Origin: Felis catus
Lineage: Eukaryota
Length of the DNA: 64,000 nt
NCBI RefSeq assembly: GCF_018350175.1
Contig: NC_058368.1
Span: forward strand, 36,396,001 to 36,460,000
Direction: 5' to 3'
The notes below the pieces were generated by a model. The model ran no database searches. It was not told where the DNA came from and saw only the letters and a list, made by a program, of their open reading frames with translations. The position numbers were made by a program, and so were the translations under genes. Of the stretch, positions 1 through 64,000 are shown piece after piece (the stretch's first letter is position 1; each line of letters starts with the position of its first letter).

Positions 1-612
1 AAAATTGGTTTATTCACCTGGTTTTTATTGCCTTAATTCCCATCTCTAAAACCATTTGAAACATGCTATCTAGCAAGGGACTTATTATCTTCTTTATACT
101 AAGTTATTAGTAACAAGGCACGTTTAAACCATCTGGCCTGGATGTTCTCTTGGACTTCAAATTTGTAGCAGGCAGTTGGATTTCTTACCCTGTTCTGGGG
201 TTTCCTAATCCCTATATCAATTCCCACTCCAAGAGAGGGACACGGATTTTAAACTGTCAATCAGTATTTTGCCAGTTGAGATGAAATATAAAGGGCAAAA
301 AAAAAAAAAAAATTTACATAAGTCCAGGGCTCAGATTGGGCAAGACCACAAAGAATCTTTCTAAAAAGTTTTCCCAGAAGGAGCTAATTACTGTGGGAGA
401 AAGTAATCTTCATGTTTGGCTTGAATAACCACAGAAACAACAAAATGCAAATATTTAAAAAATGATGGGAAAATTAAAAGGAGAAAAACTTTTGATTGCA
501 CTCTCACAGGGACTTAACTTTTTTTTTTTTTTTGATGCAGTGAGTGTAAGTGTAAATGTATATACCCGCACATATACATTTACAGAAAGGGAAATAAAGG
601 ACATATACGAAA

Positions 613-1510
613 CATTCATTCATTTCACAAATAGTTTTTGAGCATCTAATAAGTGCCAGTGAATGTAAGAGATATAACACAGTATAGAACAAACACAGTC
701 TCTACCCAGACAAAGCCCAAATTCTAGTGAGAGAGATAGATAAGTAAAAGCTAAAGCAATAAATCAATAAATAATTACAAGGTGTGATAGTGATTGAAAG
801 TGAAAAGGAGGAATTGTTTACATTGGATGTTCAGAAAAGGCTTGTCTGAGAACTAAAGGAAGGGTGGGGTCAACTATGTCAGGAGCTGGGGGAAAGCTTT
901 CCAGACAAAGGAAACAGCAAATACAAAAGCCCGGCGATCAGAACAAGCGTGGAATGTTCTAGAAACTGTTAAAGGTCCGTGAGCCTGTTGGAAAGTGAGG
1001 TGAGCTGAAGTGGAGCAGTCGTCATGGGCCAGATCATTTTGGGCTTTGTAGGCTCTGGAAAGGAGTGAAATTTCACTCTTAAGTTTAAGAGAATCTATTG
1101 AAGGCTTTTAGGCTCCAAACGGCATCATCTGATTTATGTGTTTAAAAGATCGTTCTCATGGCTGTGTATAGAACAGACTGTAAGCAAGCAAGACTGGACA
1201 TCAGAAGCTGAGTAGAGAGAGGTACTGGCTTGGAGCAGAGGGTGGCAATAGACATGAAGAATAATGGGCAGATTTTGGGGCAGGATGAAAAGGGTGTACG
1301 AGCTAAAGGAAAGGATGAATCAAGGAAACCTCTTAGGTTTGGTGTTTGAATTAAGTGAATGTGGTGCCATGTATTGTTCTGGGAGGTCCCTATAGAGATC
1401 TCTGTACTGAGGCACCCACGAGATCAGTTTTGAACATGCAAAGTTTGAGACGTCTGTGAGATATTCAAGTAAAGCTATAATTTAGGAAACAGGATATCTA
1501 AGTTTGAGCT
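613..1510 (-). mobile_element. L2 LINE fragment (3' region)
   Basis: Starts with the reverse L2 3' end (cattcattcatttcacaaatagtttttgagcatctaataagtgccag), followed by typical L2 body motifs (gggccagatcattttgggctttgtagg; agttttgaacatgcaaagtttgaga). Confidence 0.75.
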
Positions 1511-1789
1511 GGATATAATAAGTATAAAGCCAATTTTATTCTCTGATTGGCCTAAATTACAAATATACACAGCATGTGCTTGGTGATTTAATTCTTTGAT
1601 TTCTTAAGGAACTGATCTGAATCTCAGATCCCTTTCACTGCTTTTACATTTTTCATTGTCTCCAAACACAAACCGATATCATTAAAAATGTTTGTTGTTT
1701 CATGCTTTTTCTAATTTTTTAGTATGCTAATTTTCCTCTATAAAATAGGCTTCTCAATTAGTTATGGAAAAGGGGAGAGAGTACTTGCT

Positions 1790-1960
1790 CTAAAGCAGGC
1801 AGGGACAACATAACATTATTTCACTCACACATAACAATTCTCTAATATCCTTTTTTTTTTTTTTTTTTTGCAGGTGAGGAAACTGAGGTTCACAGTATTG
1901 AAGTAACAATGACATATGGTTCAGATTGGAAGCCAACTTTGGTTTTGGCACTAAAAACCA
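1790..1960 (-). mobile_element. MIR SINE fragment
   Basis: Reverse MIR core caggtgaggaaactgaggttcacag. Confidence 0.6.
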
Positions 1961-2673
1961 TGTCCCATCTTTAGAGAGGCTATAAAGCACAGAGTCTCTC
2001 CTTCTGTTTCTCTTTTCGTTCCCATATTTCTTTGCACTGTTTTTACATCTCTTTTATAGTTCAACACAACTGAACCCAAGAAGCACTTAGAGCATCCCTG
2101 ACATTTGTGTTGCTGTTGGCTACACTTCTGCTGAGTTTTGGACACGCTCTGTTCCTCACCTCCACCACTTGGTAGTATCCTGCCATTGTCTCAGCTGCTT
2201 AATAAAAAGAAAGTCCCGATATCCGCTCTTCCCAGAATGTCATAAATAGCTGCTATTGCCTTGGCAATTTTCTGGACCTCTGCATCCAGTGAGGATTGGC
2301 TGTTACCTAAACTGTTCATTTTCTCCTGGCCATAATCCACAGGAAACTAGATTCATTAACTCTGAGGCTTGCTTAATGGAACAAACAACTTGATTTTCTT
2401 CCTCTTTTCTCTTTGTTCTTCCATAATATGTTTTCTTACTATATTTCCTATTCTTTTGTTTCGCCTTTAATTTCACTATTTTCTTTTTATGTTGTTTTAA
2501 AAATAATCCAATGACCTTTCCCAGTCTCCGTTTTTCCCCCTGCATTTGTATTTTCCAGACTAGTACTATTTGAATCTTAGTACTTATTTATTTAAACAAA
2601 CTAATAGCCCTGGCACAGGACTTGATTATTCTATTTCAGAAAGAAACTAGTCATTAGAAGATATACACATCTT

Positions 2674-2899
2674 GGGGCGCCTGGGTGGCGCAGTCGGTTA
2701 AGCGTCCGACTTCAGCCAGGTCACGATCTCGCGGTCCGTGAGTTTGAGCCCTGCGTCAGGCTCTGGGCTGATGGCTCGGAGCCTGGAGCCTGTTTCCGAT
2801 GCTGTGTCTCCCTCTCTCTCTGCCCCTCCCCCGTTCATGCTTTGTTTCTCTCTGTCCCAAAAATAAATAAAAAACTTTGAAAAAAAATTAAAAAAAAAA
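2674..2899 (+). mobile_element. Young feline Can-SINE (SINEC_Fc type)
   Basis: Head ggggcgcctgggtggcgcagtcggttaagcgtccgacttcagccaggtcacgatctcgcggtccg, (CT)n tract and A-tail. Perfect 18-bp TSD agaagatatacacatctt at 2656-2673 and 2900-2917. Confidence 0.97.
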
Positions 2900-4331
2900 A
2901 GAAGATATACACATCTTAATCAGATACACTAGTCAAGGGAACTCCCACATTATTTTTTAATACAAACTCCTCTGCAGTGATTTCTATGTGTCAGTCACTG
3001 TTATAAACTGTGAGCTATCACTTAATCCTCCTAGCCAGTCTCTGAGAGTGGCTACTATTATTATCTGCATGTTTCAAATGAAGACACCCCCAACAAAGTA
3101 GAACAGGTACTCAGAATAGAAAAATCTATATTCACTTTCACACATGGAGATGGAATCAAACCCTAATCACCTGACATTAGCATATATTTGGGGTATTGTA
3201 TAAAAGGGAAGGGGGAAGGAACCAGAAAATGGGGTTTCTGATTATGCAAAGATGTGGTCTGTTCCCAGGAGAAGGGAGTGGAGTTGCAGATGGAGAGAAC
3301 TGAAGAAGAAGGCATGACTTATCCCGTAAGCAAGAGAGGCAGGCTATGGAGGAAGACTGACCTCCTTGCAAAGGTAGATGTCTCTGGTGCCCTTCCTTTT
3401 GATACGAAAATAAAATGTTTTATGTTAGCTAGAACATTATTCTTTTCCTGCTAGCACTCTATAGAGAAATTTGCATATACCTGCACAGTATGGTAGACTT
3501 ATCTGAGGAGACAAAGAAACATGGTGGCCTCAGGGAAGTGGACTATGGGTCAGGGTTCTAAGTAGTGATTGGCAGTACTCTTGGGTGGTCCCAGTGGGTG
3601 GCCCCAGTGGGAGCAATTGTAGAGAAGCATTCTAGGAAAATGTAAAGCCAAAACCTGGCTACTGTATAAAGATTGCTATGAATGGGGAAAAGAGGGAGCT
3701 AGGAAACATTTGTATTTCATAACACATACGAATTGCTTATATGATAGGAAAAGAATACAAATATGATTTTTCATGTGTAAGCTAATGTCATCATATGTTG
3801 TATTGTGACACCCTGATGGCATTTGAATGTTAAAAAAAAATCACAAGACCAGGAGTAGCTCATCACTTTGCACAAGTATCCTTGTACAAACAAGTTTTTG
3901 GTGAGAGGTCCTGGCTTATCAATAGCAACACAGTTGAGTTCTATTTGAACCACAAAGTATGCATGACCTAGAGTCAAGTATTTGGAAAATTAAAGATCAA
4001 CTTAAAATAAGCCTACACTGTAAGCGTAACCAAAGAATGCAAAACAAATTAAATCGATAATGATAAAACTAATCGTCTTGTATCATTAAAGAGTAAGAGT
4101 CATGGTGAATAAGAACTATGACCAATCCAACATAATGTCATTGATATACTGATTCTAAAGGAAGTAGGACTTTCAAGCATCTGTAACACGTAAGTAGTAA
4201 ACCCTTTTTGCAAAGCTGGTTACCAGCTGGTAGAATACTAATTTAGAGTCTTTGGTAAATTCTAGAATAAGTTTAATTTAGCTCATAAATACCACATTTG
4301 AGGAATTCTTAATAAATCACTCTCTATAACA

Positions 4332-5082
4332 GTTAGGAATGCTTTGGGCCGCATATTACAGAAAACTCCAGCTGACAGTGGCTTAAGCCATAAGAATATT
4401 GTTCATGTAACCATAAAAAATTGGGTGCTTCTGGTTTGGGGATCAGATGAGCAGGTCCAAATTTTAGGGCATTTGGCTGATGTATCTGTGATTCTCTAGG
4501 TCTTTCAAGAGGCACCAGGCATCCTGTTCTCCGGCCTAAGAATTAAAAGACAAGAAGGAAGGGTATGGCCAGAGTGGTGAGGAGTTTCTCTTTCATGCCT
4601 TTCTGCTTTTATCCAGGAGGAAAAAATCTTCCCTAGAAGTCTACTCAGAAGACCTCCTCCTATGTCACATTGACCAGAACTGTGTCCTAGGAGCAAATAA
4701 GCTTCAAGGGAGACCAGAAAGATGAATCTATATATATATTTTTTTCTTTCTTTTTTTTTTTTCCCAGCTTCTAGAGAGAGAAATGAGCAAGGAAGAAGGA
4801 ATTTGAAAATGGTTATTGGAGGGGCGCCTGGGTGGCTCAGTAGGTTAAACATCCGGCTTTGGCTCAGGTCATGATCTCGTGGTTCATGAGTTCGAGCCCC
4901 ATGTCAGGCTCTGTGCTGACAGCTTGGAGCCTGGAACCTGCTTCGGATTCTGTGTCTCCCTCTCTCTCTCTCTGTCTCTGCCCCTCTCCTACTCGTTCTC
5001 TGTCTCTCAAAAATAAATAAACATTTAAAAAAATGTTTTAATGAAAATGGCGATTGGATAGTCCATTAATGAGTATTGGTCA
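4332..5082 (-). mobile_element. Old MaLR LTR (MLT1J/K-like), interrupted by a Can-SINE
   Basis: gttaggaatgctttggg...acagaaaactcc...cagtggcttaa and tcacattgaccagaactgtgtc motifs typical of reverse MLT1. Confidence 0.55.
4821..5043 (+). mobile_element. Can-SINE
   Basis: Head ggggcgcctgggtggctcag, (CT)n tract, A-tail. TSD gaaaatggttattgga / gaaaatggcgattgga. Confidence 0.95.
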
Positions 5083-6712
5083 TATTTTTTTTTTTGTTTG
5101 CAATCCTTTACTTGGTCTGGTTTTCTTAAAACATAAAATCAAGCCTCTTTATCATGACACAGGTTTTTCATAAACAGCCCTCTGCCCACCTCTTTAGCTT
5201 CACCCCCACCCCCACCCTATCCCACAGGCAACCTGGGTTTTGACAATTATGGACCAATTGCAGTTTCTACACCTCAGCATTCTGTCCTATACTTCTATGT
5301 CTTAGCTTTCCTATTCACCCCTTAAAGACACAGTCAGTGAAGTATTTTCCAGCCTTATCTATCACCGTAGGAAAAAAGTCATTCTCTCCTCCTCTCCAGT
5401 TCCCACAGCATCCTGTATTCTGTGCTATATTCTGTGCTATAGCACTCGATCACATGGTTTTGATTCTGATGGCTTAATTGTCAGTCTTCCTTACCAAGCC
5501 CGGAAGGACAGGATTTTATTTTGTCATCTTTGTGCAGCACGTTGCACAGCATGAAGCATGTAATAATAGAGCCATAAAAATTTGTATGAATGAATGAATG
5601 AATGAATGACCGTATCATTGGTAATCACTCAAACCTTGATGGCCTAGGTATAAATGTGCTGGATATAGGCATGATTTTTTTTCCCCCTCTTTCTTTTTTC
5701 TTTGGCCGTTTTGCTGTGTTGCATATTTTTCTCCGGACCCTCATCTTACTTGTGTAGCACAGGACTAAGGGGCTGCTTTCCAGGTGGCTGCTTTGTTCAT
5801 TGTCATTTCCTCCTAGCATTCTTCCTAAGCCTCAGGCTTAGTCTGACACCTTGCTGCATTTCCTCTCCTTGCATCTACAGAGGGTCTCTCTGTGTTCTCT
5901 GCCTCCAATGCCAAGGCCACACAATCTCGACAGGCCTCAAAAAGGCCCTTTCCTACTAAAGTAAACCAACCTCCTGCCTCACCACTTTGTTACTGGTTTT
6001 TCTCATCTCATTTTTTCATCACTCTATTCTCTAATGCGATAGAATCTTCATGAGAAAATACTTTGTTTAAAAAGGAGACTCGTTTCCTATTTAAGGATCT
6101 TCACCAAGATCGGCAAAGAAAGCAAGAGAATACATCATTTTTAAGGTACTCATTGGTGTCCTTTCTTGCCCCACTCACTTAAGTCTGGGATTGGGGGGTC
6201 AGCAGGAAACATTTTACTCCTTTCTGCCTGTTATTTATGTATGGTTCTGAAATTGCTCTGTCTCCAGGAAAGAAGTAATATTTCTCTTCCCAAATTTTCT
6301 CACTGACTTTCAAAGGGGCTTAAATGCTGACTTTCCCACCCTTCAGATCTAGCATACACTACACAATAGGAATCTGAAGTTGCATTTCTAGGTGCAATCA
6401 GTGTATATGTGCAGGGGGTTTGAGAGACTTTGTACTCAGGGCTCAGAATTAGGAACAAGCTGAAGGATTTATCAACGGACAGGGGAAAGAGAGAGCACAC
6501 AAGTGACAAGGGCACAAGCCTCTCTCCTATGCGTTTGCATAATAACTTGACTTTAATATGATTGGTTAATTAGAGAACATTATATTTTCTTGGGTTGAGA
6601 TTGGGAATTAGCATTGGTTGAAACAAAATTGCTGTTCTGGTTGCAGCCAGCTTTGTTTCAATGGCGAGGTGGTAAGACAATGGGGGATGAAGGTGATAAG
6701 GGCGTGTCTTTA

Positions 6713-6930
6713 AATTTTTTTTTTTTTAACGTTTATTTATTTTTGGGACAGAGAGAGACAGAGCATGAACGGGGGAGGGGCAGAGAGAGAGGGAGACACA
6801 GAATCGGAAACAGGCTCCAGGCTCCGAGCCGTCAGCCCAGAGCCTGAAGCGGGGCTCGAACTCACGGACCACGAAATGGTGACCTGAGCTAAAGTCGGAA
6901 GCTTAACCGACTGAGCCACCCAGGCGCCCC
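6713..6930 (-). mobile_element. Can-SINE (feline type)
   Basis: Reverse head ...ctgagccacccaggcgcccc, (GA)n tract, T-tail. TSD gggcgtgtcttta. Confidence 0.95.
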
Positions 6931-7041
6931 AGGGGCGTGTCTTTAGATAAGTGCTGGGCTGGTAGTAGCTCTGGTGGTGACTTTCTGGAAAAGAAAAGCA
7001 ATTAGTCTTGCAGTGCAGAGGAACTGGTACTCAAAAAATAC

Positions 7042-7197
7042 GTGGGAATTTTTAGTTGCCGAAACAACTGGCATGGGTGGGAGATTTATTGGCAATTAGC
7101 GGCTGGAGGCCAGAGATACTGGATGCCCTGCAAGGTGCAGAACAGACCCACACAAGGAGGAATTCGCTCACCCAGAATGTAAAATGCCTAAAGTTGT
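7042..7197 (+). mobile_element. MER20-like hAT non-autonomous DNA transposon
   Basis: tttagttgccgaaacaactgg...ggcaattagcggctggaggccagagatactg...cccacacaaggaggaattcgctcacccagaatgt resembles the MER20 consensus. Confidence 0.65.
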
Positions 7198-7748
7198 ACT
7201 TCCCCCATCTACCCCCAACCCAAGGATAGAGATGGAAGCTGGAGAAAAAGCCATACACACAAAAAAAGCTGTACACAAAACGCATGAAGGAAAACCTTTA
7301 TTGTTGACATTTTGAAGTCTGAAAATCTATGGCTTTCTAACCCTCTTTCGTGCTGAAACAGAAGTTTTGTTTTGTTTTGTTTTGTTTTTTAATCTGTTTG
7401 TTCACTCATGTAACAGGAGGGTTCTTAGGAAGGCAACTGACAGCATTTTTTACAAGGACAGACAATAAAAGAAGAAATAGTTCCCAGTATTTGACCTGTT
7501 CTGCATTTCCTTAACCAGAAGTGGCTTTCTTGTACTTATCAGTTCCCACTTCTACTTTAGGCAATTTTTCCATTAAAGGGAAAGCTATGCTTGTACAAGA
7601 GGAACATGTTGACCAACTTAAACTTCTTTCAGGTGTTATAAATTAAACCGGAAGTGTCTTTAAATTGCCTTCATTTTAGAATAAAGTTTAGTATACTCAG
7701 CACCCCTTTTGTCTCTTGGTACTTTTTTCATTAACATACCTTGTCTTG

Positions 7749-7874
7749 GGGGCACCTGGATGGTTCAGTTAATAGAATATGTGACTCCTGATATCAGGGT
7801 CGTGAGTTTGAACCCCATGTTAGGCATGGACCCTATGTAAAAACAAACAAACAAACAAACAAACAAACAAAAAA
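7749..7874 (+). mobile_element. Short old Can-SINE with (AAAC)n tail
   Basis: tRNA-like head ggggcacctggatggttcagtt...gtcgtgagtttgaacccc, no CT tract. Confidence 0.85.
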
Positions 7875-7899
7875 CCCTACATCTTCCCTTGCTGATGTT

Positions 7900-8600
7900 A
7901 GTCAACGTCCGTGTTGATTGTCTATTGTTGAAGTTAATCTGTCTCTTCTCTAGTTACTTCTAAGATTTTCTGATTATTCTTAAGTTTGATCACTCTGTCT
8001 TGCAATTGTATGTCTAAGATTTTTTTTTTTTTTATCCTGTGCAAAATAGTGTGTGTTTCTTCAGTCGGAGGTCTCATGTCTTGATTCACTTCTGGAAATC
8101 TCTTCGATATCTTCCTTTCATACTCAGATCTTTTCATTCTATCCTTCTATTTCTCTTAACTCTGTTTTCATGGTTTTCATCTTTATTTCTCTGTGCTGTG
8201 TTCTGGGTTATCTCCAGAGATCTATCTTTCATTTCATATCACATCTTATACTGTAACTAAACCATTATGAAACAAGTCTGTTGAGGGTTTTTTTTGTTTG
8301 TTTTGTTTGTTTGTTTTTGTTTTTTTTTTTTTATGCTGACTCTATTGTTTCCTATCTATGATTTTTTTAATAGTCTAATTTCTTGCAGCTTTAGGGATCT
8401 GCTCATTTAAAAATGCATATAGCCTATCTCTTTAAACACTTAAAACATGTTTATATTAAAGTTCCCTTCAGATTGCTTTGTTATTATAGCTGTGAAATCT
8501 CCCCTTTGTTAGGACTGGGGGTTCTCTTGTTTGCTACTAAGCATTGTCATGTAATTACTGTGTTTGGGTTGATTTTCCATAAGCGTTCTCTTTCTTAGCA
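7900..8600 (-). mobile_element. Old L1/HAL1 fragment with ORF1 remnant
   Basis: The ORF at 7934-8137 (KRFPEVNQDMRPPTEETHTILHRIKKK...VIKLKNNQKILEVTREE) resembles the L1 ORF1p segment ENFP...IEEAHR...IIVKL...KILKAAREK. Confidence 0.65.
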
Positions 8601-9118
8601 GTTTCTCATGGGCCCATGAGGATGCCTCAGAGCTGGTATAACATTGCCTCTACTGAGGCTCTGAACTAATGTGGGTAGTGTGAACTTCCATCCTTGCACC
8701 TGAACACAGATTTGACTCTTCTGCATGGATTATTTCCTCCTCATCCCCAGGCAGATGGCTACCTGTGGGGTCTACCTAAGGCCTATTGGTCTCATGAAAC
8801 AATTCTTTCTCCTCTTTTCTCTTTAAGCAGAAAATGGAGTTCTTGCTGTCTATAGCATCTGCACCTTACGTCTTATCTCCACCAAGTATTAAAGTCCTGA
8901 TTATGGTATCAGGTGCCTCGCAGTGCAGCTTTAATTCCCTCTTACTCTGAGCCTTTAAATAAATTTCTTCATTTATGCAACCTGGAGATTTTTTTTTCTA
9001 GTGTTTAGCTTGGCTACCTTCTATTAAAATAATTGAAAATGTTTTATCAGGATTTCTATATATTCTTATTGTTGTTAGAGACATAGAGGAAATTTCTCCT
9101 TCTGGTTAGCCTATCATC

Positions 9119-9335
9119 TTTTTTTTTTTTTAATGTTTATTCATTTTGAGAGAAAGAGCATGCACATGCACTCACAGGAGAGCAGGGGATGAGCAGAGAG
9201 GGAGAGAGAAATATCAGCAGGCTCTGTGCCATTGGTGCAGAGCCCAATGGGGGCTCAAACTCACAAACTGTGAGATCATGACCTGAGCCTAAATCAAGAG
9301 TCAGACACTTAACCAGCTGAGCCACCCAGGCTCTC
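9119..9335 (-). mobile_element. Can-SINE
   Basis: T-tail, (GA)n tract, reverse body tgagatcatgacctgagcc...ctgagccacccagg. Confidence 0.93.
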
Positions 9336-9463
9336 CAGAGCCTACCAGCTTAATTAGAAGTCACAGTAAGCCTATCTTTACCTCAAAAGTGTTTTATTCT
9401 GTACGATTCAGTGTTTAAGGAATGGTTGCTGAATTGTTATATAATTGAAGTACATATCATATT

Positions 9464-10295
9464 CTGGCTAAGTTGAACCTTGTATAGAGGAGCTTTAAAT
9501 CAACATTATGGAAAATACACCGAGCAAGAAACTAATGCTCTTGGTGGTGGTGTGTCAAATTGGTTACTCAGAGTGGATTTTTTTTTTTTCTTTTTCACCA
9601 CTTAATTGCCTATTAAGCTTATCTGAGAAATTGATTTTTTATAGCTCTGTAATTAAGTGAATGACTCTTGGATTTCGGTCTTGGCAGATTCTGGGTGTAA
9701 ATTCCAACAATGCCACATTCAAGTGTTCAAGACACATAGTAGGTACTCAATAATCACTTGTTGAAGGAGGAAATGAATGAATAAATGATCTTACTAAATG
9801 TCAGTTCCTCCCAAGTAAAATATGGGTAATAATAGTAACCACCTCATTGGGTTTTGAGAATTGAGTTCATGCATGTAAAGATTCTACTGTAATCTATACC
9901 ATTGGGTAAGAGCTCAATAAATTATGATTCCATAGAGTTACATGAAATGCATATTTCAGGGCCTTGACGTAGAAGAATTTAGATAATTATGTATTCACTT
10001 TACTTTTTCTTTTGTTTGCCTTATTGCTTCGATTATCTATATCTTATTTTGAAAAGATGTCTACTCTTTATAGGGTCACACTCGTAGATAGCAGTAAGAT
10101 TCAACTTTGAACTCATGTTCCCCCAGACTAAATTTATGAAAAAAAATTTCTGATAGTCTTAATATTAATAACAATGGAATGGTTGATCTCCAGGTATTTA
10201 TTACCTTGTTAGAAAAATTGAATCAAGAAAGTAGAAGCCTAAATAAAGACCTAGAATCTTTGCACCAGTGGAAATACCATATCATGTTATTCTAA
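9464..10295 (+). pseudogene. Candidate decayed, intron-containing S100-family (EF-hand) pseudogene
   Basis: 10127-10295 reads TKFMKK/ISDSLNINNNGMVDLQVFITLLEKLNQESRS after a tgttcccccag acceptor, with one extra A in an A8 run. It fits the S100 canonical EF-hand signature apart from four residues, each one base from consensus. 9472-9581 reads VEPCIEE/LNQHYGKYTEQETNALGGGVSNWLLRVDF with one frameshift, matching S100 helix I-loop-helix II spacing. Pattern match by eye only. Confidence 0.42.
9730..9925 (+). mobile_element. L2 3' end plus MIR fragment
   Basis: cacatagtaggtactcaataatcacttgttgaaggaggaaatgaatgaa (L2 end), then tcagttcctcccaagtaaaatatgggtaataatagtaacc (MIR core). Confidence 0.6.
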
Positions 10296-12238
10296 AGAAA
10301 AAAAAAAGGCTTTCCTGATTTAATAGATATTAAAGACAAAGGAGAAATAAAAACACAAATATCCTTGAGTTCATTCTGATTTTCACTGATTACTTTTTTT
10401 AAGGGAGTTAGAATATCTTAAAGAAAATTAGATCATCATATAGTTTTGTGCTATTATAGTCCTTTTAATATTCAACTACAATTTATATAATTTAAACTAC
10501 AAATTTTAGAATTCTTTTGTATTTTCCTGCTTGATAATAAATACAGAAAGTTATAGTGCCATCTTGTGAAAAAGATGCAGAACTGCATTGTATTAACATT
10601 TGAATAAATTGACTTAGGTGAGGAAAGGGATATAAAGCTAAAGAGTTGTGTGTAATAAAGGTCAACCAGCATATTTCTATTACCTTAACTAGATTTAATG
10701 TTAAAAAAAATAGAATTTAGGTGGGTTTGCCACCTTCTCAGGTTTTTCTGTGGCATGGAAGATAGCCAGAAAGGAAAAGCTAACACGTTGAATTGAAACC
10801 ATGCAAGAGAAATTACCAAATTTTAGAACACTTTGATTCCAAGGGGAGAAAGAATGAGAGGAATAAATTATATCTGATTCCTTGAATTGCAAAACTATAT
10901 ATGTGATTGAACCAAAGATGTTGCTCCACACAATTGAGAGGAGAAGGAATTGTTCCTAACACTGGATAAAATACTCACCTGAGCCTACACAAGACAGGGA
11001 TACCCTCTGGTTGTCATAGAAAAAGAATCCAGGGAGTTGACAGAGGTTTTCGTCACTTATAGAAAAGAGTTATCCTGTATGAATGAAAGTGACTCCAGAA
11101 TATTTATTTTAACTTGTTCTAGGAAGAGGCAGGAAGCATCTGTTTGTAGGAATATGAGGCACATTATAGCTAAGTTCAAGGCTCTTTAAACGACCTGGTA
11201 CAAAAGACAAAAGCAGCTTCTTGCCCACTGATTCAAGAGCTCTGTCTTTGCCTGCTTATATCTGAACACCCCACATGCAAGCCCATTGAAACAGTTGTAC
11301 CTGGTCACCAGGACACTACAGAGATCTGGTGAAGGCACCAGCATAGGAAATGGATTTTATTTGAGGTTTAACAGGGGACCAAATGAAAAGAACAAAGACT
11401 GTTCTTGTTAGGATGAGCCAAAAGAGAGAAAGAAAATGAACACGAGGAGATAGAAACTGGGAGGCAGTAATGATTGGAGGTGATTAGATGATTAGGTGAA
11501 GGGATGGTCATAGCAGTTGAAATGGAATCTCATTTTTGTGGTACCATTTTGATGGCCAAAAGATAGCTTCTGTAGCTTCCAGGAAGTATGCTGAAGAAAG
11601 TACCAAGGACGAGGAAAAGATGAGAGAATAGTAATAATGAAAGGGCTCATTTGGGGAAAAAAAGGAAAGAAAAAATTGGATTATTCCCTATGATCCTGTT
11701 CCTATTACCAATATTTTAAGCTCCTTCACTGATCTAAAGGCCCATGGGAGTTGCCAGCTAAATAATTTCACTGCCTCTACTCCCTCCTACATGTTTAAGG
11801 AAGTGGTCATGCACATGCAGTGAGACACGAAACTGAAGGAATTTTATTCCTAAAATCTTCCTTTGAATTTTCTTGCCTTCATGGATTTAACTTAGATCCT
11901 TTAATGCTATAATAATTTGGTTTCATATTGAATGTCCTTTGGGCTTTCATTGTCATTTATTTTATTTTATTTTTCTAAGGAGTTTTCCACGAGTTCAAAA
12001 TAATCCTTTCGGCAAAAGGCAATTCAATTACAGTGACAGCCTAGAAAGAACTCAACATGGTACAATTCTCTAGTGAGATCAGATTTCCTGCTAAACCCAG
12101 ATGATTTTATAAAACCAAAATTTGTATTTGCGTTTTGAGACACTTGACTGAAAGGCTTGATCAAGACCTAAAGTATCAAATAAAAGTGAATCTCTCATCT
12201 ATAGAAGACAGAAGTGAATTAAGAGTTTAAGTGGCTCA

Positions 12239-12450
12239 GGGGCGCCTGGATGGCTCAGTCAGTTAAGCGTCCGACTTCAGCTCAGGTCATGGGTTTGAGC
12301 CCCATGTCAGGCTCTGTGCAGACATCTCAGAGCCTGGAGCCTACTTCGGATTCTGTGTCTCCCTCTCTCTCTCTGCCCCTCCTCTGCTCTCTCTCTCTCT
12401 CTCTCTGTCTCTTTCAAAAATAAATAAACATTAAAAATTAAAAAAAAAAA
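12239..12450 (+). mobile_element. Can-SINE with a short internal deletion
   Basis: Head ggggcgcctggatggctcag. The segment normally found between caggtcatg and gtttgagc is missing. TSD aagagtttaagtggctca / aagagtttaagtgactca. Confidence 0.95.
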
Positions 12451-12706
12451 AAGAGTTTAAGTGACTCATCTAGGGCCATATGTTACCACGGTACAGTCAC
12501 TTAACCAGGTTTGAAAGCATGTTGATTAGATACCAAATCTATAGATATTAGATACCAAATCCATCCACTCAAATGCAGAGGAGCAGAGGAGAATATGTCC
12601 AATTCTTTCCATATCATGGAGATTTCCCATGCTACAGGGATGATTAACACGGGTTCCCAACCTTATCACAACAGTGAGTAGATTGTATCGTAACTAGCTT
12701 TATTTT

Positions 12707-12934
12707 TTTATTATTTTTTTTATTATTTTTTTTAACATTTATTTATTTTTGAGACAGGGAGAGACAGCTCATGAATGGGGGAGGGTCAGAGAGAGGGAGA
12801 CACAGAATCTGAAACAGGCTCCAGGCTCTGAGCTGTCAGCACAGAGCCCGATGCGGGGCTCAAACTCACGGACCGTGAGATCATGACCTGAGCCGAAGTC
12901 GGCCACTTAACCGACTGAGCCACCCAGGCGCCCC
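12707..12934 (-). mobile_element. Can-SINE
   Basis: Reverse head ...gagccacccaggcgcccc. TSD taactagctttatttt. Confidence 0.95.
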
Positions 12935-13639
12935 TATAACTAGCTTTATTTTAAATGGCACCTTTCTCTGAAGACCTAACTGCTGATGCAACATTGAAAT
13001 TATGGCTCCACTAGTTAATGGCAATGTGACCTCAACCTCTCTGTCTCAATTGTACTCAATAGGCAAAATGAGAAATCATAGTTTCTATCCCATAGACTTT
13101 TATGAGTATCACAATGCTTGACATACTTTAAGCTCTCCGTGTTAGCTATTATTATAACACACAAAAGAATCAACATATAGATGTAAATTAATGCATGTAT
13201 ATGTTTATACTCTACTGATGTTCATAGGATAAGATCACAGAATTTGGCATTGTCTGCCTGGAAAGTGGACTTTTCCTGAGGAGTGATTGATGGATGAGAA
13301 GTTAGAAGCCAAAATGAGGAAATTCAATAAAGGTTTAAATGGAACACTAGAAGACCATTGGGGAGGGATGCTTTTGTAGACAGGGAGAGAATACATGTTG
13401 TGAATAGGTGTTTAGCAAGTGTTTAGGGTAGGAGCTGGTGACAGAAGTTTGGAGTAGACCCAGAAATACTGAAATGAACCAGGAGCCATCTGGGGTAGGT
13501 TCCTGAGGAAGCAGCACAGACCAGAGCAATTTGGGAAACCCCCTTCCTTTCTCAGTTTCTCACACATTTATCGTTGTGTTTATAAATCTTTATTGCTTGA
13601 ACTTAACTATTTATGTTCCTGTCTTCCTTGGATTGTTAT

Positions 13640-13775
13640 CAGAGTGGATCTCAACCGGGAGTCTCTTAAAGACACAGGATCTCCAGCCTTACCCCAGATC
13701 TACTGCATTTACATCTGCATTTTTAACAAGATGCCCAGGTGTTTCCTCTCCACATCACAGACTGAAAAGCACGAC
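13640..13775. mobile_element. MER5-family hAT-Charlie element
   Basis: ccccagatctactgc...atctgcatttttaacaagatgcccaggtg motif. Confidence 0.65.
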
Positions 13776-14739
13776 TTTCACAGGCCGTAAGCTTCTAGCA
13801 TGGTGCCTGGTACTCAGCCAATGCCTACTTTTAATTAATTAATTAGTTATTGAATGAAATACGCTGAATTTTTTTAATAAGTTGAGTTTATGGAAGCCAT
13901 CAAATTGAGCTTCAGCTCAAGATGAGAAAAGCAATTTTAACCCAAAACCAAGCCTTGATCTAGGGCTGAACTTCTACAGGAACTAAGAAACTAGGAAAAT
14001 CACCTATGTTAGCCAAGGGATAGAAGTAGTGTTCTATAAGAGGAAAGAACAAAGTGATTAAATGGATTGGAGCTACCATGTACATGGGCCCTGGAGAAGG
14101 AAACCCTGGAAAGAGCCCACAGAGATTCTGTGAGTATAATTCGTGTCGTGAACTCCAGCTCTAGCAGTGCAATATGTTGTGTTCTGAAAACAAATGATGC
14201 CTTATGTGCCACACCAGGGGGGACTATGTGTGGCAGCAGCAGAAGCCTGAGCTGGAGGGACAGTCAATCCCATCCTACCCCTGGGAGAGGTGCGTTATCA
14301 GGGAGCTTTGTTTAGAGGATTGATTCAAGGATCTTAAATGGTCAGATGATTACATAGAAAAAGCACCTACCCATTCTCCTGGACCACATTTTCAGATGCA
14401 CGGAGAAATTGCTACTTAAACAAGGAACGGTTCACTTCCATGTCTGCTTTTGGAGTTGATCCCAACTCTTTGGATATGCTGACAATGATTTTGAAGTGTT
14501 CACTCAGAATATACATTTATTTTCTAGACTTCCTTTTTTAAAAAAATCCCTGTGTTTTCACTTAGCTTTGAAAAAACAGAATCACTTTGCATCTTTTCCC
14601 CTTATATATAATCTGTCCCTAATTCTTTCTAATCTGTCTTCCCAATCTGTCCTGCAGAGACATGTAAGTGTTTCCCTTTACATTTCTGAAACCACTTCTC
14701 TGACGCAGATGTCTGGAATGGTCTTCTCGCTGGGAATTT

Positions 14740-15150
14740 AGCATTAAGGTTAGAACCTTGGAGTAAGGTGGACCTGGGCTTGATTTTCTGCTCATCCCTT
14801 GCTACGCATGTGACCTGAAATTTCTTAACCTCTCTGTTTCAGTTTCCTCCTTTGTAAAATGGCAAAAATGGTGGCATTTTCCTCATAGAATTATTATATG
14901 GAAGTAAGATGGTCCTTGTGCGTAAATGAAAGATAAATACTAGTATCTAAGAGCACAGACTCCTCTGGAGCTAAACTGCTTGGATAAATGTTTGCTCCCA
15001 ACCAGCTGTGTGTCCTTGAGGGAATTGTGTCATCTGTCTCTACTCAGTTTCCTCATTTGAAAATGGTGATAGTGATGTGCTCACCTCATAGAGGTTTTGT
15101 GAGAATTAAATGAGCATAGTGCTTTCCAGTGTCTGATACATTTAAGTGCT
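14740..15150 (+). mobile_element. Two adjacent MIR SINEs
   Basis: Two MIR cores: tcagtttcctcctttgtaaaatgg and ctcagtttcctcatttgaaaatggtgatag. Confidence 0.75.
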
Positions 15151-15289
15151 GTGCACATCTCTTAACTTAAAAATCACCCACAAGATGTCCTCAATAATTT
15201 TTTTCTACTACCTGCCTTCATTTTCATCACAGCCTTAATCCATTCCCATTGATCCTCTATGAGTCCTGCTCAAAACATCCTTCTAATCA

Positions 15290-15769
15290 TTAGTTACAAT
15301 GGTGTGACCACAAATACCAGAAACCTGACTCACCGCTAGTGGCTGAAACCGTAATATATCTACAGCTTACTTAACTAGTCTTCTGGGAGTAGGTGGGTCG
15401 AGAAGTTCAACAGATCAACAATGTCATCACAGATCCAGGTTTCTTTAATATTCTTAATCATCCTCAGTGTGTGTGAGAGAGATCTTTCCTCAGGGACCAA
15501 AGATTGTTACTGAGGCTCTAGGTACCATGTCTCTACGCAACAGAATTCACAACATGAGTTCAGCAAGGGGAATGAGATGCAGAAGGTGATAGCAAAATGA
15601 GTTTCTCCTTGTTTATCTTTCTCTTTAAAAAAAAAAAATTCCGGGGCGCCTGGGTTGCTCAGTTGGTGAAGCATCCGACTCAGGGTTTCGGTTCAGGTCA
15701 TGATCTCGCAGTTTTGTGAGTTCCAGCCCCACACTGGGCTCTACACTGGCAGCATGGAGCCTGCTTGGG

Positions 15770-15809
<40 letters not shown>

Positions 15810-15990
15810 CCTCCCCTACTTGCTCTGTCTCTGTCTCTCTCAAAATAAATAAACAAACAAAAAAAAATTCATTTTCCAGAGGCATCCTCATCGGTCATTG
15901 CTCAGACTTGGGTTACATGGTCAGAGCTGGTGGTCAACATCCATTAAAGCTAGGCAAATCAAAGGAAGGATGGCGGTGGGGAGACAATTA
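15290..15990 (-). mobile_element. Old MLT1 LTR interrupted by a Can-SINE
   Basis: accagaaacctgactc...agtggctgaa, caacaatgtcatcacagatccaggtttcttt and tcattgctcagacttgggttacatg motifs. Confidence 0.55.
15643..15858 (+). mobile_element. Can-SINE
   Basis: Head ggggcgcctgggttgctcag, long (CT)n tract, A-tail. Confidence 0.95.
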
Positions 15991-16352
15991 AGTGTCTGTC
16001 ACACTTGCTTCATGTCCCTTTCCCGCCTGGCTTCAAAACCGTTTCATGCCATTGCTCATTGCTTACCAGAACAGTCCCAGCCTTCTCAGGTTTTGAGACT
16101 CCTCTGTGATGTAGCACTCCCGTGTGCTCATCTCCATGGGCCTCCTCTGTAAGCCTGTACTGGGGCCACACCATCCTCTCAGCCACTATGTAAACTGCCT
16201 GGTACTTGTGTGCCCTCTTACTCCATGGTTTGCTGCTTGTATGTGTTTATCAGTTCTCCCTCTCCAGCCACCATGACGCACGTGCTTCCCTGCTCATCTC
16301 TGCAGGTTAGAATACAACCCTTCCTTAAAGCTCCCAATCAAATGTCTTTTCT

Positions 16353-16805
16353 TTATTTCCTTCTTTTTTTTAATTTTTAAAAAATTTTAAAAAATGTTTA
16401 TTTATTGTTGAGAGAGAGAGAGAGAGAGAGAGAGCATGAGTGGGGAAGGGCAGAGAGAGAGGGAGATACAGAATCCCAAGCAGGCTCCAGGCTCTGAGCA
16501 GTCAGCACAGAGCCCGATGTGGAGCGCGAACCCACAAACTGAAAGATCATGACCTAAGCTAAAGTCAGATGCTTCAACGTTTGAGCCCCTAGGTGCCATT
16601 CTTTATTTTTTCATGTTTATTTTGTTTTTTTAGGGAGAGAGAGAGCAAGGGGAGAGCAGAGAGAGAGAGGGAGAGAGAATCCCAAGCAGGCTCTGCGCTG
16701 TCAGTGCAGAGCCCGATGCGGGGCTCAAACCCACAAACTGTGAGATCATGACCTGAGCCAAAATCAAGAGTCAGATACTTAACCGACTGAGCATCCAGGT
16801 GCCCC
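16353..16805 (-). mobile_element. Two Can-SINEs, one inserted in the tail of the other
   Basis: Two reverse bodies (about 16363-16597 and 16605-16805) inside one outer TSD caaatgtcttttct at 16339-16352 and 16806-16819. Confidence 0.92.
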
Positions 16806-18167
16806 CAAATGTCTTTTCTACTGAAACGTTGTGTGACCATCCAAGGCAGAACTTTCCTTCCTTCACATTCCTCACACTGTTTGATATTACCTATGTGATC
16901 TCTCATAGTGTAGTTATGGAAAGGAGCTATATATTTTTCACCTGTATGTTATGTTTCTTTCAAATATGTTTAATAATAGTAATTATAAAACTATGCTTTT
17001 GGGTGTTTACTATTTTCTAGGCATGTAGGACATTGAGCACTTTATTATCTCATCACACTAACCTTTTAAAAGTGTAAATATTTCCTTTTTAGAGAGGAGT
17101 AAACTAAAGTGAGATTTAGTGACTTGCCTTAAGGTCACTATGCTTTAAGTGGCTGTATTTAAGTATTTATGTGGCCTGTGTTTTCAAACAGTATGCTATA
17201 TGCCTCCTTAATGTAGTTCTTTTCAAAGTAGTAAGTCCTCATTAAAGTTTTATTTAAAGGAACTGAAGAGAATTTGTCTAAGTTGGCTAATAAAGATAGC
17301 CAGTCTGTATAATATGTGCCCTGCATCCATATCTCTCCCCTTTAAATTTAAACCCCCCAAATCAAAATTGTGTCTTTTATGCAAGTTAAAATATCTGGAT
17401 GTCTACCTCAACCTTCCTTATTTTATCTTAGTGATGTAGTCTTTTATTCATTCAACAACAACAAATACCTGCATTAATTGTATGTCAAGCAGTGTGCTAA
17501 GTCACAGTACACTTGGCTTCATGCAACCACCTCAACAGAAAATGGCTTAAATATGTAGTGTTATTATTGTCTTTCTTAATAATTGTTAAGTGGTTCCTAG
17601 GCAGGTAGAGCAGCTTAATGATGTCAGATCTCAGAATTTGTATCTCGGCAGTTCTCTTGACATTCCTTCATGGTTGCAATATGGCTGCTGCAACTCCAGG
17701 CCTTACATCCGCACACAGCTCACAGAAGATTTTCCAGATTTCTCATACTGTATCTCAATGGCTAGATTTGGAATACATGCCTGTCCCTAGACCACTTGCC
17801 TCATCTTCCCTGAGAACAAAAATCTCCCAATACCTGAATTAAATTAGGATTCTGCAAGTAAGAAGGGAAGAGACAGGGTTTTGAGTCTCCAACAAAAATG
17901 ATCTCCCTAGATAAATAACACAGAGGTGAATAAAGGGTCATGGTTCTTGTCCTGATGAAGCTGACTCCTGGCAAAGGAGACAGATACTAAATTAAAAAAT
18001 AAAATAAAATAATACATTGTGGTGAGTGATAAATAGACAATAAGCAGAATCTGTGAAATACACTGGTATCTGCTAACACAAAGTGTTTCTGGAAAGACTC
18101 CTCAATGGAGGTGACCCTTAAACTGAGACCAAAGAATGAGGATGACTCAGTCATATGCAGAGCAGAG

Positions 18168-18703
18168 TGTGTGGGTATTAATCATGTTTTTTATTTTCTG
18201 CATCTTGTGATGTTTTGACATTTTGGGGGCCTTATAGACACAGGAAAAGACTACCCCTCCCAGGGCTAGCCAATCCTTAGAGATAGCAAAGGGCCTTGTG
18301 GGGAGCACTCCTTTCAAAAGCAAACCAACCTACTGGAACCGATTCTCCCAAACACCATACTTTATCTAGTTCTCACACACCAAGCCAATGTTTCCCCTGC
18401 TGTAAATCGTCCCAAGGCCAGATTACCAGCCAACTAGACCTCTATAGCTGGGTGATTCAAATTAACCAGTCCTCAACTGTATGCCCTGCCTTGCCTTTCC
18501 ATGGAAACGTCAATAAAGACGCTGACCCCGCCTTTCCTCTCACTCTTCTGCCACCTGACCAAAACCAGGCGCTTCCCCTTTGGCCCTGTGTGGTGTGCTA
18601 TGTGTGCCTTTTTCTCTTGGGAAGTGTAAATAATAAAAATATTTCAATGGCATTAACTTTTCTGTGTTGTCACTTAGTTACTTTGATAAGTTAAGACTGG
18701 ACA
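18168..18703 (+). mobile_element. MER74-like ERVL solo LTR, inserted in an L2
   Basis: tgatgttttgacattttgggggcctt...cccctcccagggctagccaatccttagagatag...caaaccaacc resembles MER74. TG...CA ends and an internal AATAAA. Confidence 0.8.
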
Positions 18704-19070
18704 TAGAATAGTATGGAAGCAAGTGTGGAAACCCTAGGTGAACACTGGAGAAAATAAAAGAAAGCAAGTGTGGCTGCTGATTACTTGGCATCCATCATAA
18801 GACGGACTTCTAGTGGTCCATCAAAACCCACTCCTCTATTCTTTTATTGCACTAGAATGGAGCCAGGTAAATGACTGGCCAACTGCATTATATTTCCCAG
18901 TTTCCCATAGACAACAGTGGAGACAACAGAATGTCAGTGGAAATGATGCATAATGCTTTAGGACCAATGCCTCAGGCAATGGATGTACCTACCTTCCTTA
19001 TGTTATCTTTTTCTTCCTTCTTTGTGTCAATGGCTCAGCTGTGAACATTCCCAGGGCAACACTCTGGGAC

Positions 19071-19258
19071 AATTGTTCTCAAAGTATTGTCCCGGGATCT
19101 GGAGCATCCGCCTCACTCAGAAACCTGTTAGAAATGCAGACTCTTTAATACCAACCCAGACCTAGTGAATCGGAAACTCTGGGGACGAGCCAAGCAATTT
19201 GTCTTTTAGCAAGCCCTCCAACTGATTTCTGGTGTGTGCTCAAGTTTGAGTAATACTG
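19071..19258. mobile_element. MER5A hAT-Charlie element
   Basis: gttctcaaagt...cctgttagaaatgcaga...cccagacctagtgaatcggaaactctgggg...aagccctcca...caagtttgagtaatactg. Confidence 0.85.
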
Positions 19259-19319
19259 GTTGTAGGAGAAAGAGGAGAAACAAAATGAAAAAAAGATGAG
19301 TCCCTGAATGTGGCACATG

Positions 19320-19610
19320 GATTATGTGAATCTGGATATGTGAATCTGGAGCTCAGGAGAAAGTTTTGAGTGGAAGATGATCAACTTAGGGTGATATCCA
19401 AAGCCCACAGGAATGAGTAAGGCAACCTAGGGAGAGATTTAGAGGAAGAAAAAAGAGGACTAAGGATTGAGACATGCATAACTCCAACATTTTAGAAGCA
19501 GGAAAGAGCAAGAGGAGCCTGAAAAACAGTCCGAGACATGGAGATTAGAGAGCCAGAAGGCAAACTAAGAATGTGATGTCATGGAAGTCAAGAGGGTAGA
19601 ATGTTTCAGA
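19320..19610 (-). mobile_element. L2 fragment
   Basis: gaatctggagctcaggaga...gtgatgtcatggaagtcaagagggtagaatgtttc motifs. Confidence 0.65.
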
Positions 19611-21862
19611 GGGAGTTGGGGCCTCCCCTGTTCAGTGCAGAATTTCTCCCCTCCTCAGAGCGTAACAGCAATCCATTGTTGGATAATTGGTCCCTGACTC
19701 AAGGGTCCATCTGACTGAGTTAAAAGTCCCACCCCTTTGCCAATAGTTGGTACAAAAATGAACGTGAGGCTCAGTTCTGGCCAACGGGATGCAAGAAGTG
19801 TACTAGAGACTTCTGTGAAAATTCTTCCTTTCTTAAGAGAGAGCAACAGGAAGCTAGTGTCTGCCCTTCCCATTGGATGCAAATGAAATAACCCTGATTA
19901 CTACTGGTAGGCATTTTATGACCATGAAGGGACCATCAGGGTATCATTTTAAGGCCATAAATTTCCTCATTTGTAAAATGGGGATAATGCTTAAACTTAC
20001 CTCACAGAGGGTGAAGCCAGCATTTTGGATACCCATTCAAAGAGATTAAAAAAACCAAAGTCTTTGCTGACACAATTGAGCTGCTGATCAGCCAAAGGAA
20101 ACTTGCTGTTTTGTGAGCTGATACATTTCCCTGTTGTTTAGTCAGGTTAATTTAGGATTTCTGTTACTTGTAGCTGGAAGCAGCTTATCTGATACAGTGA
20201 TATATGAAGGCTATTTCTATTTTTAATTGTCAGAAAGTCACCGATTTATTACAAATTCTCAAGAAAGATTATTTGTATGAAGTATTGTTCAATGAATATT
20301 GTAAAGCACTTTTCTAATAAAATAGAATCAGCAACCTAATCTTATAAGACAACAAAAAAATCAGCTTAGAAATAATGGATTAAGCATTTTACTTATCTGA
20401 GAATGAATATATATTTCCTATTAATGTATTCTTCTGCAATTCAAGTCATATTTTAATATTAAAACCTCACTGAAACTAATTTTTTGAACTCTCATTTGGC
20501 ATAAAAGATGCAAATATTGAAAGCCTATGTTTCATCCTTCCTTCAACCTTGAGTAATTGTAGGGATTGAAAATTGGGTCTATGGAAAGACCATCCTGAAT
20601 ATTAAATATGCAAGAAACTATAAACATGAAAATATATCCACACAAAGTCAATGGTTTGACTGGTTGAAATATTGATATCTTAATTTCATTTAGAACATTG
20701 ATCTATTAAAACACAATGAAGCTTAATACTTTGAATTAATTTTATTTACTACTGGAAGACTGAGCTTGTAGAAAGAATGTGAATCTAGAAATCAGGAGCT
20801 TTTCGTATTAGTTCCAGTCCTTCCACTGGTTGTAGGTCTCAGGTACATAATTAACCTCTTGTTACCTTACCTAGGAAAGTGAGGAGAGGTGGATCTTCCA
20901 GTTCTATAATTTCATAACTTAAATTGTGCCTTCAATTTCAAAAGTAAAAATAATGAAAGGGACTTTTTCAATAAATATGTTACATGAAATGTACTCTTTT
21001 TCTAATTCCAAATTGGTGACTGCTTTCAATGCATAACTTTTTGTTCCAACATTCCTACTTGGAATTATTTACTGGAAGCAGGACGGAGGCTCCCATGTAG
21101 GAGAGTTTTAATTAAAATGTCCGTGTACCATGCACTGGAAAGACACATTTTAAAGGGAGGTGCGAATAGATGGTCACAAATGAAAAAGGAACATTTCTTT
21201 GTAGTGGTTAGAAACAGGATCAAAATTAAGCATGATTCACAAACCAGTAGTGCGTTTTGTAAATCATGAAATTATCACGATTGATATTCTTATTAAAAAT
21301 GCCACTGTCAACATTCCCACTTGTAGTGTGGTAAGTGCTGCATCAGCAGGCTTAGTTGTGTGGTGTAAAGTTTTTAGTGTTTGCTTTGTACAATGGTGTC
21401 TTCTATGACAAACGTGTTTCATTGGTCCAATGAACAAAGGAAGCCTGTGTGAATATTAGCAGAATGATGATTTTCTACGTGTTCCCCCCATATTAGTAAA
21501 CAAATGTTATGTTTACTTCCTTCAATCTCCTGTTAGTTCCTCTTATTTCTCTCCTCACTCTGCACACCCCCCAACAAAAGACGTGTATATTACACATGAC
21601 TATTAATTTGGGGGCATTTTCTTAGTAAGTTCACTGTCTTTTCTATTTAAAAGGCAGTAGTATTTAACCTTTGGCTTGATAAATATGATTCAATTCAGTT
21701 AAACTGCTGTTCTTCTGGAACTTAAAAAGTAAAATGCCAATATAAATATGTGGTAATTATCACTAGAACTGTTCATTTTTAACTATTAAATTTAAACAAA
21801 GAGCAATTGCTGTTTGTTCATGCAAAACAAACAGTGCCTGCTTAAGATCTTTTTGATTAATC

Positions 21863-22188
21863 TGCTCTCCTGCGTGCAGATTCAGGAGGAAACACCGCCT
21901 CGGGCTCAGCACACACATCTATGAAATGGAAAAAGCTTTGCTGTCCCAGTCAATTGTTAAGGTTTTCCCAAAGCAGGGGTTTAGTGGTAAACAGTGCAGG
22001 ATCAGCTGGGGGAAGGGAGACCAAATCTCTGGGACGAGGCCAGCACACGCAAGGCATGGCAGAGGCTGCCCAGTTCTAGAACGAGTGTCAGAAACAAAGG
22101 CGCTGCTTTATTCCTAGGGCGAGAGTGGTTGAATAGGTGGGAAATGGAGGGACTTACACAGAAGGAACTGTTCTGAGACCCAGCGCCA
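21863..22188 (-). mobile_element. Solo LTR, family not assigned
   Basis: 326-bp GC-richer block with TG...CA ends and an exact 4-bp direct repeat AATC at 21859-21862 and 22189-22192. AATAAA on the minus strand near 22107-22112. Orientation is inferred. Confidence 0.55.
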
Positions 22189-24446
22189 AATCATACTAGA
22201 AACTGCTTTCAAAACAAGTATAATGAGGAAGAGGAAACTTTTTAAACCAAAACTGCTGGCAGAGGCACCAATGTGTGAGGGTCCAACACATGTCCCCCGG
22301 GGCTGTGCTCAACAGCTCACCTGGGAGGACACCAAGGGGTGAAATAGACACACAGGGGCAGATAGTAGGAGACTGTGTGTAGATCCCCATGCTCTTGAGC
22401 CTCCCAACTTGAGTAAAAATTCACACAAAATTATAAAATATTTTATTTGGTTGGATTTCTTGTAGGAACAGGTGTAAAGATAGAGATAGATGTTCAGAAC
22501 ATAATGAAGCAAGAGTGAAAGTCTTCCCAGAGGAGTTGAGGGAAGCGAGCCATGGACCAGAATATCCATCAGATCTGAGCGGGAAGTGAGCCCCAGGTGA
22601 CCAGCAAGTTGCTCAAGAGAAGTGAAATGGTAACTGCTTCTTGTATTTTAGGCACTGGCTAGGTCTCTTATGTCCTTAGTGTCACCAAATCAAGGGAGGA
22701 CAGACTGAGCCTAATCCCCCAGGAGAATAGAGCTGGCATGAACATGGTAATGGGCAGACCCCCACTGCTGGCAGGAGACATTCCTGAGCTTCCATGGGAA
22801 ACCAAGACACTGACCAGTGTAGTTGTGTGTGTGTGAGCAGGTATCTGTGTGGGGGAGATGTTGGCTACGACAGAGGAACCCTAGAGACTGAAGCAGAAGA
22901 AGCCAGAGAGGCATCCTAGCCCCAATTATTTATGGGGTTCTCCTAGCTGGATTTGTGGGCTCACTTAGCAACTCTGTCTTAGGCTTGACTATTTTCACAC
23001 CCTAGTGATTCCTCGGATGGGAAAGTTGACGTGCAGATTCGAGATCTTCTCATTTAATTTTGAGGCAGGGCAGAGTAGACTACAGATGCAGGGGGCCATC
23101 AAGACCACCTAGAAAGAGGACAGAGATCGACACCAGTATGGACAGATTTTGATTTCTGAATGAGGGGAGGAGACTTGTAAATTCTAACTTATTAAGAACA
23201 ATTCAAGGTAATATATGAGCAATTGCTATAATGTGACAAAGATTAGGTAAGAACTAAGATATTGTAGAACATTAATTCATATATTAAATACATGTTGAGA
23301 AAATACCATAGGCCAAGAACCATACTACGTACTGAGGAACCAAAGATGAAGGACATGGTCACTTCTCTCAAGAAGATCCTGTCTGGTGGGGAAACACACG
23401 CGTTAAAGAATAATTGAAGCCCAGAGTGCTATATCTGGTGTAATTACAAAGTCTTACGGGGATCTCGGAGGAGGATGCTCAACTCAACCTGGGAGCCACA
23501 GACTGCTCCCAAAGGAAAAAAGTCACATCAAATGAGATGTCAACACACAATTTTATAGAAAAAGACAGATAGTTGGCATAGGGAGTCCTGGATTACCAAA
23601 ATCCTTTATAAACCCTTCTAAATCCCTTCTTACAAAGTACCACAGAGAAATGTATATGCAGAAACTAATAATTGGCTTTGGCCCTAAATCAGTTGGAATG
23701 AGTGAGTTAGGACATAATCCATAGGGATTATGCAAGCCAGGTTACCTGAGCTGAAGTAACCCCAGTGTCCTTTGCCTCCTTTGGTCCTGTCCTTCACCGT
23801 GCCTCTCACCTACCTCAGGTTCCTCAGGCTGAGACTGCAATAGCAGTCTCTGGGCTCACATCACCTCTTTAGCAGCACATCATAAAACCACAATGATTGC
23901 CTTACATGGATCCACCTCTTATCCCCTTTGCTCAGCCCAGGGAAAAGCCCCTTTGCCCTCTTGGTGATCAATGAAATGCCTTCAAAATGACCAGTCTTAC
24001 AATATGCCTGTACCTGGGAGGAGGGACAGGGTAGGAGAGGAGGCCTGACCTCTTTAGAGATTCTGAGACTGTTATACAACCTAAGTTTTGATCATGAGGA
24101 AACTAGAAATGAGTCTTCTCAGTAGAAGGAACCATACACACCAAAGGCAACAGGCCTGAGAGATCCTAGCAGCTCAAGGGAATGCCAAGGAATAAAGCAT
24201 GGTGGGACCCCAGGATATGAGGAAGGATGGTAGGGAACAGCATGACAGGGAGAACACTAAGTAGCTATGGCATCATTTGTAGAGATTGATAGGCCATCAG
24301 AGGATTGAAACTAGCAGTGACATGATCAGAGCCTTACTGTAGAACCGTCACTTGCTTATATAAAAAGCCTACTTAAGCCTATTCTGTACTTTACTACTAT
24401 CCTGATACTCATCCAGTCCCAGAATTTATTATAATGAGGTTCCTAT

Positions 24447-24575
24447 AGCGGGTGATTAACTATATATTCACTGCAAATTGGAACATTTTGGAGAGTGTCC
24501 AGGAGGAATAAGGCTCTAGTAGTGTGAATGCAATATTGTGTCCTTGGGAGGAGAAACTATGGGACACTTTGAGCT
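24447..24575. mobile_element. MER96-like hAT element fragment
   Basis: gggtgattaactatatattcactgcaaattggaacattttggagagtg and gggacactttgag resemble the MER96 terminus. Confidence 0.5.
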
Positions 24576-24841
24576 AAAATTCTGGTTAAAACCACCGAGC
24601 AAAGGAGGAGGCATAAACTCCATTTTCACCCCCCACCCCCACCCCACCGCCAGGCAGCATACAGGGATGAGGAAGCAGCCCACCAAAAGGAAGACAAGCA
24701 GCACGAATCCGCTTGGTTCAGGGCCTTGAAAAACGAGTCAGTAAGGATAATTTCTGAGAGCGGTTTAGAACGAAGTTATACATGATGAATTCTAACCTTG
24801 ACCTATAGAGAACTTGCATCAAGCTTTTGAGGAGGGAGCAC

Positions 24842-25381
24842 TGTATTGGCTATCTGTTGCTATTTAACAAATTGCCCCCCAAATTTAGTGAGTTAAACAA
24901 TATTTATTATATCAAAGTCTGTGTGTGTCAGAGATGTGGGGATGGCTTAGTTGGATCCTCTGTTTCAAGGTCTCTCACAGTCTGCAATCAAGGTATCAGC
25001 TGGGCTGCAGGAAACTCAAGTTCAACTAGAAGAATATCTATCTCCACGTTCACTCAAGTGATATTGACAGGACTTAGTTTCTTGGGGAAACTAAGAAACT
25101 GGAGGCCACCCTCAGTTCCTTGCAACGAGGGCCTCTCCATAGGGCAGCTTAAAATATGGTATCTAGCCTCTACCAGCGTGAGCAAGTGAGAAAGTGAGAG
25201 AGGGCAAGCAAATCAGAAATCAGTCATTTTGTAACCTAATTCTGGAGGTGATGTTCCATCACTCTTGATTTATTCTGTTTGCTAAAAGTAAGTCGCTAGG
25301 TCCAGCTCACTCTGGAGAAAACGGGATTACGCGCGAATGGTTGGAGATCATTGGAAGCCATTGTAGAATCTGTTTAACACA
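24842..25381 (-). mobile_element. MLT1 (F/G-like) MaLR solo LTR
   Basis: Reverse 3' end tgtattggctatctgttgctatttaacaaattgccccccaaatttagtg, plus ctgcaatcaaggtatcagctgggctgcag. Confidence 0.8.
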
Positions 25382-25919
25382 GGCAGCAAAACACAGAAAT
25401 AATAAGCCCCACTAAAAACCTTTCACTCTGGAGCATGATTAAACATGGAGCCTGACATTGTAAGTAAGGGGGGGGGGCGGGGACATGAGAGACTGGGTTG
25501 GAGGACAATTGTTCCTTTTAAGCATTGGAAATAGCCTAAAGAAAGAGAACAGATTCTAGAAGATGGCAGAAAAGAAATACTCTCAAGATTTCTCAGGAAA
25601 TATGTGAGACTTCTGCTGGGCAAAGATTTCTAGGATTCCACTTTGCTGTTAATGACTCATTAGTCAGAATTCTTCTGCATCTTGAATATCTAGGAGTTGA
25701 AAAGTCACAGCTAGGTGCCCCTCTCTCCACAAGGCTGACCTCTTGTAGTACAGCTCTGATAGTGCCAGACCTCTATCCTATTTCGTAATCCTAAGCTTCT
25801 CTGTAACATTCCTTCATTCCATAAAAGGACCGGTCAGCCTTGCTTATGTTACATGCCCACTACTGGACCAATCATAGTATCCAAGAGGGTGTAATATCAC
25901 AGATGGCCTATGCCTACCT

Positions 25920-27729
25920 GTGTGGCTAAAGACTGAAGGCACCTTTTTTAGTCACTGATATTGTTAACCAAATATTGCTGCTTTCTTTCCAGGCACATGG
26001 TAGGATTGTACTTCCCTGTCCTTTTGGAGTAACTTATGGACATATGACTTTCTTTGACCAATGAAAGTAAGCAAAGTGATTCATCTGACTTAAAAAAAAA
26101 AAAAAGCTTTATTGAGATATAATTTGCATACCATAAAATCCATCCTCTTCGGTTGTACAATTCAGTGGTTTTTAGTGTACTCACAAGTTGTATAACTATT
26201 TCCATTATCTAATTCTAAAACATTTTATCACTCCACAAAGAAACCCCACGTCCCTTAGCAGTCACTTCCCATTTCCTCTTCCCCCTCCCTTGCTCATTGC
26301 TAGTATATTTTCTGTCTCTATGGATTTACCTATTCTGGATGTTTGCTACAATACGTGGCCTTTCATGAATGGCTTCTTTCACTTAGCATAATGTTACAAG
26401 GTTCATCCGAGTTGTAGCATGAATCAGTACTTCATTCCTTGTTATGGCTAAATAATATTTCATTGTATAGATTTACCACATTTTGTTTATCCGTTCATCC
26501 ACTGATGGACATTTTGGTTGTCTCTACTTTCTGGCTAATATGAAAAATGTTGCTAAGAACATTTTTTTACAGGTTTTTGTGTGGACATATGTTTTCATTT
26601 CTTTTGGGTACATACCCAGGAGTGGAATTGTTACATCATGGGGTACCTCTATGATTATCTTTTTGAAGAACTGTTAAACTGTTTTCCAAAGCAGCTGCAC
26701 CATTTGACATGCCTAGCCACAATGTGTAATGGTTTCAATTTCTCCACCAACACTTCTTGTTTTCTGTCTTCGAAATTTAACTATCTTTGTGAGTACCTAA
26801 TTATGATTTTGGTTTGCATTTTCCTAATGACTAATGATGTTGAACATCTTTTCATGTGCTTACTGGTAATTTGTACATCTTCTCTGGAGAGATGTCTATT
26901 CAAATCCTTTGCCCATTTTCTATTGGACTGTGGTTTTATTGTTGAGTTGTATGAGGTTTTTTTTTTTATATTCTGGATATAGGTCCCTTGTCAGATATGA
27001 TTTGCAAATATATTTTACCAATCCTTGGGTTGTCTTTTCATTTTCTTGATATTATCCTTTGAAACTCAAAGATTTTCACTTTAATGAAGTCCAATTTATC
27101 GATCTCTTTTCTTTTGTTGTTTGTGCCATATATAAGAAACCTGAGATTTAGTCCTGTGTCAAGGTTTTATAATTTTAGCTTTTACATTTAACTTTACATT
27201 TTACATTTACATTTTATACTTAGATTTCACCTTTAGGTCTATGATTGATTTCAATTATTTTTTTCTATAGGTGTGAGGTAGGGATTCAATTTCATTCTCT
27301 TGTATGTAGACATCTTTTGCATCTTTTGCCTCTTTGTAACAAACACCATTTGTTGCAAAGACTATTTTTTCACTATTGAATTTTCTCGGCATCCTTGTCA
27401 AAAATCGATTGACCATGAATGTAAAGATTTAATCCTGGACCCTCAATTCTATTTCATTGGTTTATATGTGCAGCTTTCTGCCAGTATCTATGTGTTACTT
27501 CTATGAGGAAGTTTTAAGAGCCAGTGCACAATTGGCCACACTTTATTCCTCTTCTTCTTCATTGGTAATATTTCAGATAGGAGTTGGGATCTTAGCCTGG
27601 TTTCCAGAGTAAGGATAATATGGAGAAGAGCTCTGAACTGAAGGACACCAGACATCATGCGAGAATTCAAACTTTGTTTAAACTTATCAATGTGCTGAAG
27701 TTGGTTACTAGCCTGTTCTGACAAATTCA
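25920..27729 (+). mobile_element. MLT1I-like LTR split by an L1 (halves at about 25920-26085 and 27495-27729)
   Basis: The 5' half caggcacatggtaggattgtacttccctg...ctttgaccaatgaaa continues after the L1 as ggaagttttaagagccagtgcacaattggccaca...ctagcctgttctgacaaattca. Confidence 0.7.
26092..27490 (-). mobile_element. L1MB-like LINE 3' end (ORF2 C-terminus and 3' UTR)
   Basis: ctttattgagatataatttgcataccataaaa..., ccactgatggacattttggttg, gtacatacccaggagtggaattg, tgactaatgatgttgaacatcttttcatgtgctt. Confidence 0.9.
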
Positions 27730-28190
27730 GCACTAAAATTGACAACTTTACATAGAAAAAGGGTAGTGTCTTCAGAAAAGCCAGAAGGGAAATAGAAAGC
27801 ATGCTGGACAAGCAAAACTTTAGCCATAATTGTAAACCCCAAGTACTATGAGCTAGCCCTAATTGTGTTGTATATTTCTTGATGTAGCCTGGAGAATTCT
27901 TGGTCCCCTTACCAACATCACGCAAATTGCTGATTACTATGTCCTGGGTGCTGGGTGCTAGAAATTCAGTGTGTAACATGACGTCTCTACTGTCAGGATC
28001 TTACATTCTACTTGGGAAGATAGAATGTACACATAAAAAATAAAGAACAATACAAGCTATCGTGTAATAAGTAGTGCTAGACAGGCTTAAAGGAGAATAA
28101 GGGCAATCCAACATGGTTAAAGAGGGTTTCATCATATTACAATTTAAGTTGTGTCTGCCTGGAAAAGGATTTAGGCAATCAAACAGAGAA

Positions 28191-28394
28191 GGGGAGTGCC
28201 TGGGTTGCTCACTCAGTTAAGTATCCAACTGTTGATTTTGGCTTAGATCATGATTTCACAGTTCATGAGTTCGAGTCCTGCATCAGGCTCCATGCTGACA
28301 GTACGGGGCCTGCTTGGGATTCTCTGTCTCCCTCTCTCTCTGCCTCTCTCTCTTTTTTTTTCTCAAAAATAAATAGATAAATATTTTTTAAAAA
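28191..28394 (+). mobile_element. Can-SINE
   Basis: Head ggggagtgcctgggttgctc, (CT)n tract, A-rich tail. Confidence 0.92.
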
Positions 28395-28829
28395 GGAGAA
28401 GGAAGGTACAGGGTGAAGGTGAACAGAGAGGTGGGCAAAGCAGAACCATCTTGTTTGGGAAATAGTAAATAAATAGTTCACTGGGAACAAAAGATCTATT
28501 GAGAAGTAGTCATAAAAATGGTTTGTGGATGAAACAGAAGCATATGGATGATGAGTCTTAAGTCTTATTTTGTAGGTAGTGGAAAAACATTGAAAACTTT
28601 TTGAAGGAAAACTGATGCTTTTGGGAAATTAATCTTACAGCAGTGACATTAGAAGCAGTAAAACTGCTTCTACTTCATCCCCTCTGAAATGCCCTCTAAT
28701 GCTAGCTCTGTAATGTATCTGATTCCTGTTTGTTTGTTTGTTTTTTAATGTATCTGATTCCCTACAGCTAACTAGTACAGTCCTGCAGAGACTTGGAAAT
28801 GCCAATTCACTGTCATTCTCTAAACCAGA

Positions 28830-29187
28830 AGCAGTCTAGGCTAACTACCACAGACTATCATAGACTGGATAGCTCATAAACAACAACAATTTATTTCTCA
28901 CAATTCTAGAGGCTGGGAAGTTCAAGATCAAGGTGTTGAAAGATTCAGTGTCTGGTGAGGACCTGCTTCCTGGTTTATAGACAACACTTTCTTAATGTGT
29001 CTTCACATTGTGGAAGGGGAGAAACTGCTCTCTGGAGTCTCTTTTATAAGGGTACTAATCCCATTCACGAGATCTCCATTGTCATGATCTGATCACCACC
29101 CAAAGTCCCCACCTCCAAATACCATCACATTGGAGATTAAGATTAAACATACGAATTTTGAGGGAACGCAAACTTCATCCATAGCAA
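28830..29187 (-). mobile_element. MLT1A-like MaLR solo LTR
   Basis: tttatttctcacaattctagaggctgggaagttcaagatcaaggtg...cttttataagggtactaatcccattcacga...cccacctccaaataccatcacattgg. Confidence 0.85.
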
Positions 29188-31197
29188 TTACTATCTAATA
29201 TTGAGAGTTTTTCTATATTGGGTAGTATGATGCCAGCACACTGAATGATGCTATATATTAAAATAGTCAAAAACTACTGAATTTGGGATTTAAAGTTTTG
29301 GATCTATCAGGGCCTTGCAAACAGATTCCAGAGAAAAACAGTAGACTTTAATAGTAAAGGAAATTGAAGACTCAACCATTTGAATGTGGCAATCACGAGC
29401 CGTTTGGAGTGAGAGTTGGCAAATATTTTCCCAACTGTCAATTCTAAGAAACATGCAAACAGATTCTTTGTAAGTGAATGCAGCAGTGAACCTGTGTCTG
29501 TGTTAAACCACAGAGAAATGAAATAAGCTGATTTTAAATTTCTAAAGGGAACTTAAACCACCTGCTAAGTTGTAGAATTTAATTTGCAAGATGAATACTT
29601 GGCAATGTGACACTTCTTTCATAGCTTCATTTGCTGTTTTAATAAAAATGTTCACAATGCTTTGGTTCCATCTGTTAGAGAAAGTGAAAACAACTAACTG
29701 CTATTCAAACAACAAAAAATACAGCTTTCTAGAAAACTATATCTAGTGCCGCCAAAATGTAAAGAGGTATTTATAAATTTTAAACTTCTGCCTCACTCCT
29801 TAAAAATGTTGTTGTAATTGTACTGCATCTTGGACTCAACATATAAATAATTTATGCAAAAATTTAAAATTTAAATTATTCCCCACACTCCAAATGCAAA
29901 CAAATGCTTTCAAAGTTACCATGACTATGAATCTTACTGCAGCAGGCTACAGATTTTCATTATAACAATTTGTAAGCAAATATTTGGTTATTTTTATAAG
30001 CCACAAATCTGGCTGAAGGAGAAAATGATATGTAATAAATAAAAACTGTGCAAACCACAAAGTATGTTTGTTGTTACATTTCCAGATTGGAGATAACAAT
30101 AAGCTATAGTGTGACAGCCTCTCTACTTTATTGATTGAATTTCCATTTCTTTTTTTCCTCAGAATTGATCAAAATTTTATAACTTTCAATAAGCGTTATT
30201 TCTCAAGCACTAACCCCAGTACTTAACACTGTGTTGGCATGTGTTAAGCACACACTATGTGTTTGTTGAGTCAAAGAGGTACAAGAGTAGTCAACATTAT
30301 ATCGGAGAGAGGCAGAAAGGCAGAGTGGGGAGAGACAGAGATGAGAACAAACTGAAGAAAACAGAGAGAAAAAACTCTGTCCCATGGAATTAACTAGGAC
30401 ATTAGTTTCAGTTTGTCTAAGATTGAGCTGCTGGGTAAAACTGAACTGTTTGCAGGGAGGACAAGTGAGGTTGACAATAACACATCGGGAGCCTGTAGAA
30501 TGTTTTGTTGTCTTTCCCATGATGTCTCCCCCCATAAGGAATCTCTGTGCTTACGTTTCCTGAAGACAAGAAGGGCTATAAGAATCTCATCTTGTGATCA
30601 ATCTTATGTTTGATTCAAGATGACATGGTGTTGTCTCAGTTCAAAAGATTTTGAGAGCTAGACTCTTTGAATGTGAGTTTCAGATATTTGCGTTCAAGCC
30701 TAGGTACTTTAAGGTAAAGAAACTGAGACCCATGAAGTTAGGTAACCAGCTAATTACCCATTGAGCAGGAAATAGATACAGCATTTCCTTAAGATCATCC
30801 TGAATTCTATATAAGTTAAAATTCAAATAAGAAGAAAATGAACAATAAATAAATTCACTCTTTTCATAACAGAAACAAAACTTATGTGTCATTGCCCATT
30901 TTAAGATAAGCAAGAAGCACCTAAAGGGAAGATACTATGCAAAGAGATGTGTTAGTTTCAATATATTTAGTGGTGGAGACTGGAGTTGGACATCATGTTT
31001 TAATCGCTTACTACTCAGAAAAGTTTTATAATGTGTTTGATTCCAAATCTCATCTGAAAAATGGGTATAATAATTACCCGATCTAGTTTACAGGGTACTG
31101 ACAGGATGAAAGTAAAAATAAGAGCATCTGTCCAAAATGCTTTGTTAATTGCATCGTGTTAAATAAAAGTAAGGTATCCCTGACACTGTAGTTGTAC

Positions 31198-31421
31198 TTT
31201 TTTTTTTTTAATTTTTTTTTTTAACATTTATTTATTTTTGAGACAGAGACAGAGCATGAACGGGATAGAGGCAGAGAGAGAGGGAGACACAGAATTGGAA
31301 GCAGGCTCCAGGCTCTGAGCCATCAGCCCAGAGCCTGATGCGGGGCTCGAACTCACGGACCACGAGATCGTGACCTGAGCTGAAGTCGGACGCTCAACCG
31401 ACTGAGCCACCCAGGCGCCCC
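31198..31421 (-). mobile_element. Can-SINE (feline type)
   Basis: Reverse head ...gagccacccaggcgcccc. TSD tgtagttgtact / tgtagttgcact. Confidence 0.95.
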
Positions 31422-32569
31422 TGTAGTTGCACTGGTTTTAATAGTAATGCTCTGAACCCTTCCACAGGAAACAACTGCAAACAGCCAGTACAGGAAAATA
31501 TCACTCATTTAAAAACACTGCTAAGGAAAAGAAACTGATACAACATTGATAAAAAGATATTATTTAAAAAAAAAAAAGATAAAAGTGAGTAGCAGTATCA
31601 ATTAAGAACTGAATACTCTCCAAAAAATAATGCCATGGAATAGTGGTTTTTGGTACTAAGCACTTCATAGTGAATATTTTTTTAATGGTAAAAGAAACAA
31701 TTATTTATGCAGGAAGAAACCACGCAGAAGCACTAGATATAAATGTTGTGAAATAACAGAAAGAAATAAAACATAAAATAACATGGCAGAACTAAAAAAA
31801 GTAGATGAGAAAAGGTAAAGCCACTAGAGAAATAAAGATGAACCATAAAAGAAAAGAATTTTCTACACTGTAGAAAATTCATGGGAATATAGAGGATAGA
31901 GGAAATAGAAATGGGAAAAGTTAAAAAAAAAAAAGTAAAGAGTTTAAAAGAACTAGAAAAAACACAATAGAGGGGTCAGGCAAAGAAGAGCCAATTTATG
32001 CATTATTGGATTACATAAAGACGACCAGATCAGTGGCAAATACTACAAGAAATTCTCAAGGTTATAAAAATTTTTTAATCAGTCTGTTGAAAGGGTATAC
32101 ACTGGTACATGGAAAACTGACCTAAAATAGTCAATACCAAGGCATATATTAGCAAAGTTACTAAGCTAACAATTTTATAACCATCCAGGTTGTCCTTCAA
32201 GGCCTTGGGAACATTGTAAGCACATAAGAACTCAAAAACTAAGAATGCCTGTGAGCCCCTACTGAGGAAAATAATGTGGGATACATTTCACCAACCAAGA
32301 AAGACTAGGCAAACGAAAGTAAAAGAACTTGTGGTGAGAATTAAATATATTTAACTGTAGAACTAGACTGAAACAAATGAGAATAGAATGATAGAAATAA
32401 GCCATGTATGTCCTTACAATTTAGAAAGTAGCTAAGCAAATTAGGAGAGTCAGGAGAGAAAAGAGGGAGATTGTCCCATCAATAGTATCTGGGGGTCAAA
32501 TAATATTACCTCAAGTTGACAGTCAAATACTGGAAGTAAAGGAAAATTTAACAAATATAAAGAAATATA

Positions 32570-32755
32570 ATTTTTTGGAGAGAGAGAGAGAGAGAGAGCA
32601 TGAGTGAGGGATGGACAGAGGGAGAGGGAGAGAGAATCCTAAGTGGACCCAGTGTGGAGCCACACACAGGATTTATCTCGTGACTACCATGAGATCATGA
32701 TCTAAGCCAAAATCAAGAGTTGGACACTTAAAGGACTGAGCCACCCAGGTGCCCC
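32570..32755 (-). mobile_element. Can-SINE
   Basis: (GA)n tract, reverse head gagccacccaggtgcccc. TSD aagaaatata. Confidence 0.92.
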
Positions 32756-32961
32756 TAAGAAATATATCTTTATCGATTCATAATGGAACACAAAGGGACC
32801 AAAAGAAACAAGAAGAGGAGAAAATATTTTATTATTATTGAGCCTCATAGAAAACTAATAGTGTTAAAAAAAAATAAAGGTAAATAGAGAAATAAAAATT
32901 TAGACCCTCTTAAACATCAAGAAAACTACATACACATAAAAACAAATCACATTAGAGAGAC

Positions 32962-33183
32962 TTTTTTTAAGTCTATTTATTTATTTTGAGAGAGAGAGAG
33001 AGCACATGTGCGAGCAGGGGAGTGGCAGAGAGAAAAGCAGAGAGAGAGAACCCCAATCCTAAGCAAGCTCTGTGCTGTTAGCTCAGAGCCTGATGAGTCG
33101 CTGGGTCCCACAAACTGTGAGACCATGACCTGAGTTGAAATCAAGAGTTGGACGCTCAACTGACTGAGCCACCCAAGCACCCC
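32962..33183 (-). mobile_element. Can-SINE
   Basis: T-tail, (GA)n tract, reverse head gagccacccaagcacccc. Confidence 0.92.
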
Positions 33184-34043
33184 TGGAAAGACTTTTAAAA
33201 ACAAAAGTAAGTGATAACAAAACAAAACAAAGCAAAACCAAACCAAACAAAACTGTGATCAGACCACATAATATAAAACAATATGACAGAAATAAGGCCA
33301 AATACATCTATTATGTTGATAAATGTAAATGAGCTTAACTCACCTATTAAAGGAAAATATATTTTCAGGTTAGAGCTCAAAGCAAAACTTTGTTCTGTAT
33401 GCAGAAGACACATCTAAGACTTTCAGAAGCATTGAAACTGAAGTACGTTTTGACAAGTCAATATCAGATAAAGTGGAATTCAGGATTAAATTACATAATA
33501 CATGACCTTTATGATACCAAAGGGACAGTTGACAGTGAAAATATAAAAGTTACAAAAATCTATGCACCACTCAAAATAGCAGTGACATTTATAAAGCACA
33601 AATGATAGGAATTGCAAGGAGGAATAGACAAAAAGAGACATGAATAGAGGAGAGTAAGGTCTAAAAGACCAACACAACGTTATTAAAATAAATCTATTCC
33701 ATGCATGTCGAACTCTGTTCCTGAAAATACAAAATACACCTTGTTTTCAAATGCCTAAGGAACAGTCATGGAACTTGATTATAATTAGAACACAGAGTAA
33801 CCTTGAATCAATAACTTGGATTACAATAAAATAAAATTAAAAATAAATCAGATAATAAGTCTTCTTCATCTGATAATTTAACAAATTGTGAAAAACTTGG
33901 GTTATGGGTCAAAGAAGAGCTAAAAACTGAAATTATAGAATTTGAAAATATATAATGGTATTTACAGTGGAAATGCTATATCACAGTGCAAAAAAATGTC
34001 ATAGCCCTAAATATTTAGATTACTTTTAAAAAAGGAAATAAAA

Positions 34044-34315
34044 GGGGCGCCTGGGTGGCACAGTCGGTTAAGCGTCCGACTTCAGCCAGGTCACGATCTC
34101 GCGGTCTGTGAGTTCAAGCCCCGCATCGGGGTCTGGGCTGATGGCTCAGAGCCTGGAGCCTGTTTCCGATTCTGTGTCTCCCTCTCTCTCTGCTCCTCCC
34201 CCATTCATGCTCTGTCTCTCTCTGTCCCAAAAATAAATAAATAAAAAAAAAAAAACGTTGAAAAAAAAAAGAAAAAAAAAAAGAAAAAAAAAAACAAAAA
34301 GATAAAAAAAAATTA
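34044..34315 (+). mobile_element. Young feline Can-SINE with a long A-tail
   Basis: SINEC_Fc-type head (cagccaggtcacgatctcgcggtc), A-rich tail of about 85 nt, TSD aaaaaaggaaataaaa. Confidence 0.96.
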
Positions 34316-35139
34316 AAAAAAGGAAATAAAAATAAATTAATTAAACTATCAACTTAAAAGATTTGAAAAAGAAAAATAAAGTAAACTGAAGGAAATAGAA
34401 GGAAGTATTAATAAATATGAAGGTAGAGTCAATGGTTTAAAAAAATAGAAAAATAAAACTGATCAATAAATCCAAAACCCGACTAAGGAAAAAAATAGAA
34501 TATATAAACAAGTTAACTTAATCAATGAAAAATAAGAAAGGTGTAACTAGATAGATTAAGAAATGACAGTAGGAAAGTAACCCCAGAAAGAATTCTATGA
34601 TTACTCTGCTCAACTCTATGTAAATAAATTGGAAAACCTAAATGAAATGAATAAATTACCATAAAAAAAATAGAATGTGTAAACAGACCAATGTCCAAGA
34701 AAAAAAAACAGCAACCGTCAAATCGTGATCTTCTAAAAACATTACCAGGTCCAGGCGATTTTACAGGAATTTTGTAAAACACAATAAAAAAAAGAATTCC
34801 AATGCTATTAGAACTATTTCAAGAAAATAAAAATTCCAAGTCTATTTTTTTCATAAGTTTGCAATACCTATATGGAAAAAGATTCGAAACCAAAGGAAGG
34901 CCACATATAGAACACCTGAATTAATGGAAATACATTATTATATGCTTGGTTAGGAGTAAAACCAGTTTCCTCTAAGTTAATTAGCTAATTTAATATGATC
35001 CCAATAAAAATACAACAGATGTATTTTTACCTAGACAAATTGTTCCTAAATTTCACATAGAAATATTAAAAAGCAAAAATAAAACACAAAAATTCTTTAA
35101 AGAGTCATAGTGAGGCAGAACTAGTCCTACCAGATATTA

Positions 35140-35757
35140 AAGATTCCTGCCTCTTAGTGCACACTTCCTGTATAATCTTCTTCATTTGACCATGGACAGG
35201 ACCTGTAAATATTATGAATAGCATGGCTATGGTTAGATTAGATAAGAGGGGAAAAAATGAGTAGATTTGGCAGATATGATTAAGATGTCTAATCAGTTGC
35301 CTTTAAATTAATTAAAATGGAGATTGTCCTGGGTGGGACTGACCCAATCAAGTGAGTCCTTTAATACAAGGTTTAGATGTCAGAGAATCTTCTGCTGGCC
35401 TTGCAGAAACAAATCTCCCTGTTGTGAGAGGTCTTCTAGGAGGACCACTTAACAAGGAATTGCAGGAATCTTTCAGATTTGAGAGTGACCCACAGCTTAG
35501 TAAGAAAGAGGGTCCTCACTCCTACAATTACAAGGAAGTTAATTCTATCAACAATCAGATAAATTTGGAAGAGAACCCCAAACTCTGAAAGCTATCATAG
35601 TCTGGCTCCACATAATTTCAGCCTTGTGAGACCCTGAGACCAGGATCCAGTTAAGTTGTTCTTGGCCTCCTGGCCCATAGACACTGCGAGATAATAAATA
35701 TATGTTGTTTATAGTCACTGAGTTGTAGTAGTTTGTTACACAGAAAGAAATAACAAA
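35140..35757 (+). mobile_element. MLT1E/F-like MaLR solo LTR
   Basis: ctaatcagttgcctttaaattaattaaaatggagattgtcctgggtggg...cctacaattacaaggaagttaattct...cagccttgtgagaccctgag...gagataataaatatgttgtttt. Confidence 0.85.
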
Positions 35758-37399
35758 TAATCACCTAAAAACCTAAATTCCAGAAGATAACAGAATTAAA
35801 TGTAAAAACTGAAACTATTAAGTAGAACAGGACATAAATACATACAATACCAATGATTTAATCAGTAACATTTTAAAGAGATTGTTGTTACCATTTTCCA
35901 AGGGAATGCTGTATTTTCTAGCCTAAAGTTACCAGAAGTGAAAATCCCTGACAGTTTAGAAATGAACAATGAGATCATCCCAAGGGAAAATAAAAAACTC
36001 TGTGGCTTATAACCAAAGCGATATTTTTTAAAAATAATGCACACAACTAAAATATTGGAGGGAAAAACCCAAAAACATAAACAAAGAGAAAGCAGGAAAA
36101 ATTAATTAATAAATCTACAAAGAGAAAGAAATTCAGTTAAAAAGAGGACCAATAAAAGAGACAAAACAAAAATAGAATTGATAAAATCTTTAAAAGGCTG
36201 GTAAAATAGGCAAACATTATGTAAGTCTGACCAATTAAAAAAGAGAGAAAAGAGAAATATATACCATTAATAATGGAATATGACCATATATTCAGAGAAA
36301 AATCTTTAATGATAGAATTCTAAACACTAATCAATTAGATAATAGAATGAGAAGAGATCCCATTAAAAATAGCAATTATATATATATACCTATATATATA
36401 TTTATAATGATATACTCTATGTGATATATGTGATATGAGATGCTCTGCTTGTAAATGGGAACACTGTACACTCTAAATAAGGCAATTCTATAAAATAATC
36501 TATACATTCAACATAATTTCAACCAAAATTCCATTTGAAGTTGAAGGGCTAAATTAAGAAATTAAAAGGTTTATAAGAATTATCATGAAGCATGCCATGT
36601 GCCAGGAATAATGTTGAGTATTTCACAATGACCTTAGTCTTGCCACAATTCTTTGAGGTAGATACTACTATTATCTCATTTTTTGCAGATTAAGAGAGTG
36701 AGCTTTAGAAACCTTAGACAGCATGTAATAAGAGGCTCAGTCTGGTTTTAACCTATGTTGTCTGAATTCAAGGTCATCCTTTTGACCACCACACATACTG
36801 GCTCAAGTTCACATTGTTGGCAAAAGGATGGACTTAGGAGTGACTGGTTTTGCGACAACTGCCTCATGACTTAGAAGAGAATAAAGGTGAATCCGTACCT
36901 CTCACCTGATAGTGAAGCAAGTTTCAGAGAAATTAAATGGGAACGATTTGCAAAAAAAATATACACCACCAGAGAACAAACAGATAAATATTCATATATC
37001 TTGGGGGAAGAAAAGATATTTCTAAGCATAACACTAAAGACAGTAGAATAACAATTTTAACTTCTAAAAAGCAATAAATAAATAAATAAATAAATAAATA
37101 GCAATAAAGCCCAATAACAAATTTAAAGTACCAATAACAAAATAGGAAAAAATTTTTTGCAATTTGATAGACAAAAGGTAATGTAATAATGTATAAAAGG
37201 CCTTTCAAATCAATAAGTACAAGATGAAGACCTCAGTTTTATAAACTTAGATTGTTCTTAACAATATCTCAATAAGTTTATAATGGGGACAAGGTCAATG
37301 ACTTGAAGTGTAGAGAGCTGTTGTAAAACATAAAGGTTTATGGGTGCGCTGGGAATTTAAATTATTCAGAGAAGTTCTAGGGAGAACAATTACCCCTTC

Positions 37400-38350
37400 A
37401 ATTTGTCACTAAATAGATGTTTATCAAGTCTGTACTCTGTACTAGGAACAAGTACACTGGTGAGGCACACTGGTGAACAAAACACGGGGCATAGATTCCA
37501 ACTGTGGGAAACTGTAAATTAAGGAGAGAGTGATAGGGACAGAGAGATGGAAAGAGAGAGAGAAAAGCTAGGCCAAAAAATTAAAACGGGACTGTGTGAC
37601 TATCTGACAATGACTGGTCATAGAAAATTTCTCTGAGAGGGTGAAATTTGAATCTGAATGACAAGATGTCAAGTGATGCTTTGGCAAGAAGTGATTTACA
37701 TAGAGAGAAGTGGAGTGTCCAGTTGGGAAGGTTACTACAGGGGTCTATGTAAGAGACAATGATGTCTCAGACTAGGGATAGTGCCAGTATTTTTTTAAGT
37801 TGATGGTATATTATTTACTCAGGTGGAAAAACTAAGAGGGAAACAGATAGTTTAGGTTGGGAGATGGGTAGAATGCAAGAATCGCAAATTAGCTGCACTA
37901 TGGTAGGTCTGAGAGAGAGATGTCAAATAGGCAACAGTGAGGGAATGGATGTGGAGACTCAGAGATTTGGGTTCCATTATCATATGGATGATATTTCACC
38001 CTAGAGTCTAGATAAGAACCTCTAGGGCAAGAATGTAGACAAAAAAGAGAAGGGAGCAAAGGAAAGAACCATAGAGTACCCAACATTTAGAGCAGCTGAG
38101 GAGGAAAAGTCAGCCAAGGAGCCTTAGAAGAAATGGCTGGTGATATAGGAAAAAATCAAGACTGTGGAGTTATAGAGGCAAGAGAAAAGTTCCACAGAAG
38201 GTAAAGGTGTCCACAGTAGCTAAAGTGGTCAAATGCTTTGCTGCTGAGAAATCAAGTAAGAGAAAAGTGAGTGCTTTGGCAATGAAAGCTATTGGGACTC
38301 TTGACAAGGGCAGCGTCAGGCAGTGGAGGGAGCAGAAGCCCAACCCAAAG
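37400..38350 (-). mobile_element. L2 LINE fragment
   Basis: aaatagatgtttatcaagtctgtactctgtactagg...ggtgaacaaaaca, and gagagatgtcaaataggcaac. Confidence 0.7.
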
Positions 38351-38741
38351 TTCACTTCCTCTCAGCTTCATCATCATGAAGGAAGGAAACCTCAGCCCTG
38401 TGGAAGGTTTCACTGGGATCACCTTGAGCCACTTGCCCATTGTCCTGTAGCAGGAAGGTAAGGGGTCATCAACAGCCCAGTGTAATCCAGGTGCTTATGC
38501 CTGGATCCATCACTGTGTCCAGGGAAGCTGATTCATGGAGCCAGAGTCCATAGCAAGATACCTCCCTGCATCCCAACATACAAAAGTGTACAAACCTTTC
38601 TCTATGCCTAAAACCAATCAGAGGAGCAAATATGTAACTACAACCAAGGTCAAGCAAGCATCAGTCTCAGCTTTAGGATGCAAAACTCTGTAAATGACAA
38701 CACAGAAAGTATTAAGCACTTAACATTCTTTCCTTAAAAAA

Positions 38742-38958
38742 GTTTTTTTTTAATGTTTATATTTGATAGAGAGAGACACACACACACAAAGCATGAGCAA
38801 GGGAGGGGCAGAAGGAGAGGGATACACAGGATCTGAAGCAGGCTCCAGGCTCCAAGCTGTCAGCACCGAGCCCAACGTGGAGCTCAAACTCACAAGCGGT
38901 GAGATCATGACCTGAGCCAAAGTCTGTTGCTCCACTGACTGAGCCACCCACGCACCTC
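38742..38958 (-). mobile_element. Can-SINE
   Basis: Reverse body. TSD cttaacattctt. Confidence 0.93.
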
Positions 38959-38994
38959 CTTAACATTCTTGATTCATCATCTCTTTGTAAGAAC

Positions 38995-39707
38995 AGTTTT
39001 TCTCATAGCCAATAATTGGAAACAACCTAAGTGCTCATCAGTGATGAATAGGTAAAGATGTGGTGGATGTACATACAATGTAATGTTATTCAGCCTTAAA
39101 AAAAAGAAAGAAATCTGAGGTGCCAGGGTGGCTCAGGAGATTAAGCATCTGACTTCAGCCCAGGTCATAATCTCATGGTTTGTGGGTTCAGCCCTGTATT
39201 GGGATCTGTGCTGACAGCTCAGAGCCTGGAGCATGCTTCAGGTTCTGTGTCTCCCTCTCTCTCTGCCCCTCCCCTGCTCATGTTCTGTTCCTCTTCCTCT
39301 CTCTCAAAAATAAATAAACATTAAAAAAAAATTTTTTTTAAAGAAAGAAATCTTGCCATTTGGGACAACATGGTTAGACCTTGAAAGTATGCTGAATGAA
39401 ATAAGACAGATGGGGAAAGACAAATACTGTATGATTTCACTCATGTGTATAATGCAAACAACAACAAATGTACAAACAAAATAAAACAAAAACAAATTCA
39501 CAGACACAGAGAACAGATTTGCAGTTACCAGAAGGGATGGGGGATGGGTGGTGGGCCAAGTGAATGAAGGGAGTCATTTGCATGGTGATGGATGATAACT
39601 AGATTTATAGTGGGGATCACCTTGTAGTGCAGATGATGTCAAATTATAATGTTGTACACTTGAAAGTTATATAATACTATATATCCATTATACCTCAGTA
39701 AAAAAAT
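38995..39707 (+). mobile_element. L1 3' end (carnivore-type 3' UTR), interrupted by a Can-SINE
   Basis: atagccaataattggaaacaacctaagtg...aaatcttgccatttgggacaacatgg...agacaaatactgtatgatttcactc...tgtacacttgaaa. Confidence 0.88.
39118..39339 (+). mobile_element. Can-SINE inside the L1
   Basis: Head, (CT)n tract and tail. TSD aaagaaagaaatct. Confidence 0.93.
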
Positions 39708-39713
39708 AGCTGG

Positions 39714-39900
39714 GGGGCGCTTGGGTCATTCAGTTGGTTAAGCTAAGTCTCACTCTTGATTTCAGCTCAGGTCATGATCTCACAATTGTGAGATTGAGCC
39801 CCAAGTTGGGCTCCACACTGGGCAAGAAGCCTGCTTAAAATTCTCTCTGTCCCTCTGCCCCTCCCCCCTCAAAAATTAAATAATAAATTTCAAAAAAAGA
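39714..39900 (+). mobile_element. Can-SINE
   Basis: ggggcgcttgggtcattcagttggttaag...ctcaggtcatgatctcac, A-tail. Confidence 0.9.
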
Positions 39901-40613
39901 ATAAAAAAGAATAGTTTTTCTCTCATTATCTTTACTCTAGAGTGAACTTATTTGGATTTACTGATCATATCATAAGCTTATATAATTCTTCTTTTCAGGT
40001 ACCACCCTTTGGTATATTGCAAACCACGTGTTTAACTAAGTGTAGAGAATTATAAAATGAAGATAATAGGGTAGTTAATTTGAGCACAATAGGTACAAGT
40101 TAAGTTTTAACAGTCCTAGAGTATATTATCTCTTAAAGTAGTTACACTTACTCATTTAATCATAACATATTCAACCTGCTTTTAAATGACTGAAGACCAC
40201 CAACTTTTTCAATTTTGTTTCAGAAGTTAGAAAAATTTGTTTGAGAAGTCAAAACAGTAAAATAGAAAGGATTATATTAGTCAGTCTCTATGAAATGTAA
40301 CTCTCCAGGTCTGTACCTTACAAATGTTAATTCTGTTTATAACCAATGAATTATAATTCTACTTAGCAACACTCTCTCCTTTCCATTTTTAATTTCTAAA
40401 AGAAGGTATATTTAAGCAATTACTAGTAAATTGGAACATTTGTCGCTTATATTCACAGAAACTCACAGTAAAGAAAGTTACAACTAAGACGTGTAAAGTA
40501 GGTTCTTATGCATGTTTTGCAATCCATCTATTGGGCTCAAGAACTAAATGGCAGTGGGGGAGGGAGGGAACACAGGGACATAAAAAGTCCCATAGAAATA
40601 GACTATTTTATTC

Positions 40614-40818
40614 TTTTATTTAATGTTTATTTATTTTTGAGAGACAGAGGCAGACAGAGGGTGAGCAGGGGAGGGGCAGAGAGAGAGGGAGACACAGAAT
40701 CCAAAGCAGGTTCTGGGCTGTCAGCACAGCCCTGACACAGGGCTCGAACCCACGAACCAGGAGATCATGACCTGAGCCAAAGTCAGATGCCCAACCGACT
40801 GAGCCACCCAGGGGCCCC
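40614..40818 (-). mobile_element. Can-SINE
   Basis: Reverse body. TSD ctattttattct. Confidence 0.94.
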
Positions 40819-41536
40819 TATTTTATTCTCTTACAAAACCGTGTGATGGAACAAGAGTTCTGAGTCCCCATGCACTGACTGTTGTACTAACATATGGCTC
40901 TTCTTATACGGAAGGTCTGAATGCAAAAGTCTACTTGCTTTCTGCAGATGATTGAGATGCAGCTAAAGGATGAAATTATGAACTGGGCAAATCACTGTGG
41001 CCATTCTAGTTGTTTGGGAAAATCCTAACAATTTCATCCCTGCCCACAGGTGCAGATGCAGGCTTGCTTCTTACCCACAGGTCGCCTCCACTATGCACTC
41101 TACTGCATCATGGCCACTCTCTATGCTTTGCCTCCACAACCACTCCTTCATCTTTCATATGGTCTTGTGGCTGACCCATTAACTTCCCTTCTTCTCGTGC
41201 TCTCTGCTCAGTTCTATAGGTCCGTTCAACTCAGCTGAGCCTCAGGCCTTGATAGGCACCCAGCTTGGGTCAGTAAATATTTACTCAATCAAGTGTAATC
41301 TTAATAATGAGTTTTCACTTCTAAGATAATTTTTTAGTGTTTATAAACTTGTTGTTGATATAATTAATGTTGTTGATTGTTTCTCCCTGTTAAAATAATC
41401 TTGAATTTTGTGTATAAACCTGTTACTTAGAGTAAAATCTTTATTTACTGTGTTGTATTATCTTTAGCTTTTGCTATCATCTATATGTATCTGTTCTCTG
41501 ATTTACAATATTCAAGAAACTGGATACTCAGCATTT

Positions 41537-42063
41537 GCATTAGTTTCCTATTGCTGCTGTGACAAGTCAACACAAATTTAGTGGCTTAAAACAACACAAG
41601 TTTAATATCTTACAGTTCTGCTGGTCCAAAGACTGAAACGAGTCTCACGGGGCTAACGCCAAGGTGCCAGCAGATTGCATTCCTTCTGGAGGCTGCAGGA
41701 AAGAATCTACTCCTTGCCATTTCCAGCTTCTAGAGACTGCCTTTATTGATTGGTTTAGGGCTACATCACTCTTACCTCCGCTTTTGTCTTCACATCTTTT
41801 TTGACCATCCTGCCTTCTTCATACAAGGACCTTGTGATTACATTGGGTCCACTCAACTAATCCAGGGCAATCTTTCATCTCAAATTCCTTAGCTTAATCA
41901 AATCTGCAAAATTCCTTTTTCTCTGTAAGGTAATATATTCACAAATTCCAGGGATTAGGATATGGATATTTTGGGGGAGGACTTTATTTATTTATTATTA
42001 TTTATTATTTATTATTATTATTATTATTATTTATTTATTTTGGACTTTATTCAGGCTACCACA
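41537..42063 (-). mobile_element. MLT1B/C-like MaLR solo LTR
   Basis: tgcattagtttcctattgctgctgtgacaa...agtggcttaaaacaacacaa...tcttacagttctg...gattacattgggtcc...ggattaggatatggatatt. Confidence 0.88.
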
Positions 42064-42994
42064 AAATTCATTACTGTTGTACCAGGCAAGCAAAGAAATA
42101 TATAAAACTGAGACCAGATTCTAAAACATTCATTGAACTTTAATATCAAAAGACTGAAGTTGCATAGAAACAAAAGTTATTAAGGTATTCAATAATGAGA
42201 TTATGTGAAGTCTAGAGTTAATATAAAAATTAATAAACCGCAGGTTTAAGAAAAACCATAAATGCCATATCGGCTTGAAGCCAAGCTCTATCTAATCCAA
42301 TAACTACACAGAGATCATTTGTTTGATACTTTAAATTTCTAGAGTATCAAATTGGATATCCAAACATCCTCTTCAAGCCACTGTATTTTTTTTGTCATTT
42401 CTTTTTGGAAATACATACATGGTAAAAAAGAAATAAAAAATCAGAAAAGCCTGAAAGGTCTATAATGAAGAGTAAGTCTCCTCTTTATCTTTCTTCCTGT
42501 CACTCATGTTCTTTCAGAGGCAATCAACTCACTAGTTTTCTGTTTATTCTTCCAGGAATTACTTGATCATTTTAGTTGCTTCTTCCTTGAATCACTGAGG
42601 CATTGGGAAGTTAAACCATGCACACTGCTTGTTTATAAAACTGTCTCTATACCAGTTACATAGCCATTAGAAGTAATTTCTATTAATAATTGAGACCCCC
42701 TTTTCCACAATTTTTGGTGCTTACCATCCAATAAAGTATGTACTGCCTGATAATCTACAGTTATATCCTTTGGTATTTAGGTCCTTGATCACACTTTAAT
42801 ATTCTTTGTTCCCCAAAAGGAGCAACTATCATGTGGATGTCAAAGTATGGGCTCTCAAGAAAGCCCCTCAGCATAAAGTTTGGCTTTCCTGATTTCAAGT
42901 TGTTTGATTTTCTTGGTTGAATAATTAGTAAACTTTTGTTTTGCTCTCCCTGTGTGTGAATGGGTATAATAACAGTACATACTTCTTAGGGCTA

Positions 42995-43191
42995 TTTTTT
43001 TTTAACGTTTATTTCTTTTTGAGAGAGAAACAGAGAGCGGGCAAGGTGGGGGGAGAGAGAGAGGGAGACACAGAATCCAAAGCAGGCTCTGAGCTGTCAG
43101 CACAGAGCCCAACATGGGGCTGGAACTCACAAGCCATGGGATCATGACCTGAGCCAAAATCAGGCGCTTAACCGAACCACCCGGGCACCCC
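42995..43191 (-). mobile_element. Can-SINE inserted in a MIR
   Basis: Reverse body. The flanks read as MIR (tgggtataataacagtac ... cctgccatttactaagtg). Confidence 0.92.
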
Positions 43192-43963
43192 TCTTGGGGT
43201 CATTGTTAAACACTTCACAAAGCACCTGCCATTTACTAAGTGTTTAACAAACAATTGTACTTGTGAAGAACTCCAGTAAATGTGCAAGGATTATCTTCTT
43301 GCTTTTGTTTTATTTACCTTAGTTGCTAGTTCTACTTTTAACCAATTTGCCCAATATGGAAGAAAGATTACTGGCCTAACATTCTTGAAGTTAGCACTAG
43401 GATCTTCCTTACGGATAGTAACAACTAATGTTCATTGAGGATCCTTAATTGTGTACCCGACTCTGTGCCCATGTGCTCTTGTTGCGTTTACTTTCTTGAG
43501 CTTCTCAGCAACCTGTGGAGTAAGTGGTGTTATTGCCAGCATCCTCGTTTGAAGGGTGGCTTTCCAAGGATTAGAGAGTGTGCAACATTTCCCTAACTAG
43601 TTAGGGACAGAGCCAGAATTTGAACCCAGAATTTGACCGTTCACTTAATTATTAAGTTATACATCTTCCGACGACAGTGGTTACCCTGGCATTTCACTAA
43701 TCCTCAGACCTTCGCTCCCTCTTTCTTTTTTAGAAAGAATAAGCATTTATTGAATGCCTGTCATGTGCCAAGTACTCTCATGGGCAATAGGTGTACAAAG
43801 GTAATAACAGTGTGACTGCTCTCAGGCTCACAGTGGCTAACAGCAACAAGTCACAGATTCTGAACTACCATTATCCAATTATTACTAACTTGAGGCTAGT
43901 ACATGTAGCTGCCAGTATTTGATATATTACCAGCGACTTCTCTATTTCAAAAGTCAATATGGA

Positions 43964-44159
43964 AGGGCACCTGGGTGGCTCAGTTGGTTAGGCATCTGAC
44001 TCTTGATTTCAGCTCAGGTCATGATCTCAGGGTCGTGAGATCGATTTCCATGTGGGGCTCTGCACTGGGTGTGGAACCTGCTTAAGGTTCTTTCTCTCTC
44101 TCTACCCCTCCCTCCTTTACATGTGCACACTCTCTCTCTCTCAAAATAAGAAGAAAAAT
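43964..44159 (+). mobile_element. Can-SINE
   Basis: Head gggcacctgggtggctcagttggtt. TSD agtcaatatgga / agacaatatgga. Confidence 0.93.
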
Positions 44160-44349
44160 AGACAATATGGAAATGAGAATTTCCCTCAATGTCTTTCTCT
44201 GACTGAAGCAAACAACTCATTATTCTCTCTCTACTCTTCTCTGTACATGTTGTACATTGTGGTTATTAAGTGCCTATCTAGCAAGATTCCTACTTTTCAA
44301 TATTTAAAAACTTGTCCTTGATACTTTACATTTGTATTAGTATTTTAAA

Positions 44350-44570
44350 ATTAAAAATTCCATTTTGACATAGTTGCAGATTCACATGTACACTGTACCC
44401 ACTTTCCCCAATGGCAACATCTTGCAAAACAATAGTACAATATCAAAAGGATATTTACATATTAGCATTGACCAGTCCATTGACTTATACAAATTTCCCG
44501 TTTCACTGGTACTCATGTGTGTGTGTGCGTGTGTGTGTGTGTGTGTGTGTGCGCACTTCTTATACATCAT
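44350..44570 (-). mobile_element. Old L1M 3' UTR fragment with (TG)n
   Basis: gcagattcacatg...cccactttccccaatggcaacatcttgcaaaacaatagtacaatatca motif. Confidence 0.65.
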
Positions 44571-45806
44571 TGAGATTTTAAGTCAAGGTTAGTGCTGGAT
44601 ATTTTTTTCCTCACATAATTTTATTTTTACCTGATCTTCCCCTTGAGCAATCTTTACATTTTAAAAGAAATGCTCTATCCCTTTCTGTGATAGCATCTTT
44701 GACATTACATTATTTTAGACATTGCAATCAACCATGAAGAATTTTTTTCTTCCAGAAATCTGGTCTTTTTAATTCATGCCACACATTTTCTTGAGCCTCC
44801 AGTGAGTTATTTTTAAATTATCTGCAGAAAGCCTGTGGCTTATTTCCTCTAAATTAATCCATGAATTTTTTCCTAATAAATGCATTTATTTTATTACATT
44901 TGTAAAATGAAGTAAATGTGCTGTAGTTTTTTGGGTTTTCCCCTGAGTTGAATCATATTGTGATAGCCCATGTAACAGCAGTGTACTTTCAAATTTTCTA
45001 TAGATAGAACTTCTTATTCTTCCTTCCAAATCTAATATAATTTATTTTTTTCTGGGCACTAACATCACCTATTCTAAAAATCTGAGTACTGAGTAATTTA
45101 TCCCTCACAGAAACTAATCCTCAAAATCTCATTCACATGAGGTGTTGTCAGTGTGTTTTACAGCACTCCAATCTTTCTGAGTTCTCTGTAGTTTGTAGCT
45201 TGGCTTATATCAAGTTGGTTTTTCTCTTTCTGCCCAAGGTGTTAAGATGAAAATGAAAGCAAAATGATCACCTTCGATTCCATTTCAATGAAACGTAATC
45301 ATTATACTTTGAATTCTAATCTCCCCATTTTGATTTTAGAATCTATTGTTTTAAGTAGGTAATTTTCACCATGTAATAGGAAGAGATAGGAACCCCAAAT
45401 CTCTTGATTCATCAAACAACAACTTACTGCTCCACAGAGTCACAGGGGCATTACATAACATACCCTAGTACTCCAAAGGACTGCACTGTTTAAATTGCAG
45501 TGAGGTGAGGTTCCCACACTGGAGATACCTACCCTCAGGCTCTACCTTGACACAGTAGTCACAGTGAGGGAAAGAGAGTGGAGAAAGCCAGCCCAGTGAC
45601 ATAGGAAGGAAGAATGACGGTCTCATTTGAATTCTATTGACTATGTCTTTGCAATTTCCACCAAATTGTCCACTTCTGATAGCAAGACTTAAATTGTGTA
45701 CACTTGGGACTCCACTTTGCTCTTGACTCTTTTCACAAGTTGGAGTGAATGGGTTAGGGAAGAGCTCTGGTTTCCCATAGAAGTCAGTAACACACTGGAC
45801 TATTAT

Positions 45807-45992
45807 TATTATTTTTTAAATCTTTATTCATTTTTTTGGGGGGGTGAGGGGCAGAGAGAGAGAGAGAGAGGGAGACAGAGGATCTGAAGCAGGCTCTGTG
45901 CTGTTAACATGCAGGGCTCAAACTCATGAACTGCACGATCATGACCTGAGTCAAAGTCGGACCCTTAACCAACTGAGCCACCTAGGCACCCC
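45807..45992 (-). mobile_element. Can-SINE
   Basis: Reverse body. TSD ctggactatta. Confidence 0.92.
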
Positions 45993-47008
45993 TGGACTAT
46001 TAAAATTTTTAAGTGTCAATTTTTAAGTGTTCTCCATTTCACATTGCTTGTGTATGCATAGCTTCAAAACCTTAGGCTTTTGGCCCATTAAGTACTGCAA
46101 ACTTTGAATTTTGAACTGTCCTCAGGGTTTTCAGAATCATTTGTTAGTCTCACTATTTTGATACCCACCAGAGAAAATATCCAACCTGCTATGGAACAGG
46201 ATCATTAACCGAAGCAGCCACTATGAGAAGGAAAGTGCATAATGTTATAAATGAAGTCACTGCCATGAAATAATACAGATGTATTCTTTTCAGTGAATTC
46301 TGTGCAAAAACACCCAGTCAAGCTGAGACTTCCCTGATTATGTACAGGGAATGTATTTCAGAATATCACCAGCTGGGTTTTTCAGTGGTTTAAAAGCTGC
46401 TGTGCTGTAGCATTCCAGAATAAAATAAGCAAATACCACCTACCAACCAGTCAAGTTTTTGATGCAACATCCCTTTACTTCAAAGCTTATAATGAAATTG
46501 AGTTTCACTGCTTTTTCATTCCAATTTGCAAGTCCTGTGAATAACTACTCTAAAATAATTGCAATTTAGGAATGTTCAGGAACCGGTGAGAAATTGATAG
46601 TGACTGTTTTATGCTTAGCCAAAAGATACTGAGTAAAAATGTAAAGGAAGAACTTGCTGTGTTTAGAAGAGAAGAACCATATGATAGGGAGGCAAAGAGC
46701 CAGAACATGATTTTCCATGATTACCAGAGTAATTTAAAATTTTCTTTAATTTTCAGTGGGATTGAACCCTCAGAGAAATGAGGTCTCATTGCCTGGCGAA
46801 TTGATAGAGGCTCCAAATCAGATTTGATACGGTTTTTTCCTATAACGCCAGTCATTGATGATGACTCTCTGGTGAAACAGTCATTTTGATAAGAGATTTT
46901 TTTTTTAATTCAGCAGATAATCTAGATATTTCAAAATCCAGGATAATAGGAAGAATTTTTTACTTTGCATTCAAATGGATAAAATTTTATTGATATTTAT
47001 TTTGAAGG

Positions 47009-47964
47009 TATGTGCGGATCCAAGTTCTGTGTGTCCTGAAGCTGACATAATTTGGGAGAGAGGCTTCTTCAAGAAAAAAAAATATAATATTATAAATATA
47101 AAATCTGGTAAGAAAGTATTTATTTAGAAAGATACTAATCACAACAAATTACAAATCCCAAAAGTTTGAAAAGCTAAGATGCAGAAAATTAACAAAATTC
47201 TTGTGATTGATGAACTTCCTGATACATCACTATAATACTTTTCCCCTATATTTTTAGCTGCATACTCATCGTCTCTCTATATAACAATAATTTCAGAATA
47301 TATTTTTGATCCAGAGAATAGAAAGATAATTCAGGCTTTTCTTTAGCATAGTTAACTTATGCTTGCTTATTTTCTTACTGAAAGTTTAGAAAATATTCAG
47401 CTTCACAACACCTTGTTGATGAAGCCCGTGTATGATTTTAATATTCTTGCTAAATTTGGGGAAACTTCTTTCAAAGTTTCTTTCATATGTTAGTTATAGG
47501 ATTTCAGGACATTTCAAGATCTCCCAGGCAGTGACTGTTCTGATGGCACTCATTAACCAATGTATCACTAATGTCCTTGTATCACCATGCTGGGTGGGCC
47601 TGCACAGTGGCATGTAGGAAGATTCCTGAAGGTCATTCCTGCTCTGGCACAGCTAGCAATAACAACTATCTAGGGAAGTGCCTACAAGCTACATCAATAT
47701 ATGCCACCAAATCCAGGCTAAAAGTACCCCCAACTCAGTTCCCATTAACCAAATCCCTAAAATACCTGCAGAGTACAAAGAGACAGTAGTTTTAACTGAT
47801 TGTGATTAAATTATCCCCCCCCTTCTTTTTTTTTTTTTTTTTTTGCAAGTTTTACAAAACAGGCACAATAAATCCATTTCTACCTCAAGGAAAGGGAACT
47901 TAAAGCCGGAGGAGTAGATGGAGCCTTTTAGTTAATTTTTCTGTTTCCTGAGAAATGCCCTCTG
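47009..47964 (-). mobile_element. Arthur1/MER69-like hAT-Tip100 DNA transposon with a transposase C-terminal remnant
   Basis: Termini gcggatccaagttctgtgtgtcctgaagct and ...aaatgccctctg. The minus strand at 47300-47407 reads CEAE/FSKLS/TMLKKSLNYLSILWIKN, the hAT dimerisation motif, with frameshifts. Confidence 0.75.
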
Positions 47965-49059
47965 ATCCCTCCATGAGTATGGGTCTATCCCTAGCACAGA
48001 TCAAGAACAAATGGTCCCTGGATTTCTAGATCCTATGAAGTGCTTGTTTTTTTCTTAAGATATAAATTTGGTGCCTAATTTCTTTCCTTCTTGCCCGGCA
48101 CGAATTCTCTGCCGTTCTCTGTTCAAACTATAGACTTTCTGAGACTACCAGTTGAGTTCTGATAGTTCAGAAAACAACCAGGGAATTTATCTGACCCTCA
48201 TGTAGGGGGACAAGGCATTCCTTATGAAAATGAGAATGGGAAGATAAGATATACTATTGAAAAAAGAGAAAAATAAAATGCAACATTTTTGTACAGTGAA
48301 AGATCAAATATATTATTTTATGTTATAGATCATTAAATGTAAGAAACAGATATATTAATTTATGTCTGGATTACAATTTACTGGTGTCTGTCAATACTTA
48401 ATTGTCTTATGTAAATCAAGCTTTGTCATAATCAAGATCCCATGCTCTTTCAAGACATATTTAATTGAACTTATGACTTAAAAAGAAGTCACTGGTATTG
48501 TTGCAATAATTTGGCAAAGTGGGAGTTTCCAGTACAATTTTGATTTGAAGGACAACAAAAAGTTGGCTTGCTTCAAAATATTTCTATATGAGATGACAAA
48601 AGGGATTTAATGGAGCATGTCCTTATCCTATTACGATAATATAAATTATTTAATTATAAGAGCTATTTGTCATCTTGATTTCTGTAAAGAAATGTTTGAG
48701 GGTCAATAAAATCGAATGGAACACAGTGGAGACAAGATCTTGATGGCAGCAGAATTTTTTGATCATAGATGACAGGGCTGGGGTTGTGTCACAGAACCTA
48801 GCTACTGCAGAAATCTCAATTTTTCAATTTGATTTAGTAAACATAAAATATGCACATATTTGTTTTATGCATTGATTTTCTGGACTTTGTGAAAAGGAGG
48901 CAAACAGAATAAAGTAATCAGAATTCTATCTTTTTTTAATGTGATTTGATTTTGGGGGGAAATGATAGTATGCCATTTAATTAAAAAAGCAGATTGTGGC
49001 TAAAGGAATCTAAGGGAATCTGAGGAAGCATAAGTATTAAATGATAAAACTTCTATCAA

Positions 49060-50150
49060 CTTAGTGCAGATTTTTTCTCTTTAAGTAAGCTAGAAGAAGC
49101 ACTTGAAATGGCTCTGAGGGGTAAAACATCCAATCTAAACTGGCTAAATAATCTATTGGCTCATACAATCCACTTTCTTCAAGTTAGCCTTGATCCAGGT
49201 ACTAAAATCAGTTTACCTCTTTCAACCATGCTGTTCATTGTGGTGCATCATTTTTTGGCTCCAACTGGTGCTTCTGAATCTCTAATTTTGTATCTTTCAA
49301 GTTTCAAATACAAAATAAAAGAGAAAATGTCCTTGCTCATAACTCCAGCAAAAATCCTAGATTTCGTTCTTACTTGACCTTACTGTCCATCTTGATTACT
49401 CTCTAGAAGAAAGCAGTGGTCTGATTGGCCAGGCCTGAGTCACACAGCTCTCTGCAGAAAGGAAGATCAAATTGTACCTTGACCCATATGGATGAGAGTG
49501 GGAGAGAAGCAGGGACCCCAAAACAATCCAAATACAATACAATCCAAATACAGTACTGTTAGCAAAAGAAGGATAATGACTGTTAGAGAAAATCAAGTGG
49601 AATCTACCCTTGGGTGACTCAACACTAATACGTATCTTTCTTCACATACACAAACTTCCAAACATACCTTAGTTTGGCACATAATCACGTGCACATCCAC
49701 AAGTGCTCCTGCCCTTCCCAAAGGAAGATGGCTCAGCATTTGGTCCAGTTACTCCATCTTACTCTAAATTTAAGATAATTGGATGATGCATGTTTTCAAA
49801 TAGGTCTGGATATAACACTCATGGCCTGAGAATCTATGGATAAATGCAAACCCTAATCACTTTCAATGTACTCATAATGTATCTGCTGATTGAAATTGAC
49901 TTATTTTGACTTAGAACGCTTACAGAGAGGAGGATAGAATAGGAAACAACTGAGAGTGGTCACTGATTCCGTATCATAACCTGCAAGTAAGGAACAATAT
50001 GGACATTTTGCTTGGAAAGTAAAGGAAAATCCTTGGTCCGTCTGGCTGCCTCTGGTCCTTTCCTCTGGAAGGATCTCCCTAGACTAGTATCCTCCACAGA
50101 TAATGAGCATTAGGAAAGAATCTTCTTCTGGTGGATGTATGTCTTTTAGC
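49060..50150 (-). mobile_element. Old MaLR/ERVL LTR with adjoining internal sequence
   Basis: aatctaaactggctaaa...tattggctcatacaa and ctgattggccaggcctgagtcac, then MLT-int-like cccttcccaaaggaaga...ccagttactccatc. Confidence 0.45.
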
Positions 50151-50329
50151 AGTCCACTTCTAACCGGGGCAAAGAAGGCAGGGTTGTAAGAGCCAATAGT
50201 GTATTCAGTGGCACACTGACAGCTTGAAATGGCCATGGTGGGAGTATTTATACCACAGAAATCAGTAAATGCCATGAATCATTGTCCCCATCCCTCCTGC
50301 CAGTTTTACCATTTATCAGAACATCACTG
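50150..50329. mobile_element. MER63-like hAT-Blackjack element
   Basis: agcttgaaatggccatggtgggagtatttataccacagaaatcagtaaatg...atttatcagaacatcactg. Confidence 0.75.
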
Positions 50330-51676
50330 AGAGAAGGTCCAAGGATTCCTTAGGATTTAAGGGTTGAGAAATCACCAACTTTTATTTACTAAGTCTGAAA
50401 TTTCTGAGAAAGCAATACAATTTAAGAATTTAGTTGGCTCTGAGTTTGCAATTCCATGGGTTAATCACCAAATCTGTTTATCTTGTTAAATTAGAGTCTT
50501 TCCACTCAGAATCTGGGCACGGAATTTGTATGTCTTAGCAACCACCTTCAGTTTCTTCATTTGCCCAGACCTCAGAGTCAAGGCCTTTATCTTGGCCTTT
50601 GTCTCACAGTACAGTGAACATATGGTCTGCAAGTGAAGAGGTAACAACTCAGCAGCTTTTAGCCCCCGAGCTGCAAGCCCACTGAATATTTGCAATTAGA
50701 ATAATTACCCCCTTTTTGCAAGAAGAGAAGTCATAACAAGAGATGCTAGGTAGGAATCTGAGCATTAGATATTTTTAAGTGCCGATCTCATCTCATGCTA
50801 GGCTTTCCACCTCCTGCTTTGTTTGCATTTCTCTGGTTTGGTGCAGAGAATTTTGTTTTTCCAATATTGCAAATCTTCAGATCATTGACCTCTCAGGCAT
50901 CCTGGATTATAGGGCATTGGCAAAGAGTGCTTCCCTGAGCATATTCTTGTGGGAGAAAAATCAAGAGGATGGTATCCTGCAATCTGAATGAAGAATGTGT
51001 ATCAGGGAGAAAGAAGTACTCAACTGTGCTCAATGTCAAGGCTGTTAGATTAATGTACTAAATCCCAAGGCTGGATAGGCCAAAAAAGAGTGAGGAGGAA
51101 AGACTGAGCATTGGATTTGACAATGTGGACGTCTATGATGACCTTGATAAGAGCAGTTTCGATGACATAATGGGGCAAAATGGAGTAGGTTTAGGTGAGA
51201 ATGGAAGAGGGGAATTGGAGAAAATGAGTCTTTGGTGGTATTTTGCTGCCAAGAAGAGCTTTGACAATTATTTCTATCCCTATTAAGTTTTTGATTGCAT
51301 GTCCCTGAATATATTTCCTTTGATAAAAAAGGTGTTTTTCTACTTGATCCTTCAGATTCTAGTAACTACACTAGTGAGCCCTAATTTATGACCACCTGAT
51401 GACACCCATGGATATTACAAGAATGAGTGAAAAAAATCCTACTTTTTTTCAGTTGGTCAACGGTATAAGGAAGTTATTAGCTAGGGTTATTGGTTGAGAA
51501 TTTGTGATAGCTTATATATCTATTGACTTGAATTGCTCAGGATTCCTGAGTTCTCCTTTAACTCATTCACCATCAAATTTACCAAGAGACAGTTGCCTAA
51601 TTTCCCATATATATGTGTATATGCACATATAAAATTTTTTCATTACTAACATGAAGATTAAAAGAATATCTATACT

Positions 51677-51844
51677 GGGTACTTGGGTGGCTCAGTCGGT
51701 GAAGCGACTGACTCCTGATTTCAGCTCAGGTCATGATCTCACGGTCTGAGGATTGAGCCCTGTGTCAGGTTCCATGCTAAGCATGGCACCTACTTGAGAT
51801 TCTCTGTCTCTCTCCCTCTGCCCCTTTCAAAAAAAAAAAAAAAA
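51677..51844 (+). mobile_element. Can-SINE
   Basis: Head, (CT)n tract, pure poly(A). TSD aaaagaatatctatac. Confidence 0.93.
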
Positions 51845-53579
51845 AAAAGAATATCTATACAACTCTGCAACGAGAACAAAACTATCCTTAATAAATAATT
51901 TCAGATGTAATAAAAAAATTATGTAAGTTCAAGGCATTACCAATCTATTTACATTTTTATCCATTGCATTTAATTTCACGTATTAATAGTTACCGGGAAA
52001 TCTCATTTTACTTTGTTAAAGTCAGAATAATCAATTTTTAAGCTATCATCTGCTGGAAGGTCTAAATTTGAGAATGAATGAATTTAACTTAGGCTTTTCT
52101 AAGAGACTTAAATTTTAAAAGCCTTACAGTTTATATATAATAAGGATCAAAACCCCCCACTATTTGTAGATACAGTGTGCATTTCGAGGTAATACCATAC
52201 TGGCTATTTGCTTGACATTTCTGAAAAGAGCTTAAGTACAAGAAGAAATGAAGAGCAGTGATAATGGAGGGAAATGTTGAACAGTATTATTATTCAGCTC
52301 AATTCTTACCTCCTACCTCGTGCATGTGGTTTTTAAGTAGTAGGAGCTGTCCTTGGTGTTATTTTGCATTTTCATGTGGAGAGGAGGAAATTACCTTCAG
52401 TCTTTATGTGACAAAGAAGTAGGCATGGATGGGAGAGACAGGGTTGATTTTTTTCTCTATTCAGAAACCCTTTCCAGTTCCCCTGAGAAGGACTTCTCTG
52501 CTCTACACAGACATTTCCACTTTGTTCAGCCACTGCTCTGTGGCCAGGACTGTAGCTTGAAGCAGGTGGCAGCTCATTATTATTACCGTCCAGGACCATG
52601 AGTAAGGTTAACTTATATCCAGGCAATTATCCAGATTAAATTCATCCTCAGAGTGAAGCTGATACTGAAAAATGCCAAATGTTTCAACCTTCTGGCCCTA
52701 TAGCAAAAGCACGATCAGATTCCGTACCAAGTTCACTTGCCCTCCTGCACACTGAACATGTCACATCCTTGATTGTGGCCTCTGCTGTGTGATTATGTTT
52801 CATGGGAGCCTGTAGATGCCCGTTTTGGAATACTGACTTCCACATTATTTAATAGGGCTAAGCATAATGCCAGTGCTATTATATAAGAAAACATGATAGA
52901 AAGCTATTCCTCTGCTGTTCCTACTTTCTTTACCAGTAGTCACCATTTCTAAAGACATTAAATCATTATATGTTCTGAAAATAATAACATAGTCTATAGT
53001 GGTGGTATTGAATTCATTTTCATATTTAATTTTAACAAATTAAATGCACTCCCATGTTAGTAGAGAAAGATTATGGGGAGTGAATTTGGTATAATTGATA
53101 CCTATTATGATGACGGTGATTGTTTTGTGGTTTTGAGGATGTCCTGGAACAGGTGAAAGTATTGAGTCAAATAACATCTCCATGGATTCTTTTTATAGTG
53201 ATTTCCATGAGGCATTGCAGATTTGTTAAATAACATTCGTAAGTGCATGGAGTTCTTTTAATATAGAAAGGACCAATGGTCTCACTACACTAATTTCAGT
53301 CTATGAGTCGGATCTAACCTAGAATAAACATTTCCAATTAATCAGATGACAGCAAACACTTATTATATTTGCTGACCAACGTTTGTTGAGTATTTGCTGT
53401 GTAACAATTTCTGTGATGTGTATTGTACTTCATTTAATCTTCCAAGCAATCTTGTTAGGACAGTCCATTCAGAGAGAGGTCAGAAGCCAAGTAGTTCTCT
53501 CAGGATCACGCTGCTAATAAAAGGTGGAGCTAGGGCTCCAACCTGGGTGTGTAACTTCCAAGTCCCTACTGTTGACCAC

Positions 53580-53960
53580 CAAGCTCTGTGACAGCGCTGG
53601 GTAGAAAAAGGGTGAGATAATGGTCCCTGCCTTTAAGCACTTCCCAGTGGAAAAGGAGACACGGATGAATAAACACATCATTGATATCAGTGTGATGCAG
53701 TGAGAACTGGAGAAAATGGATATACAAAATGACATGTGAACCTACAGGCAGAGGAAGCAGCAGTTGCCCTGGGTAAATCAGGTGAGATTTCCCAGAAGTG
53801 AAATCTGACGTATAAAGGAAGAAAAGGGTATTCAAGTCTAAGAGCACAGTTAGTAAAGAGCCACCAAAGAGCAAAAGACATTATCATAATATGGAAATCA
53901 TGTAGTTTGGTGTGGGGGTAGAGGTGCTGGTGGCAGGAATGTTAGAATTAAGTACAGCAA
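53580..53960 (-). mobile_element. L2 fragment
   Basis: atggtccctgcctttaagcacttcccagt...atcaggtgagatttcccagaag. Confidence 0.55.
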
Positions 53961-55419
53961 TGCTCTGAATTTACTCTATTGAATAACTGAATATTAAAAT
54001 AGTCTGTAGGGATCAGGGAGCAGAAGTTAGAGGTTAAGTGACTAAGACAGGACTTATGACTTGCTAAGTTTTAAGCGAGGTCTATTTTTCTAGTTATTTT
54101 AATTACTTTGTCAGCATCCTTCAGAACACATCCTTTCTGTAGATTTTTTGTTTCAGGTCAACAACTCCGTGTGCATTTCAGCTAATGCCTCATTATTATG
54201 CTAACTGTATTTTCTTTGTTGAAACTCTATATTACAGTGTGTTACTATATATGGCAGGGTATGATTTGGCCTTGCCGAACTTTGGGCCATTACCAGTGGC
54301 TTCAGATTGAACAGGGTTATTTTGAGGTCATATGCTGACGCTACAAAGGATTGAATTATTTATGACTTTAATATTCACCAGTGTTTCTAGCTCAAGATCC
54401 AATATACCACTGAATATTATCTGTCAACAAAAAACTGCATCTGTTCTATTTGTTGATGACTGATAAAACAAAGCAGTTTGAATTGCTGCTTTGAACTCAG
54501 TGTGGGTTGAATTTCTGCCCCAAGTATTTCAATCATAATAATATTAATGTAATAAATGTTTAAAATATTTGTAATTAATAATAATAATATTTGTGTCTGA
54601 TACTAAATAGCACCAATCATAATGAATACATAAAATTAATATATATACACATCTATGTATGTGTATAATTTTACTATATTACTATATTTCTATTCTTATT
54701 TTTACATTATAGAGACTGACTGAGGGGAAATAGGTATCTTCCTGAAACACTAGCTGTGAGTCCCAGCTACATTCTGTAAACAATCAGGGTCTGGCATAAA
54801 ATACATATGTATTTTTTTAATTATGAGAGGAAACACCTCTACCTCATTTGACCACTTTTTTCCTTGTACTTCTTACCTTCAGTAAAGCTTAAGAAAAATA
54901 GATATTAATTATTATGAGAGAAGAGGCAGAAGAAATATTTTATAATAGTAACAGAAATCCCTCTTTCTAAAAGGCATCTGAAAAATAAATATATTGATAC
55001 ATTTACAGAATTAAACCTAAGAGATGGAGGCATTTTAGAGTTCACTTTTAATCGTTTTAAAAATATTTTTTTCAAAACTCGACATAAAAATATTTCTCTC
55101 TGAGCATCAACCCTGAAACGGGTTTTCACGACCTCACAGTAGTTTTTGTTTTGGACAAATCAGGCAGCACAGGGCATTTCTCGGAACAACACTAGAAAAT
55201 GGAACATCTTAAAGTATTAATTAGTTTTCCCAACGGGCAACGTTCTGTCTGGTAGTTGCATTACTAACCAATAACCTGGCATAAAATAAATCACAGATAT
55301 GTCCAATAATGTAGCACGAGAGCAAGTATTGAATCACAGTGCAGACTGAAGGGAGTGACACAAAGCAGACACCACAGTGCCTGCAACGTAGCATGCAATT
55401 CATACATGTTAGTTTCTCA

Positions 55420-56026
55420 TATCCCAGGATTACTGTGGCTGCCTGACAGATTACCCCAAAATTTGATGGCTTAAAATAATAATAATAGCCACGTATTCTT
55501 TGTCATGGTTCCTGCGGTTCAGGAACTAGAAATCGTACAGGACACTGCAGGCTCAACTCTTCTCTGATCCATGCTGTCCCAGGCCTCAGCGGGAAGAGCC
55601 AAGGGCTGAAGTCTGAATCATCTGAAGATTCGTTTACTCACACGTCTGGCAGTTGCTGGTGATTATCTGTTGCAGGCCTAAGGCTGTTGGCTGGAACTTC
55701 CACGCATGGCCTTTCTGTGTGACCTGAGCTTCCTCACAATACGGTGGTTGGGGTCTGAGCGCAAGCATAAGCTAGATGCGGCAAGGGGGTGGGAGGGTGA
55801 GGGAGAGGCTAGACTGAGCTGTTTTGTCTTTTGTGATCCAGCCTCAGAAACCAAGCAGCCTTACTTCACCCATATGGGAATGGTCAAGGAAGTTATAGAG
55901 ACTTAAAAGGAACAAATGATCCACCCCACCTGTCAGTGGAGGCATGTGAATGTCTCACGGTAAGAAGAGCATATGGGGCAGGATACACACTGGCACAGCC
56001 ATCTCTGAAACTTGCCAACCTACCAT
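55420..56026 (-). mobile_element. MLT1G/H-like MaLR solo LTR
   Basis: ttaccccaaaatttgatggcttaaaataat...gaatcatctgaagattcgtttactcacacgtctggc...gagcttcctcacaatacggtgg...cagccatctctgaaa. Confidence 0.8.
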
Positions 56027-57007
56027 TAATTTGAAGTAATAAAATTACACTTGAAACCATACAAATTTGGAGGGTCTAAAGGACTTCATAATTCAATTAT
56101 TCACAAAGCCAACACTTTGGGGAAAAAAAAAAAAAACTCTCTGGAGTCCCTGAGAAGTAAATGGTCTGAGTGAGGCCATTCAACTGGTTATTCTAGTGTC
56201 AATAGTGGAGCCCAGGTTTGCCAAATTTCAATTCTATCGTGATTTATTGTATCAGTATTCCATTAAATGTGACTGAGTTTGTTCATTGATTAGAAAAAGG
56301 GCTTAATGTATTTAAAACTATCCATCCATTGTACAAGAAATACAATTCTTATATATGACAAATTTGAATTATTGAAACTAATATTGGGGGAGGATGTTTC
56401 CTAGCTGAGGTGTAAAAAGTGTGTAGATGCTAATGCAACCTCACTTGAAATCGCAGGCAGATCAGGTCTGTGAAAATTTGGACCACAGTAATAAACTAAT
56501 AGTTAACACTTAATTAGCAATGATTTTTATTTGACTTCTTAGAATTTTGATGGGTATCTGAATGAATGATTTTGGATAACTTATGTCTACAAAAATAGAC
56601 CTGTTACTTTCTCTTCCTCTCATTCTGAGTCAAGCAGAAGCATTATAAAATTACTCCATTTATCACCCTTTTTGAAAACATTTACTGAAACACTCAACTA
56701 CTTGAAAACATCATTACAGGTTTATTTTGTTGAAATTTAGAGACACCCCCCCCCCAGCCTCTTCTATCTGGCTGTCCTCTTTATTGTTTTATTCTTTGCT
56801 GTTCCCAAAACCAACCTTTCTTTTCTCACCTTTAAGTCTCTGCCACCTGAAATCCAGGGTAGCTTTGAGAGTTTACCAAAAGCACAAAAATGGGGTTGAA
56901 TAGGCAGCGGAGGATGGATAACCTGTTACCAGGAGCTTAGACTCAAACCAGTGCTGCCTTTGACCAACTACAAATTCGAGCCTCAGTTTTGTCACCTGCA
57001 AGATGGG

Positions 57008-57013
<6 letters not shown>

Positions 57014-57052
<39 letters not shown>
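57014..57052. repeat. (AC)19 microsatellite inside a MIR
   Basis: Perfect AC run directly after the MIR core gcctcagttttgtcacctgcaagatggg. Confidence 0.95.
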
Positions 57053-57055
<3 letters not shown>

Positions 57056-57167
57056 TCTAACAGCTTTGTTGTTACGATTAAATGAGCTAATACATAGAAT
57101 GATATATAACATATTGTAAGAACTCCCATTACCTAGCTCATACAAGAGTTATGAGTCAAATTTTTTC

Positions 57168-57199
<32 letters not shown>

Positions 57200-57654
57200 T
57201 TTCTTTTAATGTTTATTTATTTTTGAGAGAGAGACAGCAAGTGGGGTAGGGGCAGAGAGAGGGAGGGAGACACAGAATCTGAAGCAGGCTCCAGCCTCTG
57301 AGCTATCAGCACAGAGCCCGATGTGGGGCTGGAACCCATGAACTGCGAGATCATGACCTGAGCTGAAGTTGGATGTTTAACTGACTGAGCCACCCAGGCG
57401 CCCCAAGTTGTTGTTTTTTATTTTTTATTTTTTTTTTAATTTTTTTTTCAGCGTTTTTTATTTATTTTTGGGACAGAGAGAGACAGAGCATGAACGGGGG
57501 AGGGGCAGAGAGAGAGGGAGACACAGAACCGGAAACAGGCTCCAGGCTCCGAGCCATCAGCCCAGAGCCCGATGCGGGGCTCGAACTCACGGACCGCGAG
57601 ATCGTGACCTGGCTGAAGTTGGACGCTTAACCGACTGCGCCACCCAGGCGCCCC
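57168..57654 (-). mobile_element. Two tandem Can-SINEs (about 57168-57404, and a young feline copy at 57421-57654)
   Basis: Two reverse bodies. The younger is flanked by a perfect TSD aagttgttgtttttta at 57405-57420 and 57655-57670. Confidence 0.96.
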
Positions 57655-58117
57655 AAGTTGTTGTTTTTTAAACACTAACTAGATAGAACCAGTCTACCCA
57701 GCAACTCCCTTAATCTCCACTCACATGATCCTCTTCTACAAGAGCTGATCTGTGCCTAAAGATCTTTGTTGAGAAGTAGAACACAGGTAATAGGATAATT
57801 TTGAATGAGCAGAGGGGCAAGACAACCTTTTACTTGTTACTGAGACATTTTAGGCATAAAAGTGAACATGAACTGACTTTTTCCCCCGGGCTTAGAAAAT
57901 TCCCTTTCTAATGCTTTACAGCAAAAATTATCAGACGTGACTCCTGGCTGGTAATTTAGGGCTCTCACTATTTTTAGCTCTGGAAAGTCAGTGAAGGGAT
58001 TTAGATTGTGAGAACAGTCTCAAAGCCCAGCTAAACTTTCTGGCCTAGTAACATTCTATCCAAGTGCAGAATGCCAGCTAGTACTCCTACAGCTGCTGAG
58101 CAGGAACAGAAGGAAAT

Positions 58118-58119
58118 GA

Positions 58120-58159
<40 letters not shown>

Positions 58160-58217
58160 AGAAAGAAAAGAAAGAAAGAGTAAGGAAGAGAGAGAAAGAG
58201 GCAGGGGGAAGAAAAAA

Positions 58218-58270
<53 letters not shown>

Positions 58271-58316
58271 AGAAAAAGGAAGAAAGAAGAAAAAGGAAGG
58301 AAGAAAGAAAGAAAAA
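58118..58316. repeat. Compound (GAAA)n polypurine tract
   Basis: About 200 bp, almost entirely A/G. Confidence 0.95.
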
Positions 58317-58329
58317 TTGTACAAGCTAC

Positions 58330-58448
58330 ACTCCCAATTTTGTCATATCCACATACTTCCTGTATTATTATTTGCTTAATATATGTTTTTAAACAGAGCC
58401 ACTCTTTTTAATGTTTATTTATTTTTGAGGGTGGGGGGAGGGGCAGAG

Positions 58449-58490
<42 letters not shown>

Positions 58491-59108
58491 GAGAGAGAGA
58501 GAGACAGGATCTGCAGTGGTCTCCATGCTGAGAGCAGAGAGCCCAATGAGATCATGATGTGAGCTGAAGTTGGATGCTTAACAGATTGAGCTACCTAGGT
58601 GCTCCTAAATGGAGCCACTTTTTAAAATCCTATATGTATTTAGACAAGAAACTTTATTCACTACTGTAAATGGAAAATCAGAGTAAGTTTCCATGAATAG
58701 AAAATAATTATAAAAAATAATTACAATGAAAACTAAGTAACATTGTTAAATTATGGTTAGGGATTGTTGTCTACAGAAGATTTTGACCTTCAGGCCTGCT
58801 ATCTTTTTTTTGTTAAAAATGGAGGTTGGCAAATGCTAGAGGGATGTTAGAAATACTTGCTCCAAACAGACACCACTTTTTTGAGGCCATTAGACAAACT
58901 GAAAGAGAATTGGAAAGGAGAGCAACTTTCTCACAATGTTTTTGATTCAATATTTATTGAGTCGATGTTATTTAAATCATGTCCACAAGGGCACCTGGGG
59001 GCTCAGTTGGTTAAGCGTCTGACTTGATTCCCACTCAGGTCATGATCTCATGGTCATGAGATCAAGCCCTGCAGTGGGCTCTACACTGACAACACAGAGC
59101 TTGCTTGG

Positions 59109-59143
<35 letters not shown>

Positions 59144-59235
59144 CCTCCCCTGCTCACCCTCTCTTTCTCAAATAAATAAAATTTAAAAAAATAATAAAAT
59201 ACAATAAATCATGCCCACAAACAGTATGGAAATGC
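58330..59235. mobile_element. MER113-like hAT-Charlie element, interrupted by two Can-SINEs (58405-58605 minus, 58989-59203 plus)
   Basis: ttttgtcatatccacatacttcctgtattattatttgcttaatat and ctactgtaaatggaaaatcag resemble MER113. SINE TSDs gagccact...tttt and taaatcatgtccacaa / taaatcatgcccacaa. Confidence 0.7.
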
Positions 59236-59349
59236 TTATGATAAAAATAATAGATAATAGATAATAATAATAGATAATAGATAATAAATTTAGATTTCAT
59301 GACAGAAATCTAAAATGATGTCTATGTCTACTTGTCTCGTATTTGGGAA

Positions 59350-59560
59350 ATGGTGTATTGGGTAAGAACGTGGTCTGAGTGTTGGATAGACGCAGATTGA
59401 AATCTCAGATTTGTCATTTAATGGCACAGCTATCTTGGAAGGGTTATTTTACCACCATAATCCTGTTTCCTCATTTGCATTTAAGAAAATACCTTGCACA
59501 TTCAACAAATTTTGTTGTGATGATAATGAATATGAGGATATGTGAATATCAATGTACAGG
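59350..59560 (+). mobile_element. MIR SINE
   Basis: atggtgtattgggtaagaacgtggtctgagtgttgga...ctgtttcctcatttgca. Confidence 0.65.
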
Positions 59561-60730
59561 ATGAGCTGAGGAAGGGGACTGTATATAGTTTCTTATTGTT
59601 TTATTAAGGTGTTGGCTTACGGCTTGTCAAGCAAATATATTTTAACTTAATTCAGTTTATTTGGTTTAATAATCCATCCACATTATCTGTCCTTCAGGAT
59701 AGCAGTTCTTCTCGCAACCTGAGTACAGCTTCTGTACTTCTTTGCTCCTTCTTCCTTCTCCCTACTGTTTACTGTGGTTGTGCCTTAGGCTTAAGAATTG
59801 AGCCTCTCCTCAGCATTTACGTTACTCCTCACAACCTGTTTGTAAGGCTTCAACAAGTTCTTTAAGAAGATGACTCTAAAAATCAGCACTTCCAAATCTG
59901 CCTGTCATCTGTTTATAGCCCACATTTCGACTCGATACTTGGCATAGTTTGTCACTTCTGCTTCAACATGCCCCAAATCGGCACATTCATTTCATCCTCT
60001 TCTCATCAAGGACCCCACTATTTTCCGGTTACTCACGAGTGTCGGAGCTAAGTGTGTGTGTGTTGTGGAGTCAAAACACTCGGGGATCTTAGCTCTTCCA
60101 TTTATAAATCTGACTGAAAATTACTTGTCAGGATGAACTCACTAAATAAATACATACATATATTTGGATACATATTTTTTTCTTTTGATAATACATATGT
60201 GGATATATTTTGGTCAAAACTTCCCAATAATGCAAGAGAAATGGATAGTGGAAGAAATACCCATAAAGAAATATAGCCAGCATCCATTTTACACTGAATT
60301 TTCTTACCTAACTGACCACTCTAAAGCAAGGAGTTAACATTAGTTGGAAACAAGGTGAGGAATAAAGCATATTCATGTGTTCTTTCATGTGCCTTCTTGT
60401 GAAATGTTAGTTCTAAAATTAATTCCAATTAGTTTCGATAAGTCTTATCAGTGTGCTGAAAAGTGGCATGAGTACCAGAGAGCAGGGACAAATGACAATG
60501 ATTGAACTCTGGAGAGAATATGAAGACAGAGCTGCATGTTAGGTCGGGTATTAGCGGCGAGCTTCGAAGAGGATAAATGATTTGTAAAATATTTATATGG
60601 TAATTTTGTGAACAGTGAGAAAGTATGGGAAAGAATCTTAGCAAATTTCATTAAGTATGAATATTACGACAAAAGTCTACAAAGATCTTTGTGGGTAATT
60701 TCCTCATCTCTTTAAAAACAGATCATTCTT

Positions 60731-60958
60731 GGGGTGTCTGGACACCTCAGTCGGGTAAGTGACCTACTCTTGATTTTGGCTCAGGTCATGATGTCATGGT
60801 TCCTGGCATTGAGCCCTGAGTTGGGCTCTGTGCTGACAGCGTGGAGCCTGCTTGGGATCCTCTCTCTCTCTGTCTGTCTCTCTCCCGCTCACATGTACAT
60901 GCTCTATTTCTCTCTTTCTCTGAAAAAACAAACAAACAAACAAACAAACAAAAAACAA
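60731..60958 (+). mobile_element. Can-SINE with (AAAC)n tail
   Basis: Head, ctcaggtcatgatgtcatggt, (CT)n tract, tail. Confidence 0.92.
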
Positions 60959-61996
60959 CTTTAAAAACAAACCATCCTGGCACTGTTTTAGATCATCTGT
61001 AGACACCAAATACTTATGGTCTCTGCACAAAACAGCATAAAAGGCAAGTTTAATGGCTTTAAGGAATATGACAGAATGTAGTACTTGAAGTATATTGAAT
61101 GAAATAACTAAAAGATATGTAGCCTAACTTTGTACCATGAAGAAAACAAAAGGGGCCAATTCCTCTTGCACATACTTATGAAGTGGCCTATGTTGTAAAG
61201 TTGTTGGAAAGTGACTGTCCATGATTTTTATTTGAATTCAAGTGATTATGGTAAAATTGGAATATATACAGAAGATACATTAAATTGCGATGATTGATTT
61301 TATAAGTGGGTGCAACTAGCATTCTTTTAAATCATATGTTCTTAAAATTTTACTTTACAAGCATTTAGTAGGAATACAACTATGGTAGATAGCTTTTGGG
61401 GTGTCTGCTCAGGTAAGTGCCTCAATTGCCAGCTTTTTCTCATGTGGCAGCCTCTGTGTAGAACGTGATCTCATCCTCTGACCATACTGATTGAACCCCA
61501 TGCTGAGCTCTTTACCCATGCCATGCCAGATGCCTTCTCTGAAATTTCTGTTTGGGATCAAGAATGTGAGATGGTCTCTCTGGGGGATGGGACCATGATA
61601 CATAAACTCAGGAGCTAAACACACACACTGTTATGCAAATTAGAAAGTAAAGAGAAAGAAGAAAGCAAAGGAGAGTAGGGAACAAAAGAGAGTAGAGATG
61701 GAATGTTGCCTGGGAGTCTGGTGGCTTTCAGCTATTACTTCCTATTCTTCCCAAGGTCCACCACTTTTGTGCTCCTGGGTTCTATAGGACTCCCTGTATC
61801 TTTATTCATTCTATTTGAAAAAATTGCTTACTTAAGTCAGCTGTTACTGAAATTGAAGAGGCCTGAAACAACATCTCCTGTATCTACCATACTTTCAGTG
61901 GAATATCAAAACTACTTAATGTAGATTTGGAAATGTTTAGTTGAAATCTCAAAGACATTTGAAGTACTCAGTTACTTATAAAAAATGATTAATTGA

Positions 61997-62231
61997 GGGG
62001 CGCCTGGGTGGCGCAGTCGGTTAAGCGTCCGACTTCAGCCAGGTCACGATCTCGCGGTCCGGGAGTTGGAGCCCTGCGTCAGGCTCTGGGCTGATGGCTC
62101 AGAGCCTGGAGCCTGTTTCCGATTCTGTGTCTCCCTCTCTCTCTCTGCCCCTCCCCCGTTCATGCTCTGTCTCTCTCTGTCCCAAAAATAAATAAACGTT
62201 GAAAAAAAATTTTTTTTAAATAAAAAAAAAA
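61997..62231 (+). mobile_element. Young feline Can-SINE (SINEC_Fc type)
   Basis: Near-identical to the copy at 2674, with CpGs retained. TSD gattaattga. Confidence 0.97.
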
Positions 62232-63459
62232 GATTAATTGAAATGTGTATGTAGGATACTTAGGTCAGGTAAAGCAAGAAATAAGAAATAATATTTCGAA
62301 TATATGAATGTAATTCAAACAACAAGGAGAAATAATATAAACAAAATCCTAAAGTACATATCATGAGAAGTGTTGCAGTATATTAGATGATAAAATCCTT
62401 AACGAGGGCAGAAGACTCTTCAAGTTGTTACAACGACCAACCATACTGCACATAGATGTGAAACACTAAGATTTCAGAGAATAAAAGATGCCACAGTAAT
62501 TCACTCTGCCATATTCTCATCAGACCTGTATATGTTTTTGTAAAAATAGTACCTGCTAGTTTTGGAAAATACACATACATTTAAGGGCATAAAATCATAC
62601 TTCTTCTATGAACACCCAGATATCTATATTAGTAACATTTATGTGTATGTCCTCTCAATCTTTTTCTTCACTTATAACTCATCTTCCTGTATTTATGTTC
62701 AGTTATGCTCATATTTTGTTGTGTTTTGTAGTAACTGACAAAACCCACAGTGATAATTTCCGAAATTTAATGTATTAAATAAAATACATGGTTTCTTCCC
62801 TAAACAGCTAGAATGGAATCTCTATGAGGACAAGGACTCCATTGGTCTTACTCACAGCTGCCTACCCATGCCTAGCCCCTAAGTAAATACATTTTGTTAA
62901 AATAATATTTGAATAAATAGTCTAACGCAAGCACACACATATACATAGCACAAAATCAAGTTTAGTTTATAATTAGTCATTTTAATAATAAAAATACAAA
63001 TTCTAATATTATACATAAGTTTGCAGCTTTGATTGGACCTTCATGGCACTCACTACAATTGGAACTAATTAACTGTGTGTACATAACTTAATGTTTTTAT
63101 CCTCAGACTATAAACTTCAAAGGCCGGGATCGTGACTGCGGATATTACCTGCAGTGCCTTGCACAATGATTGGCTCCTAGTGTGGGTTTAATACATCCCT
63201 GTTGAATCAATAACTGGTTTATTCATGTAGCCTCATGGTTCTCAAAACTTCTTTTTATTTGCTGAATGCTTCATTCAAATTAAATCTGTCATCAAAATGC
63301 AGTGTGTAAAGCAAGTTAAAGTAGTGCTGTTCAGCTTTGAGTGGGCTTGGAGGCCTTGACTCCAGCTTCCTGACCCTTCTCCTTGTCCCCTACTGTGGTT
63401 CTTGAGGCACCATGGAGAGCCACTAGGGTTCCTTAGAAAATCCTTTGATAAGCCACTGA

Positions 63460-63732
63460 ACCCATCTAACCACTTGGATTCCTTTTTGTAACATTCATCT
63501 AATGGAGACTTAGTACCTCCATCACCGGGGAACTCACACTTGTTCTGAGGTTGGGAACTCACGCTGTTCTGAGGTTGCCTGTTTTCCTTGTTGGACTGCC
63601 TCTAGGTTAAGATTTTTTTATTATATTAAGATGAAGTCTTCTCTATAGTCCTTAGAACTACCCTCTGAGACTGACAACAAGTCTAAATGTTCTTGTACAT
63701 GTGTCTTTCAAATTTCTGAGGGTCACTATTAC
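63460..63732 (-). mobile_element. CR1/L3 LINE fragment
   Basis: tacctccatcaccggggaactcac...ttggactgcctcta...cttagaactaccctctgag...aacaagtctaa resembles the reverse L3 3' region. Confidence 0.65.
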
Positions 63733-64000
63733 AGTCTGGTGGGGTTTTTTTGTTTGTTTGTTTGTTTGCCCTCCTCTCCTCTTTTTTTCTTCCTTATTTT
63801 TTCTCATACTACTTATATTTTGATTATGTTGATGATATAACAGAACAGTATACTAAAATAAAAGTATATTAATGTTATTGTTGTAAAGTATCATGTAATG
63901 AAAGTGTTGCAACTTGCCTTTTTGAGGTATTTAAAATGTAGCAATAAGTATAAATAATAATATAAAACCATCCATATTCTTACTACTCAAGGAACAGTAA

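Follow-up and report, generated by a model that had tools for sequence, protein, structure and literature searches.

The DIAPH3–TDRD3 interval and its EF-hand-like stretch

The window, by which we mean the whole 64-kb segment of Felis catus DNA analysed here, spans contig positions 36396001–36460000 in a genome of 2.43 Gb in total. On the same contig, the minus strand carries FH2 exons at 35.94–35.98 Mb and the plus strand an RMI1_N_C exon at 36.55 Mb; large cadherin ORFs are found at 33.97 and 37.35 Mb. With names assigned via human synteny, we take the gene order to be PCDH17–DIAPH3–TDRD3–PCDH20. Judged from these domain matches, the EF-hand-like stretch described below sits between a DIAPH3-type and a TDRD3-type gene. 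Two cadherin ORFs on this contig, one long and one shorter, point apart from each other at 29.79 Mb (minus strand) and 30.15 Mb (plus strand). The human DIAPH3–TDRD3 interval is treated as intergenic in one report (PMC8907276), and Tdrd3–Diaph3 appears in another within a list of gene pairs linked since sponges (10.1101/633651). A literature search, with most subscription journals outside its scope, returned no S100 or EF-hand gene reported at DIAPH3–TDRD3.

The initial annotation described a fossil S100-type EF-hand exon in otherwise gene-free DNA. As far as tested, the surrounding DNA is indeed gene-free: none of 450 window ORFs, comprising 300 of the 344 long ORFs (those up to 54.9 kb) and 150 plus-strand ORFs upstream of the stretch, exceeded the Pfam cut-off. 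The ATG-initiated ORFs of at least 52 codons in the window number 89. In the 30 kb preceding the window, Pfam gave only LINE reverse transcriptase among the 150 ORFs scored of 249 listed. A broken LINE-1 lies there on the plus strand at about 36.372–36.376 Mb, some 20 kb before the window, with one ORF piece matching RVT_1 (E 6.7e-14). Within the window, positions 26500–28000 and 32000–38000 are strongly skewed and AT-rich, with LINE-like translations and no Pfam match, and are probably old L1 fragments. The stretch itself is bracketed by SINEs at 9116–9339 and 12219–12464, and is present in a single copy: a genome search, with very common words skipped, matched only the stretch itself and gave no further copies of the kind expected of an interspersed repeat. 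In 341 kb of DNA from the same genome no match to the stretch fell below E 0.02, and the best match lay outside the ORF. Searching the genome for S_100 domains yielded 39 matches, none of them near the locus; on this contig the nearest is at 140.9 Mb. The stretch has DIAPH3/TDRD3-type neighbours, with the S100 domains located elsewhere in the cat genome.

Re-reading the sequence reproduced the letters on which the fossil-exon proposal was built. The proposed exon-like stretch, delimited by sequence and ORF call, runs on the plus strand from the acceptor to the stop codon (10127–10295). It is preceded by a weak splice-acceptor-like site in phase 0 (10102–10126, plus strand; position weight matrix score 7.1), whose AG occupies 10125–10126. 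A short frame through the ATG at 10136 follows this AG, and is shifted by a run of eight A (A8, 10139–10146) into the open frame of P0001, a 51-residue peptide encoded at 10140–10292 (plus strand) and ended by TAA at 10293–10295; in the cat sequence the ATG and the EF-hand-like residues are thus read in different frames. A run of ten A (10298–10307) lies just past the stop. The codons TCT at 10149, AAT at 10161, CTC at 10188 and GTA at 10194 are all present, each a single base from the codon of a consensus residue. Two AATAAA hexamers were located correctly at 10242–10247 and 10346–10351, both on the plus strand, but the former falls within the reading frame and so cannot serve as the poly(A) signal of that frame. 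The latter, about 50 nt past the stop, is uninformative at the local density: the plus strand of the window carries 122 such hexamers (1.9 per kb), nine of them in the surrounding 2.9 kb.

Sequence, profiles and an AlphaFold2 model together delineate a 12-residue EF-hand-like loop at 10161–10196 (plus strand) with N1, G6, V8, D9, L10 and V12. Residues N, N, N and D occupy ligand positions 1, 3, 5 and 9, and position 12 is V. Canonical calcium binding by an EF-hand requires Glu at loop position 12. Even if read in frame, the peptide would not be expected to bind calcium canonically. The codon of position 12 is overlapped by a candidate splice donor, CAG/GTATTT (10194–10199, plus strand), recognized in the sequence. 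The loop is followed by a predicted exit helix and a Leu-spaced helical tail, 32 residues in all (10197–10292, plus strand), delineated by AlphaFold2 and VIA-align.

Similarity to EF-hands compared with null windows

The fossil-exon proposal rested on a PROSITE-type S100 signature, used here as quoted in the initial annotation: the stretch fits seven of 11 sites, the others lie one base off, and no stop intervenes. Such a combination occurs at chance level. The window contains six matches, 40 kb of flanking DNA contains five, and 993 of 1000 null windows contained at least one, with a mean of 6.0 per window. Furthermore, 20 true S100s fit 9–11 of the 11 sites. Profile searches gave no significant match to S100 or EF-hand models either. 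Pfam on P0001 and its two relatives, P0002 and P0003, returned no EF-hand model at E ≤ 10, only unrelated matches below the cut-off. A hidden Markov model (HMM) built from 20 S100 last exons of the same genome gave P0001 2.3 bits, which is below the top 12 of the window, and reached up to 18.1 bits in 150 null windows. A DNA profile from 25 S100 exons scored the stretch at 2.0 bits (E 8.3). By signature and HMM, therefore, the stretch does not match the canonical C-terminal EF-hand of S100 type.

A more tolerant, BLOSUM-averaged S100 profile of 25 columns singles the stretch out. Among 127,846 frames and positions in the window it ranks first, with 27.2 against 18.6 for the next. In three sets of null windows this score was reached by 0 of 500, 1 of 1500 and 2 of 1000, rates that flatter the stretch because the profile columns and thresholds were picked after the candidate was known. 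Left out one at a time, the 20 true S100 exons score 40–66, all above the stretch. Taken by itself the loop is ordinary, being matched as well by 58 of 500 null windows. A generic EF-hand profile also places the stretch top in the window; 18 null windows of 1500 and 14 of another 1000 did as well. That the resemblance exceeds chance is thus only partly true: it holds for the tolerant S100 profile and fails in the signature and HMM tests. The second-best match of the tolerant profile, at 20222–20314 on the same strand and 10 kb downstream, has an HMM score of 4.9 bits and lies in the null range. A short plus-strand frame at 9936–9974, about 190 nt upstream of the stretch, gives EF-like HMM scores of 3.5–5.0 bits, equal to background.

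With 27.2 on the S100 profile versus 15.2 on the generic EF-hand profile, the stretch leans toward the S100 type. The difference of 12 is at the border between S100s (11–40) and other EF-hands (up to 10.7), and the family assignment suggested by these sequence scores is accordingly soft. The EF-hand resemblance claimed initially is therefore genuine at the scale of the window and S100-leaning.

At genome scale, a DNA pattern of the loop core had 40 matches, compared with 59 for its reversed control. One of the 40 is the stretch, 13 are known EF-hand places and 26 are others, of which the 20 scored include none close to it (maximum 15.4 on the S100 profile). Three loop-core look-alikes elsewhere in the genome (L080–L082) were dismissed as chance, with profile scores of at most 0.4. 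Another match, at C42:48174392, has a loop core that is almost perfectly canonical for an EF-hand, but its flanks do not match and a stop follows early (profile score 13.4); either good loops arise outside recognizable EF-hand exons, or this is a split exon. By our own arithmetic, a null rate of 1/1500 to 2/1000 over about 38,000 windows per genome implies some 25–75 equal look-alikes genome-wide. Given a comparable acceptor in range in 1%–3% of cases, about one look-alike of this kind is expected per genome for the motif alone.

Structural predictions point to the same region. AlphaFold2, run with three sequences, predicts a helix at residues 3–6, the loop, and a helix at residues 17–50, with a mean pLDDT of 79.7 and values of 88–93 at residues 21–50. 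The model thus shows the helix-loop-helix fold, with N/N/N/D at loop positions 1, 3, 5 and 9 but V at 12. Foldseek returned nothing at E ≤ 0.001, its top rows being S100B and calbindin D9k at E 4.5–4.9. Of 48,161 chains, VIA-align gave none with Z ≥ 5; its matches were generic long helices and coiled coils, and the best 50 rows included no EF-hand. Sequence searches of the PDB gave best E-values of 0.13, 0.33 and 0.47, with EF-hands in six of the eight matches of one search. A three-sequence profile reached one S100 chain, PDB 9hyg_A, at E 0.58 with 11 of 24 residues identical. The ESM Atlas gave EF-hand clusters at 0.92–0.93 with fewer than 170 shared features. These structure, PDB and language-model leads all draw on a single segment of 25 residues and are not mutually independent.

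Relatives, exon anatomy and origin

A phmmer search of 1.84 billion representatives recovered one protein, P0002, which is 96% identical to the peptide. Its cluster consists of P0002 and P0003, both 52 residues long and both from Logan contigs. The one-base frameshift postulated for the cat A8 run is borne out by these relatives, which lack it and are in frame from Met, with the proviso that slippage is frequent at A-runs and that a 52-residue protein call presupposes an in-frame version. Both relatives retain S, N, L and V at all four non-consensus signature sites; any loss of calcium binding would therefore predate their split. The identity of 94%–96% to the relatives equals the neutral expectation at an assumed DNA divergence of 2%–3%. 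A search for homologues of similar length gave P0002 alone, and word searches for longer homologues gave none at E ≤ 10 among 28 and 2862 longer candidates. In power controls, a whole-exon orthologue was found in 287 of 300 trials at 60% identity and in 73 of 300 at 40%, and in only 7 of 300 at 60% identity if just the first 30 residues were coding. Given this power and the lack of an orthologue, a recent loss with intact mammalian orthologues is unlikely, and an ancient loss is possible. Of 593 pattern matches in JGI metagenomes, two loci were pursued and rejected as chance, because only a short tail motif of an unrelated protein is shared. Neither DNA nor protein searches revealed a parent gene in the cat genome. 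The best S100 exon agrees with the stretch at 41 of 78 bases, and descent from the S100 exons of L034 or L048 was rejected because only a 32-column patch or the A-run aligns.

The candidate acceptor is in phase 0 and lies 10 codons ahead of the pre-loop Leu, with one A of the run uncounted; in 25 S100 genes of the same genome this distance is 10–15 codons, with a mode of 14. Thus a putative acceptor AG with the phase and spacing of the S100 hinge intron is present. Its score of 7.1 is at the weak end of the 25 true S100 acceptors (6.8–24.5, self-included), and is equalled or exceeded by 228 of the 8960 AG sites in the window. From loop to stop the stretch encodes 32 residues, compared with 10–57 in small S100s.

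A survey of the family assigns every S100 EF-hand a separate exon whose border is fixed, and names B, G, P and Z as the mammalian S100 singletons (PMC2266712). One EF-hand per exon predicts that a true S100 gene would have a pseudo-EF-hand exon upstream. Profile scans of the window and the 30 kb before it revealed no S100 first coding exon in 40 kb upstream, and the generic EF-hand profile revealed no partner EF-hand above background in the same DNA. On a frameshift-aware profile, the best plus-strand score for exon 2 in these 40 kb is 21.4, equal to background. The stretch scores 31.2, in line with the median of 33 for S100 last exons that have decayed by some 0.2 substitutions per site. Exon 2 decayed equally has a median of 41 and a 10th percentile of 24, a detection rate that is optimistic because these controls are part of the profile; a deleted or more decayed exon would escape. 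A candidate exon 2 at 5130–5240 (plus strand), about 5 kb upstream, was rejected on its background-level scores (5.7 bits; 19.8 frameshift-aware) and wrong spacing. The frame there faintly resembles the first half of the N-terminal exon of S100 genes.

The stretch makes no S100 protein. It is single-copy, has no partner exon and no significant family match, and carries the signature at chance level. The proposal that it is the last exon of a dead S100 gene is not supported, in view of the missing upstream N-terminal exon, an HMM score of about 2 bits, the lack of a nearby S100 and the non-consensus residues kept by the relatives; with the N-terminal exon, the signature and synteny all tested and wanting, it should not be classed as an S100 pseudogene. 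We consider that the stretch probably came to resemble an EF-hand by chance, in AT-rich DNA that evolves neutrally, and infer both the neutral drift and the chance origin. On this reading the AT-rich intergenic DNA that separates DIAPH3 from TDRD3 drifts neutrally and would happen to encode an EF-hand-like peptide, in which a sequence rich in AAT, AAC and GAT would yield the Asn/Asp loop, and T-rich codons the hydrophobic flanks. Against chance stand the top rank on both the tolerant and the generic EF-hand profiles, the phase and spacing of the acceptor, the unframeshifted relatives and the agreement of weak searches on an EF-hand.

It is rather unlikely that the stretch descends from the terminal exon of an EF-hand gene outside the S100 family, with an even-numbered EF-hand and a coiled-coil tail. 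In this account the gene would have died before the cat family radiation and the exon would have decayed, while its other exons would be decayed as well or lie further upstream. A generic EF-hand score that is top in the window and reached by about 1% of nulls, the predicted helix-loop-long-helix, a profile difference at the class border, the relatives' frame open from Met and the weakening of searches below 50% identity would all fit such a gene. Against it, no second EF-hand or other domain appeared in the 150 plus-strand window ORFs upstream, the 30 kb before the window gave only LINE reverse transcriptase (150 of 249 listed ORFs), and a whole-exon orthologue at 60% identity, detectable in 287 of 300 trials, was not found. 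It is unlikely that the stretch comes from a singleton S100 gene that has since been lost, its first coding exon having been deleted or having decayed. The phase-0 acceptor at 10 codons and the 32 residues from loop to stop are within the S100 ranges, S100 exons make up nine of the 10 best pairwise matches, 26 bases are shared with the last exon of L034 over the 32-column DNA patch, an S100 chain is reached at E 0.58, and an orthologue with 30 coding residues would be detected in just 7 of 300 trials at 60% identity; the original protein may have ended soon past the exit helix, as in the shortest S100 of this genome. Opposed to this are the missing exon 2, the HMM score of about 2 bits, seven signature sites versus 9–11 in the 20 true S100s, the 39 genomic S100 domain matches with none near the locus, the S/N/L/V shared by the relatives, and a published record of S100 singletons that names B, G, P and Z (PMC2266712).

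It is very improbable that the stretch is a fragment of an ancient, 5'-truncated retrocopy made from the mRNA of an EF-hand gene, or that it continues to serve as a small ORF or lncRNA exon in other felids with an intact frame. The A10 run after the stop, the whole ORF in both relatives and the occurrence of part of the stretch in some RNA-labelled runs, which is no evidence of expression, could be read in this way, but no parent gene exists in the genome by our searches (the best S100 exon being identical at 41 of 78 bases), real S100 retrocopies in this genome score 17–31 bits on the last-exon HMM, and the divergence from the relatives looks neutral. A bolder form of descent, which we likewise hold to be unlikely, is an undescribed, anciently lost singleton S100 gene at DIAPH3–TDRD3 with the stretch as its surviving last exon. 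Its calcium ligands would have gone before the cat radiation, the frame would have stayed open in other felids, and the frameshift would have arisen in the cat lineage; an intact orthologue, unannotated or too diverged, may survive in marsupials or non-mammals.

Were this S100 reading true, the locus would be a fifth singleton beside B, G, P and Z, placed between two genes whose linkage extends from sponge to human (10.1101/633651), and the ancestral vertebrate S100 gene count would change. If the stretch is a chance product, it calibrates motif-based fossil calls: a sequence a few one-base steps from the PROSITE signature, occurring about six times per 64 kb, is not evidence of a fossil.

Comparison with known S100 and EF-hand systems

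Like the proposed fossil, four S100 processed pseudogenes in this genome (L022, L025, L030 and L033) are dead, S100-derived and outside the clusters; their parents are presumably S100A11, A6 and A10. They join both EF-hands with no intron and score 17–31 bits on the exon-3 HMM, whereas the stretch lacks an N-terminal half and reaches about 2 bits. With calmodulin-type even-numbered EF-hands (EF-hand_1, EF-hand_7) the stretch shares weak matches to the loops of CDPK, calcium vector protein and CaBP1. It differs from them in that all these matches have E ≥ 0.13 and that it has no partner EF-hand; nor is it one of the 146 genomic matches to EF-hand_7, for which 150 of 313 candidates were scored. 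PDB 9hyg_A, a 97-residue chain named "Protein S100" that we take to resemble fish ictacalcin, is similar to the stretch over the helix-loop-helix, to which its identities are confined. Past residue 25 the two are unlike, the E-value is non-significant, and single-sequence queries do not retrieve this chain.

Compared with the last coding exon of S100 genes (PF01023), the stretch carries N1, L10 and V12 where the S100 exon has D, F/Y and E, scores 27 versus 40–66 on the tolerant profile and fits seven versus 9–11 signature sites; unlike S100 genes, it is without a first coding exon and lies outside and away from the S100 loci. What it shares with that exon is a loop rich in D and N that carries G6, V8, D9 and F13, preceded at 10–15 codons by a phase-0 AG of acceptor type, and a hydrophobic exit helix with a stop a few dozen codons on.
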